Below the pieces are notes generated by a model that was given only the letters and a program-made list of their open reading frames with translations, was not told the DNA's origin and ran no database searches. The position numbers and the translations under genes were made by a program. Positions 1-64,000 of a DNA stretch of 64,000 bases are shown one piece after another. Positions within the stretch are counted from its first letter, which is position 1. Each line of letters starts with the position of its first letter. This DNA is from Ostrea edulis (lineage: Eukaryota): positions 59,272,001 through 59,336,000 of the forward strand of contig NC_079166.1 in the NCBI RefSeq assembly GCF_947568905.1, written 5' to 3'.

Positions 1-393
1 ATTTCTGAAGGTCCGTGCTTGATGTCCTTTTCACAGATTCAGTGTATTGTTTGTAGATTTTTTTAAATCAATCACTGTTAGTTTTCTTCACCTTTTTCAG
101 CATCTCCACAGACATTCACATAGATGTATAGCAGCGTTAGAATTTCTTTTCTCCCATTAATATACCTTTATTCTTACAACAATCACATACATGATATGGA
201 TCTTTCATTAAAAATAGGAGTTGAATGAGCAAGAGGAAAGAGAAACGCAACATCACAGGTTTAGTCTGTTTTCACACAGCTATTGTCACATAGAATCAAC
301 AAGTGAAGATGCTCCACCCCTTCAAGAAAGGCCTTGCATGGATGTTAACATCAAGATATTGGAAGAAAAAGGCACAGAGGTATAGGGTGTACA

Positions 394-673
394 GGAGCGC
401 AGTGTATGGTTAGTGCACTCGCTTCTCACTACTGCGTTAGATCCTCGTGATCTGCAGTGGTTGTATGTGATGGGGTAATGTGGTCTGCTGCTCGGACACG
501 GGGATTTCTCCGGTGTCCTCCGATTGAAATGATCCGCTCACGCCAACATCTGTGCAATAAAGGACCCCATTGGAAATAAGATTTCGAGCTTTCCTGGGTT
601 ATCCTTGGTATTATAAATATGTATTTATGTATATACCGAATAAACATTTATTTATTCATTATTTATTTATTCA
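394..673 (+). mobile_element. tRNA-derived SINE in the transposase intron
   Basis: A-box-like GCAGTGTATGGTTAG, B-box-like GTTAGATCC, GGATTTCTCCGGTGTCCTCCG core similar to V/Meta-type SINE cores, and a (TTTA)n tail. Confidence 0.7.
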
Positions 674-1011
674 GAGCTTAGTTTGAAGTATACAATTGAT
701 ATTTTTATCAGAATATGTACTCTTCGTATGAGTATATTTTTTATACTTTTTAATTCATTGTGATAAAACTTAATTTAAAAAAATGGAAACAGATGCACAA
801 AATTAATAAACATCAAGTGTATAAATATTTAAAACCAGTGTCAGAATATATGAAAAAAACATTGAATTATTTATATGTGTACTAATTAATATTCTAATTA
901 CCGGTATTTATTTATTTATTTTTTTTTACATGCATTATTAATTTATAATGTTCAATGCAGGTGTTTTCTTCCAGAAACAATCAAAAAATCTGTATTCAAT
1001 TTTTTTCTTAG

Positions 1012-1498
1012 GTATGCAGTGTGAAACAGACCCTTTGCTGACAGAAAATGAATCATTGAAGCAACAGGTGAAAGAGCTCCAGAAAGAGGTGAACGGGCAT
1101 AAATGAAGTTTCCAGAAAATTGCGAATGATGACAACAAGACCCGCTTTTATACTGGATTCCCTTATTTGCTGTGTCCATGTGGCTTTTCAAGTAGGCTTA
1201 TTACTTAATAGTGCTTCCACAATGATCTCAATATCAAATTTCTTAATTTGTTCCCATGTTTGAATGAAAGTGCATGCACATGTACTGACATTTAGATTTT
1301 CACTCACTTTTAGTTTTCTACGACCAAAGGCAGATAAAATGAAGTATTGGTCAGGACCAAGCACAGATAAGTCTTCCGACCGCAAGCGAGCTTCAGCAGG
1401 TTCATTGAATTTGATTGATCAGCTGTTTGCTGTTCTCATTAGACTTAGGGTCGGACTCTTGACCAGTGACATTGCTGAACGCTTTCAAATTTCAGAGG

Positions 1499-1529
<31 letters not shown>

Positions 1530-2128
1530 CTGTGTACTTTGGCAAGAATTAAAATTTTTAAATCCTTTTCCATCTCGAGACATTATTCAAAGAACCATGC
1601 CATCTTCTTTTAAAACCAAATATCCTTCTGTTCGAGTTATCATTGATTGTACAGAAAGTTTTATACAGAAACCAGCCAGTCTTGACAACCAAAGTTTAAC
1701 TTTTTCAAATTATAAACATCATACCACTGCAAAAATTTTAATAGGTATTAGTCCACCTGGTGTCATAACATTTGTATCTGATGGCTGGCCTGGGAAAACA
1801 TCTGATAGATAACTTACAATATCATCAGGTTTAATTGAGTTGTTAGAGGAGAATGATAATGTTATTGCTGATAAAGGTTTTACCATTAGGGATGTGTTGA
1901 ATAAAAAGAAATGTAAGTTAAATATCCCACCATGTAGAGGAAGTGCACCACAGTTCTTTACTGATGAAGTTTTTGAAACCCAAGAAATTGCTTCTTTGAG
2001 AATTCATGTTGATCGAAGCATAGGCAGAGTTAAAAAAAAGTTATGTCACTTATACTTAAGCCTCTTTTGACCAAAATGTTTCAAGTTGCTTGTTGGCTAA
2101 CAAAGTTTGACGTTCCTCTGGTAAATAA
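1012..2128 (+). pseudogene. PIF/Harbinger/ISL2EU transposase pseudogene (HTH_Tnp_4 + DDE_Tnp_4 region)
   Basis: Motifs TRFYTGFP, LIDQLFAVLIRLRVGL..DIAERFQIS, VRVIIDCTESFIQKP, FSNYKHHTTAK, FVSDGWPGKTSDR, VIADKGF, IASLRIHVDRSIGRVK. In-frame TAA at 1810-1812, TGA near 1105, and a frameshift/deletion near 2040. A probable upstream exon at ~217-379 contains SHSYC, resembling the HCF1-binding motif of THAP proteins. Confidence 0.9.
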
Positions 2129-2267
2129 CTAATTTGTCAATTGAATTACTATACAATGTATAACATAAGTAAATTTTTCAAATTTTATTTGGAGTGAATA
2201 CCAGTATCTATAATTATAATCATTTAAGATACAGGTATATTGATGTCAGATGACTATTTCCTCAATA

Positions 2268-2531
2268 ATGCAAGGTGAAGATAACGAATAGTGATCAATC
2301 TCATAACTCCTACAAGCAATACAAAATAGATAGTTGGGCAAACACGGACCCCTGGACACACCAGAGGTGGGATCAGGTGCCTAGGAGGAGTAAGCATCCC
2401 CTGTTGACCGGTCACACCCGCCGTGAGCCCCATATCCTGATCAGGTAAACGGAGTTATCCGCAGTCAAAATCAGGGTGCCAAGAACGGCTTAACAATCGG
2501 TATGAAACACATCAGACAGCATTTGACCCAT
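2268..2531 (-). mobile_element. Penelope-like (Naiad-type) 3' end fragment
   Basis: Near-identical to the 3' end of the RT copy at 40829-41100. Confidence 0.9.
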
Positions 2532-3564
2532 ATACACATATATCATTTTTCATAAGAATTTGTCATGGAAGTATTGCTACTTTAACAAGAAAGCTCTTGA
2601 ATTGACAATATCACAACTTGTGGTGTTATTTTTAAAGAAAATTTAAAGTTTAAAAATCACAAGATATATTGATAATTATGAATATTTTTGTATATGTTAT
2701 AAAGGTTTACGAAACAGATATTCAAGGAATGTGTTGTCAGACCTTTATATACATGTACTATCAACATTAATATCATTAATAATATAACAGAAAGTACGAT
2801 TAGTATTTTTATACATCTTATGAGAGGTATCTAAAGGGGAACAACTCTTTAATCTTTAAGTGATCTGCAAGTAATACTGGTAAAATTGTTATCATATTTA
2901 AAAAAAAAAAGGAAGAGGGAAAAAGGACTCATTTTTTGCACAATATTGTTACAGAGGACTTTCAGTATCTTGGTATAATTTTCTCAAGAAGGGAAATTGT
3001 TTTATGCTTGTAAATCCTGACTTGTACAGCAAGCTGTAAGAAAAGCCAATTTTTTGTCTTTGAATGTATGTTTGTGTGAAATATGTTGATCTTATGAATA
3101 TGCATTTATTTAGTATATGATATATGTTTTGTACACCAAGTTAAGTGCTTATGCGGTTTATGAACATGTGTTTAAATATCTAAAAATAATTAATGCATTT
3201 TTTAAATCAATTAGAATTCATGTAACGAAAAATCTTGAAAATGAGCAAAGTGTTTTAACCATTGTGCCAAAGCATTAAAGAAATGAATATAACCTAAATC
3301 CATATTGATTTTCTTTCCTTTTTATCATTTAGAGGTTCAGAAGTATTATTTTTGACAAAAATTAATGTGCTGGTGTACTTGAAACTTTAAATACAAAGTG
3401 TGTAACATGCATGTTATATTTCTTATAAAATTTGCATTATTTTTGCACCATTAAATCAAAATACACCCTGTCGACAGTAGTTTTGGTTTCTTTTTTAGGG
3501 CGAACATTTTTCTGGATTTTTGTGAATCTGTATAAAGAAATTCAAAGACTCTGAAATTTAAATA

Positions 3565-4050
3565 AAAACAGGCCCATAGGCCAGTTGCTCATCTGAGCAC
3601 TTTCTATAGAGAAAAGCAGAAATTGGTACGTTTATATTGAAAAGTTTGAATATATAAGTGGTTTAAAACAACCCCCAGGGGTCATTATATGAAGAAACTT
3701 GAATCTACATTAACTAAAGATGCTTCCATATTGCTTTCACTGATCATGAATTTACAGTTCTTGAGAATAAGATTATTAAAAATACATGTATTTCCTGTGT
3801 AGTCATATGGTATATATAAGGCTGTTGAGATACTGCATTAAGCCGGGGGTTATGATTTGAGCAAACTTAATTCTACACTCTGTAATGAAGCTTTCATAAA
3901 GGTTATATCTTTTCTCGCACAGTGGTTTTTCAGAAGAAGATTTTTAAGTTAAAAATGTGAAAAATTAACAGAATACACAAGACAGACAGACAGACACCGG
4001 ACTCCTTTCATTTAGAAAAGCTTGCTTTAGCCTTCATTTCAGGTGAGCTA
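3565..4050 (+). mobile_element. Helentron-associated non-autonomous element (HINE-like)
   Basis: Starts AACAGGCCCATAGGCC..GCTCATCTGAG, has a (GACA)n microsatellite, and ends AAAAGCTTGC..TCAGGTGAGCTAA; a typical bivalve HINE layout. Confidence 0.65.
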
Positions 4051-7000
4051 ATTCATTTTCAGAATAAAAAGGCAAAATATGATGAACAAAAAATTCAACA
4101 AGTTTTGGCATCATGTGTGTACAGAATTCAGAGTCGAAGTAAATTCTCTCTATAAAACAGTTGCTGTCTTTGGCTGCCGTCCAGACAACAAAATCACCCC
4201 ACGGACACCCCATTATTCAGTCTTGGTCCTTCTGGCGTATCCTCCAAACAAAAGTGCATGTACATGTACTTTCCCAGCTAGATCATGGACCTATAAATAA
4301 TAATGAAATGTAAAAAAAAAATATGATAATAACTTTAACAAACTGACAGAATGAAAGACATTAATACCATGAAAAATTACCTCTTTTTCCACAATTACTT
4401 CATTAGAGATTGAGTATGGCCACTTAAGATATTCAATGTATAATGCCCATATTTCATATCTAATAAATGGATAGTGGAATTTTTGTAATCATGGTATCAT
4501 TTTGAAGGGTTCATCAAATAAAAGTAATCCACCATAGGAATTTTCAAAATTTTGTTTACTGCTTGATTTATTTCACCTAGAATTTAACATTGAAGTATAT
4601 GGGAAAAGCATGTTCTATTACAATATTTTAAAAAGAAATTATATTTTCATCAAAATCTCTTGGTAGAAAGTTACATACACTTTCTCTTAATGAAAATATG
4701 AAATAAAATTAATCATTGACCACACACATTTTTAAAAAAATTGATTTTTCTTATTTTTACAAAGGGTAGCCAACTCTTCCAAAAAGTCTTAAGTGCAAAA
4801 AGGTCAGCATCTAATCATTTACCTGTCATGTGAATTTCATTTGCTTCACTTTCATCATTATTTAACAATAAACATTTATGTTGATCTAAATCCTTCAAAA
4901 TTGTTCATTATCCTTTCATTATACATGGAATACCTTAATCTCTAACATCCCTCTCTGATTTCCCATGGGCATGGACTTATCATTTACCCATCCATCACTG
5001 CTTGCACCTAAAATGCATGAGATGGGTAAATGGTAAGCTCAGATGCCTCCACTGTCACATCAGATACTGCATTCTACAGAGTCAAGTAGTCTTTCACTGC
5101 TTCTTTCTCATGGTCTACATCCGTCTGGACTGGACGAGGAAGTGGTTGATATCTTTGATATAAAGAATAATATGTACTATAATTGATATGTAAAAATAGA
5201 AGTTAGTTGAAATACTGAATTATTATAGTAAATTCATGTTTATAATAGTAAATATTTTAATTTCTAAACCTTTGCAAACTGAACCCATTAATAATTTGGT
5301 CCACACGGTTCCTGGGGTTAGGTACAGCATTTAAAATGGCACCAAAGAGAGAACTCGTGATTCTCCCTTTGTGGAGTTCACTCCAAAGGGAACATGATCG
5401 TTGACCTCTTGTCCTTTCCTCTACATAGGTGCTCAGATTTTCATCAATTGAAATTGAGATTGGCACTGTAATGATATGTTTATAAATGAATCTTATATCC
5501 ATGGTAGATATATATATATAAATTTCATTGTTATTTCTACATCTTTTTCTTACAATTCTCCTTTGACAAGATCAGTGCTTTGGATGCCGTTTCTAATGGA
5601 TCTCCATATGTTTCCACCTCTATCTCCCTCTCAGCTCTGGGAACACCGTCTGGGATGTTCCACAAATGACTCATACCTGAAATATCATTTTGTTAGCAAA
5701 ATTATAATCATAGAACCTGGAAACAATTTCAAACTCTGTACTGTGTCTTTCAAGTAATTGACAGTTTGTTTTCTTTACATTTTCCTTCCCAACTGAGACA
5801 CTAGCTGATATTTATTAATAGAAACAAATGTTTAGAATGAAAGTTTTTAAGATAAATGCCAATTACCATTCATGTTTACCTGTACTTGGAAATATTTCCT
5901 TCAAATTTCTCAACTTGAAGGAGTGTAGCATTTCAGTCAAAGTCTCTGTGAGTGGTATGGCGAGGGTCAAATGAAGTATTCTCTGTGTTATTGGTGTCGC
6001 TGTCTGTCTTATCCTCTTTAGACTTCCTTCGGCTCAAGGTTTCTAGTGGACTTGATTATATGGGTTTTCTATTACTAGTCGGTTAAAGTGTTACAAAGTT
6101 CATATGTTTATTTGGTTATCTGTAAATAGTCAGACTATATATCAAATTTAGTTACTTACTAATCTACTTACCGTTGGGTTTGTTAGACCTTGCTGTGGGT
6201 ACCACCCATTTGCAAGGCATACATGTGCAGCTTTTTTGGGGTTTGGCATGGTTCAATGCAATAAGTAAGCTTCCAATATGACTACAGCTCTGCCCTAGCC
6301 TAATTTGAAAATACACATGCCCTAGATTTGAGATGATATACATTTGTACCAATATTTAATAATAAATCGAACAAGTAAAAACATGTATATAGTAACTTTG
6401 AAAATGCTTACCCCACAGGACATTGACAATATCCATGATGTATAATTGTCCCTGACTGTCCATTTCGAGAGATGCAAATGTACACCTGGTAGTGATGTTT
6501 TTTCATTGAAGCCTGATATTTAGCTCTGATGTACAGTATTGAGGAATTTATCTAAAAATCGAATAAAGAGTATTTGAAAGACCCCAGTTTACAACTCCTA
6601 CAGTTTTATGATAACACAATTTGACAATTTTGATAATTTATATGCATTTGAACACAAGTACAAATGACCATCACTAAAAAATAAAACTAAAAATACTTCA
6701 ATACTACACCAAAAATATTTACATGTCATCTTCATTCTAAAACTGTCTTTAATACCATGACTACATATCTCTTTCATTAGAAACATGTACATGCATTTTA
6801 AAACATGTAAAATACATGTTCAAAGATGTTAATCTGAGTTTATAATGTGAAACCTTTTTTTCTAGAAATACAAATTTATACAATAATATTATTTTATCCC
6901 ATACCTGTGACACCTTAATATATTGGACGTCACCAGCTTCGAAATGCTTAACAGCTCTGTCTAGGCCCTTGAAATTTTTCCTGTACCCCATATGGTGAAG

Positions 7001-7301
7001 GTCTTTCGATTAAAAAACTGTAAATATCACCGAATGTTATTTTCGGAATGTAACAGTGGTCTGGAGAGTCATAAACTACTGCGTTGAAAGGTGGTACACT
7101 GTCATGAAAGGGTAGTGTTAACGATCCTACAGTCGCATCTTGCTGTACGATCGGTGTTAAAACAGATACTGACGTCTGGCATATTAGCAATTCCTGTATG
7201 AGATCTTCTTTTTTCTTCTTACTGACATCAATACCATACTCTGTAGCAAGCTTTCGCAACGAATTTACTTTTAACTTGTATAAAGTATCCCACTTTGACA
7301 T
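4040..7301 (-). pseudogene. Multi-exon SAP/HeH - SWIM zinc finger - YqaJ (lambda-exonuclease-like) accessory gene, disrupted
   Basis: MSKWDTLYKLKVNSLRKLATEYGIDVSKKKKEDLIQELL (SAP-like); GYCQCPVG|LGQSCSHIGSLL (SWIM, split by an intron); EERTRGQRSCSLWSELHKGRITSSLFG; DHEKEAVKDY..HAFLGASSDG..MLEIK; DFVVWT..FIERIYFDSEF. GT-AG junctions, a frameshift near 6985 and several stops. Confidence 0.88.
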
Positions 7302-7389
7302 ATTTGTTATCAAGTCACCAATGTAAACAAAGTAGTTTGCCGCCCGGAAGCGTTTGTGCGCATGTGCGAGATTTATCGTGAAAAGGCCT

Positions 7390-8110
7390 ATTGACAAGAC
7401 ATAAGAATGCCGAGTAAAGTAGCATCCCCAGAGTTGATATAAATGCTGAGAGAATAATACCAGTCACTATAATTATCATGCCGTAAAAATGCTAAGAAAA
7501 TAATAGTATCCACCAAAAGTTGCATGATATAAGATTTCTAAGAAATTGGTAACATCCGCCACAACTGGCATGACATGAAATGCTGAGAAATTAGTAGCAT
7601 CCACCACAACTTACATCATTGAGATGACGTTAACATGCTGAAAGACAGTAGCATACACCTAAATGACATGACGTTAAATCGGTGGGAAATAGCATCCACC
7701 TTACTTGATGTGATGTAAACATGTTGAAACTTAATGCACCCAAGATAATTGACATGGTGTTAAAATATGTTGAGGGAAATAAGTAAAAATGCTGAGAATA
7801 TAGTAGCATCCGCCGTATTTGACATGACGTAAAAATGCTGAGAAAATTAGCTTCCGCCATACTTAATGTGACGTAAAAAATGAAAATTAATGCATCCGCT
7901 ATATTTGAAATTGCGTTGAAATATGTTGAGAAAAATAGCCTTCGCCTTAATTGACAAGACATAAAATTGCTAAGACATATTTGCATTCACCGTAATTGAT
8001 AGAGCGTTAGGAATTTTAGATATATAATTTCATCCGCCACAATTGACATGACGAAATATTTCTGAGAAGTGCTTGCATTCGTCATAGTTTTAAAAAATGA
8101 CGTTAATATG
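7390..8110. repeat. 46-bp satellite-like tandem array, block A
   Basis: Consensus CATAATTGACATGACGTAAAAATGCTGAGAAAATAGTAGCATCCGC with diverged monomers. Confidence 0.9.
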
Positions 8111-9529
8111 CAAGAATTGGAACTCAATGGAACGTGAAACATGTGACTCAAAGGACATATGTCAGAATTAATATGACATACACTACTACTTAAAGTGTGG
8201 CAACAGCTGTCCAAACATATTTGTTTATGTAAACATATATACAGAATCGAAACTAATGTTGGATATACATATACCTAAACACAATGTCAACGAGGCATAT
8301 GATACTCATTTGAAATTATAATGAAACTATGAATTTAAACCGGGGTGGTATTGAAAACATTAATTTGTGTAACAAGTGTATGTCAAAATTAGTACATACA
8401 ATAATACTGGAGATTAACTGAAATATGTAACACGTTGATATCACATTACTTATCTTATGATGAAGGTATGGGCCCAAAACAATATTGCATTATTGATGCT
8501 CTGAGCGCGTTTCTGGGGCGGGCGTTCGCTCAGTGATTTCGTAACTGCACACCTCCAGGAGCTAAATGAGGCAATGTTTGATATTCCAAAACTACGATGA
8601 TGTGAAAACTTTAGTTTATAGTCAGTTAGTACAAAACATTCTTGCAATAAATCAAGTTCCATGGCTATGTCGTTGTAACGGACATCGTTGACACACAGAG
8701 AGCGCAAAAACACTGGTCCGACTATCACACTTTCACTTGTTCAATGAGTAAAAAAAAACCATTGCATTTCCAATGTCTTTACCTGACATGGTTAAATCAC
8801 CGAAATCATTACTTTCAATGTGAAGAAAACAAATATATTGTTCAGCTGCAAAGTTCTTCAAGTTGGCGAATTTGTTAGCTCAGTAGCGGTATGATCGTCA
8901 GTCATCATCTCCCTCGAAATAAAACAGAGAGCTGTGATGTGTATAAGCGTAAATTGTCATGACACGGTGTTGAAATAAAAAACCAAACTAAAATATCGTA
9001 AACGACACATAAATGAGTGTCCGATAATCACTACTTTCAAGCACCCCGCAGCCACTTTGACCTACATCTTTGACTGTCGACACAGCGTGCTTCTATTTGT
9101 GTACATCACACAATCCAGATTTCGATTAAGGTTTAACAAATTTAATTGCAAATTACGTGGGCATATGCACTTAAAATCGCTACAAATTAATCCATATGAA
9201 TTTGCATAAGTACTAATTCTCAAACAAATTACGGTAATTAACTGTTGAAAACACAAATTTAGATAATTATCTTGATGGAAATTCCGATGCTTGAAACAAA
9301 AGGAAACATTGAATTGAATACCTCCTGAATAATTAATTGTTTGATTGGTCAGTGACATCGTATAGCGGTCAGTTTTATGAGGCATTACAGGGGGAAAGGA
9401 TAAAAATCATAAAACTAAAATAATTTACGGTACATTAATACGAACTTACAAAATTTGAATATAAAACAAGTCAGTGTATCAATAAATGTTTGTTTATAGG
9501 AAAAAGAAAATAACTTATAACTATCTGGG

Positions 9530-9677
9530 TTTTTATTTTTGTTTATTTGTTTCTTTGTTTTTTTTCACGTCCCGTCGAGTATTTTTCACTCATTATGAGA
9601 TGTCACCAGTTGTAGGTAAAGTACCTAACGTTCAGACCTATGCTTAGTGCTTATGGTCATAGCATTGAGGGTTCATC
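9530..9677 (-). mobile_element. 3' half of a tRNA-SINE (Meta/Deu-type) with (CAAA)n tail
   Basis: Minus strand GAACCCTCAATGCT..CATAAGCACTAAGCATAGGTC..GGTGACATCTC..GAGTGAAAAATACTCGACGGGACG plus tail; paralogous to 43370-43510. Confidence 0.75.
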
Positions 9678-9725
9678 AACTTCTTATATTTATGTAGCAA
9701 TATTCTATTATCACCTACATATGGT

Positions 9726-9728
<3 letters not shown>

Positions 9729-9765
<37 letters not shown>
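9729..9765. repeat. (TA)n microsatellite
   Basis: Directly visible. Confidence 0.95.
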
Positions 9766-9768
<3 letters not shown>

Positions 9769-9918
9769 TGTTTGTGTATATGTATATGTGTATGGTATGG
9801 TAATGTGATGTGTATGTACTAATCAAATGAGATGAAGTCAGTTTTCAGAGATAACTAAAAACTGTGGATACCTAACAGCATCAGAGGTAGAACTATACAG
9901 GTCTGTTCATTTACATTA

Positions 9919-10001
9919 TTTTCGACGCAACCCGCGTCTATATGTAGTTATTTGTTTATGTAATATATGTCTCTTGATAAAGACGCGGGTTGCGTCGAAA
10001 A
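9919..10001. repeat. Perfect 21-bp inverted repeat with 41-bp spacer (tiny MITE-like hairpin)
   Basis: TTTTCGACGCAACCCGCGTCT (9919-9939) / AGACGCGGGTTGCGTCGAAAA (9981-10001). Confidence 0.8.
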
Positions 10002-10109
10002 AATGAGTTTTAAATAATCAACACTGTCGTGGCCTTTTCAGTGCTTATATATATATTCAGGAAATTGAACAGTGTATGACGTGTTTCATATTTATTGTTA
10101 GAACGTTTT

Positions 10110-10260
10110 TATACACTGGTTTGGACTACGGATTATTCCGTTTACCTGATCAAGATATACTGGGCTCAGGGCGGGTGTGATTTGTCAACAGGTGATGTTT
10201 TCGCTCCCTAGACACCTGATTGCATAGCTGATATATCAAGGTGTCCGTGTTTACACAACT
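10110..10260 (+). mobile_element. Old Penelope-like 3' UTR fragment
   Basis: CCGTTTACCTGATCAAGATAT..GGGCTCAGGGCGGGTGTGA matches the family 3' end. Confidence 0.75.
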
Positions 10261-11259
10261 TCTAATTTTACAATCCTTGTAAGAGTTGTGATATTGGTCA
10301 CTGTTGTCGTCACATTTTCTTCTTCACTTTTTTCATAAATATCCATTTAACATTCTCAGCTACCTATGCTTTTTCTTCACAAAGTTTTATTTCACCCCAA
10401 TTACAAATGTTGTACTTGCCCGAAACAGAAGTAAAGTTATACTTATATCTAATACTTTTCAATACTCTGTAATATATTTTTGTTTTGTATATATCTAAGG
10501 GCGTCAATAACCATATAAAAATTTGTAGAAGATGGTGAAGTTCAAATGATGGTATACTATTGATATTTAAGTATTTGATAGAACAAGATGGGTTGCTTCT
10601 TTCATCACATGTAAATGTTTGGCCCATTTTTAAAGCATTATTTCAACTCCACTTTGCCCCAGGATAAAATTGACCATTCTAAAACATTGCAAATCTACAG
10701 GACACCACTTTTTCCTATTCCAAACGATTAATTGGTGATTGTTTAAAGTAAGAGAGGAGTTTGAGGATGAAGAAAGTAACAGACTGACGGACCACGGTAA
10801 CAATAATATGCCCAAGTCTCATCTAACTTCTGACTTTCAAATGCTATAAACGTTTTGTTTTTAAGTGTATTAAAGACCATTCTTGACTTGAGGCTAGCGA
10901 GAGGAAAGTATATGTAAAGACAACGAGTCAAATACCACAGACCAAATCAAAACGCAATACCAATATTTTAGTCTGATTTCAATACAGTTCATTGTGCAGT
11001 AATATTTACAACGAATTGCCAATACAGCTAGGTTTGTAAAACTAAAAACAATCTCTCCCTGAAACATCTTACGATAACGACCAACACCCACCCATCCTTA
11101 TATCTGTATATATAAACTGTCTATTCTTCAGGGCGATGAAATATTTTCATAGAAACAACAATATCAATTTAATGCATAAAATGAATGCAAACCAGCATTA
11201 TGACTTACGCACAAAGACCAGAAGAAACACAGTCAATTTATCAAGTGCTACATGAAGGG

Positions 11260-11431
11260 ATGAACATACATACATACATCTACATATCTACATACATATA
11301 TACAAACATACGCACTTATAATCCATTCATACATATATGCATACACACATACATACATACATACATACATACACACCTACACACATGCATACATACCTCT
11401 CTATATGCATATACATATATACATCTTTATA
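11260..11431. repeat. (TACA)n/(TA)n compound microsatellite
   Basis: Directly visible; runs into the gap. Confidence 0.9.
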
Positions 11432-11587
11432 NNNNNNNNNNNNNNNNNNNNNNNNNNNNNNNNNNNNNNNNNNNNNNNNNNNNNNNNNNNNNNNNNNNNN
11501 NNNNNNNNNNNNNNNNNNNNNNNNNNNNNNNNNNNNNNNNNNNNNNNNNNNNNNNNNNNNNNNNNNNNNNNNNNNNNNNNNNNNNNN
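11432..11587. other. Assembly gap (156 N)
   Basis: Run of N. Confidence 1.
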
Positions 11588-11949
11588 TACACAATACTTT
11601 AGACCTGAAACTCACTACACTATGTTCTAGTTATGCTAACCAGAATATAAATTCATTTTTACGTAATGTGGGACATCTGTATATTGTTCTGATACTTGAA
11701 ATATAGAAAAGCCGTCTCTAAAAATATTGAATTTACACCGGATACCTACGACACGGTGTCACATGACTCATGTGAACACACACGGGAAACTCACTACAGA
11801 GTGTTTAAACGTGATATATTACCCGAAAGTCACTACATTTAGTCTGGCGATTGATTGAGAGCACAGGAAACTCAAGCATTTCAACCATTTTCAAAAAAAC
11901 AAAACAAAACCCAACAATTTTTATTTTACAGTATCCCCCTTTACAGCAA

Positions 11950-12018
11950 ACAGGACTATTCCGGATACTAAAGTAAAGGGGGGGGGGGTCTTTACTTTGG
12001 TATACGGAATAGTCCTGT
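11950..12018. repeat. 29-bp inverted repeat around a poly-G loop
   Basis: ACAGGACTATTCCGGATACTAAAGTAAAG / CTTTACTTTGGTATACGGAATAGTCCTGT, 2 mismatches. Confidence 0.75.
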
Positions 12019-12949
12019 TCGCTATAATTTACATGTGTTTATTGAAATAAAATCCCAGTCTTTTATGCATTGTTTTACTTCAGTTTATCACAAAATATTA
12101 TCCGGAAAGTTGGTACCTTTAAAAGAACTATTTTTTTTTTTATATATCAGACGATATGGCTTCTCGGCCAGTGCACGAGGTTGTGTTTAGCAATGAATAT
12201 TTTCATATTTCAATGACCTTCATATCCGAAGAAGAGCCTTGGTTTGGAGTGTCACATTGTAACCTATATATTTGATCATAAGTTATATTAATTAAAGGTA
12301 TTTGATGTTCTACCAAGGAGTGGATGCAAGGGTTGGAGGACGTGTACCAATCCTCAGAGGCAATGGGTCTAAATAGTCCGGCGTTATGCCTTCAGTGCGT
12401 CCATGGTTAAGCCCTGGTGGGGCATGGGATGAGACACCTGGTGTTGTAGCGTATACCCCCTTCAGTAGGTTCATCCTCCGGAAAATCTGCTTTATGCCTA
12501 GCCATTTAGTAATTACTTTCAGAGAATTTAGGATAATGGAGGATCCAGATGGATATTTACGTCCTAGGTTGAAAATTTAAAACGTTTCTATTTACCATTT
12601 TATTAATCGTCTATCATTGTATGAAAGTCCTTTTAAATTGAGATTAAACTATTTTTTTTATGTGTTTGGTATAAAAGTAAGGAAAAACTCCTATTTTTTT
12701 CCCCGACATAAATTGTGAAAAAGGTTCATTTATCATTCGACAATATAGGGTCTTTCATCGAATCACGAATACTGGTTCAATATCCGTTTTTAACATTTTC
12801 TATGTCACAGTATAAGTTGGATTTTATAATATGTCCTGTGTTACACAATAATATCAAATAAAAATAAGGTCTGATGAAAAGACGAAGAGTGGATATTGAA
12901 AATGTACATATACAGTAAATGTATTCGTCTGCTCATGCATTGTGTCCTT

Positions 12950-13482
12950 GTACAGAGTACAAGAATAGCTTTTCCCCCAAGCTATTTACCCCCCCCCCCC
13001 CCCGAAATTCTGGCTATAAAGCAACCCTACCACATCCACCGGAAACCTGGCTAACTATCAGTATTACCCCTAAATAAATTTGGCTATATAGCAAAATGCA
13101 TCTTATTAAAAAATGATCCTTCATAAGCGCAATGAGCATTCAATTCAGTAGTTGAACGACTGCCAAAAGAATTTACCCCTTTAATCAATATATCAAAGAT
13201 ATTAATGAAATTGCAACCAACCACGTATGTGTATTGTAGGGAAGTTTCACTACTAGGGCTAGGGGATATAGCCACCCCTCAAAGGGGGTGACTCACTAAA
13301 TACCATAGCCAGTCTTCCGATGGAAATCCAGACCAATCACGAAGGAGGGAGGCTCACTATTGATAAGTGTGGGGTGGGTGTGGGTGTGGGGGGTCTAACT
13401 ATATTGCCAGACTCCTCCGGGGGAGGGGGGCTTACTATATATAGCCAATTTTCCGGGGGGAGTCTCATTATATAATACCGGT
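12950..13482. mobile_element. Probable non-autonomous DNA element with repeated GGCTATA(TAG)/CTATAT motifs and G/C runs
   Basis: Motifs recur in opposite orientation towards the two ends; no clean TIR or TSD established. Confidence 0.4.
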
Positions 13483-13489
13483 AATTAAT

Positions 13490-13921
13490 ATTAAGCAGAT
13501 CTAAACAAGGTGTTCAGTCTATGAATCACCAAATCAACGTAAACTCAAATAATTCAAGACATCTTTAAGCATTTGAAAATATCAATTCATTTGATGCGCG
13601 CAACAATTCAATTGAAGATCTCTTCAAATAATTAATAATATCTACTATTCTAATTTCTAGCGCGCATTGATTAAATTGTTTATATTGCTCTGATACTTAA
13701 AATATAGAAAATCCGTCTTTAACAAAATTGAATTTTCACCTGATACCTACGACACCATGTCACATGTGAACACACACCGGAAACTCACAACAGAGTGTAT
13801 AAACTTGATATATTACATGAAAGTCACTACATTTAGTCTGGCGGTTGATTTAAGGAATTAAAAGGGAACTCAAGTGTTTCAACCACTTCTCAAAAAACAA
13901 CTTTTTGGGGAATTTATATAA

Positions 13922-13959
<38 letters not shown>

Positions 13960-14810
13960 CTGTCTAGTGTTTTGTCAGTTGAACTAAAATATACTCTTCT
14001 GTAACAGAAATTAATGTTAAAAAGATTTGAAAAAGGTTTTCAGTCTAAGAAGCTAAATTCAAGATAAGTTTAATTATTTGAAGATATCATCAATTCATTT
14101 GATGCTTGCAACAATTCAATGAAACATGTTCAGATAATTACTAAAATCTACAATTCTGAATTATTGCGCGCATTGATTGAATTCTTTATAGCATTGAATA
14201 CTTTGATGAGTTGATTAGGCTATAGTTGAATTGTTGTTCTCTTCAAATGAATTACTGATATCAACAATTGAATTGATGCCCTCCACAATTTAATTTAAAA
14301 AAGCTTTAATTCAATTACTGGCGCTTCAATTCAATTACTGTGTGTAATAATTTAATTATTGCTCTCTTCAATTGAATTGATATTTATTCAATTGATACAT
14401 GCAATACTTCTTCTAGATACAACAACTATCTAATTAGATCTGTCTTGAATTCATTATATTAATTGAAGTGTTTCTCTCTATATAAGAGTTGATGTGCTCA
14501 TTAATTTCTTGTACAAAAATCGTTGTAAATAAGATATTTTCAATTGAATTAAAGAGATTATTAAATCAATTATACGGAGCTCAAAATCACATGCCGCGCT
14601 GAAGTATTGCAGTCATCAGTTAAATAAATGCGCGCAGCAAACCCATTATTGCTCTCATACATTGAATTGATGGGCAGCGCGCATTATTTAATATATGGGC
14701 GCAATAATTGATGTGAACACCTAATCAATTGATGAGAACAATGATTGATTTGATGCGCACGTCAATTGATTATTACGGGTAATAATTGAACTGATCTTTT
14801 TATCTGAGTT
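13490..14810. repeat. Dispersed repeat with degenerate internal ~150-bp units (GCGCGCA/CAATTCAATTGA motifs); includes (GA)n at 13927-13958
   Basis: 13540-13700 resembles 14060-14210. Confidence 0.5.
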
Positions 14811-15807
14811 TTTGTTAATTTGGCGCTCCTTATCAGTCACACTTGTAATATAACCAATGTTGCATTCAAAGGCGTCTGTATCCTGGATGTCCTTTATGTC
14901 GAAATACGACACCAAAGGCCATTTAAAGGTGACCATACAGGAAATATTCCTGGTTATATGACAGTGTACTACAGTGCTTTAAAGATCCTTTTTTTTAAAT
15001 ATCTGAATACAGACACTGCTCAAGTCACAGGAAGAACTTGTACCAAGGACTTTTAAAAATACTGTGTGTCCCTGCATCCATCATGAATCTGATCGTTCAG
15101 AGTTCAGGATTTTTCTTTCGTACTACTCTTTCAGCAATCTATCAAGAGATACTGAATTTATAAGACTCTATTAAATTGTCTTGATTTTTCATTAGTATTT
15201 GAGAAGACACTGAGTAAAAATACTCCTAATCCAATTTGTCACTAGCGAAGTCCAAACCTAATGAAAACTACACCAATTTTAAGACTTCTTTAAAGCAAAG
15301 TACAATCAACTGCAAAATATAGGTGTACATATTTATTTCATAAGCATACAAAGCTGATCAATTTAGCTCAAAAAACCTCATATGATGTAAATAAAGCTAC
15401 TCTTTAGTCTTAAAACAGCAGACACTTAATGTTCATTCATATTTGAAATTTGAGTTAGCTATCAAACTTGAAATATCTATTGAATATAAATGAAAACAAG
15501 TTACAAGTAAGAGCATGGTACTATCAATTACATTATAAGTACATTAGTGTTAAACTGCAATTAGTTTTAGTTAAATACTGTTATATTATCTTAGTATATT
15601 CATTCAGTCTTTCAATCGCACATGAATATAAGGCCTTGGAATACCATTAAACTTTTTGTTCAATTCAAGATATAGATGGAGAATTATTTCATGTGTACTG
15701 CTGTTGATTATATATTTATCAATTTTGAATGAACCAATGTAAGGTGTACAATGAATGACAAATGCTGATAATACATCTTGTATATAAAACTAGTATCAAA
15801 ACCATTT

Positions 15808-17026
15808 ACAAGAAAGATTTAAGAAACATATATGCCCTCCATATTACAATATTGAAAATGATCATTTAGAATGTCTGTAGCAAAAGTTACAATGTATCTA
15901 TTAGTCAGAGGCAACCATTATATGTGATCTCTAAAGGTACTGAGCAGATATTTTCAAATAACCAGTTATTTGAGTCCTGGCCTTTGACCTTGAGAGTTTA
16001 AAACCAATGGGAGCCATCTATTCTTTAGGCGGCACCAGACTACCAAGTTTGATGTTTGTCAAACAAGGGTTCTCAAGATACTGAATGGACAAAATCTGAT
16101 GTCCAGAGTAGTTTGACCATTGACCTTAAAATGAATACTAGATATCTACACTTATGATGTGTCAGTGTACCAAGTTTGATGTCTGTCAAGAAACGCAAAC
16201 TCAAGATATTGTGTAGACAATACCTATGTCCGTAGCATTTTGACCATTGACCTTGTGACTTCAAAATCAAATGGAGTCATCTACTCCTTAGGTAGAACAA
16301 GTGTACCTGATTTGATATCTGTCAAGCAAAGAGTCCTCAATATATTGAGCAGACAATATCTTGTCATGTCCAGTTTGACCCTTGACCTTGTGACCTCAAA
16401 ATCCACGGGGTATCTAATTCTTAAGGAAAATTAGTGAACCAAGTTTGATGTCTGTCAAGCGAATGGTTCTCAAATATTGAACAGACGGTATCTTACTATG
16501 TCCAATTTTACCTTCAACCTTGGGATCTGGAAATCAGTAGGGGTCATCTACTCTCTAGGGGCAACCGCTGTACCAAGTTTAGTAACTGTCAGGTAAAGGG
16601 TTGGTTCTTTAAATATTCAGTGGACAATATTTTATTATGTACAGTTTGACCTTTGTCCTTGTGACTTCAAAATGAATATGGGACATTATGGGACATATAC
16701 TTCTTAAAGGAAACCATCTACTTCTTAAAAGAAACCACCTACTTCTTAAAAGAAACCAGTATACCGAGTTTGATGTCTGTCAGGAAAGCGTTCTCAAGAT
16801 ATTGAACAGACAATATCTTACTGTGTCCAGTTTGACCCTTGACCCTGTGACCTGTAAATTAATATGGTTCATTCACTATCTAGGGGCAATCATTGTACCA
16901 AGTTTGGAAACAGTCAAGCAAAAGAATTCATTAGATATTGAGCAGACAAGATTTGCTCTACAGACCGAATTAGTCATGTAAAACAATATATACGTCCCCT
17001 CTCGTTCAAATGGAGGGGGCATAAAA
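15808..17026 (+). mobile_element. HINE-like element carrying a ~165-bp tandem array (Cg170/pearl-like)
   Basis: About 5-6 monomers with TTGACCTTGTGACC..AAAATCAA..GGTCATCTACTC..TACCAAGTTTGATGTCTGTCAAG; 3' hairpin CCCCTC..GAGGGGG followed by CATAAAAA. Confidence 0.75.
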
Positions 17027-17399
17027 ATTGGATTAAATCTTTGTAACACCTCTGTCAGGAAGTAATTTTTTTAACAGCAAACTTTCCATGACACCATGTT
17101 AAACTGGACAGCGATTTCTCCTTCCAAATGGATTTTAGACAGCAACCTGAGCCAGAGTTTTTCCTAGTTTGATGAAAGTCTCAAATTGTCTTTACAAAGC
17201 TGCCTTTTCTGCAGTGGTCCAAGTGTGGCACTGAACATTGGCTGTAATAAAGAATGGACAGTACATATCACTTGAAACAGTTGTACAACAGTTTCTTGAA
17301 AGATTGTCCAACTCATTTTCTCTATCATTTACCATAACTTAAAGTAAATGATTTCAAATCAATAATATATTTTTTAAATGTTCTATCCTAAACCTTTAT

Positions 17400-18293
17400 T
17401 AAACTACCAATAGATATTTAATATAAAATAAGAATATTGATAAAACTGATGTATGCTCCCCAAAATACATCTCACCTGAATGAACTATTTCAAATAACAA
17501 ATGATTCACACAATGCTCAATAAATGTTGATATATTGTTGGAATGAAGGTTTCTTTATCATATATAAGGTATATGTTGAGTGATGTTGACCTTTACAAAA
17601 TGACCTTGAGTGACCTTTGTCTGAAAGCCATTTGCCTATTGCCTATCTGCACGATTTATGATCCATACTTGTTTAAAAACTAATGAAATAAGGCACTTTT
17701 CCTTATATATAAGGTGTATATTCTGAGTAAGCCTGACCTTCCCAAAATGACATTGGTCCAAAAGTCTGGTCATGAGTAAACTTTGAGTAGAGTAACAGAA
17801 AAATATGACTGTCCAAAATCCCAGCATTAAATTGGTGCAGCCTAAAGAACATTTGACTTTTGAGTCATGTGATCATGACCCTCTACAAATAACCTGGGCA
17901 TAAGGTTTATGACATACTTCTTGGCTATAAGTAGCCTCTGTGTCAAGTATGACTTCTCCATGCACCTCTAACTTAGAATATTAACATTCCTAAGACTTCA
18001 TAATCTGAAACTCCTAAACTGTGCCCCTAAACTTGTCTGAATGACTTGTGTTCAGGGTCATGACATTTCTTTGATCATATTTTAATTAATCTTGTATAAT
18101 TTTCTGAAGTTATTTCATAATAAAATTACATCATAGAGAAGAATTTTGCATTGCACACCCAGAAACCTTGACCTAGCTTGTCCAAATGATTATCATCTGA
18201 TGCTGGTTGTTGCACATTCTTTGAACACAAGCAACCTCTGCACCTAGTATATTATTCTCCTGTTTATCTCATCTTGCAATTTATGGCAAGGAT

Positions 18294-18342
<49 letters not shown>

Positions 18343-18535
18343 TGAAGATGGCCAAGGTCAAAAGGACAAATATCTTGGTACCAGTAGAAAGATCTTGTCA
18401 CAAGAAATGTTCATGTACAATATGAAAGCTCTAATATTTACCATTTAGAAGTTATGACCAATGTCAATTTTTTCTCAAAAAGTAGGTCAAATGTCAAGGT
18501 CAAAAGGTTTAGTACCCACGGAAAGGTCTTGTCAT

Positions 18536-18569
<34 letters not shown>

Positions 18570-18608
18570 TCTTACTGTTCAAAGGTTATTAGCAAGGTTA
18601 AAGTTTCA

Positions 18609-18639
<31 letters not shown>

Positions 18640-19520
18640 CCCCCCCCCCCCCCCCCGATCTTTAATCTAGGGGGCATAAAAATATCTGTAATCTTGTCCA
18701 AATGACCCTCTGCTAAGGTCAGGACATACCCTTAAGTTAAAGCAAACAAGGCTCAAAATTTTTCTAATTTCAAAGAAACAACAAAATGATCTAAATTAAG
18801 TAAACTTTGTCCAATCATTATGAAAACCCTAGGTGCAGATTTTTATCTGTCTTTATGATTTGAGAGAGTGTACACATTTTAAGAAAATTCCATTAGCTAG
18901 TCTCCTAAAATGAGTACAGCCAAAATTATGCCTACAGACAAATCGACAGACAGACAGACCAACAGACAGACATGGCGATTCTAATATACCCTCCTAATCT
19001 TCATTTGCTTGGGAATAACAAAATATAATACAAATTATGACATACAAATACCTCGCTTTTTTCTTCCCGACTTCCTAGATGAGCTTGGGGGCCTCAGTAT
19101 CTGCATTCCCTCTGAATATAGTCTACAACATTGAAGAGATAAAGCTTTAAAATGTTTGTACTGCTGTAAGTTACTATTAACAAAATGTAAATGAACTTTA
19201 AATATGTAATATACATATCGCGTTTTCCAAACACATAAACAAGTTACTTCCACCCTGTGTATGTGGGGACTCGGGCAAGTGTTGATGTCTCTATTTGAGT
19301 GAAATCCAATAACAAGAATATTAGTAATTGCTTCCCCAAACTGCATCTAACCAATGAAGTTGAACTACTTCATGTAACAAATGACTTGCACAATGATATA
19401 TAACCTTTGAAATAAAGGTTCTTTTCTATATAAGGTACATGTTGAGTGACCTTGATCTTTCCAAAATGATCTTTAGTGACCTAATCATTTGAAATTTATT
19501 AAGTTGCCTATTTAACTTAT
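17400..19520 (+). repeat. Cluster of further degenerate HINE-like fragments around the 18295 element
   Basis: TGACCTT motifs, (GACA)n at 18940-18970; 17540-17720 resembles 19400-19570. Confidence 0.5.
18295..18682 (+). mobile_element. Near-complete Helentron-type non-autonomous element (CvA/pearl-like HINE)
   Basis: AACAAGATGTGTTTGTGAAACAC start, two internal core repeats, GACA microsatellite, CCCCCGATC..GGGGGCATAAAAA end. Confidence 0.85.
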
Positions 19521-19980
19521 CTGTGTAATATATGGTCAATACCTATTCAAAAACTTTTTCCTTGTTAAATATAACCTTATTTTATTACCAAACATTTTGT
19601 CTTCACGCCGCACAACACAGTACACGTTAACATTATTTCACATTAGGAAATACTGGTCCAATCATTTTAAATATTGAATGTTTTTAAATCTTTTTTTTTT
19701 TAAATGCATTCATTATTTCTAAGTTACATTTTAATTTCTGAGGTGCAGGGTGGTGAGTAGGAATGTTATTTTTGAAATCATCACAATTAAATCATATCAA
19801 GATTGTGAAACTAAATTCAACATGCTTTAAACCAAATTTCAATGTGTTGATTGAGAGACAAAAGATTTTTGAAATCCAAATATAAACTTTGAATATTTTA
19901 GAAAGAGATAACAATGTTAAAAAGTTCTTGGATATCAACATGGTTGGTTACTACAGGTTTCTCAAAAGAATTGATCACTT

Positions 19981-20580
19981 TGTATTGACATTGAAACTCA
20001 CTTAACAGTTTAAGTGTGTGAAAAATCTGTATTGACAATGAAACTCACTACATGTGTGTGATAAATCTGTATTGACATTGAAACTCACTACATGTGTGTG
20101 ATAAATCTGTATTAACATTGAAACTCAATATATGTGTGTGATAAATCTGTATTGACATTGAAACTCAATATATGTGTGTGATAAATATGTATTGACATTG
20201 AAACTCACATGTGTGTGATAAATCTGTATTGACATTGAAACTCACTACATGTGTGTGGTAAATCTGTACTGGCATTGAAACTCACTACATGTGTATTGAT
20301 CTGTACTGACATTGAAACTCACTACATGTGTGTGATGTGTACTGGCATTTAAACTCACTACATGCATGTGATAAATGCGTACTGGCACTGAAACTCATTA
20401 CATGTGTGCAAATGTGTACTGGCACTGAAACTCACTGCATGTGTGTGATAAATATATATTGACATAAAACTCACTGCATATATCAGATGTGTTCTAACAT
20501 TGAAACTTGCTACATGTGTGATAAATGCATATGTATATTGGCATGATATCACGTGTGCATTGCATGTGTGTGATAAATGG
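19981..20580. repeat. 40-bp minisatellite (~14 copies)
   Basis: Unit TGTATTGACATTGAAACTCACTACATGTGTGTGATAAATC. Confidence 0.9.
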
Positions 20581-20599
20581 AATCCTTCATTCGTATGAA

Positions 20600-20712
20600 T
20601 GGGAGATAGGGAAATTCCACCGAGGGGACAAGATTTGCAGTCTAGGACGAGACTTTGCTGAATCTTAAGCAGTGAATCTTGTTCCAGAGGTGGAATTTCC
20701 CTATCCCACATG
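20600..20712. repeat. Long imperfect palindrome (possibly a Crypton-like non-autonomous end)
   Basis: GATAGGGAAATTCCACC (20605-20621) / GGTGGAATTTCCCTATC (20689-20705), with further pairing inside. Confidence 0.6.
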
Positions 20713-23182
20713 AGCAAATAATAAAGTGTTATTTTTCTCACATTTTATCAGTTCAGTATTTTAATTCAAGAGCTTTGAGAAAATTCAAAATTATTGAAAT
20801 CCTTCTTTGAATATATGCAAAAATTAATTACACAGTATGAAGATCTCAGCATACCTGAAAATGGTTTACAATATAAGTGTAAAGTACAAAACCCAAGGTT
20901 GTCCATAAAAAAGCTATACATAATATATATCAAATTGAAATTTGAAGAAAACAATACAAACTATTTTTCTTTATCGTGTAATGTAAATCAGAAAATATAC
21001 GACATACATATGTACATCACAAGCAAAAATATGTCTTAGCAGTGTAAGACAGAAAAATCTTGTATGGCTGTCTCACATGGGTTGAGTTGGTCTCACACTA
21101 GTGATTATGTGAGAAAGATGTATATTGCCTTATACTGGCATGAGCCTCACTATTAATATATAATCAATTGAAATATAGAGTCTGTATATTGATGAAGCAA
21201 ACTAAAGGCCAATTTCATTTGTCCAAAACTGGTGTACACTGCATTGCATACGTTATAAAACTGGTGTAAAACAACGCATTGAAAAATAAAATAAACTGTC
21301 GAAAACAAAAATATGGCAGAACATGTTATTTTCATTCTTGCCACTTTTATAATATATTCAAATCATCCAAATCCTTGACATAATTCACAAAGATCCCATA
21401 AAAGCATGAACATGATACATGCATGCAAACTATATAAACGGTGAAGCTGTTATGCATGAATTCTCATATTTTCAGTTGATGTTAATTTGTTAATCACCTC
21501 ATATACCCTGACAAACTAGACAGTGATTCCTTATATTTATGTTCCCAGAACTTAGGGTATACTCTGTTCTCAATAACTATACAAGAGATCCTTTATATGC
21601 AATCTTTTTAAGATGATTGTACGTACATGTATATCATTTGGATGTGCAGAAAGATAGTATTTTAGTCTGAATGTGCATGCATTGGATTTTGGTACACTAA
21701 CTTGGGAATCAGTCTAAATTTTTTGTTGTTCTTTGAGATTGTTTAATATTCATATTGTAGGCATTTATTAATTAAGACTTGTAATTTTTAAGATTTTTAT
21801 TTTTAAGATATTTTTAAGATATTTATTAACTGATCTGCATGTTCAAAATGACCAATCTGCACATGCATGCAAAATTTCATTTTGATTGGATTTAATACTA
21901 AAATGTCTGTAACTTTCTTATGAATAAAGTGAATGAGTTGATATCACAGCATAGTAGATAGTATGTGTATCTATATAGATTGGTGTAATACAAAAATGCC
22001 AACACTCAGTATATGCATATCCTGTCTTTTGAAGATTCTATATTTTTTCTATATTTCAAGGACCATAATGTTTATATTTTTTCATTAAATTCTTCTGAAG
22101 TTGAGGATTTTAGTATGTCTTGGCACTTACAAATTGGTATGGTTAAAATTACTAGCCAGCATGTGCATGCACAATTGTGCTAAATTTTGATTAGACAATT
22201 TCAAAATCTCCACAGCTTTCTTATATATGATGCAAACATGAAATTCAAACTAATTATGCTAATCATATGTACATGATACAAATACCTGTTGGATGACATC
22301 AACAGAATTACAGATTGACATATGCACATAACGTGCATTGCTTTCTTTCATTTTTTGGTACTGAAATGACCACAACTTTCTTATTAAAGGGTAATTAAAT
22401 TAAAATGATTTTTTACTGTTGATTTACAATATGAATACCTACACATGCACACGTCAAGCATTTCATTCTGATTAGTTGCATACGTAATATTTAGATAACT
22501 GGTAAATCTCTTATGAATGAGAAAAATGGAATTATATTGACATATTCCAGGTACATACTATAAAAACTTAGAACGTAAGATTATGATTAGTTGTGCAGAA
22601 GCACAATGACATAATTTCTTAAATGGGGGGATGTTTGCTTAAACTACTCTCACACATCCTAATTGAAGAGCAACTTGAACTGACCAATGCAAGTCTGTCT
22701 TCCATTCTGAGTGATTGATGAAAAGTTCCTGTGGTTTTAAAAACGATAGAAAATGCATTGTTCCTTCAAATATATTGTTGGTGCGAACAGATATTCTAAG
22801 TATTTTTACAAACTATGGTCTTTCTCTGATCGATTGAGAGGGGTCGTAAAATCTTATGTCAGTAAAATAAAGGAGACATAATAGAAATTTGAAGGAGTGA
22901 TTATTGGGATACCAGATCCCCCCCCCCCCCCCCCCCCCATGTAAATATAGAAGAGAGAGGGTTAATTTGTGATGAGCCACTGTGATGAAATCTCCAAATG
23001 TTTTAGATATACATATACAACAATATAAGATAAACAACTTTGTATTCAATATTTGTATTCACCTGAGGATGGATGTTAAAATCCAGAAAGCACTAGCGAT
23101 TTGAATATATTTTGGAACTGCATATTTTCCTGCTTTTTTATTTAATTATTTTGACTGTGTGATATCAACTCTTTCTATTTGG

Positions 23183-23186
<4 letters not shown>

Positions 23187-23237
<51 letters not shown>

Positions 23238-23450
23238 TGATGATCAGATGGAGTTCAATCACATAACATTTATTTCTCTACAGGCTGTTTCGTAAGGGGA
23301 TGGTTTCCCCTCACTCGTCGGGAAAAAAATGACATCTAACGAAAAACATCCGCATGGCTGAGAATATGTTACACAGAAACATACTGGATAGTTGCTAAGC
23401 ATGATTACACACATGATTGAGTAAATAGAAATATATATATATATATAGAT

Positions 23451-23497
<47 letters not shown>
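23187..23497. repeat. (TA)n at 23187-23234 and (TA)n(GA)n at ~23430-23497
   Basis: Directly visible. Confidence 0.95.
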
Positions 23498-23500
<3 letters not shown>

Positions 23501-24335
23501 AAATACACATTAAGTCTTAAGGTTCAAGCCACATAATGCTGTAAATTGTAGGTGGAGGACCTCTGGATAGTGAGTACATGCTGCATAGATGTTCCCTATG
23601 ACCCCCACCAATGATACATTGCCTGATAATTCATTTAAAAATGTTAAAGGAAAGAAATTCCAATCTTGTTTTTGATATTGCACTTTCTTCTCATTTATTT
23701 TGATAAAAGGGGTGCTTAGTTTATTAAATTCCTGAAAAAAAGCAATCGATAGAAAAATGCTGGTTAAATTTCGAATTGGAGCCTAGTAGGAAAAGAATAC
23801 AGTACCTAAAATTTCTTGTGGTTAAAAAGTTAATTTCGATCTCATGGTGACATGGATGATTATTTATATGAATAATTTGTCACATACTTGACTCCAAGGA
23901 GGTTAGGTTCTTCATAATGATATCCCAGCTAGTTCCTCTCTTCTTTCTATGTCTCTACTGGCATTTTGAGACACATAGTTTTTGGGTGGTTTTCCACTCC
24001 TATTACAAGCTTCCTTAAACAGCACCTGGGTAGTCACTTTCAGAATCATTTACATGGTTCCCTGCATGTTTCATCTGTATCTCATAATCTGTTGCGTCAA
24101 CTATGAAAAAGAAACTTGACATTAAAATCAAATGCAAAGAATCTAATGAAACATTAGCTTGCATATACACATGTATTTATATTATTTTTCAATCTAACAT
24201 TGCATGGTGACACATATGATTAACATATATAACATGGAAATATTTCCTAAACATGGATTATTAAAGTACAAATACATGTATGCATATTTAAGAAATAAGT
24301 TTAATTTTTTAAAGTATTTAAGGGCATGAACTGCT

Positions 24336-24692
24336 GGGTACCTGTAAAGTGCGAAACGAAATCGAAACGAAACGAAATCCGCCGAAACGAAACGAAATCT
24401 ACCGAAACGAAACAGATTGTATAACCGATCTCTTTTAATTATATCAGTTAAGCCGAAGGCCTACATCAAAGGGGAGGCGAATTTTATTGATATGTGGTAA
24501 CTTTCACAGGGGCCTAAGATGCCATTTTTAATTATTATAATTAAAAGAGTTTGGTTATACAATTTGTTTCATTTCGCTTAGGTAGGTTTCGTTTCGGTGG
24601 GTTTCGTTTCCTTTCGACATATTTCGTTTCGTTTCGGTGGATTTCGTTTCGTTTCGGTATATTTCGTTTCGTTTCGCACTTTACAGGTACCC
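24336..24692. mobile_element. 357-bp MITE with 9-bp TSD (Mutator-like)
   Basis: TIR GGGTACCTGTAAAGTGCGAAACGAAA, (CGAAA)n subterminal repeats, TSD TGAACTGCT at 24327-24335 and 24693-24701. Confidence 0.9.
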
Positions 24693-25067
24693 TGAACTGC
24701 TGCGCTTTACGCCAGCATACTTCATGAAGAGTGTTGGTGCTTCATGAAAAGTATGGTGCATGTTTATGCCCTCTGACATGTAAATAAACATCATGATCTG
24801 AATTTTTAACATATTATGAACACTCAACTTAATATATTTAGTGGTACCAGACTACTATACATAAATGTAAGCTTAAATATTCTTGTATGTGTTGCTCTAT
24901 TTCTACTGAATAGAAGTAGAATAGTATTCTTACTAGGCCTACTATATAATTGATACCAATAGAATTCGAATGCTGGACAACTCGCCCCCAAGACAACTCG
25001 CCCCCTCTTAGGACAACTCGCCCTCTCTCAGGACAAGTCGCCCCCTTCTCTTGAGACACTCGCCCCC

Positions 25068-25913
25068 CAGGGTTTGACATTAACTTTTTGGGGCACTAGA
25101 CCAATCGGGCTACTTAAAATGATTTTTGCTAGACCTGACCTTACATCCACTAGCCCTGACCAACGTTCCAGAATTTTTTTTTATAAGATTCTCCATATCT
25201 AAATACATGTACTTAATTTAAATGAAAAACGTTAAGTTTGAACTAAAATGCATTTAATTGTCTCAAAAAAATCTTTAATCTCGTCATTCAATTTGATGCT
25301 TTTACTTTCAACCCTATTTTCAGTTTCATTAAATTTTTACCGGCACGGAAATTCTTTAATCCATTTAGAATAAATTGACCTCAATATTTTTTTTAAAATT
25401 TCTATTTCATAAGCCCTAGCTGCTTTGTTTCTTCCCAACGTTTTCCTTTTTTTTTCTTTCTTGAGACATCTTTTGCTTTCATTGAGGACGAGATTTCATA
25501 TTTGATTATATAGACATTCCCGCACATATGTTTAATAAACACTTTCTTATATTCAATTCAAATGAACTGTTTTGGTGTTTTTTTTAATGAAAGTGAATTC
25601 AATAATTCTATTTAACCAAAACATAACTTTACACACTTTAACAATGTGTAGATGTCGTAGAACATCACTTACGACCGCGACTTATTAGAACTAAAGATAG
25701 AGATTATGTCATCACGCGGTTCATTAAATTGCTCGCAAACTCTTTACAGTTATTTTTTTTATGAATAAAATATTTTATGATTTAAAGTAAAGTTTCTTAA
25801 ATTTGTTCATATTTTTAACACGACCAGTCGGACTAGTAAATAAACATTTTACCCAACCAGACCTATCATTTAGTAGTCTCGGTCGGTCGGGCGTGCCTTA
25901 GTGTCAAACCCTG
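25068..25913. mobile_element. Nested hAT-like MITE
   Basis: TIR CAGGGTTTGACA / TGTCAAACCCTG; flanked by CCCCC on both sides. Confidence 0.75.
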
Positions 25914-25982
25914 CCCCCAATATTATATATAAATATATTATCACATTTTATTTTTATTTTGTGTGTGTTATTTACACTTTTA

Positions 25983-26853
25983 ACATTTATCAATGATGAA
26001 GCATGTAAAACTCTAGTAAACTCGCTAGTTACATCCAGATTAGATTACGGAAATGCATTGCTTTATGGTGTTCATTCTAAACACACCAGCAAACTTCAGA
26101 GGGCACAAAACACAGCTGCAAGATTAATAACACGCTCAAAAAAATCCGACCATATTACTCCTGTTCTAATAGATCTTCACTGGTTCCCAGTTGAGTACAG
26201 AATTCAATATAAGATACTTCCTTCATACTTTCAAATCTCCCAACAACCTATCTCCAGTTTACATAAAGGATATCCTTACAGTTTACAATCCCACACGATC
26301 ACTAAGATCCGAATCTCTGCATCTTCTCCAGGTACCTCGGACACGTACGAAAACATATGGGGATCGACGTTTGGACAAAGCTGCATCGAGTCTCTGGAAT
26401 TCTCTGCCTTTTAAACTCAGACAATGTACTTCATTGTCTAATTTTAAAGTGGACCTCAGAATGCATCTCTTTAAATTAGCTTTTAATTTGTGATTATTTT
26501 TATATACTTAGTGCTCTTACATACAGCTCTTACAGTGCTGTTAACAAAAAACAAACAACCCCCCCCCCAAAAAAAAACCCTGCTGTTTGTTATTATGCCT
26601 ATGTCCTTGTTATGTATTTAATTATTCCTAAGGGTTGTTTTAAATTGTTTCATATGTTATTAGGGTAATCATATCATATCGCTATATATTAATAATAATA
26701 TTTATGCATTTTAATTCTGACACTATGAATATTTTATTCACATGTATGTGCACATCGATTTTATATTATCTTTTCTTTCACACTTGTAAAGCGCTTTAGA
26801 GAACTAATGTTGATAGGGCGCTATATAAATCTTTTAATTACAATTACAATTAT
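25983..26853 (+). mobile_element. 5'-truncated L2-clade LINE (ORF2 C-terminus + 3' UTR)
   Basis: LVTSRLDYGNALLYG..KLQRAQNTAARLI..HITPVLIDLHWFPVEYRI..RSLRS..LWNSLP; 3' end GTAAAGCGCTTTAGAG..GGCGCTATATAAAT plus (ATTAC)n tail; one frameshift. Confidence 0.92.
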
Positions 26854-29800
26854 AAAGATACGTCTTTTTCTTTCATACTTTAACACGAATGGTAAATTCT
26901 AATAGAATTATACATATATTTAATTATTGCATTTCAGAAAAAGTTATATTTTTCATAAATCAATTGGCAAGGAAAATTATATTTACTGATCTTCAGGTAA
27001 TTGATTAAATGTCTCTAATACTGAGAAAATTTTGAGGGTGTGGGTGTTTCTTTTATCGATATAGTATACATAAGTGTAAAGGTGAAGCATGAATATTCTG
27101 ATACATGTAATTATCTTTTAATGCATTTCTCAACTAATACCCGTTGAAAAATAAAATTCCCATTTTAGAAATTTTATAACGGCTTTGCTTTACTGATTCT
27201 TTTTACGCAGTGTGATTCTTTTTACGCGGTGATTTCAAAGTGTAAAGAACTCTGATGATGAGTAACTCATAACGTTTGAAGTAAATTTATAACAGCTTGG
27301 GGGAAATGAAACAATTAGATTTAACAACAGACGCAGATTATTGATAATTATACTACGTCAGCTGTAGACCAAGCTAATACTCTCCCTATACCAAACGTTA
27401 ACTTGTTTCCGCTGAAATTATATATTTTACATGTACATAAAAGTGATGATGAATTTACTGAACCCAAACACTGGATTTCCACTAAAATCGTTCGTCTTGC
27501 ATAAAAAGACATGAAGTTCGGTGTTAATGTGAACACGTCTTATTGTCTGTGATGTATATACTATCTATAAGAAATTCATTAATTTTTGGTAATACACCTC
27601 TTGGATTTAGACCAAAAATAATAATTGTAAACATGTATGATATGTAGGAGCGAATTATCTCAAGAGAGGGGGCGAGTTGTCCCGAAGAGGGGGCGAGTTG
27701 TCTTGAGGGCGGGTTGTCTAAGGGGCGAGTTGTCCCGATGAGGGGGTGAGTTGTCTTGAGGGCGAGTTGTCTTGGGGGCGAGTTGTCCTGATACCTAGAA
27801 TTCATATACACACTATGGCAAAAATATTACAATGTAGGTTCATTGTTAATATTATTAAAATATCATACATACATGTATATCATACTATTTTACCACTACC
27901 CCTACAACAGACATGGGCAATACTCATTATACTGCACAGGTATTTTAATCAATAAATATATATAAATAAATAAAAGGAAAAAACTCTATCTCTATAAATA
28001 GATGATAAATACACTATATATCTATCTATATGCATCCCCCCTCCCATTTTTCTATTTGTATCCATTTACAGATTAACAGCTGATTAAAAATTCAGATACC
28101 TGTAAATACTGGTAAACAGACAGACAGACAATGGTAATACATGTATATGCAGCACTGACTGATGCATGATGTCTATAAACAATGATATCCTCATTTTATA
28201 CTTACTAATACATAACTTTAAACACAGCACTAAGAAAATAATCTGATCCCTTTTTTTTCTTCTTCAGTCGGTCTACGGCACGAGAAAAATAATCTCCAAG
28301 TGCTGACAAATTCAAAAACTTCTGAATTTTTAACAATACTATTTTACATTTGTAAATGGTGCAAAATACAGATAATATTTTGAAACATAGGCTACACAAA
28401 ATTGATTTACATAACTTCATTTATTTGAGAGTGTGAAATAACAAGAGTGTGAAGATTAAAACACTGTTACGTAATCGTTAGAGATGTCTATGAAACTCAC
28501 GATAACATGTACCCAGTTCGAATCTCGTAATGGATTTATTATTATTTTTTTCAATTTTATTTTTAGAAATACATATAAATAGTATCTGATTTCTTACAAT
28601 TGAATAAGTAAAAAAATAAACAAAGATAAAAAATGTCATTTCTGCAACTTTATATGAAATTTACAAAAAGCCCTGGGGATCTTCCCCACTCGATTGAACA
28701 GTCTGTACATGTTCTGGTGCCGGTGTTGCGGTGATCGCTGTCGCTAGTGTTCAGGGTCGCTCTAAAAATAGCGGTAGCCCTTGACCGAAACCCCTTTATT
28801 TTTTTTAATGTAAGTTACACCGATTTGGCAACACTCTGAGAGAGAGAGATAGAAATCCGGATCTGCTCTTGCCTTTTCATAAATTCAGTGAACTAGATTG
28901 GAGTTTCCATTTACTTAAAAAGTATATCTTCTTAACAGGACAAACATTGATAATTTAACATGAATTTGGTCTGGTATGAAAACACTGGATCTAGCTGCAT
29001 GCACAAATGGGGATGGGGTTGGAGAGAAGAAAGGGGGGGGGGGGACTTCATTTTGGGACAAATTACTTTATTTTTCATTCTATTCATATTGATGAGAGAC
29101 ACTTGAACCGCACATACTTTAAATGTCCTTGTCCCATTTGATTTCAACACCCTTTATTTGGAAATTTCTTTCAACGCCTATAAATCAACATATTATATAA
29201 AGTTGTTTATAGCCATGGCGTAAAGTCAACCATCAGATAAATTAACCCAAAATCTTTGCAACTGGTCGATGTTGGAACAAAATGAAATCTAAACAATTTC
29301 TTAAAATAAGGTAAACAATATTTTCCCCAAGAACTTGTTTAACCGCGCTTGACCACACCTTCCTTATTAAGGGGAAAGAGGCTGGAGCTATCCACCGGTT
29401 ACCAGTTAATAATATCCAAAAATAGTGGTAATAAAGACCCAATTTTTTGGAGCTATGTACTTGTTTAATTTTCTTTGATATTGTCGCTTTGAAACGGGGT
29501 TTATATCTTTGAAAATATTGAAAATATTTTGCCAAGCTAAGATAGAATATTCTAAAGAGGAAATTCCAGTTGTTCGTCAGTTTGTTATATATCAATGTTA
29601 TACATTAAGATACGCATATTCATCAAAGAATGACAAATATACTGTGTATAATAATTCAATTCTCATTTAATATTTAGAGAATTGTTGCTTTTAACGATGT
29701 TCATATGTCTAAAAAAAAACGTGTACACCGATATTGTATTGAAGAGGAAATTCTAACTATTCCTTGATTCTGTATTTGTAAAACATTTTGTCAAATCAAT

Positions 29801-30379
29801 GATAAACCAAAATACTGAAGATAATCATGATGATATAAAACAAACACAAAAACATACAGAAAATGAAAACCATTGAACTATTTAAGCTTACACGCATCTA
29901 ATTGTATCTTAGTCGTGTCAAAGGTCAACTTACTTTTTCTCACCATTACTGCAGAATAACGATACATCACATACCCCAATGTATTCAAACTAAACGGACG
30001 GGAACAAAAATATCAATTTTAAATCATTAATTGACTACTTATATTCAATTAAATAAACAAAAACACTTACATTTGCATTGTCATCCACTCGACCTCGTTT
30101 CCTTAGGAAGTTGAATTTGCGCATGCGCGAGAATGTGGCAAGGATGCAAAGTGTGTAAGCACCCCATTATGGCTCGGTGTTGTGTGTAACAAAAGTCGTG
30201 TGTAACCCGGAAACTCACACTATACAAAATTTTGTATTTTCTGGGTAAAACACGATGAAAAATTCCGATTTCAAGGGGTCTCCAAACCTACGACACACTT
30301 TTGTGTCGTAGGTTCTGAAAATGTCGTAGGTTGCTCGTGTGTAACCTTATACGTGTCGTAAGTGTCGGCATAGTGCGCG

Positions 30380-30380
<1 letters not shown>

Positions 30381-30437
<57 letters not shown>

Positions 30438-30448
30438 CACACACACAC
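30381..30448. repeat. (CA)n microsatellite
   Basis: Directly visible. Confidence 0.95.
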
Positions 30449-31043
30449 AAATATACATACTCTGAAGCCGAATATAACAGCAATTGAACAGTGAACGACC
30501 GATGGACGGTTCGGGAACGAAGGGTTTCGATTGGAGAACAAACTCTAAACGGTTTGAATGTACTGATTGTCAACGAGAATGGAACAGTTCTTATAGAATA
30601 CAAAACGCTTGAAGGTGGAGAACGAACGATTTGGGTCAGGAGCGGAACTATCTGGGCCAAGACGAGAAGGAATGTTTTGGCCAGGATTGAGATTCTTCAT
30701 TTAAGACTCTTTCGGATATCTTTGTATGCTCTGTATTTGCAGACAGATGGGGGATTGCTTGTTTAAATTAAAGTCTCATTATATATCAATTATTTAAAAT
30801 CAAAAATGAAGCAATGTGGATGGAAATGAATTATGTGCAGTTACCGTTGACGATTTGAACGGTAGAATTTGATATGGGAATACAACGAATCTAGTCCACA
30901 AAGGAATGAATGATTTGGTATAGTACAGTAGTACACAGCAGTGTTGTGCCGATAATTCATTCTAATGTAAGGGTACAGGATTATAAACATTCAAACGCCA
31001 CAACGACAATAAAAACATGTCCTGTCATTTGAGAACAACGCTG

Positions 31044-31340
<297 letters not shown>

Positions 31341-31910
31341 AAAACACACCTACTGATTGCTTTCATTAAGCCAATAAATGTCATGTAAATCTTTTCGTTA
31401 AGGTGATTCTACCCTTCTACAATTATAGGTTCAATGTTATATTGATTGTTGATTCTTCAAAAGATATATATTAGTAACAAATAAAACGATGAAATAAGTA
31501 TGTTTCGGTATTAATGATTTTTTTTTTTAGCAATTAGCACACAATTACTTTTATCGTCCAAAAATTGCAATTTGCCTTAAACAACAGTATCAAAATTTCA
31601 CAAAAACTGGTTGAAATGATATAGTATATAGAAATAGAGTACATCCATTGCATAATGGACTTGATAAATAATTTAATAAAAACAGAGTTATTGCCCTTGG
31701 ATTTATTATTTTGAAACATATAATTGATTTTTCATTGTCAACTTGGACTATTGAAATATTTTATGGTGAACAAGATGTTTTAAAATAACTATTGTAAAAG
31801 ACTCCAACAAAATTCATTATCCTGTCATGCATAAACCTTACTAAATCATTGACTTTACGAAATTTTATGACGTCACAGGGGGCACAACTACGTTAATTAC
31901 TTTTAATTAC

Positions 31911-32049
31911 CCTGTATATCCTAGCATTCTACACACAACTAATGCTTCAGTTTCTGTCCAGTGGTCGTTGCAAATAGTTCCCCATATGCCGTTGATGTAA
32001 ATTTCAACTCTGCCTTCATGTGGTGAAGCTCCATTTTCTAAGCGTAGAC
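31911..32049 (-). CDS. Gene B exon 4: N-terminal half of SRCR domain
   Basis: gcag|GT..GG|gtaatt; [47 protein letters not shown]; phase 1-2. Confidence 0.9.
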
Positions 32050-32400
32050 CTGCTTTGCATTAATAATTCATGAAATACAGATCTAAAAACACTGATTACA
32101 AGCACAGTATGTATGTCTCACAACTACGGATACTGAGAAATTGAGTACCGGTAAGTCATCGGATCAGACACCTTGACTAAATTTGTATGGATGTATTTCC
32201 ATACGGCAATATGTTATTTATATCCACACTTTCCCCCAAAAAATATAAGAAAACAATTCTGGTAATTTGCAGCTTGTGTTTGCTGTACATTACAAATGAA
32301 AAGATACAAAAGAATATTATTATTGAAATAAGAAATGACTACCAACTAAAATTGCATATTACATAATCATACATAACAATGACTGGTTGGGCTTACATCA

Positions 32401-32752
32401 GTTGATGATACAGGGGTTTCAACGCTCTCGATTGGAGTAAGCTTTTGGCTATGATCGTTATATTTAGTTCGTCAATACAACCTATCATTGGGTCAAATAC
32501 TGTCTGATGTGTTTCATACCGATTGTTAAGCCGTTCTTGGCACACTGATTTTGACTGCAGATAACTCTGTTTACCTGATCAGGATATAGGGCTCACGGCG
32601 GGTGTGACCGGTCAACAGGGGATGCTTATGCCTCCTAGGCACCTGATTTCACCTCTGGTGTGTCCAGGGGTCCGCGTTTGCCCAACTATCTATTTTGCAT
32701 TGCTTATAGGAGTTATGAGATTGATCACTGTTCTTTATCGTCATCTTTCACC
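32401..32752 (+). mobile_element. Penelope-like fragment (RT C-terminus + 3' UTR)
   Basis: Matches the reverse complement of 40829-41190. Confidence 0.9.
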
Positions 32753-33814
32753 AGAGAATTGACTAAGAACTACAAACTGACTAGATAGTATTTAAAACAG
32801 GCTGACTAGTTACATGACACAAGTAGCTCACCCAATAAAACATGTAAAAATGTTAAAAACAATCACTATAGCAAAAAGGTGGTGCACAAAAAGGGTCATA
32901 AAGCAATGATACATGCTATATAAAGAATGTGAGTTGCTGCACCACCCCCTCCCCTGTTGTTGGGTATAGTTTTCAGAAATCATAAGCGGGTAGTCTCTGT
33001 AAAGCTATGCCCTTCTACAGGTCTAAATTTAAAAAAGAATGTGGAGGCTACTTTTAAAGACGCTAGTACACCGGATGTAAAAGAGAATGGACCGGGTTTG
33101 TGGTGAGCATTGCAGGTATCTGAATGATAAAGCACGAAACAGAACAATTTGGCCATCCTTACTAGGTGAGAGCAGTATGGTTACGAGTTGATTGTTTTCA
33201 ATTATTTGAAATATTTGAGTCTGATATGCATACCCTACTCATTAGAGTTGGGGTTATCTTGATGTACAACATTAGATACATGTACTTTGTCTTGTACAAC
33301 CAATTTCTCATTGTAATATGATGTTGTTCTCGTTAGACATAGTCTAAAGTAATGTTGACATTGTTTTAGAGCAACATCAGTTTAGTAATACGCATCATAG
33401 TGTCTGGAGATTTCGTTAAATGTTGTCATTGGCCTTTCAGAATCTTAAGAACTAATAAATCACGTGTAGGGTCATTAAGACCTTGCTATATAAATGGCTG
33501 ATAAAATTGGAAAGACAGCAATTCAAATTTGGATGCATTGGAGTACTCTAAAAGTAAGTTAAGCTCGTAGAGTGGAAGGTGGTATAGCTACTGCCTGTAA
33601 CAGAAATTGCCCTGTGGTTATATGCATACGACTTTAGGAGGAAGAGGTGTTGCTTAATGGTTCAGCCATAGAATTATTGATTTGGCCTCTGCATGCTTCA
33701 ACCCTGAGAAAAATTTATGTAAAAAAGGATGAAGTCATTGGCGAAATCCATGCCTTTAGGATGATGCTTTCGTTGCAAGGACGTCATAATGTTTAGAAAG
33801 ATCGCAAACGTCAT

Positions 33815-34797
33815 AATTGACATGACTTAACATTGCTGAAAGACAGTAACATCTGCCATACTTAATATACTATAGCACAGTAGCGGCCGCTATAACTGAT
33901 ATGACATGGTGATAAACTGCTGGAAAAATTGTCATCAAATATAAATGGCATAACGTAAAAATGCTGAGAAAAACATAATCTGTCATAATTGACATTATGT
34001 AAAATGCTGAAACAGAGTACTATCCGCCATAATTGACCTGACATAAAAATGCTGTGAAAATAGTAGCATGTGCCATAATTGACATGATATAAAATGCTGT
34101 GAAAATAATAACATGCACCATAATTCATATGACGTAAACATGTTCAGAAAAATACGACATAATTGACATGATATAAAAAAAACTGAGAAAATAATAGCAT
34201 GCGCCATAATTCACATAACATAAAAATGTTTAACATGTAGCATCCACCATGACTGACATGACGTACATATGCTAAAATATAGTCGCATCCGCCATAATTG
34301 ACATAACATACAAATGCTGAGGAAGATGTCATCCGCCATAATTGACATGAGGTAAAAACCCTGAGAAATTAGTTCAACCCAGCATAATTGACATTGCGTA
34401 AAAATGCTGAGAAAATAGTAGTATCCGCCATAATTTACATGACGTAAAAATGCTGAGAATATTGCAGCATCCATCATAATTGACATGGCGCTAAATTACC
34501 AAGAAAGATAGCATCTGTCACAATTGATATGACGTAAACAACACTGAGAAATATAGCACTCACGATAATTAACATGACATAAAAATGCTGAGAAAATAGT
34601 AGGATCCAACATAATTGACATGATGTAAAAACGCTGAGAAAATATTGGCATCCGCCATAATTGACCTGACGAAAAGATGCTGAGAAATAAAACATCCATC
34701 ATAATTGACATGACGTAAAAATGCTAAGAAAATAGTAGCATTCACCATAATTTTCATGCCGTAAAAACGCTTTAAAAACTGTAGCATCCACCATAAT
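33815..34797. repeat. 46-bp tandem array, block C
   Basis: About 21 monomers; ends ...CATCCACCATAAT. Confidence 0.9.
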
Positions 34798-35056
34798 ACG
34801 CCAGTTTCGAGATAAGAGCTCTCTTGTGTAGTACCATTTAGTAGAACTCTGAGGGCCTGCGTGGTACAGAGTGAATTTTACAATGTATTAAAAGCGGCTT
34901 CATTTTAAATATGTAAACGTTAGAAATACAAAATACTATCGAAAGAAATGTTTTACTAAAAGAGAAACATAACAATAATGTCATATTTGAAAGTAATATC
35001 CTGGATATGATACCTACGACCAACGAAATTACGTGATATAATAGGAATTCCATGTA

Positions 35057-36065
35057 CAGTAAAATATCTTTATCTCGAAGTCCGAGGGACCTAAAAAAAA
35101 CTTCGAGATATCCGGGGGTTCGAGATATTCAAAATCGATCTTGGATATTTTTTTGAAGGATATTTGATGCATAGTATGGGATTTGTATTATAAACAAAAA
35201 CCCCGTTGCCGTTTCTTGTAGTTTAATACAGGTTGACAAATTAATATTGTGGAATTTCAAAGACAAACATTTCGTTTTTTAAATATATATAAACATCCAA
35301 TTGAAATCACAATGTGTTTCAAAATTAAGACGATCGTGCCTGTATGCTTACTTTAAGTTTACTGATGTCCAGGCTCGACTGGGATGTAGTTATTGCGTTG
35401 TAATGAAAGAACTTATCACGTTAGAAACAAAAAAGACGGATTTAAAAAAAGAAACCAAACTTTTAAATGTTTATTAAAGAAATTTTCGTGTTTTCTCTGT
35501 ACTAGTTTTAATGATGAAGCGTGTATTATTAAATGCAGTATCGTTATTAAGAGCATTACCTTCAAGCGCACTTCGACGATTTTGTGCGTTTATCTAACCC
35601 ACATGTTAATGATAGAGCGTGTGTCTTTCAAAACACCATCCCTGGAAGCGGGCGTGTTAGTTCATAATTGGCGGTGAACTTTAGCCGTAATGTTGAAAGG
35701 CTTCACTAATCACCCAAGCTGTTGAACCATTTATTGCGACCTGGGTCTACTCGGAAAAGGCGAGCGTGGATTAGCGGTCATTAATTATAATTGATGTACC
35801 GCGGGTGTGAATGTGTGACTTAACGACGCCAGGTATGGTAAGCAGAGCGGAAAATTGACTGCACTTTGAGATAAACCAGGTGAATTTAGGGTATGGGACC
35901 TTGAAAGTACTTCGACATAAGCGGAGTATTCGAGATTACCGTGTTCGAAATATCAGAAGTTTTTTTTAATCATTTAGATAGGGAAAACGGCAGGGACCGG
36001 CGGTCGACTTCGACTCAAGCGGGGTATTCGAGATAAACCATATTCGAGACACAGATATTTTACTG
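35057..36065. mobile_element. ~1-kb Tc1/mariner(pogo)-type MITE
   Basis: TA|CAGTAAAATATC ... GATATTTTACTG|TA; repeated TTCGAGAT subterminal motifs. Confidence 0.85.
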
Positions 36066-36879
36066 TATTTTAATTACTCCTTGAATACTTATCACTGATT
36101 TACTTCGTGTATCAGTTGAATTTGGGTGATGAAACAGCGTATGAGAAACTTACTGAGTACATTCACTTATACAGTGATGAATATTCGTCCCACTCCCGCA
36201 TGTAAATCAACAGAAATAATGTGTACAATGTTTCATAGACATCACCATTTTGACAGTACAGTCAAGAATATGTTAAATAACACAGAATAGAAAACTTGAT
36301 TATAAACAGGAATATTACAAAGACTCGGACCAAAAAAAAATTCCTGTTCGTAAAATATCTGTTTTGATTAGTTACCCAACCTTTTGTACTAGTGTATATG
36401 TTGTAATTACATAGGATCAGCAACACAATATAATACTTCGTTAAAGGAGTCATAATATTAAAATCGAAGTTTATCATAAATAGTACAATAAATTAAGTAC
36501 CAAAATGTTTTTTGTTTTTTTTCAACAAATAATTCACAACTATGGAATAATCATTGTTCTTTAAGAATAAACGGTTTACAATATCTGTCTATTATAATTG
36601 TCAATGAATCTGCACAAATTCTTAAATTTTCTTAGTTGTGAGCATTCACACATTTTAAAGGAAAATTTAAGTAATCTACTAGTTTATATTCATCATAATG
36701 CAATTTTCCCCAAAGTGAGACATAAATTTACTGTCTTATAAAATGTTTGAGTATCATTTTAAATAAATCCCTCACATTGTATACGAGTAGTACACAATGA
36801 ATGCACATGCTAAACAATTTTCTCTTCAACCCTGGGTTTTCCGCAAGAGTTAGTAGGGTGCAAACTATCCAAACTTTAT

Positions 36880-38890
36880 TGATGTATCCATATGTATACA
36901 TGTACTACCTGTTGGGAATACGCTGACAGAGATACAGAGGTTCTTTGGATATCGTGAAACCTGTGTCTGCCATAATGAATTCCCCTTCCAGAATAATTCA
37001 ACCCACCATCAGTTAACAAAGGAGTTTGTAAAATTCACTATTATCTGTAACAGCAACATCTGACATAGATCCAGTAAATGATTCATTAACAAATATGATA
37101 CTAATAAAAGCCTTTATTTATCCAAGATAACACAAATTAGCACACAGCTAGTTTCCACTATGTCCCCTAAAGGATCACAATCCACACGTCCCTTTAAGGT
37201 AGTCAGAATGCATTTGTCACTGCAGCTTTAAAGAAGATGCTTTCTGTGATTTCCTTTCTTCACAATCAATGATAGCGATGGTTGTTGGGAATTGAGCTTT
37301 TACTCAGTTGGCATGTTGTTAATATCATTCCTATGGGACTATAGTGAAACACAGCCTAACACAACATAAGGTCAATTCGGCACATAATATATCACTGATA
37401 CACTATGTTGAAATACAAAATCATGATGCTAAGTCCTTGATTTCAAACTTATGTCTTAGCCTCATCAGTGTTAATGACAACTGCGATTCTTTTGTCATAT
37501 TTGTTATGCTTCTCCTTTTTTTACATACATATTGTAATGGGGAATTTGCTCAGATCCATAAAAAAATCACTAACAAACTACAAAATGTGGCATGTCTCAA
37601 ATTGATATATTATAAAAACAACCCCGTTTTTTTCTCTTGCTGTAGAATACTGTTAACGTCAAAATGGGTGGCCTGTTGGTGGGGTTAATCTTGGACTTTC
37701 ATTGATAATTGGAGTTGCAGATGATGAGTCAGTATGCTCTGTTGATGAAAGACATGTTCTGCTGTTGTTAACTGGTTTTGTAAATTATCTGACTTGTGCT
37801 GCTCTTACAAGTATATCCAATGAATCTATTAAGAAACAACAATATATTTTGTTAGCATTTGGAAGTAAAACATAAATGCTGAGAGGGTCCATGAAATTTT
37901 AAAAGGTGAACTGACCTATTACATGAACGCTACTATACATACATTACACCCAATAATTTATTAGCTACTTATTTTAGTTTGCTCTAATTATTATGAAATC
38001 TAAATTCTAAACCATTTATTACAAGATATATATGAACATAAATTCTATTGATATATATAAACTTTGACCACTGAATCAGTCAGATTACTGAAACTTTAGA
38101 ACTTTATTTCCTGGTATGAACTATTGTAAGAATAATGGAACAAAAGCCTTGAATGCGGCACTCTTACAGCCATGTTAAATGTATGTTATGATATGTATGA
38201 CTGAGCAGGGGAAATTTAAGACACCAGGCTAGAAACTGCATATATTGGTGTAAACGTTAAATGAAAATGACCCGAGATATGAAAATAATTTAGATAGGGG
38301 ATATTTGTTAATAGATAATATTATAGTAAAAAAAATAATATTGTGTAGCTCTTAGCACAGGTACTTGGATCCATGACACCCACTTCCCCTTAATAACCTA
38401 GCTACACGAATTGTTATATCCAGTGGGGGTAATTTTTAAAAAGAGCTATTTTGGGGTATGCAAGACATTGTTGACATGCAATAGTGAGATTTTCAACAAT
38501 AACAATTAAACCAAGTCGTGTAGGTAATTCGGGAGAAGGGGGGGGGGGGGGGGTCCTGAACCCAATCACTTGTAGCCCTTAGTGCATTTATACACATGTA
38601 TGTATCATTATACATATGGGCATGTATTACTATCAGTCCCTGATTTAACTATTACTATTAACTAATACTTAAGAGTCTGTTAAGACTAACTTACTTTTAA
38701 ACAGTCATATAAATCTGTGCCAGTCCATTCTGCTCTTACTGCAGGGCCTACCACACGCCTTTATCCAACGTAAACATTAATATTTTTGTGATTTTGGTTT
38801 TGGAAATAGGATAAACATCACTTCTAGTATCCTTTCTGGGTAACGTGAATCCCTGTTGCATTTCCCCGACGCACAAATGCCCACCAATTT
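36880..38890 (-). pseudogene. Second THAP + DDE_Tnp_4 (PIF/ISL2EU-like) transposase relic
   Basis: THAP-like exon at 38697-38885: CASGKCNRDSRYPERILEVMFILFPKPK..CLRWIKACGRP. DDE remnants at 36900-37330: FPTTIAIIDC, IIFVNESFTGSMSD, IMADTGFTI. Many stops and frameshifts. Confidence 0.8.
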
Positions 38891-39045
38891 TATGAGAACT
38901 CGAAGTAATCAGGCTAAAACATCTGTACCTCAAAATATCCGATATCACAAGTTTTGACGGAGGTAATGGCGGACAATTCTTCCACGATTCTGATTGGCTG
39001 TGCGGAGATGATAACCGCACCTCCCCTGACGACAGTGGAAGCGTG

Positions 39046-40515
39046 AATTATCATGACGTAAAAATACTGAGAAAATAATAGCATCTGTCATAATTGACAT
39101 CAGCTTCAAATGCCAAGAAAGATGGCATCTGTCACATTTGATATGACGTAAAAATGTTGAGAAATATAGCATCCATCATAATTGACATGACGTAACAATG
39201 CTATGATAATAGTAGCATCCGATATAATTGACATGACGTAACAATGCTTAGACAATAGTAGTATCCGCTATGATAAACATGACGTAAAAATGCTGAGAAT
39301 ATAATAGCATCCACCGTAATTGACATAACGTAAAAATGCCGAGAAATGTGCGGCATTTGACATATATTGACACGACCTTAAAAATGCTGAGAACATTGTA
39401 GCATCCACAATAATTGACATGACTTAAAATGCTCAGAAAATAGTAACATTCGACATAATTTACATGCCCTAGAAATGTTGAGAAAATAGTACCATCGCCA
39501 TGATTGACATGACGTAAAATTGCTGCGTAAATAGCAGCATCAGTCATGATTGACATGACGTAAGAATGCTAAAAAACGATAGCATCCACGGCACCATAAT
39601 TGACTTGACGTAAAAATGCTGAAAAACAGTTGCTTATGCCATAGTTGACATGATGTAAAAATACTGAGAAGGATAGAATCCATCATATGTGATATTACGT
39701 AAAGAGGTTGAGAAAGATAGCATTCGTCAAGACTGGCATGACGTAAAATGCTGAAAAATAATGATATTTACCATAGTTGACAAGACATAAGAATGCTGAG
39801 TAAATTAGCATCTCCATAGTTGATATAAATGCTTAGAGAATAATACCATTCACCATAATTATCATGACGTAAAAATGCTAATAAAATAATAGTATCCGCC
39901 AAAAGTTGCATGATATAAGATTGCTAAGAAATTGGTAGCATCCGCCACAACTGGCATCACGTAAAGTTGCTGAGAAAAATAGCATCTGCCATAATTGAGA
40001 TGACGTTAACATATTGAAAGACAGTAGCATACACCTAAATGACATGACGTTAAATCGGTGGGGAAATAGCATCCACCTTACTTGATGTGAGGTAAACATG
40101 CTGAAAATAAATGCACCCAAGATAATTGACATGATGTTAAAATATGTTGAGAGAAATAGCAACCGCCATACTTGAAGTAAAAATGCCAGTAAAATAAGTA
40201 TAAAGTAAAAAAGTAGCTTCCGCCGTATTTGACATGACGTAAAAATGCTGAGAAAATTAGCTTCCGCCATACTTGATGTGACGTATAAAGTGAGAATTAA
40301 TGCTTCCGCTATATTTGAAATTGCGTTGAAATATGTTGGGAAAAACAGCCTTAATTGACAAGACATAAAATTGCTAAGACATATTTGCATTCAATGCAAT
40401 TGATAGAGCGTTAGAAATTTTGATATATAATTTCATCCGCCACAATTGACATGCCGAAACATTTCTGAGAAGTACTTGCATCTGTCATAGTTTTAAAACA
40501 TGACGTTAACATGCA
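39046..40515. repeat. 46-bp tandem array, block B
   Basis: About 30 monomers; the right half is paralogous to block A. Confidence 0.9.
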
Positions 40516-40828
40516 AGAATTGGAAATCAATGGAATGTGAAAGATATGACTCAAAGGACATATGTCAGAATTAATATGACATACACTACTACTTAAAGTG
40601 TGGCAACAGCTGTCCAAACATATGTGTTTATGTAAACCTCTATGTAGAATTGAAACTAATGTTGGATATACATATACCTAAACAAAATGTCAACGAGGTA
40701 TGATACCCATTTTAAATTATAATGAAAATATGAATTTAAACCGGGGTGGTATTTGAAAACATTAATTTGTGTTACAAGTGTATGCAAAAACTACTACATA
40801 CAATAATACTGAAGATTAAATGAGATAT

Positions 40829-42259
40829 GCAAGATGAAGATAACGAACAGTGATCAATCTCATAACTCCTAAAAGCAATACAAAATAGATAGTAGGGCAA
40901 ACACGGACCCCTGTACACACCAGAGGTGGGATCAGGTGCCTAGGAAAAGTAAACACCCCCTGTTGACCGGTCACACCCGCTGTGTGCCCTATATCCTGAT
41001 CAGGTAAACGGAATAACCCGCAGTCAAAATCGATGTGTCAAGAACGGCGTAACAATCGGTATGAAACCCGTCAGACAGCATTTGACCCAATGCGAGGTTG
41101 TATTGACGAACTAGATCGTTATAACGACCATAGAATTTGCGAAATGCTGACTTCAATCGAGACTGTTGAAACCCCTGTACCATCAACTTGTTTGTCAGTA
41201 GCTTACCTCGATTTAAAACCTGACTATACGCAGAACAAGGTCTTGCATATCGAATCAGTTGAGATATATAAACACCGTATGCAGGTGATAATGGAATATT
41301 GCTACATAAATATGGGAAGTTGACGATGGAGAAGCTGAAATCATCCCGTTTGTCAAACAGTTGAGTTGTCAGTTTACCGTTAATGTATATTTTCAATAAA
41401 ATATCTAAGTATGAAATAGAAGTGGACGACTCTGTGGTGTCCTTTATTTCGAGCTCACAGGGATATATCAAATCAACATATGAATGAAAGCTATTATTGT
41501 TAATAGACAAAACGTCATCGATATATCGAAATGTCGAATTGAAGGCCACAGCGAAAGATTTTTTCTTCTCACGTAGAAGTTTTTGAATAAATTCTGCTTC
41601 ATATGAATATAGAAACAGGTCAGCTAACAAAGGAGCACAATTCGTACCCATGGGAATTCCAATAGACCGTTGGAAGACCTGATCACCAAAGACCACGAAG
41701 ATATTGTCAATGAGGAACTCTAGCATATTTTTTATTTCAACTTCAGAGTACTCGTGCGTGGAATCAGAGTGGTGTTTAACAAAGTAAGTTTTTGAATGAC
41801 TGATCACTAGATATGAATATTTCCGTTTTCCGTTTTCGTTGAAGAAGCAACTGTCTATGATGTCAAAAGGTCTAGTCTTTAATTTATCGTGAGGAATGGT
41901 CGTGTATAGTGTTGAAAAGTCATAGGTTTTAATGATTTGGGAAAAATTCTGCGATTTCAAGTTTATTAAAATTTCTTTAAAATTTCTTAGAATCCACATT
42001 TGATTAACGCCACTTCTTGCATATGTAGTCACAGCTGTTAATATTTTCGTGTGGAGCAAAGATAGGGGCTTGGTAGAGCACTTACTGAATCCTGCAATGT
42101 ATCTTTGTTTGTAAGAGTTTTGATGTAGTTTAGGAATCTAGTATAGGTACGGTAACTCATATGCATTCGACCCATTGACTGAAGCATGGGTTTGAAGAAT
42201 TTCATATTTTGAAAGGGCAGTTGGAGTATAAGTATGATTACCAAAAGTGGAATTAGTGC
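40829..42259 (-). mobile_element. 5'-truncated Penelope-like retroelement (probably Naiad clade) with RT domain
   Basis: LPYLY*IPKLH..RYIAG, YDFSTLYTTIPH, GIPMGTNCAPLLADLFLYSYE, FRYIDDVL, SYLD, DKRDDF..PLSPAYGVYISQLIRY. No C-terminal GIY-YIG, consistent with N-terminal-endonuclease Naiads. Empty site at ~8427 in the duplicate segment. TAG at 42138-42140. Confidence 0.9.
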
Positions 42260-43369
42260 CACACGTTAACATCACATTACTTATCTTATGATGAAGGTAT
42301 GGGCCCAAAACAATATTGCATTATTGATGCTTTGAGCGCGCTTCTGGGACGGGCGTTTGCTCAGTGATTTCGTAACCGCACACCTTCAGGAGCTAAATGA
42401 GGCAATGTGTGATATTCCAAAACCACGATGATGCGAAAACTTTAGATTATAGTCAGTTAGTACAAAAAGATTTTTGCAATAAATCAAGTTTTATGACTCT
42501 GTCGTTGTAACGGACATCGTTGCCACACAGAGAGAGCAAAAAAAAAACACTTTTCTGACTATCACGCTTTCACTTGTCCAATGAGGCAAAAGAAAATATT
42601 GCATTTTCAATGTCTTTACCTGACATGTTTAAATCACCGAAATCATTACTTTCAATGTGAAGAAAACAAATGTATTTTTCAGCCGCAAAGTTCGTGAAGT
42701 TGGCGAATTTGCTAGCTCAGTAGCGGTATGATCGTCAGTCATCATCTCCCTCGAAATAAAACAGAAAGCTGTGATGTGTATAAGCATAAATTGACATGAT
42801 ACGGTGTTGGAAAAAAACCCACACTAAAATATCGTAAACGACACATAAATGAGTGTCTGATAATCACTACTTTCAAGCATTCCGCAGCCACTTTGACCTA
42901 CATCTTGGACTGTCGACACAGCGTGCTTCTATTTATAGATGTACAGAATCCAGATTTCGATTAAGGTTTAACAAATTTAATTGCAAATTACGTGGGGATA
43001 TGCACTTAAAATCACTACAAATTAATCCGTAGGAGTTTGCATAAGTATCAATTCTCAAACAAATTACGGTAATTAACTGTTGAAAGCGCAAATTTAGATA
43101 ATTATGATGATGGAAATTCCGATGCTTGAAACCAAAGGAAACATTGAATTGAAATACCTCCTGAATAATTAATTGTTTGATTGGTCAGTGACATCGTATA
43201 GCAGTCAGTTTTATGAGGCATTACAGGGGGAAAGGATAAAAATCATAAAACTATAATAATCTACGGTACATGAATACGAACTTACAAAATTTTAATATAA
43301 AACAAGTCAGTGTATCAATAAATGTTTGTTTATAGGAAAAAGAAAATAACTTATAATTATCTGGGTTTT

Positions 43370-43559
43370 ATTTTTGTTTATTTATTTGTTTGTTTGTTTC
43401 ACGTCCTGTCGAGTATTTTTCACTCATTTTGAGATGTCACCAGTTGTAGGTGAAGTACCTAACGTTCAGACCTATGTTTAGTGCTTATGACCATAGCAGT
43501 GAGGGTTCATCAACTTCTCATATTTATGTAGCAATATTCTATTATCACCTACACATGGT

Positions 43560-43631
<72 letters not shown>

Positions 43632-44283
43632 CAACTGATTCGATACATGCCAGCTTCCTCTGCATATGATCAGTTTTAAATCGAAGCACGCTACCAACAA
43701 ACAAGTTGATGTTACAGGAGTTTCAACAGTCTCGTTTAAAGTCAGCATTTCGCAGAATCTATGGCCGTTTTAATGATCTAGTATGTCAATTCAACGTATC
43801 ATTCAGTCAAATACTGACTGACGTGTGTAATACCGATTGTTAGACCGTTCTTACGTCAGTGATTTTGACTACATATTAGTCCGTTTACGTGATGAATATA
43901 TACGGCTCAAGGCGCGTGTGACCGGTAAACAAGGGTTGTTTGCTCTCCCCAGGCACCTCATCCCACCTCTGGTATGTCAAAGAGTCTGCGTTAGTCCAAT
44001 TTTCTATTCCTTATATGTCATTGAGTCTTGCAATCGACCACTAATCATCATATTCACTTTTCTTAACGCATCAACGCCTACAGTAACACTGGAATTCCGT
44101 TTTTAAGGTCGTATCTGAAAAAACTCATGAATCTCACTTTTAAATGCTAGTGTTTGGCTGAACTAGTAATCACTACCTATGTTTACGTCTTAAATTTGAC
44201 GTGATCATGACACTAGCGGGGCTCAAACTCATGAACTCCCTGTTACCTAGCGAACGCTTTACCACTAGGCTACAACGACCGGT
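43370..44283 (-). mobile_element. Full tRNA-SINE (Meta/Deu-type) split by a Penelope-like insertion
   Basis: Head at 44283-44063 (A box TAGCCTAGTGG, B box GAGTTTGAGCCCC, GACCTTAAAAACGG..GTAGGCG..TAAGAA) resumes as GAACCCTCACTGCT at 43509-43370 with a (CAAA)n tail. Confidence 0.8.
43511..44062 (+). mobile_element. Older Penelope-like fragment containing an internal (TA)~34 expansion (43563-43631)
   Basis: RT codons NF(P)YLCSNI..G-V-Y-(TA)n-Q-L-I-R-Y continue across the microsatellite, followed by the 3' UTR. Confidence 0.85.
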
Positions 44284-44440
44284 CTAGTATTTTGTAGATG
44301 TATAATATATTTGATGATTAAACATTACTTTTAAGAGGAAATAATGTAAATATACTATAGTCAATTGCAAGTACGACTTTGTGTATTTGTTACATTATAG
44401 TATTCTATGTTACATCATAGCTAAAGAATAGAAAGTGCAC

Positions 44441-44617
44441 CTGTATATTCACATTGATATGACAATGTTGCCCATTTCCCTCCTGGCACACACGAGATTG
44501 TATTACTGCTTCCGACACCAATGTAACCACTGTCACATTCGAAAGTCAATAGCGGAGGAGAAAATGTCTGTTTTACGATCGTCCCGTTTCTCAAAACTGG
44601 AACGGAGTCATCACAAC
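44441..44617 (-). CDS. Gene B exon 3: Sushi/CCP domain
   Basis: caag|G..CAG|gtgc, 177 bp, phase 1-1; CDDSVPVLRNGTIV..FECDSGYIGVGSSNTISCVPGGKWATLSYQC. Confidence 0.9.
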
Positions 44618-44775
44618 CTTGGGAAATACATTGAAGATCATTTGTCCAAAAGTGCGATGGGTTGATTTTCATAAATATGAAATAAGTAAAAATTGATATA
44701 ATTTATTTGAGCATTGAGCAACATTGATTTGTCATTATATTGATACATTACTGTTGTTGTAGTTCAAGACTATAC

Positions 44776-44872
44776 CTATAGCGAGGCAGACATATTTCTT
44801 GAATTTTGTGCGCACACATTTGGAATAGTGGTTGCATCGAAGATCCCCACATCTTTTATTTCGAAAGTCAAA
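44776..44872 (-). CDS. Gene B exon 2: short 4-Cys (truncated EGF-like) module
   Basis: gtag|TTT..ATAG|gtat, 97 bp, phase 0-1; FDFRNKRCGDLRCNHYSKCVRTKFKKYVCLAI. Confidence 0.85.
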
Positions 44873-45121
44873 CTACAAACAAGGACAATATGTATACAAC
44901 ATACTGTACATACACGTTGATATATAACATTTCCTGTCAGGTGATTATCATAAAACTAGATTTCATACAGATTTAATCAGTTATATTTATCTATCACCTA
45001 ACTAGAATCAGCAACTATGCAGACGATGGCTTGATACATCTGCTGCAATACAATAATAATGCAGATAAAGAACTCGTTATTAGATAATCCACTTTGTGGA
45101 AATCAAACATTTGGTACTTAC

Positions 45122-45435
45122 AATGTCTGGTATGTCCTTGTAGATAAAATCCCCATCATCTACTAAATATAAGGTTTCGTTTCTCTTTTGACTGTTCAAT
45201 TCGCATGTAAACTGTATACGGTTGAAATTGATGGACAGACAAATTGCATACGCTTCACATTGTTTGAAACACGAATATATATACCAACATTGAATAACAC
45301 TGTAAATGGTACTACTGGCAGTCTCTTACTTATGTAACGATCACCACTGGGTGGAATGCACACATCCTTAGCAAGAGCATGTTGGAATGTAAAGAAAACT
45401 ATCGAAACAAATCTAATAAATGTCTTACTATACAT
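45122..45435 (-). pseudogene. Gene B exon 1: signal peptide + PAN/apple domain with +2 frameshift
   Basis: MYSKTFIRFVSIVFFTFQHALA.. then SCFKQCEAYAICLSINFNRIQFTCELN..KDIPDI|gtaagt in another frame; 314 bp versus 312 bp in gene A; extra AT in the run at 45275-45283. Confidence 0.85.
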
Positions 45436-46196
45436 GGTACGTTTTCAAATGACTGGACATATTTTAAATGAATTTGCAATACGTGTTTACATTGATTTCT
45501 GTCTATCAACATCTATTTTGAAATTCAAACCACCATCCAAAGAAAAATTGATTTTATTTTTCGAAAAACTCATTTCCTGGATACTGCATTGTCTTGGAAA
45601 TGAATGTATAATGATAATTTCAATTCAACGACATATTTTCTTTCAAAACGCAAACCCGGTAAAATTCGATAATTCATGCATTTGATATTATATATCAACT
45701 TACTTCCGTAATTCAAAAACAATGCAATACTGATAATATATACATGTAATTGATTAGAACACTACCATGAACTAACATATGGATTTTAGTTGTAGTTAGT
45801 AAAGTATAAGTCGATTTTACTTGTAACACAAAATGTAATGGCTGAGTATATTGGGAAAATTGAAAATGTATAATAGGTATAAGTAAACGCCCCTCGACAA
45901 GACGGTACTACTAATTTTACGTCACAGCACTGTGTATTTGTACACCTTCTATTAAATAGAAAATCAAAGGAATAAAACGTACACAATAAAGTACTCTTGT
46001 TAGATATTTGTTTTCTCGATGTGAAACAAGATGTATGCAGATGTATTTTCTTACGTGTAAGCACACAAAATCTAACAATAAAAATGCCATACAATCTCCG
46101 ATACAACGATACCATATGCTAAATAATGGCATATTAAACACTGACAACATTTACTGTTTCATTATAGAATATATTTTTACTTTAGGAGATTGCTTG

Positions 46197-46435
46197 ATAC
46201 GCCTATGAAACATAAAATGCGCCATGTATCTTGCAAAATATACCAAATGACATCACGTCACATCGATCGCAATCTCTGAATTTCATGAAGTTTACTATAT
46301 CGGATTCATTTGACAACGATGCTGCATGCTATGTTTATCTATAATGTAGTTCAAAACTTTTATAAAATAAAAAAAACCTGCAAATTATATAGCATTTTCT
46401 GGTACATGGCGCATTTTGTGTGATGTCAGGCCTAA
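46197..46435. mobile_element. Small MITE-like element
   Basis: Inverted AAAATGCGCCATGTA / TACATGGCGCATTTT near the two ends. Confidence 0.55.
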
Positions 46436-46983
46436 ATAAAAAAAATGAAAATAAATACATTCTAGTATTTTCTGTCGGGGCGATTTAAAAGTCGATGTCA
46501 CGCTGTTTAGTAAACAATACGCCTACATGTCATCTATACATACTTTCTGATTTGTTGCAAACCCCACCTTGTGTTTTTAAATTTGATCAATGAAATACAT
46601 ACTCCGGTTATGGGAAAACCCAAGATGGGAGATTTCTCGGTCGGCTAAATGAATCCTTGCGCGGTGCAAGTGATACCACTATTTACCAGTGTTTACTTAC
46701 TTTTCTTATAAACGAATGCTTGTACAGTGTAGTTTTCTTTTTCCGTATCAAATTATAAGAAATGGAGCTACTTTGACCTTTGTTATATTTACCTATACTT
46801 GTTGCTGGTATATGTACTAGTTAACATCACTATATCGAATTTCTGAACATTAATACCTAAGTTATGTAACAGAAATAATCATCATTGGTGGGAATAAATG
46901 ACAGTTTCAATGGAAAACGAATCAAATTTGACCAAACATTCTCAAAATGTGACATAAAGAACTGCCCAAAGGTACACATAACA

Positions 46984-47425
46984 ATGCAAATCACGAACAG
47001 TAACAAATGTCATATATGTGTAACTGCGACAAAGAATACAAAGTTTAGAATAGAGCAAATATGAACCTCTGGACACATTAGCGGTGGTATCAGGTGCCTA
47101 GGAGGAATAAGCATCTCTTCTCAACCAATCACACACGCCGTGAACCCTATATCTTGATCAGGTAAACGCAGTAATCCGTGGTCGAAATCAGGATATGAAA
47201 GCGGTCTAACAAATGGTATGAAACGCGTCAGACAGCATTTAACCTAATGACAGATTGTATTTGTATTTGTAGATTAGATCACAATAACGACCATACAATT
47301 TGCGATATGGTGACATTAAATGAGACTGTTGAAACCTTTGTAACATTAACACATTTGTTAGTAGCCTGTTTCGATTAAAATTCCAGCACAGAACATGCTC
47401 TTGTGTATCGAACCATGTATTAAAC
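46984..47425 (-). mobile_element. Diverged Penelope-like fragment
   Basis: Colinear with 40829-41260. Confidence 0.85.
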
Positions 47426-47774
47426 GAACTATTTACAATCCTCGCTAGAAAAAACCCAGATAAAAGCGTCTTGTGTTTGGTGTATATTGTCTGTTCAATG
47501 TGTGACTACACAGACGAAAACGAGACTCAAGAAAACTGATAGATCAAGCAGAATATCAACTGTAGGCAGACATAGTGTAGTCCAAGTGAGCGAAGTTAAA
47601 ATGCCAGTCAAGATCAAAAGTAGACAACTCAATGACTCCCTTTGCGCTATAATATATGATATCAGCTTCAAGTTTTAAATTTAGTTAAATAAATTCTGTA
47701 TATTTTTCTTCACACCTACAACACTTATATTGCAAATTACCCATTACCGATTTCAATTTGTTTCAAATTTACTG

Positions 47775-47776
<2 letters not shown>

Positions 47777-47814
<38 letters not shown>
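47777..47814. repeat. (TA)n microsatellite
   Basis: Directly visible. Confidence 0.95.
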
Positions 47815-47816
<2 letters not shown>

Positions 47817-49315
47817 AAAATGAAGAAGACAAGGAAAAACAAGAACCCAAAGGTCAATGAAATGAAATGGTGATGGAAAGTCTTCTTGGCATTTCACTGC
47901 TCTGTTTTTAAGGAAACTGTGGTTTCAATATACGTAGAATGTTTTCAAAGTTTGCGGAAATATTTGCTACACGGCAAGGAGAAAAATAGTAATCCACGAT
48001 ATTTATTGGAGATGGCTTATATATATTTAAATAGCTTGTATATTTCGCTGTTGCATTTTAAAGAACATTTACCTCCTACGAATAATAATGCTTGAAAAAT
48101 AACTGCGTTATACAAGGAGGTATAATCATGGCTTTGGTTATATCACAAGAGTAATTCAACAAATAACACAGAGGGGTTTAGTATATAAACAAAATTTAAT
48201 GTACATTTGCAGTGAAGATGTAAAGTAATATTCGATTATTTGAATGTCATATCCCTCGACTTATTTGAAAATTAGATATTCGATAAAGGAGGATAGAACA
48301 GGAATTTAACAATTCAAAATGATATTTAAAACGAAATTAGATAGTCGTCATTTCTAAATACACAAGAAAACTTCTCGAAGTTTCTACGATATCATCTGTG
48401 TTTTCGACTTTCTGCTGAAACCGCAGAGAAATAGAATATTTGAACAAATGACTGTGTTAATAAAAGTGTCAAATCATTGCATTTTGTCGGCTTCAATATT
48501 TAAAACCAGGCTAATAAAATATCATAGTTTTTCTTAATAAGTCAATGATTTCATTTTAGAAATATTATATATCAAATATTCAAACGTCTCTTCAACAGGA
48601 CATTGTGTATATATTATCTTTTGCGAGATGTACATATTGATTATATTTCTATTGACTTCGGGGATTTTCCAGCTTTCAATTTTGGATTTATTTCAGGATC
48701 TTTGAAATTGATTATTGTTCATGATATTTACCTTTTCCAGGAAAATCGAATTAGTTAACACACAGAATCAAGGGCTATTTATTGATACTCGTTAGGTCTA
48801 AAGACAGATACAATTTGAATGTGTGCGGTGAAGTTACATGTCCTGTGTGGGTTATGTTCGAAACTCAAACTGGATCCAAAATATGATAAATCTATGACTC
48901 AAACTTTAGATTCAACCAGATCATTTTAAAAATGCTCATATTTCGATGAAAATAGAATATTCAATTCATTCCTTGATATTTATTCTGACAAACATATACA
49001 AAGGCCTATGCTAATTGGTGGAAAAGATTATAGAAGAAACTTACGAAAAATTAATGTGCGGGAAAAAAATCCACGACCGGATGTAAGCATTTGAAAAAAC
49101 ATCGAAGTGTATCTGGTTGTTCAGTCTGGATGCATATTTCGGCTCTGACCAGAACGCATACATATAGGTACAACAGACGTACGGCAGGCATACCGACGGC
49201 CTGAGGGGATAGTTTATGTACCTACCGGTCTCATGGTAGACGTTATTCAAAGCGAGTAGTGGCTTTATGTAAAGCTAAGAATGGAGTCAGCCATGTTTCA
49301 ATTTTAAAACAACAG

Positions 49316-49484
49316 TTATTCGCACGTGACACCTGCGTCTTCGTAATGGTAACAATTATGACTTCCTATGTTAAGATGTTTACACTCCAGAAGATGGTCC
49401 TCAGATCCAGAACAATTCACATTATCTAACCATATAGGACCTGATCCTTTTCCAAAATAAGCCAGATATCTAGGTGTTGCTAGT
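49316..49484 (-). CDS. Gene A exon 5: C-terminal half of SRCR domain + stop
   Basis: tttag|ACTA..; [55 protein letters not shown]; 169 bp, same as gene B. Confidence 0.92.
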
Positions 49485-49576
49485 CTAAAAGGAAAGACAC
49501 AAAACATATCTCAATAATAATGATTTGATAGACAATTTTCATCTCAACAATATATATTTTTTTATCAATGAATTAC

Positions 49577-49718
49577 CCTATATATCCTAACATCGTACAG
49601 ACCACCGATGCTTCCGTTTCTGTCCAGTTGTCGTCGCAAATTGTTCCCCACGTGCTGTTAATGTAAATTTCTACTCTGCCTTCACTTGGTGAAGTTCCAT
49701 TCTCTAAACGCAGGGGAC
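49577..49718 (-). CDS. Gene A exon 4: N-terminal half of SRCR domain
   Basis: acag|GT..GG|gtaatt; [48 protein letters not shown]. Confidence 0.92.
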
Positions 49719-49734
49719 CTGTTTTGCATGAAGA

Positions 49735-50960
49735 TATGAAAGGTGAAGATGACGAACGGTGATGAATCTCGTAACTTCTATGAGGAATTCAGAATAGAGA
49801 GTTGGACAAATACAGACACCTGGACTAAAGTTGGGTACCGCAGAAAATAAAAGTACCGCGGTATACCGTGGTATTTGCAAAATACCGCGGTACATACCAC
49901 GGTATACCGCAGATTTAATCTTTTAATTGTATGATTCAGTTTTAGTGGATTTTAGTTGTGATTTATTGTATATAATGAGCTGTTATTAGTTCATTGATTG
50001 TAAATTGCATTTAATTTATTCAAATATCAATGATAAGGAAAATGTCTTATTTAAATCTTAAACAAGTTAACAGAACAAAAGTTTAATCCAAGTTTAATCC
50101 AAACTTAAAAGTACATTGTACATACAATATCGCAGTGTCTCTGTATCATGACTAGAATCGAATGTGACTAGATTAATGACTGGAACGACTATCAAAATAA
50201 TTAATAGGGGAAACCTGTGGATTTTATTTGACACGATCTCAAAGTCTAGAAGTTCTTAGAGTCGCGAATGACGAGAACTTCTACATGTAAAATACGCCTG
50301 TCCACTTCTCTAAAGAGAATAACGAGAACATGTGCGCACGAACATGTTCTTGTTCTTCGACCACAATTCCTACATTCTTGCACCTCAAACCCATTAACTC
50401 GGCGTTCAGAATCGGCAGAAATTTGTACTCGCACGACGCACGGTGGTGTCGAACGCACAAGTCTGCATCTGCCATTTTATTTATTTTTTTACTTGGGGTT
50501 TACCTAATAGGCGGAAATGGTATTCGACCCGCATAAACCAAACAACATAAAAACAATTTTTATAATCTACCTTATATATTAAGATAATAACTTAATGAAA
50601 TGTTTTCTATTATTTTTTTGTTTAATTTTGATGTTTTCATATCATTAATAATCAAATCATTGCGTTTTATACTTCGTATGTTTTACCGATAGTGTACAGT
50701 TATTAGACTTACCTTTCATTACATCACCACGAGGGAACGATGTAAATAAAGTGAGTCACTGCGTACACAAATTTCTTTAATTATCAGACTTGAATATACC
50801 AGTATTTCGCCTCGTGTACCGCGGTACATACCGGTACCAGAAAAAATACCGGTACACCGGTATACCGGTAATACCGCGCATCTCTAACCTGGACACACCA
50901 GGGTCGGGATAAGATCCCTGGGAAGAATAAACATCCCCTGCCGACAGGCCACACCTGATA
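49735..50960 (-). mobile_element. Penelope-like 3' fragment (49735-49825 + 50887-50960) split by a hAT insertion
   Basis: Family sequence ..GGACCCCTGGACACACCAG.. resumes on the far side of the insertion. Confidence 0.75.
49826..50886. mobile_element. Non-autonomous hAT-like transposon (1061 bp)
   Basis: 8-bp TSD ACCTGGAC (49818-49825, 50887-50894); ends TAAAGTTG / CATCTCTA; TACCG(C)GGTA subterminal repeats. Confidence 0.8.
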
Positions 50961-50974
50961 CAGTCGCATTAGGA

Positions 50975-51260
50975 ACAGTAGATCAGATAGTACTGGGGTT
51001 TCAGAGGAACAACAAATTAGAGGTTACTGTGGGTTTCAGAGGAACAGTAGATCAGATAGTACTGGGGATTGCAGAGGAACAGCAGATCAGATGTTACTGG
51101 GGGTTTAAGAGGAACAGCAAATCAGATGTTACTGGGGGTTTCAGAGGAATAGCATATCAGAGAGTACTGGGGGTTTCAGAGGAATAGCATATCAGATGTT
51201 ACTGAGGGTTTAAGAGGAACAGAAGATCAGAGAGTACTGGGGGTTTTCAGAGGAACAATA
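50975..51260. repeat. ~35-bp minisatellite (~8 copies)
   Basis: Unit GAGGAACAGCAGATCAGATGTTACTGGGGGTTTCA. Confidence 0.9.
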
Positions 51261-52546
51261 AAAATTTGGAAACCTGGTTCTACATTAAAGGACACCAAAA
51301 TCGAAATGCAGAACTTCGGTAATGTTCATAATAATGAACTTTGAAATGCTGTCAAATTCCTTTAACACCAAACCCAATAAAACGATCACAGTAAAAAGAT
51401 GTACTAAGCAAATGTTAATATTAATCTATATACACAAGGATATTGTAAATGGCCAAACGAAATTGATAAAGAAACACGTTTTTAACAAATGAAAACTCGT
51501 GGTAATAATAGAAAAAAAAGAAACTATCTGATATCTTTATGACGTTAAATACTATGAACTATCGGTATAAATATTGACAATCAAGATACGAATGAAATGT
51601 GAATACTTTTACGAGCTGGTAATGGCAACATTGTACCGATTGAGAGTTTTATACATTGATCTCATTAATTCATCCCCATTCCCATCATCAATAGATTTAA
51701 AATCAATTCATTTTTGTTTTAATTACCGACATATTTCTTTCATCATCGCATTAATAAACCCCCCACTCTAATAATCGATCCCAAAAGAATATCTTTGTAA
51801 TCGATTTTAAGATAATAAGCAATACAAGCTGTAAATAACAATAAATAAGTAGGGAAAATATTTAACATATTTCTTATTGAATATATACACATTCATAGAA
51901 TCAGAGTAAATCTGAAGTAATAAGCCCGTCAAATCAGCAGATAATGTCAATTCATGAATGATTGTCATCCTGGCAATAAGTCCTGTTCGTAATCGCCGAT
52001 GTACTTTGACTTCGGAGGTCACCGGTTCGGGTAAAAGAGAAAGAGAGACAATGAGCACGCGTCCAATTTGTGAACAATTTAACATCCCAATTTTTATAGC
52101 AAATACACTACCGAAGTTTCATTTCAGTGGCACATTAGTGTAAGTAGTACTTTCTTACACTTATAGTAGTTCTTGTCATTCATGAAACAATGTGATATTT
52201 GAAAACAAACGAAACGTGCAGTTACCTATGTCAGTTTCTGTCTTTGTATATACCCTTGGTTTTAGAAACCCGATTATGTTCGGCAATCATCGTTCTCATG
52301 TCCGTGTATACGACGCAATGACGATTTATACGACACGTTCATTGTACTATGCTCTCAAACAAGATTCCGTCTTGTATTTTGGCGATTTTCTCTTCATATG
52401 TTGGGGATTATATCAGTTATACCGATAGGCGTTATTTGGTGCTTAGTTGAATAATAGAAGGGGAAAAAATACCGTCAGTTACAGCTTGTATTGCTTTGAC
52501 ACAGCATTGCGTATTCATTTCTATAGATTTTGAAATACTGACTAAC

Positions 52547-52723
52547 CTGGACGTTCGCAGAGGAAGGATAGAGACGACCAGTTTCTTCCTGGTACACATG
52601 TGGTTGTGTTTATGTGACCTATTGCAATATAACCTTCATTACATCCAAAGGTCACAGAGGGTGGTGAATATGTCTGGTTAATCACGATTCCATTCTCAGG
52701 TAAATGAATGGGTTCAGTACATT
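52547..52723 (-). CDS. Gene A exon 3: Sushi/CCP domain
   Basis: gtag|AA..CCAG|gttagt, 177 bp, phase 1-1; ECTEPIHLPENGIVINQTYSPPSVTFGCNEGYIAIGHINTTTCVPGRNWSSLSFLCERP. Not listed in the supplied ORF track. Confidence 0.9.
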
Positions 52724-53749
52724 CTACAAAGTAAGCATCGATGATTACAATGATATGACTCTTTCATTAAACGTATACCAACTAGGTTATATTTGATCAT
52801 CTATATGTGCATGCAGTGAAAGGCTGCAAGAAAATGAAGCACATCGCAAGTAAATATTCATTTATGCATTTGATCTACTTTTCTAAATGAATAATTTTGA
52901 TTAGATTAAAGAATAGAAATTATTATAGTTCTTAACCATGGAAAGAAAAAACGGATATTGCCGAAATAATCAAAGAAAGCCAACTGGAATCATTTTAAGA
53001 AAGTAAAACTGAAAATCATCCATTTGAATTCTTTATATTTTATCAGTGTCTCATTATATTGAGTTAAGATATGTCGCTATTGCGAATGAAAACATCTTTA
53101 TAACTCGAGTTAGTATCTCATTACAATGTTTTGTTATATGTATCACGCTATACGGAGTTAATTATTTCCCTTTAATTTCGTGATTTAGCATCTCATTCTA
53201 ATATGCTGCATTTCTTCTGATAACGAATTACTACATACCCCCTTAAACTACTTCATTATCTCATTATAGCAAGTATGTTTAGTTCTATTTCGTTAGTATT
53301 TATGCCTCTTTAACACGAACATTTGTTTTACACTAAACTTAAGTTAATGTGTTCACACGAATATTTTAAACTTGCGTCACTATTAAATGCAAATAAAATT
53401 TATACCTTCCATTAGCGTCGTGTGAACACAACGCGAAGCTAATGCGAATTGAATGTAGACGCGTGCGAAATGGCAAATTTGGGCTAAATGTATCATACCT
53501 ATAGTCAGCTATAGATGTTAGTGTTGTTTTTAGCGAAGAGTTCAAAATTATAGCAATCACTAAAAACATGTACATACAGCATGTCATTAGATAATGTCCG
53601 ACGTAAATCTGTGTTTGATATTGGAATATTGGGTAATACATATAGGGGGATTTGCTTTTAAATACGATAAAATGTGTTGTTGTTTTTTATTGTGATGATA
53701 GGATTTTGTTTTAACAAGCGTATGTCGCTCATTGTTTAAATTTCATACC

Positions 53750-53990
53750 ATGAAAGGTGATGATAATGAACGGTGATCAATCTCATAACTCCTATAAGCA
53801 ATACAAAATAGAGAATTGGGCAAACACGGCCCCTGTACACACAAGAGATGGGATCAGGTGTCTAGGATTACTTTAGCATTCCTTGTCGACCGGCCACACC
53901 CGCCGTGTGCCCTATACTTGATCAAGTAAATGGAGTTACCCGTAGTAAAAGTCAGTGTGTCAAGAAGGTCTAACAATCGGTATAAAACAA
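53750..53990 (-). mobile_element. Penelope-like 3' fragment
   Basis: Family 3' end. Confidence 0.9.
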
Positions 53991-54490
53991 TATGACGTCA
54001 TTATAGACTGGTTGTACGTATTTGTAATTAAAAGGCACCATATTAGTCAGCGACACGGTGAAAAATACACTCCAAGGTGTTAATCGGGCTCGAGATGAAG
54101 CACTGTGTTGTCTTAATTGAATGATGGTTGTCAGAGGAAATGACAATTTATTTCTTGGAACATATAAAACACGATAAAACTCGTGTGTGTAGTTCAGTTA
54201 CATGTACATTGTAAATATGTACAGCCAATGGACATGAGTATTCGTCGCTGACGTCAAAATGGCGGCGGTTTCTTTACATTAATTACTCAATAAAAACTTC
54301 TCACCTGAATTTTGCATTGTTTGTCTTACATTAATATTTAGTGAGATGACCTTTCATTCTAATAAGTTCTTATAGCCGTGTTGGAATTGTATCATACTAT
54401 GTTTTACGGTGAGGAACGAAGACCCATAACATTTAGGAACACGACTTCAGGGATTTTTTTTTTTAAAAATCTGTCTATTCAGATAAAGCT

Positions 54491-55245
54491 GGAAATATAA
54501 CGCGGTCGATATAACAGTACATTGTGACGTCATTATTAGTTGCGATTGTTTTTTTTTTCAAACCACACGATATTATCCGCAAGAAAACGTATGAAGGTAT
54601 CAGAAAGTTTGTCTGGAATTTAAAAACATTGGTGGTACTTTCCAAACTATCTTTTTATATACGGGGTTGGCAATAATGTATACCGCAGTGACGATGACAT
54701 TTTTCCGGATGCATTATGGGTAATCCCCACCATTTTTTAGCTGATGAAGAGAAAATCACGCGACTCAATTGTGCATTTATAAGAGCAAGCTCCTCGCGTC
54801 GCGAGCTTCACTCGCTAATATGTTGTACGGTGTGCCCATTGAGACAAGCTAAGCTCATTAACATTTTGCAACACGACATATAGACATTTTATCCGCCTTT
54901 TCATTGAACGTGGAAATATAACGCGGTGGGTGTAAACAGTTACATTGTGACATTATACTAGCTGCAATTGTTTTTTTTTTTCTCCTTTCAAACCAAGCAC
55001 TAGCAAAAACAAAAAGTTTGAAGCTATGAAAAAAGGTTGTCTGGAATTTAAAAATGTTGATGGTACTTTCTAAACAATCTAACTATTTTAATTACGGGAT
55101 TGTCAATGAAGTATACCGCATTGACGGCGACATTTTTCCAGAAGCATTACGGGTAATACTCATCTTTTTCAGCTGATGAAGAGCAAATCACGTGACTCAT
55201 ATGTGTAATTGTTGGAGCGTGCTCGTCGCGTCGCTCCGCTTGCTA
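54491..55245 (+). repeat. Direct tandem dimer of a ~420-bp element
   Basis: Units start GGAAATATAACGCGG at ~54491 and ~54912 and end with GC-rich CGCGTCGC..CGCT/TGCT motifs. Confidence 0.75.
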
Positions 55246-55289
55246 TAACTGACGGGTATGATTTCCTGGTAAGTTTTAGCAAAATACTG

Positions 55290-56400
55290 TAACTTCTTTG
55301 TTCAGCTGATCATGTGAATTGATGGAGTTTTTTGATGGAGTGCAGGTGTCTTTTAAGTCGCAACCATATATTTTCATTGATATTGATATCGGGTGGCTGA
55401 GCTGGCTAGGATGTAGTATTTATATAATTTTCTTTCATATAGGTACTAAACAATCCTTATCTATGGACGGGGGCATTGTCATCTTGAAAAACATAATGTC
55501 TAACAATATTTCAATATATATTTTAGAGTTAATATTACTGTTAACACTGATCAATGTCCGAACACCTTCGTAGTAAATAAATCCCCATATCATAACAGAC
55601 ATTTTGGTCTTCGTTGGCGCACACACAATATGGAGTTGTCAATATCGTCAGATTTTCGTCAAATGTACCCGCGTTGATAGCTACCAATTTCTACCTGACA
55701 CTCATCACTAAATATCAAGTTTTTCCACGGATTATCAACTGTTCGGTTTTTCTTTCTGTACACTAAGAAGCTCGCTTTTTTTTCTGTCACACACTCTGAC
55801 GGCCATCTTCTTTTTATGTACCTGTCTATTGTAACCCATTTCAAATAATTTTCTTCCAACAGTCTTGGAATAAAATGTAGCTTCTTTTTCGTCGTTAATT
55901 TCATTGTTAATATCATCTGTTATTTTTCAATAATTCCAATGTTATTTATTACAATTTTTTTATTGGACAAAGATAAATCTAATCGAGTATTTTCATTACG
56001 TATCAATAAATCCAAAAACGCTATGAATATATGCACGCCTGAAAACAAATATAACATAGTGCGGGGAAATTATTCTAATTATCGAAATTGATAATACAAG
56101 GAACGAATTGGAATTATAAGAATCAAACATTTTTTTTGAAGAATTTATCGATGTGTAAACTCTGGACAATTTACTCACAAACTTAACATAAAAGTACTTT
56201 ACACTTTCATTCATTTTTTGAGTAAAATGTCCAGAGTTTACACATCAATAAATTCTTCAAAAAGAATATTCAATCCTCTATTATCCTCGAAAGTAGCACT
56301 TCATCGCGCACAGTGACCTTCAGCTTCCGTCCAGATCGATGTTTTTTAAACACTTCCACGAGATTCAAATTATTCAATAAGACTGAAAATAATTGTCCTA
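55290..56400 (-). pseudogene. Tc1-family transposase relic
   Basis: RSGRKLKVTVRD, WKNLIFSDECQV, SVMIWG, FQDDNAPVH, WPAQPPDIN.NENIW across frameshifts. Confidence 0.88.
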
Positions 56401-57234
56401 CGCATACTCAATAACCCCTCAAGTTTTGTTTGATTATTCTGTGTTTGGTAAGCTTCTATTACTTTACTTACGGCGACTGGGATTCCATCTCACTTGCAAA
56501 CTTTATTCACGAAATTCTAATGATAGCACACGGTAATTGTAAAACTGACGTCATTGTTGTGATGTATTTTTATGCGAAATTCCCCAGCCTAACGAGTTTG
56601 CTATAAACTGCACGATACAAAAATAGTGACAAATTTTCAACAATTAAACACTTTGAGGTCAGCGACGAATACGTATGACCAGTGGCTGCACAGATATCAT
56701 ACACTGTATAGGCTTATGGTGCTTTGAACAATGAATTATGCTTATCTACAACACATTTCATTGAAATATCTACAGTGTCTGAAAATAAATTTCAATGATA
56801 TAATATTCTCTTTTTTTTTATTTCGCGCACCCGTTGGAAGGTTCGCATCTGAGATTAGGAGTTATGTCAATTTTTTGGGGAAGTTTATTTTTGATTTCGA
56901 CATCGAAGGGGAATTATGAAATTAGAAAGAAAAACGGGCGTCACAGCGCTTGTTCACAGTGCTACAGAGTTCTAAACATGACATTTTTATAATTAAATTT
57001 GACTCAAGTTTTATTTAATTATTCTTGATTTGTCTATTGGTGTCAAAACAACATACGCAACACAAATCAATCATTACGTAACAATAGATATATAATCATG
57101 TCTTCTAACAATAAAGATAAAAAGTTTATTACCAGTAATGACCTTTTACACTCGATATACGACAAAATATGATATCAAATTTGAGAGTTTAAAAGGACAT
57201 ATTAAAAGGATGTTTCATTCCTAGACGAACTTAC

Positions 57235-57331
57235 CTGTAGCAATACAAAATGTGTTGTTGGACGACGTAGATATACAAGTTGAGTAATTATTACACACTT
57301 TATCTCCACAAGTCCGGTTGTTGATGTTATT
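57235..57331 (-). CDS. Gene A exon 2: short 4-Cys module
   Basis: ttcag|AAT..ACAG|gtaagt, 97 bp; NNINNRTCGDKVCNNYSTCISTSSNNTFCIAT. Confidence 0.88.
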
Positions 57332-57939
57332 CTGAAATGAATTGATATTCTCCAAAATAACGTAGTTCTTAAACTTAAGCCCGATCGGAATTATAAAAGG
57401 AATGATCATAAAGGTAATTAGAAAACTGCATTCCCCTGAGGTAAAATACTTTACAAATCAATGAATCTATCAAGGAAGAAAAGATAGAATTACCAGCAAT
57501 GAAATGTGAAACTTGAAACTTTTTCTTTCCGTTTTTTGGCTTCGGATAATGCATGGAAGCGCTAACATATAAAACAAACAGTAAGACCCAGGTAATAAGG
57601 AACAAACAAGGAACATATGTACGGTAGAATTATCATGTTGTTAGTTGTTAGTGGAAGGAATATCATTTTTTAAATATGGACGTTACAATTTTTGGCCAAA
57701 CCAATATGAATAAATATGTCATCGCTATTAGATAAATTTGCAAACCTAATATCATTTCTACATGTAACTTTGTAAATAGTTGGTGGTAGAATAATTTTCC
57801 TCTCATTATTGGAAACTTCACAATCAAATATATAGTATGTTTCATCTACAATTTCATTTGCATTACAAAGATCACGAGACCACAATAAGATCTTGCTATG
57901 CCAAGCAATCTGCCACATTCATTTTGCATTTCCCAAATT

Positions 57940-58246
57940 ATATGGTCGTTATAACGATCTAGTTCGTCAATACAACCTTGCATTGGGTAAAATGCTGTCT
58001 GACGTGTTTCATACCGATTGTCAAGCCGTTCTTGGCACACTGATTTTGACTGTGGATGACTCTGTTTACCTGATCAGGATATAGGGCTCACGGCTGGTGT
58101 GACCGGTCGACAGGGGATGCTTACTCTCCCTAGGCACCAAACCCCACCTCTGGTGTGTCCAAAGGTCCGTGTTTGCCCAACTGTATATTTTGTATTGCTT
58201 ATAGGAATTATGGGATTGATCACTGTTCGTTATCTTCACCTTGCAT
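57940..58246 (+). mobile_element. Penelope-like fragment (RT end + 3' UTR)
   Basis: Family match. Confidence 0.9.
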
Positions 58247-58289
58247 TCATCTGGTAATTTGTGACTGACGCATTTGAAATTACTTTAAA

Positions 58290-58796
58290 AACAAAAGATC
58301 AATTTCAGAACTCCTAAAAGGAATACAAAATAGAGATTTGGGCAAATACGGATTCCAGTTGGTTAGAGATGGGATAAGGTGCCTAGGAGGAGTAAACTTC
58401 CACCGTCGACCAATCACACCTCCCGCGACAGACATCCATGTAGATGCTTTATGAGTTAATTAGTCAATACAATGATTTAAAATACAATTTTTCTAAAATA
58501 TCCTTCATGTGTAGTGAACAGTATTGGTGGAAAACATTATCTTTGTTAATATTGAAGATATCATATAACATCCGACGTATCCTTTTTTCCAGATACATAT
58601 TGCTTGCCAGAATCATATCATTCTGGCATTTATGAATACCTGTAAGGGAACTCTGCCAAATCCACAACATGAAAGGTGAATATAATGAACAGTGATCAAT
58701 CTCATAACTCTTATAAGCAATATTGGACACACCAGAGTTGGGATCGGGTGCCTAGGAGGAGTAAGCATCCCCTGTCGACCGGTCACATTCGCCGTT
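58290..58796 (-). mobile_element. Two short Penelope-like 3' fragments (58290-58430, 58668-58796)
   Basis: Family match, opposite orientation to their neighbours. Confidence 0.8.
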
Positions 58797-59149
58797 CAAT
58801 ACTATTATGAGTAGACTTTTTAACTTTGTTTCTTTACACATGTATATTGAGAGAACTCCAAATGTAATTACTCAATTACATTACTATTTGATATCTCCTT
58901 ACGTCCAAACCATAAGGCAAATTTGGAACAACCGTTGCATCATATATGTTCCATATCTTTTTTTACATTTAAAAAACAAAATAGAACATTTACGTGAGTT
59001 CTCCACAGAGGCGTCATACTATGTTTTTATTATGTAACAAATCAAAGCGAAATTTGCATTTCAAATTTTCATATTTGCAAACACAAAACCCTACCCTTTT
59101 TACCATTCCAAAACAAAAATTCACAAAATCATATATCACAATTATCATC

Positions 59150-59583
59150 TTCGATATGCAAGAGCACGTTCTGCGTATAGTCAGTTTTTGGGTCGAGATG
59201 GGCTGCTGACAGACGGGTTGATGGTACGGGGGTTTCAGCAGTCTCGATTAAAGTTGACATTTCGCAAATGCTGTGGTTCTTGTAACGATCTGGTTCGTCA
59301 GTGCGGTCTATCATTGGGTCAAGTGCTGTCTGCCGTGTTTCATGCATGTACCGATTGTTGAACCGTTCTTGACGTACTGGTTTTGACTGCGGATAAATCC
59401 GTTTATCTGATCGGGTTGTGGGGCTCACATCGGGTGTGGCCGGTCGACGGGTGATGTTTGCTCCTCCTAGGCGCCTGGTCCCGTCTCTGGTGTATCCGGG
59501 GGTCTGTGTTTGTCCGGCTATCTATTTTGTATTGCTTGTGGGAGTTATGAGATTGATCACTGTTCGTTATCTTCACCTTTCAT
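59150..59583 (+). mobile_element. Penelope-like fragment with A-to-G hypermutation
   Basis: Colinear with the sister copies but carries ~37 A>G changes. Confidence 0.9.
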
Positions 59584-60104
59584 AAATAAATTGACAGCGT
59601 GTATCACTTTTGATTGTAAAATTATGCTTTATACGATATACTTAAGCCATCCATTAAATAAAATGTTAGTGTAATGAGCTACAGTATAGATTCATAGTTT
59701 ATGTAATCATTTGTATTTTTTAACAGAATTGACAGAATAGTGTATATCAGCATATCGCTTTAAATACAACTAAATTAAAATTATCTATGCATAAAACCTG
59801 CTTTCTATCTGTTGATCTACATTTATCTATTCCTTATTATTTACAATAAACTCTCAGGTTTTCAGTCGCTAGACACCCGGATTCGTCAGTGTGCGATTGG
59901 TTTGTTTTTTTGTCAAGAACGCACTTTTTATTGTTATTCTGCTTCGTTTATCCGGGATTCCGTGGTTCGTTCCGGATTGTTTTTTGAAATTCATTTTCCC
60001 ATTTTCATTATAGCTTTCTTTTTCATCCGGAGAGTAATCTTTCAACTTTAGTAAGTTTTCTAGACCTGAATATTAATTGCTGTAAAAATATCTTTAAGTA
60101 TACA

Positions 60105-60478
60105 CTTAAGTAAGCTACTGACAAACTGTTGATGGTACAGGGGTTTCAACAGTCTCGATTGAAGTCAGCATTTCGCAAATTCTATGGTCGTTATAACGAT
60201 CTAGTTCGGCAATACAACCTATCATTGGGTCTAATGTTGTCTGATGTGTTTCATACCGATTGTTAAACGGTTCTTAACACACTGATTTTGACTGCGGATA
60301 ACCTGAACAGGATATAGGGCTCACTGCGGGTGTGATCGGTCGACAGGAGATGCTTACTCCTCCTATACACCTGATACTACCTCTGGTGTGCCCAGGAGTC
60401 CGTGTTTGCCCAATTATCTATTTTGTATTGCTTGAAGAAGTTATGCGGTTGATCACTGTTCGTTATCTTCACCTTTCA
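60105..60478 (+). mobile_element. Penelope-like fragment (RT end + 3' UTR)
   Basis: Family match. Confidence 0.9.
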
Positions 60479-61029
60479 CTAGACACTCAAGCTGTGCCCG
60501 CGGAATCGTGAAGATCGCAGATCGTGTAGGTAGGCGGTAGGAATTGATGGTCTTCAGACCTAAAAATGTTTCATCCTTCGCTACGTGAGTTCAATTCATT
60601 ACTTTGAAGCTTATATTTTTTTCCTGTTCACTACGTACAATTAGAAATAGTTGGGAAAGGGGGCAGTCACCTGATATATCCATATTTGCATTCGAAAAAA
60701 ACCCAGTTAGGATCATTGTAATAAAAAGTGGGGACAGTCGCCCCCAAACCACCCGATCATATATGCCTGTTACATACTGATGCTAACTATTTACGTATGT
60801 CGTTTTAATTATATAATTTTGTCTGATTAATTGCATTATTGTGTGTGAACGCATGCACAATCCTGTCTCATTACTTTCATTATTATGCTTGATGTAAATA
60901 ATATCTAATGACTATGTAGATAAATACAAGTACAGCCACCTGTATATGTTGACTACTTATAACATGCTATCTGACTTGTCACTACGTTTCGCTATGTGCG
61001 ACTACTTACACTGTACATATACACCGACA

Positions 61030-61512
61030 ATTCCTCACTAATGGCATCATTCTACAAGGTTAGTGACTACGGGTGATATATCTGACAAGTGACAGTGTTT
61101 ATGTTCCTGTCTGACTACTAACATGATGTCTGACTAGCCACCACTTACTTCGGACTATCTGACTATCACCATCATGCTGTCTGACTAGCCACCACTTACC
61201 TCAGGCTATCTAACTATATTTTCAGGCCATCTGACTACTTACTTCGGGCTATCTGAGTACTAACATCATGCTGTCTGACTACCCACCACTTACCTCAGGC
61301 TATCTGACACCTTATTGCAGGCTATCTGACTACTTATTTCAGGCTATCTGACTACTAACATCATGCTGTCTGAATACCCACCACTTATCTCAGGCTATCT
61401 GACTACTAACACCATGTTGTCTGACTACCAACCATTTACTTCAGGCTATCTGACTATCAACAGCATGCTGTCTGACTAATCAACACTTACTTCAGGCTGT
61501 CTGACTACTTAC
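61030..61512. repeat. Tandem repeat (~51-bp unit built from ~21-22-bp subunits) at the start of gene A intron 1
   Basis: Unit TCTGACTACTAACATCATGCTGTCTGACTAGCCACCACTTACCTCAGGCTA. Confidence 0.85.
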
Positions 61513-61824
61513 TTCATTGTATATTTCCCCATATACGTAGTTGGCATTTTGTTCAAATCGAGTTGAATCGTTTGTTTTCGTATCAAGAAATTCGCATCCA
61601 TAAAATATCAAATTATAATTAATGGACTTACAGGCTGTTTGTTTTTCACATTCTCTTAAACACGATTGCAAACCTATATCTTGCAAAACTTTCCAGGGAC
61701 GAACAGGTAATTTCCGTCCAAAACTGCGAGTCCCAGAAGATGTCAAACAGTTTTCCTGAAAATCCGCGTGTGTTAATATTGTCATGGTGACAAGGGACTT
61801 GAAATAACTTAACACTCGAGACAT
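61513..61824 (-). CDS. Gene A exon 1: signal peptide + PAN/apple domain
   Basis: MSRVLSYFKSLVTMTILTHADFQENC..SCLRECEKQTACKSINYNLIFYGCEF..YGEIYNE|gtaagt. The start Met was chosen by alignment with gene B (both have 25 aa before the first Cys). The five exons total 897 nt = 298 aa + stop. Confidence 0.88.
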
Positions 61825-62774
61825 ATCCAAGTTGTAGTGAAATTCTGTTTCAAAGTTTATGTCGACATCAATTTTTTTTGCTGTTGATATCACAGATCGA
61901 CTTGTTCCTCCACAGGGTGAGTAGCGAATAGTGAAACCTAATTACTCAACTCTTGATGGGGTCTGAAATATGACGACCTATTATCGATCCCTTTTCTTTT
62001 GTTAATACCGACACTTTGAGGTTCAATTAAAACGGTGCTCAAATGACCTGTCTTCTTGAAAGTAATGATTTATAAAACGCATTGTTGGATGCATTATTTA
62101 ATTGTGTTTATACGAAATTAGTTGAAAGCAGTTCTCCGCTGTTCTGTATTTGTAGTGAATCCACTGCTATATTGATAAAAGAATCGAATGAAATTTAATC
62201 TCTTAAAGTATTGAAATGTAATCAAAATTCCAAACATGTGCTTCAATTCACACAATGTTATTGCTCGCAAAAATTCGGTAACGTACACGTAGAATAATGT
62301 AATCTTGAGAAGAAAACATGTTCCATTTTAACTTGATCAATTCCATTTGATCAAAACTCCTATCAGGTTGTTAAGAAAATACTAAATAAATCACTAGCTT
62401 TTCTATTTCAATGCTTGTTAAGAAAGTCTCAGAATTATACTGAATTTAAATAATTCTTTGTTGTTGTAAAACTTGACATGTTCCACTGGCTTCTCGTACC
62501 AACTGTGTGTTAAGAAAATTTCAGAATCAAAAATGTGATCGTATCATCTGATGTTGATTCTTAGTCTTTTTCCCCCCGATGTCATTGAAAGTTATGAAAG
62601 GACTTTTAATAATATGTAACTACTTTAATAAATTCAACTCCATTTAAGATAATAAATTAATCAGTCAGATAAACATTAAATCAATTACGATTTCGTCATA
62701 GCCTAGTAAAAAATCCAAGCTTCATGTAAACTTTAACCTCAAACTTCTAACCTTAATTAATTCAGTAGTCCTCT

Positions 62775-63140
62775 ACCCCCGTTGGTCAGTTTAATGATAT
62801 GAGAAGATACATTTGTCAGATCAATGGCATGAGAAAATACATTTGTCATATTAATGGTTTGAGAAAAGATATCTATGAGTTTAATTGCATAAGAGAAATT
62901 TGTCAGATTAATGGTTTGAGAAAAGACATTTGTCAGTTTAATGACACGAAAAGAGATATTTTTCAGTTTAATGACATGAGAATGGACATTGTTCAGATTA
63001 ATGGCATGATAAAAGACATTTTTCAGTTTAATGGTACGAGAAGAGACATATGTCAGATTAATGGCATGGGAAGGGGTATTTTTCAGTTTTATGGTTTGAG
63101 AGGATACATTGGTCAGTTTAATGGTTTGAAAGAATTCATG
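62775..63140. repeat. 30-bp minisatellite (~12 copies), open on both strands
   Basis: Unit TTTGTCAGATTAATGGCATGAGAAAAGACA. Confidence 0.85.
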
Positions 63141-63257
63141 TTCAGTGTTCATTATCTTCACCTTTCATTGGATTTAATAGACTATACAACAATACAGCAA
63201 TATCATTGCAAATGATAAAAACGATTCTCACTATGATAAACAGTGATGATATATAAT

Positions 63258-63622
63258 TATTATTGTTAATAAATGATGCGACGTCGACTTATCTAAATGT
63301 CAAATTGAAGGTCACAGCAAAATATTTTTTCTTCTCATGTAGACGTTTTTGAATACATTCTTCTTCATAGGAATATAAAACAGGTCAGCTAACAAAGGGG
63401 CCCAATTCGTGCCCATAGGGATTCCAACAGACTGTCGGAAGACCTGGTCAAGTTTACTAAAAGTTACTTACAATTTTTTTAGAATCTACATTTGATTTAC
63501 ACCACTTCTGGCATATGTAGTCGCATAGTACGTTTAAAGTTTCTCCTTCACAGGTGTTATTATTTTCGCGAGGAGTAAAGGTATGACTTGGTAGAATATT
63601 TACTGAATCCAGCTATGTACAA
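63258..63622 (-). mobile_element. Degenerate internal Penelope-like RT fragments
   Basis: GIPMGTNWAPLLADLF and YIAGFSKYSTK..VKEKL*TYYATTYARSG remnants. Confidence 0.85.
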
Positions 63623-63654
63623 GGTCTGAAAAATGTCAAGTAAAAGCTCTGAGA

Positions 63655-63900
63655 GGAGTTGGTTACTCAAAATAGGTACCATGCATAAAACACGACAAAG
63701 TTTAACTACATGCAAATATTTCGAAAAAAGTCTGATCACTTTCAAAAAGGCACATGTACATCTTCAATGTGTCCATAACGACTGCACAAAGTTTGAGGAC
63801 TGTCAAATTAGGTGTGAGATCAGTTGATTACACAAAGTAGGCACCTAATTTCAGGGACGCCCACCCGCCATTCACCATACTATAAGCCGGATACACGTTA
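63655..63900 (+). mobile_element. HINE-like fragment
   Basis: CATCTTCAATGTGTCC..CAAAGTTTGA..GTTGATTACACAAAGTAGG..GGACGCCCACCCGCC..TATAAGCCGGAT; family recognised from memory. Confidence 0.5.
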
Positions 63901-64000
63901 TATTAAGGTGATACTCTACATTATCATAATGGCGGACTTCCTTTCAAAACATGAATGAAAATAAAACTATCACCAATATTTGTCAATTCATTGAAAAAAT

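What the first reader, a model, noticed from the sequence alone, without database searches (positions are those of the whole stretch)
59190..59541. Genomic retroelement copy fossilising ADAR-type A-to-I hyper-editing
Seen: I aligned this copy by hand to sister copies (40829-41290 reverse complement, 60105-60478, 57940-58246, 32401-32752). About 37 of 81 consensus As in this ~350-nt tract read G, e.g. TTTAAATCG>TTTGGGTCG, ACAAACAAG>ACAGACGGG, CAATACAAC>CAGTGCGGT, CCCAACT>TCCGGCT, TTATAGG>TTGTGGG. There are only ~7 G>A and ~18 other changes, and almost no T>C. The bias is therefore strand-specific and lies on the RT-sense (RNA) strand. Only ~3 of 16 As preceded by G are changed, versus about half of the others. 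Both ends of the copy (~40 nt each) are unedited, and other copies such as 43632-44062 show no such bias. Established: ADARs hyper-edit long dsRNA in clusters, disfavour a 5' G, and RT reads inosine as G. Inference: an ADAR-hyper-edited transcript of this Penelope-like element was reverse-transcribed and integrated. That would be a heritable DNA record of RNA-level anti-transposon defence and an RNA-editing-to-genome mutation route.
Basis: partly seen in the sequence, partly recalled or inferred. Interest (0 to 1): 0.88.

Follow-up and report, generated by a model that had tools for sequence, protein, structure and literature searches.

The report
ADAR-edited retrotransposon copy fixed in oyster DNA
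A dead, truncated copy of a very abundant oyster jumping gene has 47% of the A's in a 350-base stretch written as G on one strand only, and at least 60 other copies in the genome carry their own such patches; the best explanation is that the element's RNA was edited by an ADAR enzyme before being copied back into germline DNA, a route already described in mammals and retroviruses.

Summary
I compared window 59190-59540 with the majority state of 58 genomic sister copies. It has 37 of 79 A>G, 0 of 104 T>C, 7 G>A, 9 C>T and 9 transversions (Fisher p = 6e-17). Both ends of the copy are unedited (0 of 8 and 0 of 9 A's).

It is not a subfamily: no other genomic copy is more than 84% identical. It is not an assembly error: contigs from four independent studies reproduce the G alleles.

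The copy (59150-59585, + strand) is the 5'-truncated 3' end of a Naiad-type Penelope-like element with about 21,000 copies. The changes lie on the reverse-transcriptase-sense strand.

The pattern recurs. Two 24-mers with every A written as G find 32 and 46 genomic places. The same 24-mers with every T written as C find none.

Twenty-eight analysed copies have their own delimited tracts. Pooled, the 5' neighbour preference is T > A > C > G, as published for oyster ADAR1. Family fragments directly next to edited copies are unbiased, which argues against an in-place DNA process. ADAR-type genes are present.

The kind is known from mammals and retroviral proviruses. I found no published account for molluscs or Penelope-like elements.

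This scan has already reported the same signature several times elsewhere in this genome (s1-301738, s1-306938, s1-271408, s1-274681). A defence role is not shown.

The parts
59150..59585 (+). Focal insertion: the 5'-truncated 3' end of a Naiad-type Penelope-like retroelement. It matches positions 987-1414 of the 1414-nt family reference used here.
   Evidence: BLAST and MAFFT against window and genomic copies. The family has a sharp common 3' end and ragged 5' ends.
59190..59540 (+). Hyper-edited tract: 37 of 79 ancestral A's read G and 0 of 104 T's read C.
   Evidence: The G alleles from 59190 to 59412 are reproduced without any difference in contigs of four runs from four studies. One run covers 59383-59543 with two differences.
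59150..59189 (+). Unedited 5' end of the copy (0 of 8 A's changed).
59541..59585 (+). Unedited 3' end (0 of 9 A's changed). Positions 59541-59580 are a 40-nt 'tail' unit that occurs as tandem repeats and at very high copy number elsewhere in the genome.
   Evidence: One search shows 'goes back 40' joints from 59580 to 59541 in all four runs, with depth 1e6-1e7. PMC8557442 describes a 30-40 bp tail.
59150..59421 (+). Remnant of the C-terminal RT coding region. The rest of the copy, 59422-59583, corresponds to the 3' UTR.
   Evidence: Mapped by alignment to the window copy whose ORF ends at 40989. The boundary is approximate.
40827..42181 (-). Unedited sister copy that carries the RT open reading frame (40989-42059). 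It was used to fix the sense strand and to classify the family.
   Evidence: The ORF is 60% identical to residues 656-996 of a 1004-aa GIY-YIG + RT protein.
57926..58246 (+). Unedited neighbouring family fragment, a local control (4/64 A>G, 3/105 T>C).
58297..58428 (-). Unedited inverted family fragment upstream of the focal copy (3/23 A>G, 0/38 T>C).
58669..58795 (-). Unedited inverted family fragment upstream of the focal copy (1/23 A>G, 1/39 T>C).
60110..60478 (+). Unedited neighbouring family fragment, a local control (3/82 A>G, 1/115 T>C).

Best explanation
A sense-strand transcript of a Naiad-type Penelope-like retroelement was paired over about 350 nt with antisense sequence of the same family. 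The most likely partner is an adjacent inverted 5'-truncated copy, an arrangement typical of these elements. An ADAR enzyme deaminated about half of the adenosines in that duplex to inosine. The element's reverse transcriptase read inosine as G, and the 5'-truncated cDNA was integrated in the germline at window 59150-59585. It is now carried by oysters sampled in several studies.

Shown: the one-strand A>G tract and its limits; its reality in independent DNA data; its uniqueness to this copy; its recurrence in at least 60 other copies with no T>C counterpart; the ADAR-like neighbour preference; confinement to single insertion units; and the presence of ADAR-type genes.

Inferred: the dsRNA partner, the identity of the enzyme, editing before reverse transcription, and germline timing.
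For: **Focal tract.** 37/79 A>G against 0/104 T>C, p = 6e-17, with unedited ends.

**Sense strand.** The A>G strand is the RT ORF strand.

**Not a subfamily.** The best other genomic match to the focal copy is 84% identical.

**Not an artefact.** Contigs of runs X1, X2, X5 and X10, from four studies, span 58850-59412 at single-copy depth with no differences.

**Genome-wide asymmetry.**
- First 24-mer with all A written as G, up to 3 mismatches: 32 places; reversed control 0. The all-T-to-C version: 0.
- Second 24-mer: 46 places against 0.
- Denominator: 20,954 unedited places.

**Per-copy spectra.** L088 116/159 A>G with 0/202 T>C; L070 96/177 with 0/236; L061 68/124 with 0/172. Other changes in these copies are only 1-2%.

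**Block structure.** Tracts are delimited. In L063, for example, edits fall only between reference positions 786 and 1192, with 89 and 39 unedited A's outside.

**Independent insertions.** 5' truncation points differ, and sharing of edited sites is close to the expectation for independent events.

**Neighbour preference.** Pooled 5' neighbour T 0.53 > A 0.48 > C 0.39 > G 0.28 (chi-square p = 5e-22; per-site test p = 7e-6). The 3' effect is weak. This matches oyster ADAR1 on viral RNA: TA, AA and CA strong, GA weak, no strong downstream preference (PMC6651903).

**Confinement.** Family fragments within 5-200 nt of edited copies are unbiased, as in L080, L073 and L069.

**dsRNA source.** Inverted neighbouring copies are common and are a described Naiad feature (PMC8557442).

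**Enzyme.** A_deamin domains occur at five or more loci. Three of these have dsRBD hits just upstream.
Against: - No RNA data were laid, so present-day hyper-editing of this family's transcripts is not shown.
- In the focal copy alone, the depletion after a 5' G is not significant (p = 0.09).
- The element RNA does not fold unusually well on its own (z = -0.81). A partner strand is therefore needed and has not been identified.
- Some copies have about 75% of the A's in a tract changed. From my own knowledge, this exceeds the roughly 50-60% plateau seen on perfect duplexes in vitro, so repeated rounds or very heavy editing must be assumed.
- The source locus is unknown.
- The focal copy carries about 7% of other changes, so part of its history after insertion is ordinary decay.
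Confidence: 0.85

Rival explanations
1. In-place DNA mutation after insertion: a strand-biased process acting on the integrated copy. Candidates are transcription- or R-loop-associated adenine deamination on the displaced sense strand, or an unknown single-stranded-DNA adenine deaminase.
For: It would also give A>G on one strand. The ends of the copy are unedited, as a limited exposure tract might leave them. Ancestral states of the flanking DNA cannot be polarised.
Against: Family fragments lying 5-200 nt from hyper-edited copies are unbiased, so the process stops at insertion boundaries. The same holds in the window. In 13 of 28 copies the tract runs up to the 5' truncation point. C>T, chemically the easier deamination on single-stranded DNA, is not raised: 1-3 per copy in the young edited copies. 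The neighbour preference is that of ADAR. The bias follows element orientation on both genome strands.
Confidence: 0.05
2. Error-prone or adenine-mutagenic reverse transcription. This would resemble diversity-generating retroelements, or biased dNTP pools during cDNA or second-strand synthesis, without any RNA editing.
For: It would be strand-specific and tied to retrotransposition. The element encodes its own RT.
Against: The changes are almost only A>G, with very few A>C or A>T. From my own knowledge, diversity-generating retroelements replace A with any base. Only about 0.15-0.3% of copies are affected. Within a copy the changes sit in delimited blocks flanked by dozens of untouched A's. 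The 5' neighbour order T > A > C > G matches ADAR.
Confidence: 0.04
3. A distinct subfamily, or a lineage descended from a single edited master, in which the G's are inherited diagnostic sites.
For: Lightly edited copies have most of their G's at sites also edited in heavy copies. A few pairs share more sites than expected, z > 3, mostly involving the old copy L079.
Against: No genomic copy is more than 84% identical to the focal copy. Across 372 pairs, sharing is at the null once site hotness is modelled (mean z = -0.08). Tract positions and 5' truncation points differ.
Confidence: 0.02
4. An assembly or base-calling artefact, or GC-biased gene conversion.
For: None found.
Against: Contigs from four studies reproduce 58850-59412 with no differences at single-copy depth. 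Gene conversion would raise T>C as well, yet T>C is 0/104 locally and 0 hits genome-wide.
Confidence: 0.01

Closest known systems
ADAR-edited retrotransposons fixed in mammalian genomes (Knisbacher and Levanon 2015, Ann N Y Acad Sci 1341:115, PMID 25722083). Only the title was seen here, through reference lists. The content is recalled from memory.
   Same: Clusters of A>G on the sense strand of retroelement copies, read as RNA editing followed by reverse transcription and germline integration.
   Different: The host is a bivalve mollusc and the element is a Naiad-type Penelope-like element, not a LINE, SINE or LTR element. I found no report for molluscs or Penelope-like elements in the held library.
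ADAR1-type A-to-G hypermutation in retroviral proviruses: BLV, HTLV-2 and STLV-3 (PMC8025556; Ko et al. 2012 as cited there).
   Same: A-to-G clusters in integrated DNA, attributed to ADAR acting on the RNA template before reverse transcription.
   Different: Those are somatic proviruses with about 7 or more changes in about 70 bp. Here the insertions are in the germline, the tracts run 350-800 nt, and 40-75% of A's are changed.
RNA-level hyper-editing of 5'-truncated LINE and Penelope copies (Porath et al. 2017, PMC5625713).
   Same: Truncated 3'-end copies in opposite orientation form dsRNA and are massively edited. Penelope in lizard is named as a heavily edited element.
   Different: That work shows editing in RNA only. 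Here the edits are written into genomic DNA.
Oyster ADAR1 hyper-editing of herpesvirus RNA (Rosani et al. 2019, PMC6651903).
   Same: The same host group and the same upstream preference: TA, AA and CA strong, GA weak, with little downstream preference.
   Different: The substrate there is viral RNA, and no DNA record results.
APOBEC-type G>A editing of retroelement cDNA.
   Same: A host deaminase leaves a one-strand hypermutation scar in integrated retroelement copies.
   Different: It involves a different base (C on minus-strand DNA, seen as G>A on the sense strand), a different enzyme family and a different substrate. G>A is not raised here.

Membership tests
ADAR hyper-editing footprint | A>G on one strand only, with no matching T>C | tested here: met
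   37/79 against 0/104 in the focal tract. Genome-wide, 32 and 46 places for the A-to-G patterns against 0 and 0 for the T-to-C patterns.
ADAR hyper-editing footprint | Dense clustering in delimited tracts of hundreds of nucleotides | tested here: met
   The focal tract is 351 nt with unedited ends. The other copies also have blocks flanked by many unedited A's.
ADAR hyper-editing footprint | 5' neighbour preference U ~ A > C > G | tested here: met
   Pooled over 28 copies: T 0.53, A 0.48, C 0.39, G 0.28, with p = 5e-22 pooled and 7e-6 per site. In the focal copy alone it is inconclusive: 4/15 against 33/62, p = 0.09.
ADAR hyper-editing footprint | A long double-stranded RNA substrate | tested here: inconclusive
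   The element RNA alone is not unusually structured (z = -0.81). Inverted neighbouring copies are frequent and are described for Naiads. The partner of this particular template is unknown.
ADAR hyper-editing footprint | The host encodes ADAR (dsRBD plus adenosine deaminase domain) | tested here: met
   PF02137 hits at five or more loci. PF00035 hits lie 2-3 kb upstream at C6:54.93 Mb (two dsRBDs), and upstream at C1:63.15 Mb and C5:4.315 Mb. Gene models were not built.
ADAR hyper-editing footprint | The same sites are seen edited in RNA but not in the source DNA | not tested
No holder of the locus is recorded as RNA.
Penelope-like element, Naiad clade | RT joined to a GIY-YIG endonuclease, with the endonuclease N-terminal | tested here: met
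   The window ORF is 60% identical to residues 656-996 of P0124. P0124, P0150 and P0171 (999-1006 aa) have GIY-YIG at about 130-224 and RT at about 640-857. The N-terminal part was not recovered from this genome itself.
Penelope-like element, Naiad clade | A CxC motif between EN and RT, and DKA in place of DKG | tested here: met
   Each of four full-length relatives has one CxC (about residue 426-435) and one DKA (about 553-562). These diagnostic motifs are taken from PMC8557442.
Penelope-like element, Naiad clade | No canonical hammerhead ribozyme | tested here: met
   No Rfam family reaches threshold anywhere in the window.
Penelope-like element, Naiad clade | Heavy 5' truncation, adjacent tandem or inverted copies, a 30-40 bp tail, very high copy number in bivalves | tested here: met
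   Ragged 5' ends with a common 3' end. Tandem and inverted neighbours. A 40-nt tail unit with TA-rich linkers. About 21,000 places.

The most novel reading that the evidence does not exclude
Hyper-editing followed by retrotransposition is a regular, measurable germline process in bivalves. It is driven by the inverted-repeat architecture that Penelope-like insertions build for themselves. The fall-off of editing towards the 3' UTR and tail (pooled 0.33, 0.25, 0.19, 0.08 over the last 200 nt) would then reflect a filter: only RNAs whose 3' recognition element escaped editing can still be reverse-transcribed. If so, the fossil edits map the cis-element that the element's RT needs.
Probability: 0.3. 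Interest if true: 0.65.

Novelty: new member of a known kind. Interest (0 to 1): 0.5.

Why it matters
It shows cleanly, and with numbers, that RNA editing can be written back into heritable DNA in an invertebrate, through a retroelement class (Penelope-like, Naiad) whose replication is poorly understood.

The fossil copies give three things without any experiment:
- a site-by-site record of what oyster ADAR does to long dsRNA in the cells where retrotransposition becomes heritable;
- a lower bound on how often edited templates still integrate, about 0.15-0.3% of copies at the stringent cut-off used here;
- hints about which part of the element RNA must stay intact.

The effect on the genome as a whole is small: tens of copies with some thousands of substitutions. 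The principle is already established in mammals and retroviruses.

Tried and rejected
- **Rfam scans.** A scan of 57000-61500 at E <= 1 and of the whole window at gathering threshold gave no hits. There is no hammerhead or other known RNA family.
- **Folding.** The unedited 429-nt RNA folds no better than shuffles (z = -0.81). An intramolecular hairpin is rejected as the dsRNA source.
- **Edited lineages.** I looked for shared edits at different loci, which would prove that edits travelled through retrotransposition. With site hotness modelled, sharing is at the null, so this test gave no support either way.
- **Target-site duplication.** I looked for one around 59150 and 59585 by eye and saw none convincing. 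No claim is made.
- **Pfam on the RT fragment.** It gave only a sub-threshold RVT_1 hit. Classification needed the longer relatives.
- **Knisbacher and Levanon 2015.** The paper is not held, so only its title is cited.
- **Further loci.** The second-pattern hits were therefore counted but not analysed copy by copy.
- **Method note.** A majority-rule reference of the 3' 1.4 kb of this non-viral retrotransposon was used only inside scripts, to polarise substitutions. It was not printed or exported.
- **N's.** The 156 N's in the window were left untouched.

Full report
**What the window is.** The window is G000:C3:59272001-59336000 of an 895-Mb animal genome in 52 contigs. DNA runs labelled 'oyster metagenome' and one coded organism hold the locus. 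A close protein relative is named from Ostrea edulis. The host is therefore an oyster, probably O. edulis; that species call is an inference.

**The observation.**
- BLAST of 59101-59650 against the window finds about 16 related fragments. A nine-sequence alignment already shows G in the focal copy where all the others have A.
- I fetched 58 genomic copies, aligned them, and polarised each column by the majority of the other copies.
- Core, 59190-59540: 37/79 A>G, 0/104 T>C, 7/83 G>A, 9/79 C>T, 9 transversions, plus one 6-nt insertion. Fisher test of A>G against T>C gives p = 6e-17.
- The first 40 nt (59150-59189) and the last 45 nt (59541-59585) have 0/8 and 0/9 A>G. At 47% editing these runs have chance probabilities of about 0.006 and 0.003.
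- As after a 5' G are edited 4/15, against 33/62 for the others (p = 0.09). As before a 3' G are edited 9/14.
- All 18 other family fragments in the window are unbiased.

**Is it real DNA?** Twenty runs from eight studies hold the locus. Contigs of four runs from four studies span the unique 5' flank and the tract, 58850-59412, with no differences at single-copy depth. One run also covers 59383-59543 with two differences. These are Logan contigs, not raw reads. Even so, they are independent short-read assemblies from several samples, so an assembly or base-calling artefact is excluded and the allele is widespread.

**What the element is.**
- Copies share a sharp 3' end and have ragged 5' ends.
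- The sister copy at 40827-42181 (- strand) carries a 356-aa open frame with a weak RVT_1 match. That frame ends inside the 430-nt unit, which fixes the sense strand. In the focal copy the sense strand is the + strand, the strand that shows A>G.
- The ORF is 60% identical to residues 656-996 of a 1004-aa protein.
- Full-length relatives of 999-1006 aa have GIY-YIG at about 130-224 and RT at about 640-857. Each has one CxC motif and one DKA motif.
- These are the diagnostic features of the Naiad clade of Penelope-like elements (Craig et al. 2021, PMC8557442). That paper also describes about 1000-aa ORFs in oysters, tens of thousands of copies in bivalves, heavy 5' truncation, adjacent inverted truncated copies, a 30-40 bp tail, no hammerhead ribozyme and (TA)n targets.
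- All of these fit here: about 21,000 places, no Rfam hit, inverted and tandem neighbours, and a 40-nt tail unit with ATA/TATA linkers.

**Not a subfamily.** A genome search with the focal copy returns itself and then ordinary copies at 83-84% identity.

**It recurs.**
- Because the query was G-rich, the same search enriched for other hypermutated copies: L047 39 A>G / 1 T>C, L032 35/0, L054 20/2, L034 18/0. Their site sets overlap only partly.
- As an unbiased test I took a conserved 24-mer with seven A's and seven T's. Writing every A as G and allowing 3 mismatches gives 32 genomic places, including the focal copy; the reversed control gives 0. Writing every T as C gives 0 places.
- A second 24-mer gives 46 against 0.
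- Thirteen copies are hit by both patterns and four hits are one segmental duplication, so about 60 distinct copies are involved.
- The unedited first 24-mer occurs at 20,954 places. The stringent cut-off of at least 4 of 7 A's therefore catches about 0.15-0.2% of copies per segment.
- Hits lie on both genome strands, so the bias follows the element, not the chromosome.

**Anatomy of the edited copies.**
- I scored each copy against a 1414-nt majority reference built inside scripts from 23 unedited copies.
- The copies show, for example, 116/159 A>G with 0/202 T>C (L088), 96/177 with 0/236 (L070), 68/124 with 0/172 (L061) and 113/221 with 2/291 (L086). Other changes are often only 1-2%.
- 5' truncation points differ, so these are separate insertions.
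- Edits form delimited blocks. L063 covers reference 468-1414 but is edited only between 786 and 1192 (64/121), with 89 and 39 untouched A's outside.
- In 13 of 28 copies the block runs up to the truncated 5' end.
- With site hotness modelled, sharing of edited sites between copies is at the null: mean z = -0.08 over 372 pairs. Raw observed/expected has a median of 1.12. The events are mostly independent, with common hot and cold sites.

**Enzyme signature.**
- I pooled 28 copies, counted tracts only and excluded the region used to ascertain them. Editing by 5' neighbour is T 0.53, A 0.48, C 0.39, G 0.28 (chi-square p = 5e-22; per-site Mann-Whitney, 5' G against the rest, p = 7e-6).
- The 3' effect is small, with T lowest.
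- Rosani et al. 2019 report the same for oyster ADAR1 on herpesvirus RNA: T, A or C upstream favoured, GA weak, no strong downstream preference (PMC6651903).
- The genome has adenosine-deaminase (A_deamin) domains at five or more loci. dsRBD hits lie just upstream of three of them, including two dsRBDs at C6:54.93 Mb.

**Before or after integration?**
- Family fragments lying 5-200 nt from edited copies are unbiased. In L080 the flanking fragments show 5/72 and 2/39 A>G next to a copy with 28/71. L073 and L069 behave alike. The window neighbours of the focal copy are also unbiased.
- Among 72 unselected secondary copies, A>G is 6.0% and T>C is 4.0%. The only outlier is a piece of an already-known edited copy.
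- A regional DNA process is therefore unlikely. The scar belongs to one insertion unit, as expected if the template RNA carried it.

**Where the dsRNA came from.**
- The RNA alone folds no better than shuffles (z = -0.81).
- Inverted copies within 1-2 kb are common and are a built-in feature of Naiad insertions.
- Porath et al. 2017 show that truncated 3'-end LINE copies, and Penelope in lizard, are massively hyper-edited in RNA for this reason (PMC5625713).
- No T>C-hypermutated copies exist. Only the sense-oriented arm is reverse-transcribed, which fits an RT that recognises the element's own 3' end.
- In the focal copy the last edit (59540) lies one base before the 40-nt tail unit (59541-59580), and the first unedited A is at 59543. 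This fits pairing with a partner that lacks the tail. Other copies do have a few edits inside the tail, so the point is only suggestive.

**Rivals.** The rivals considered were subfamily, artefact, gene conversion, in-place DNA deamination and mutagenic reverse transcription. Each is weighed in its own section of this report. Together I give them about 0.12.

**Caveats.**
- No RNA was examined.
- Some copies have about 75% of tract A's changed, more than the in-vitro plateau I recall for ADAR.
- The partner strand and the source locus are unknown.
- A 'defence' role is not shown.

**Novelty.**
- The route from editing to reverse transcription to integration is known from mammalian retrotransposons (Knisbacher and Levanon 2015, title seen; content recalled) and from proviruses of BLV, HTLV-2 and STLV-3 (PMC8025556).
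- Searches of the held library found nothing for molluscs or Penelope-like elements.
- This scan has already reported the same signature elsewhere in this genome, with follow-ups reaching the same reading (s1-301738, s1-306938, s1-271408, and s1-274681 for a LINE). Those notes are not independent evidence.
- I rate this a new member of a known kind, with moderate interest.

Noticed in passing
window 59541-59580 (and the 3' end of every family copy): The 40-nt terminal unit has contig depth of 1e6-1e7 against single-copy depth of 6-50. It also shows 'goes back 40' joints with ATA, TATA or ATATA linkers in all four runs. It therefore exists elsewhere as tandem arrays or as an extremely abundant module, probably the Naiad 'tail' next to (TA)n targets.
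   Followed up: partly
window 57926-60478: Five fragments of the same family lie within 2.5 kb, in the orientation order +, -, -, + (the focal copy), +. Only the focal one is hypermutated. The family tends to insert near or into itself.
   Followed up: partly
L002-L090, family reference position 1: At least 11 copies start at exactly the same position, about 1.4 kb from the 3' end, inside the RT coding region. This could be a preferred truncation point or a transcribed truncated master, in effect a non-autonomous subfamily.
   Followed up: no
G000:C1:5.03-5.67 Mb: One hyper-edited copy appears four times with identical sequence at about 100-130 kb spacing. Unedited copies recur there at regular spacing of about 27-55 kb. 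This looks like a large tandem segmental duplication.
   Followed up: no
L080:2491-2747: A 36-nt internal piece of the element (reference 711-750) is repeated about five times head to tail, forming a minisatellite derived from the element body.
   Followed up: no
L044, L045, L049: Young copies carry 6-7 A>G with no T>C and almost no other change. This suggests lighter editing below the stringent cut-off, so the true share of edited insertions is higher than 0.3%. These loci were enriched by a G-rich query, so no rate can be given.
   Followed up: no
window 59336-59341: The focal copy has a private 6-nt insertion (GCATGT) in the former coding region.
   Followed up: no
window, 156 N's: The window contains 156 N's.
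   Followed up: no
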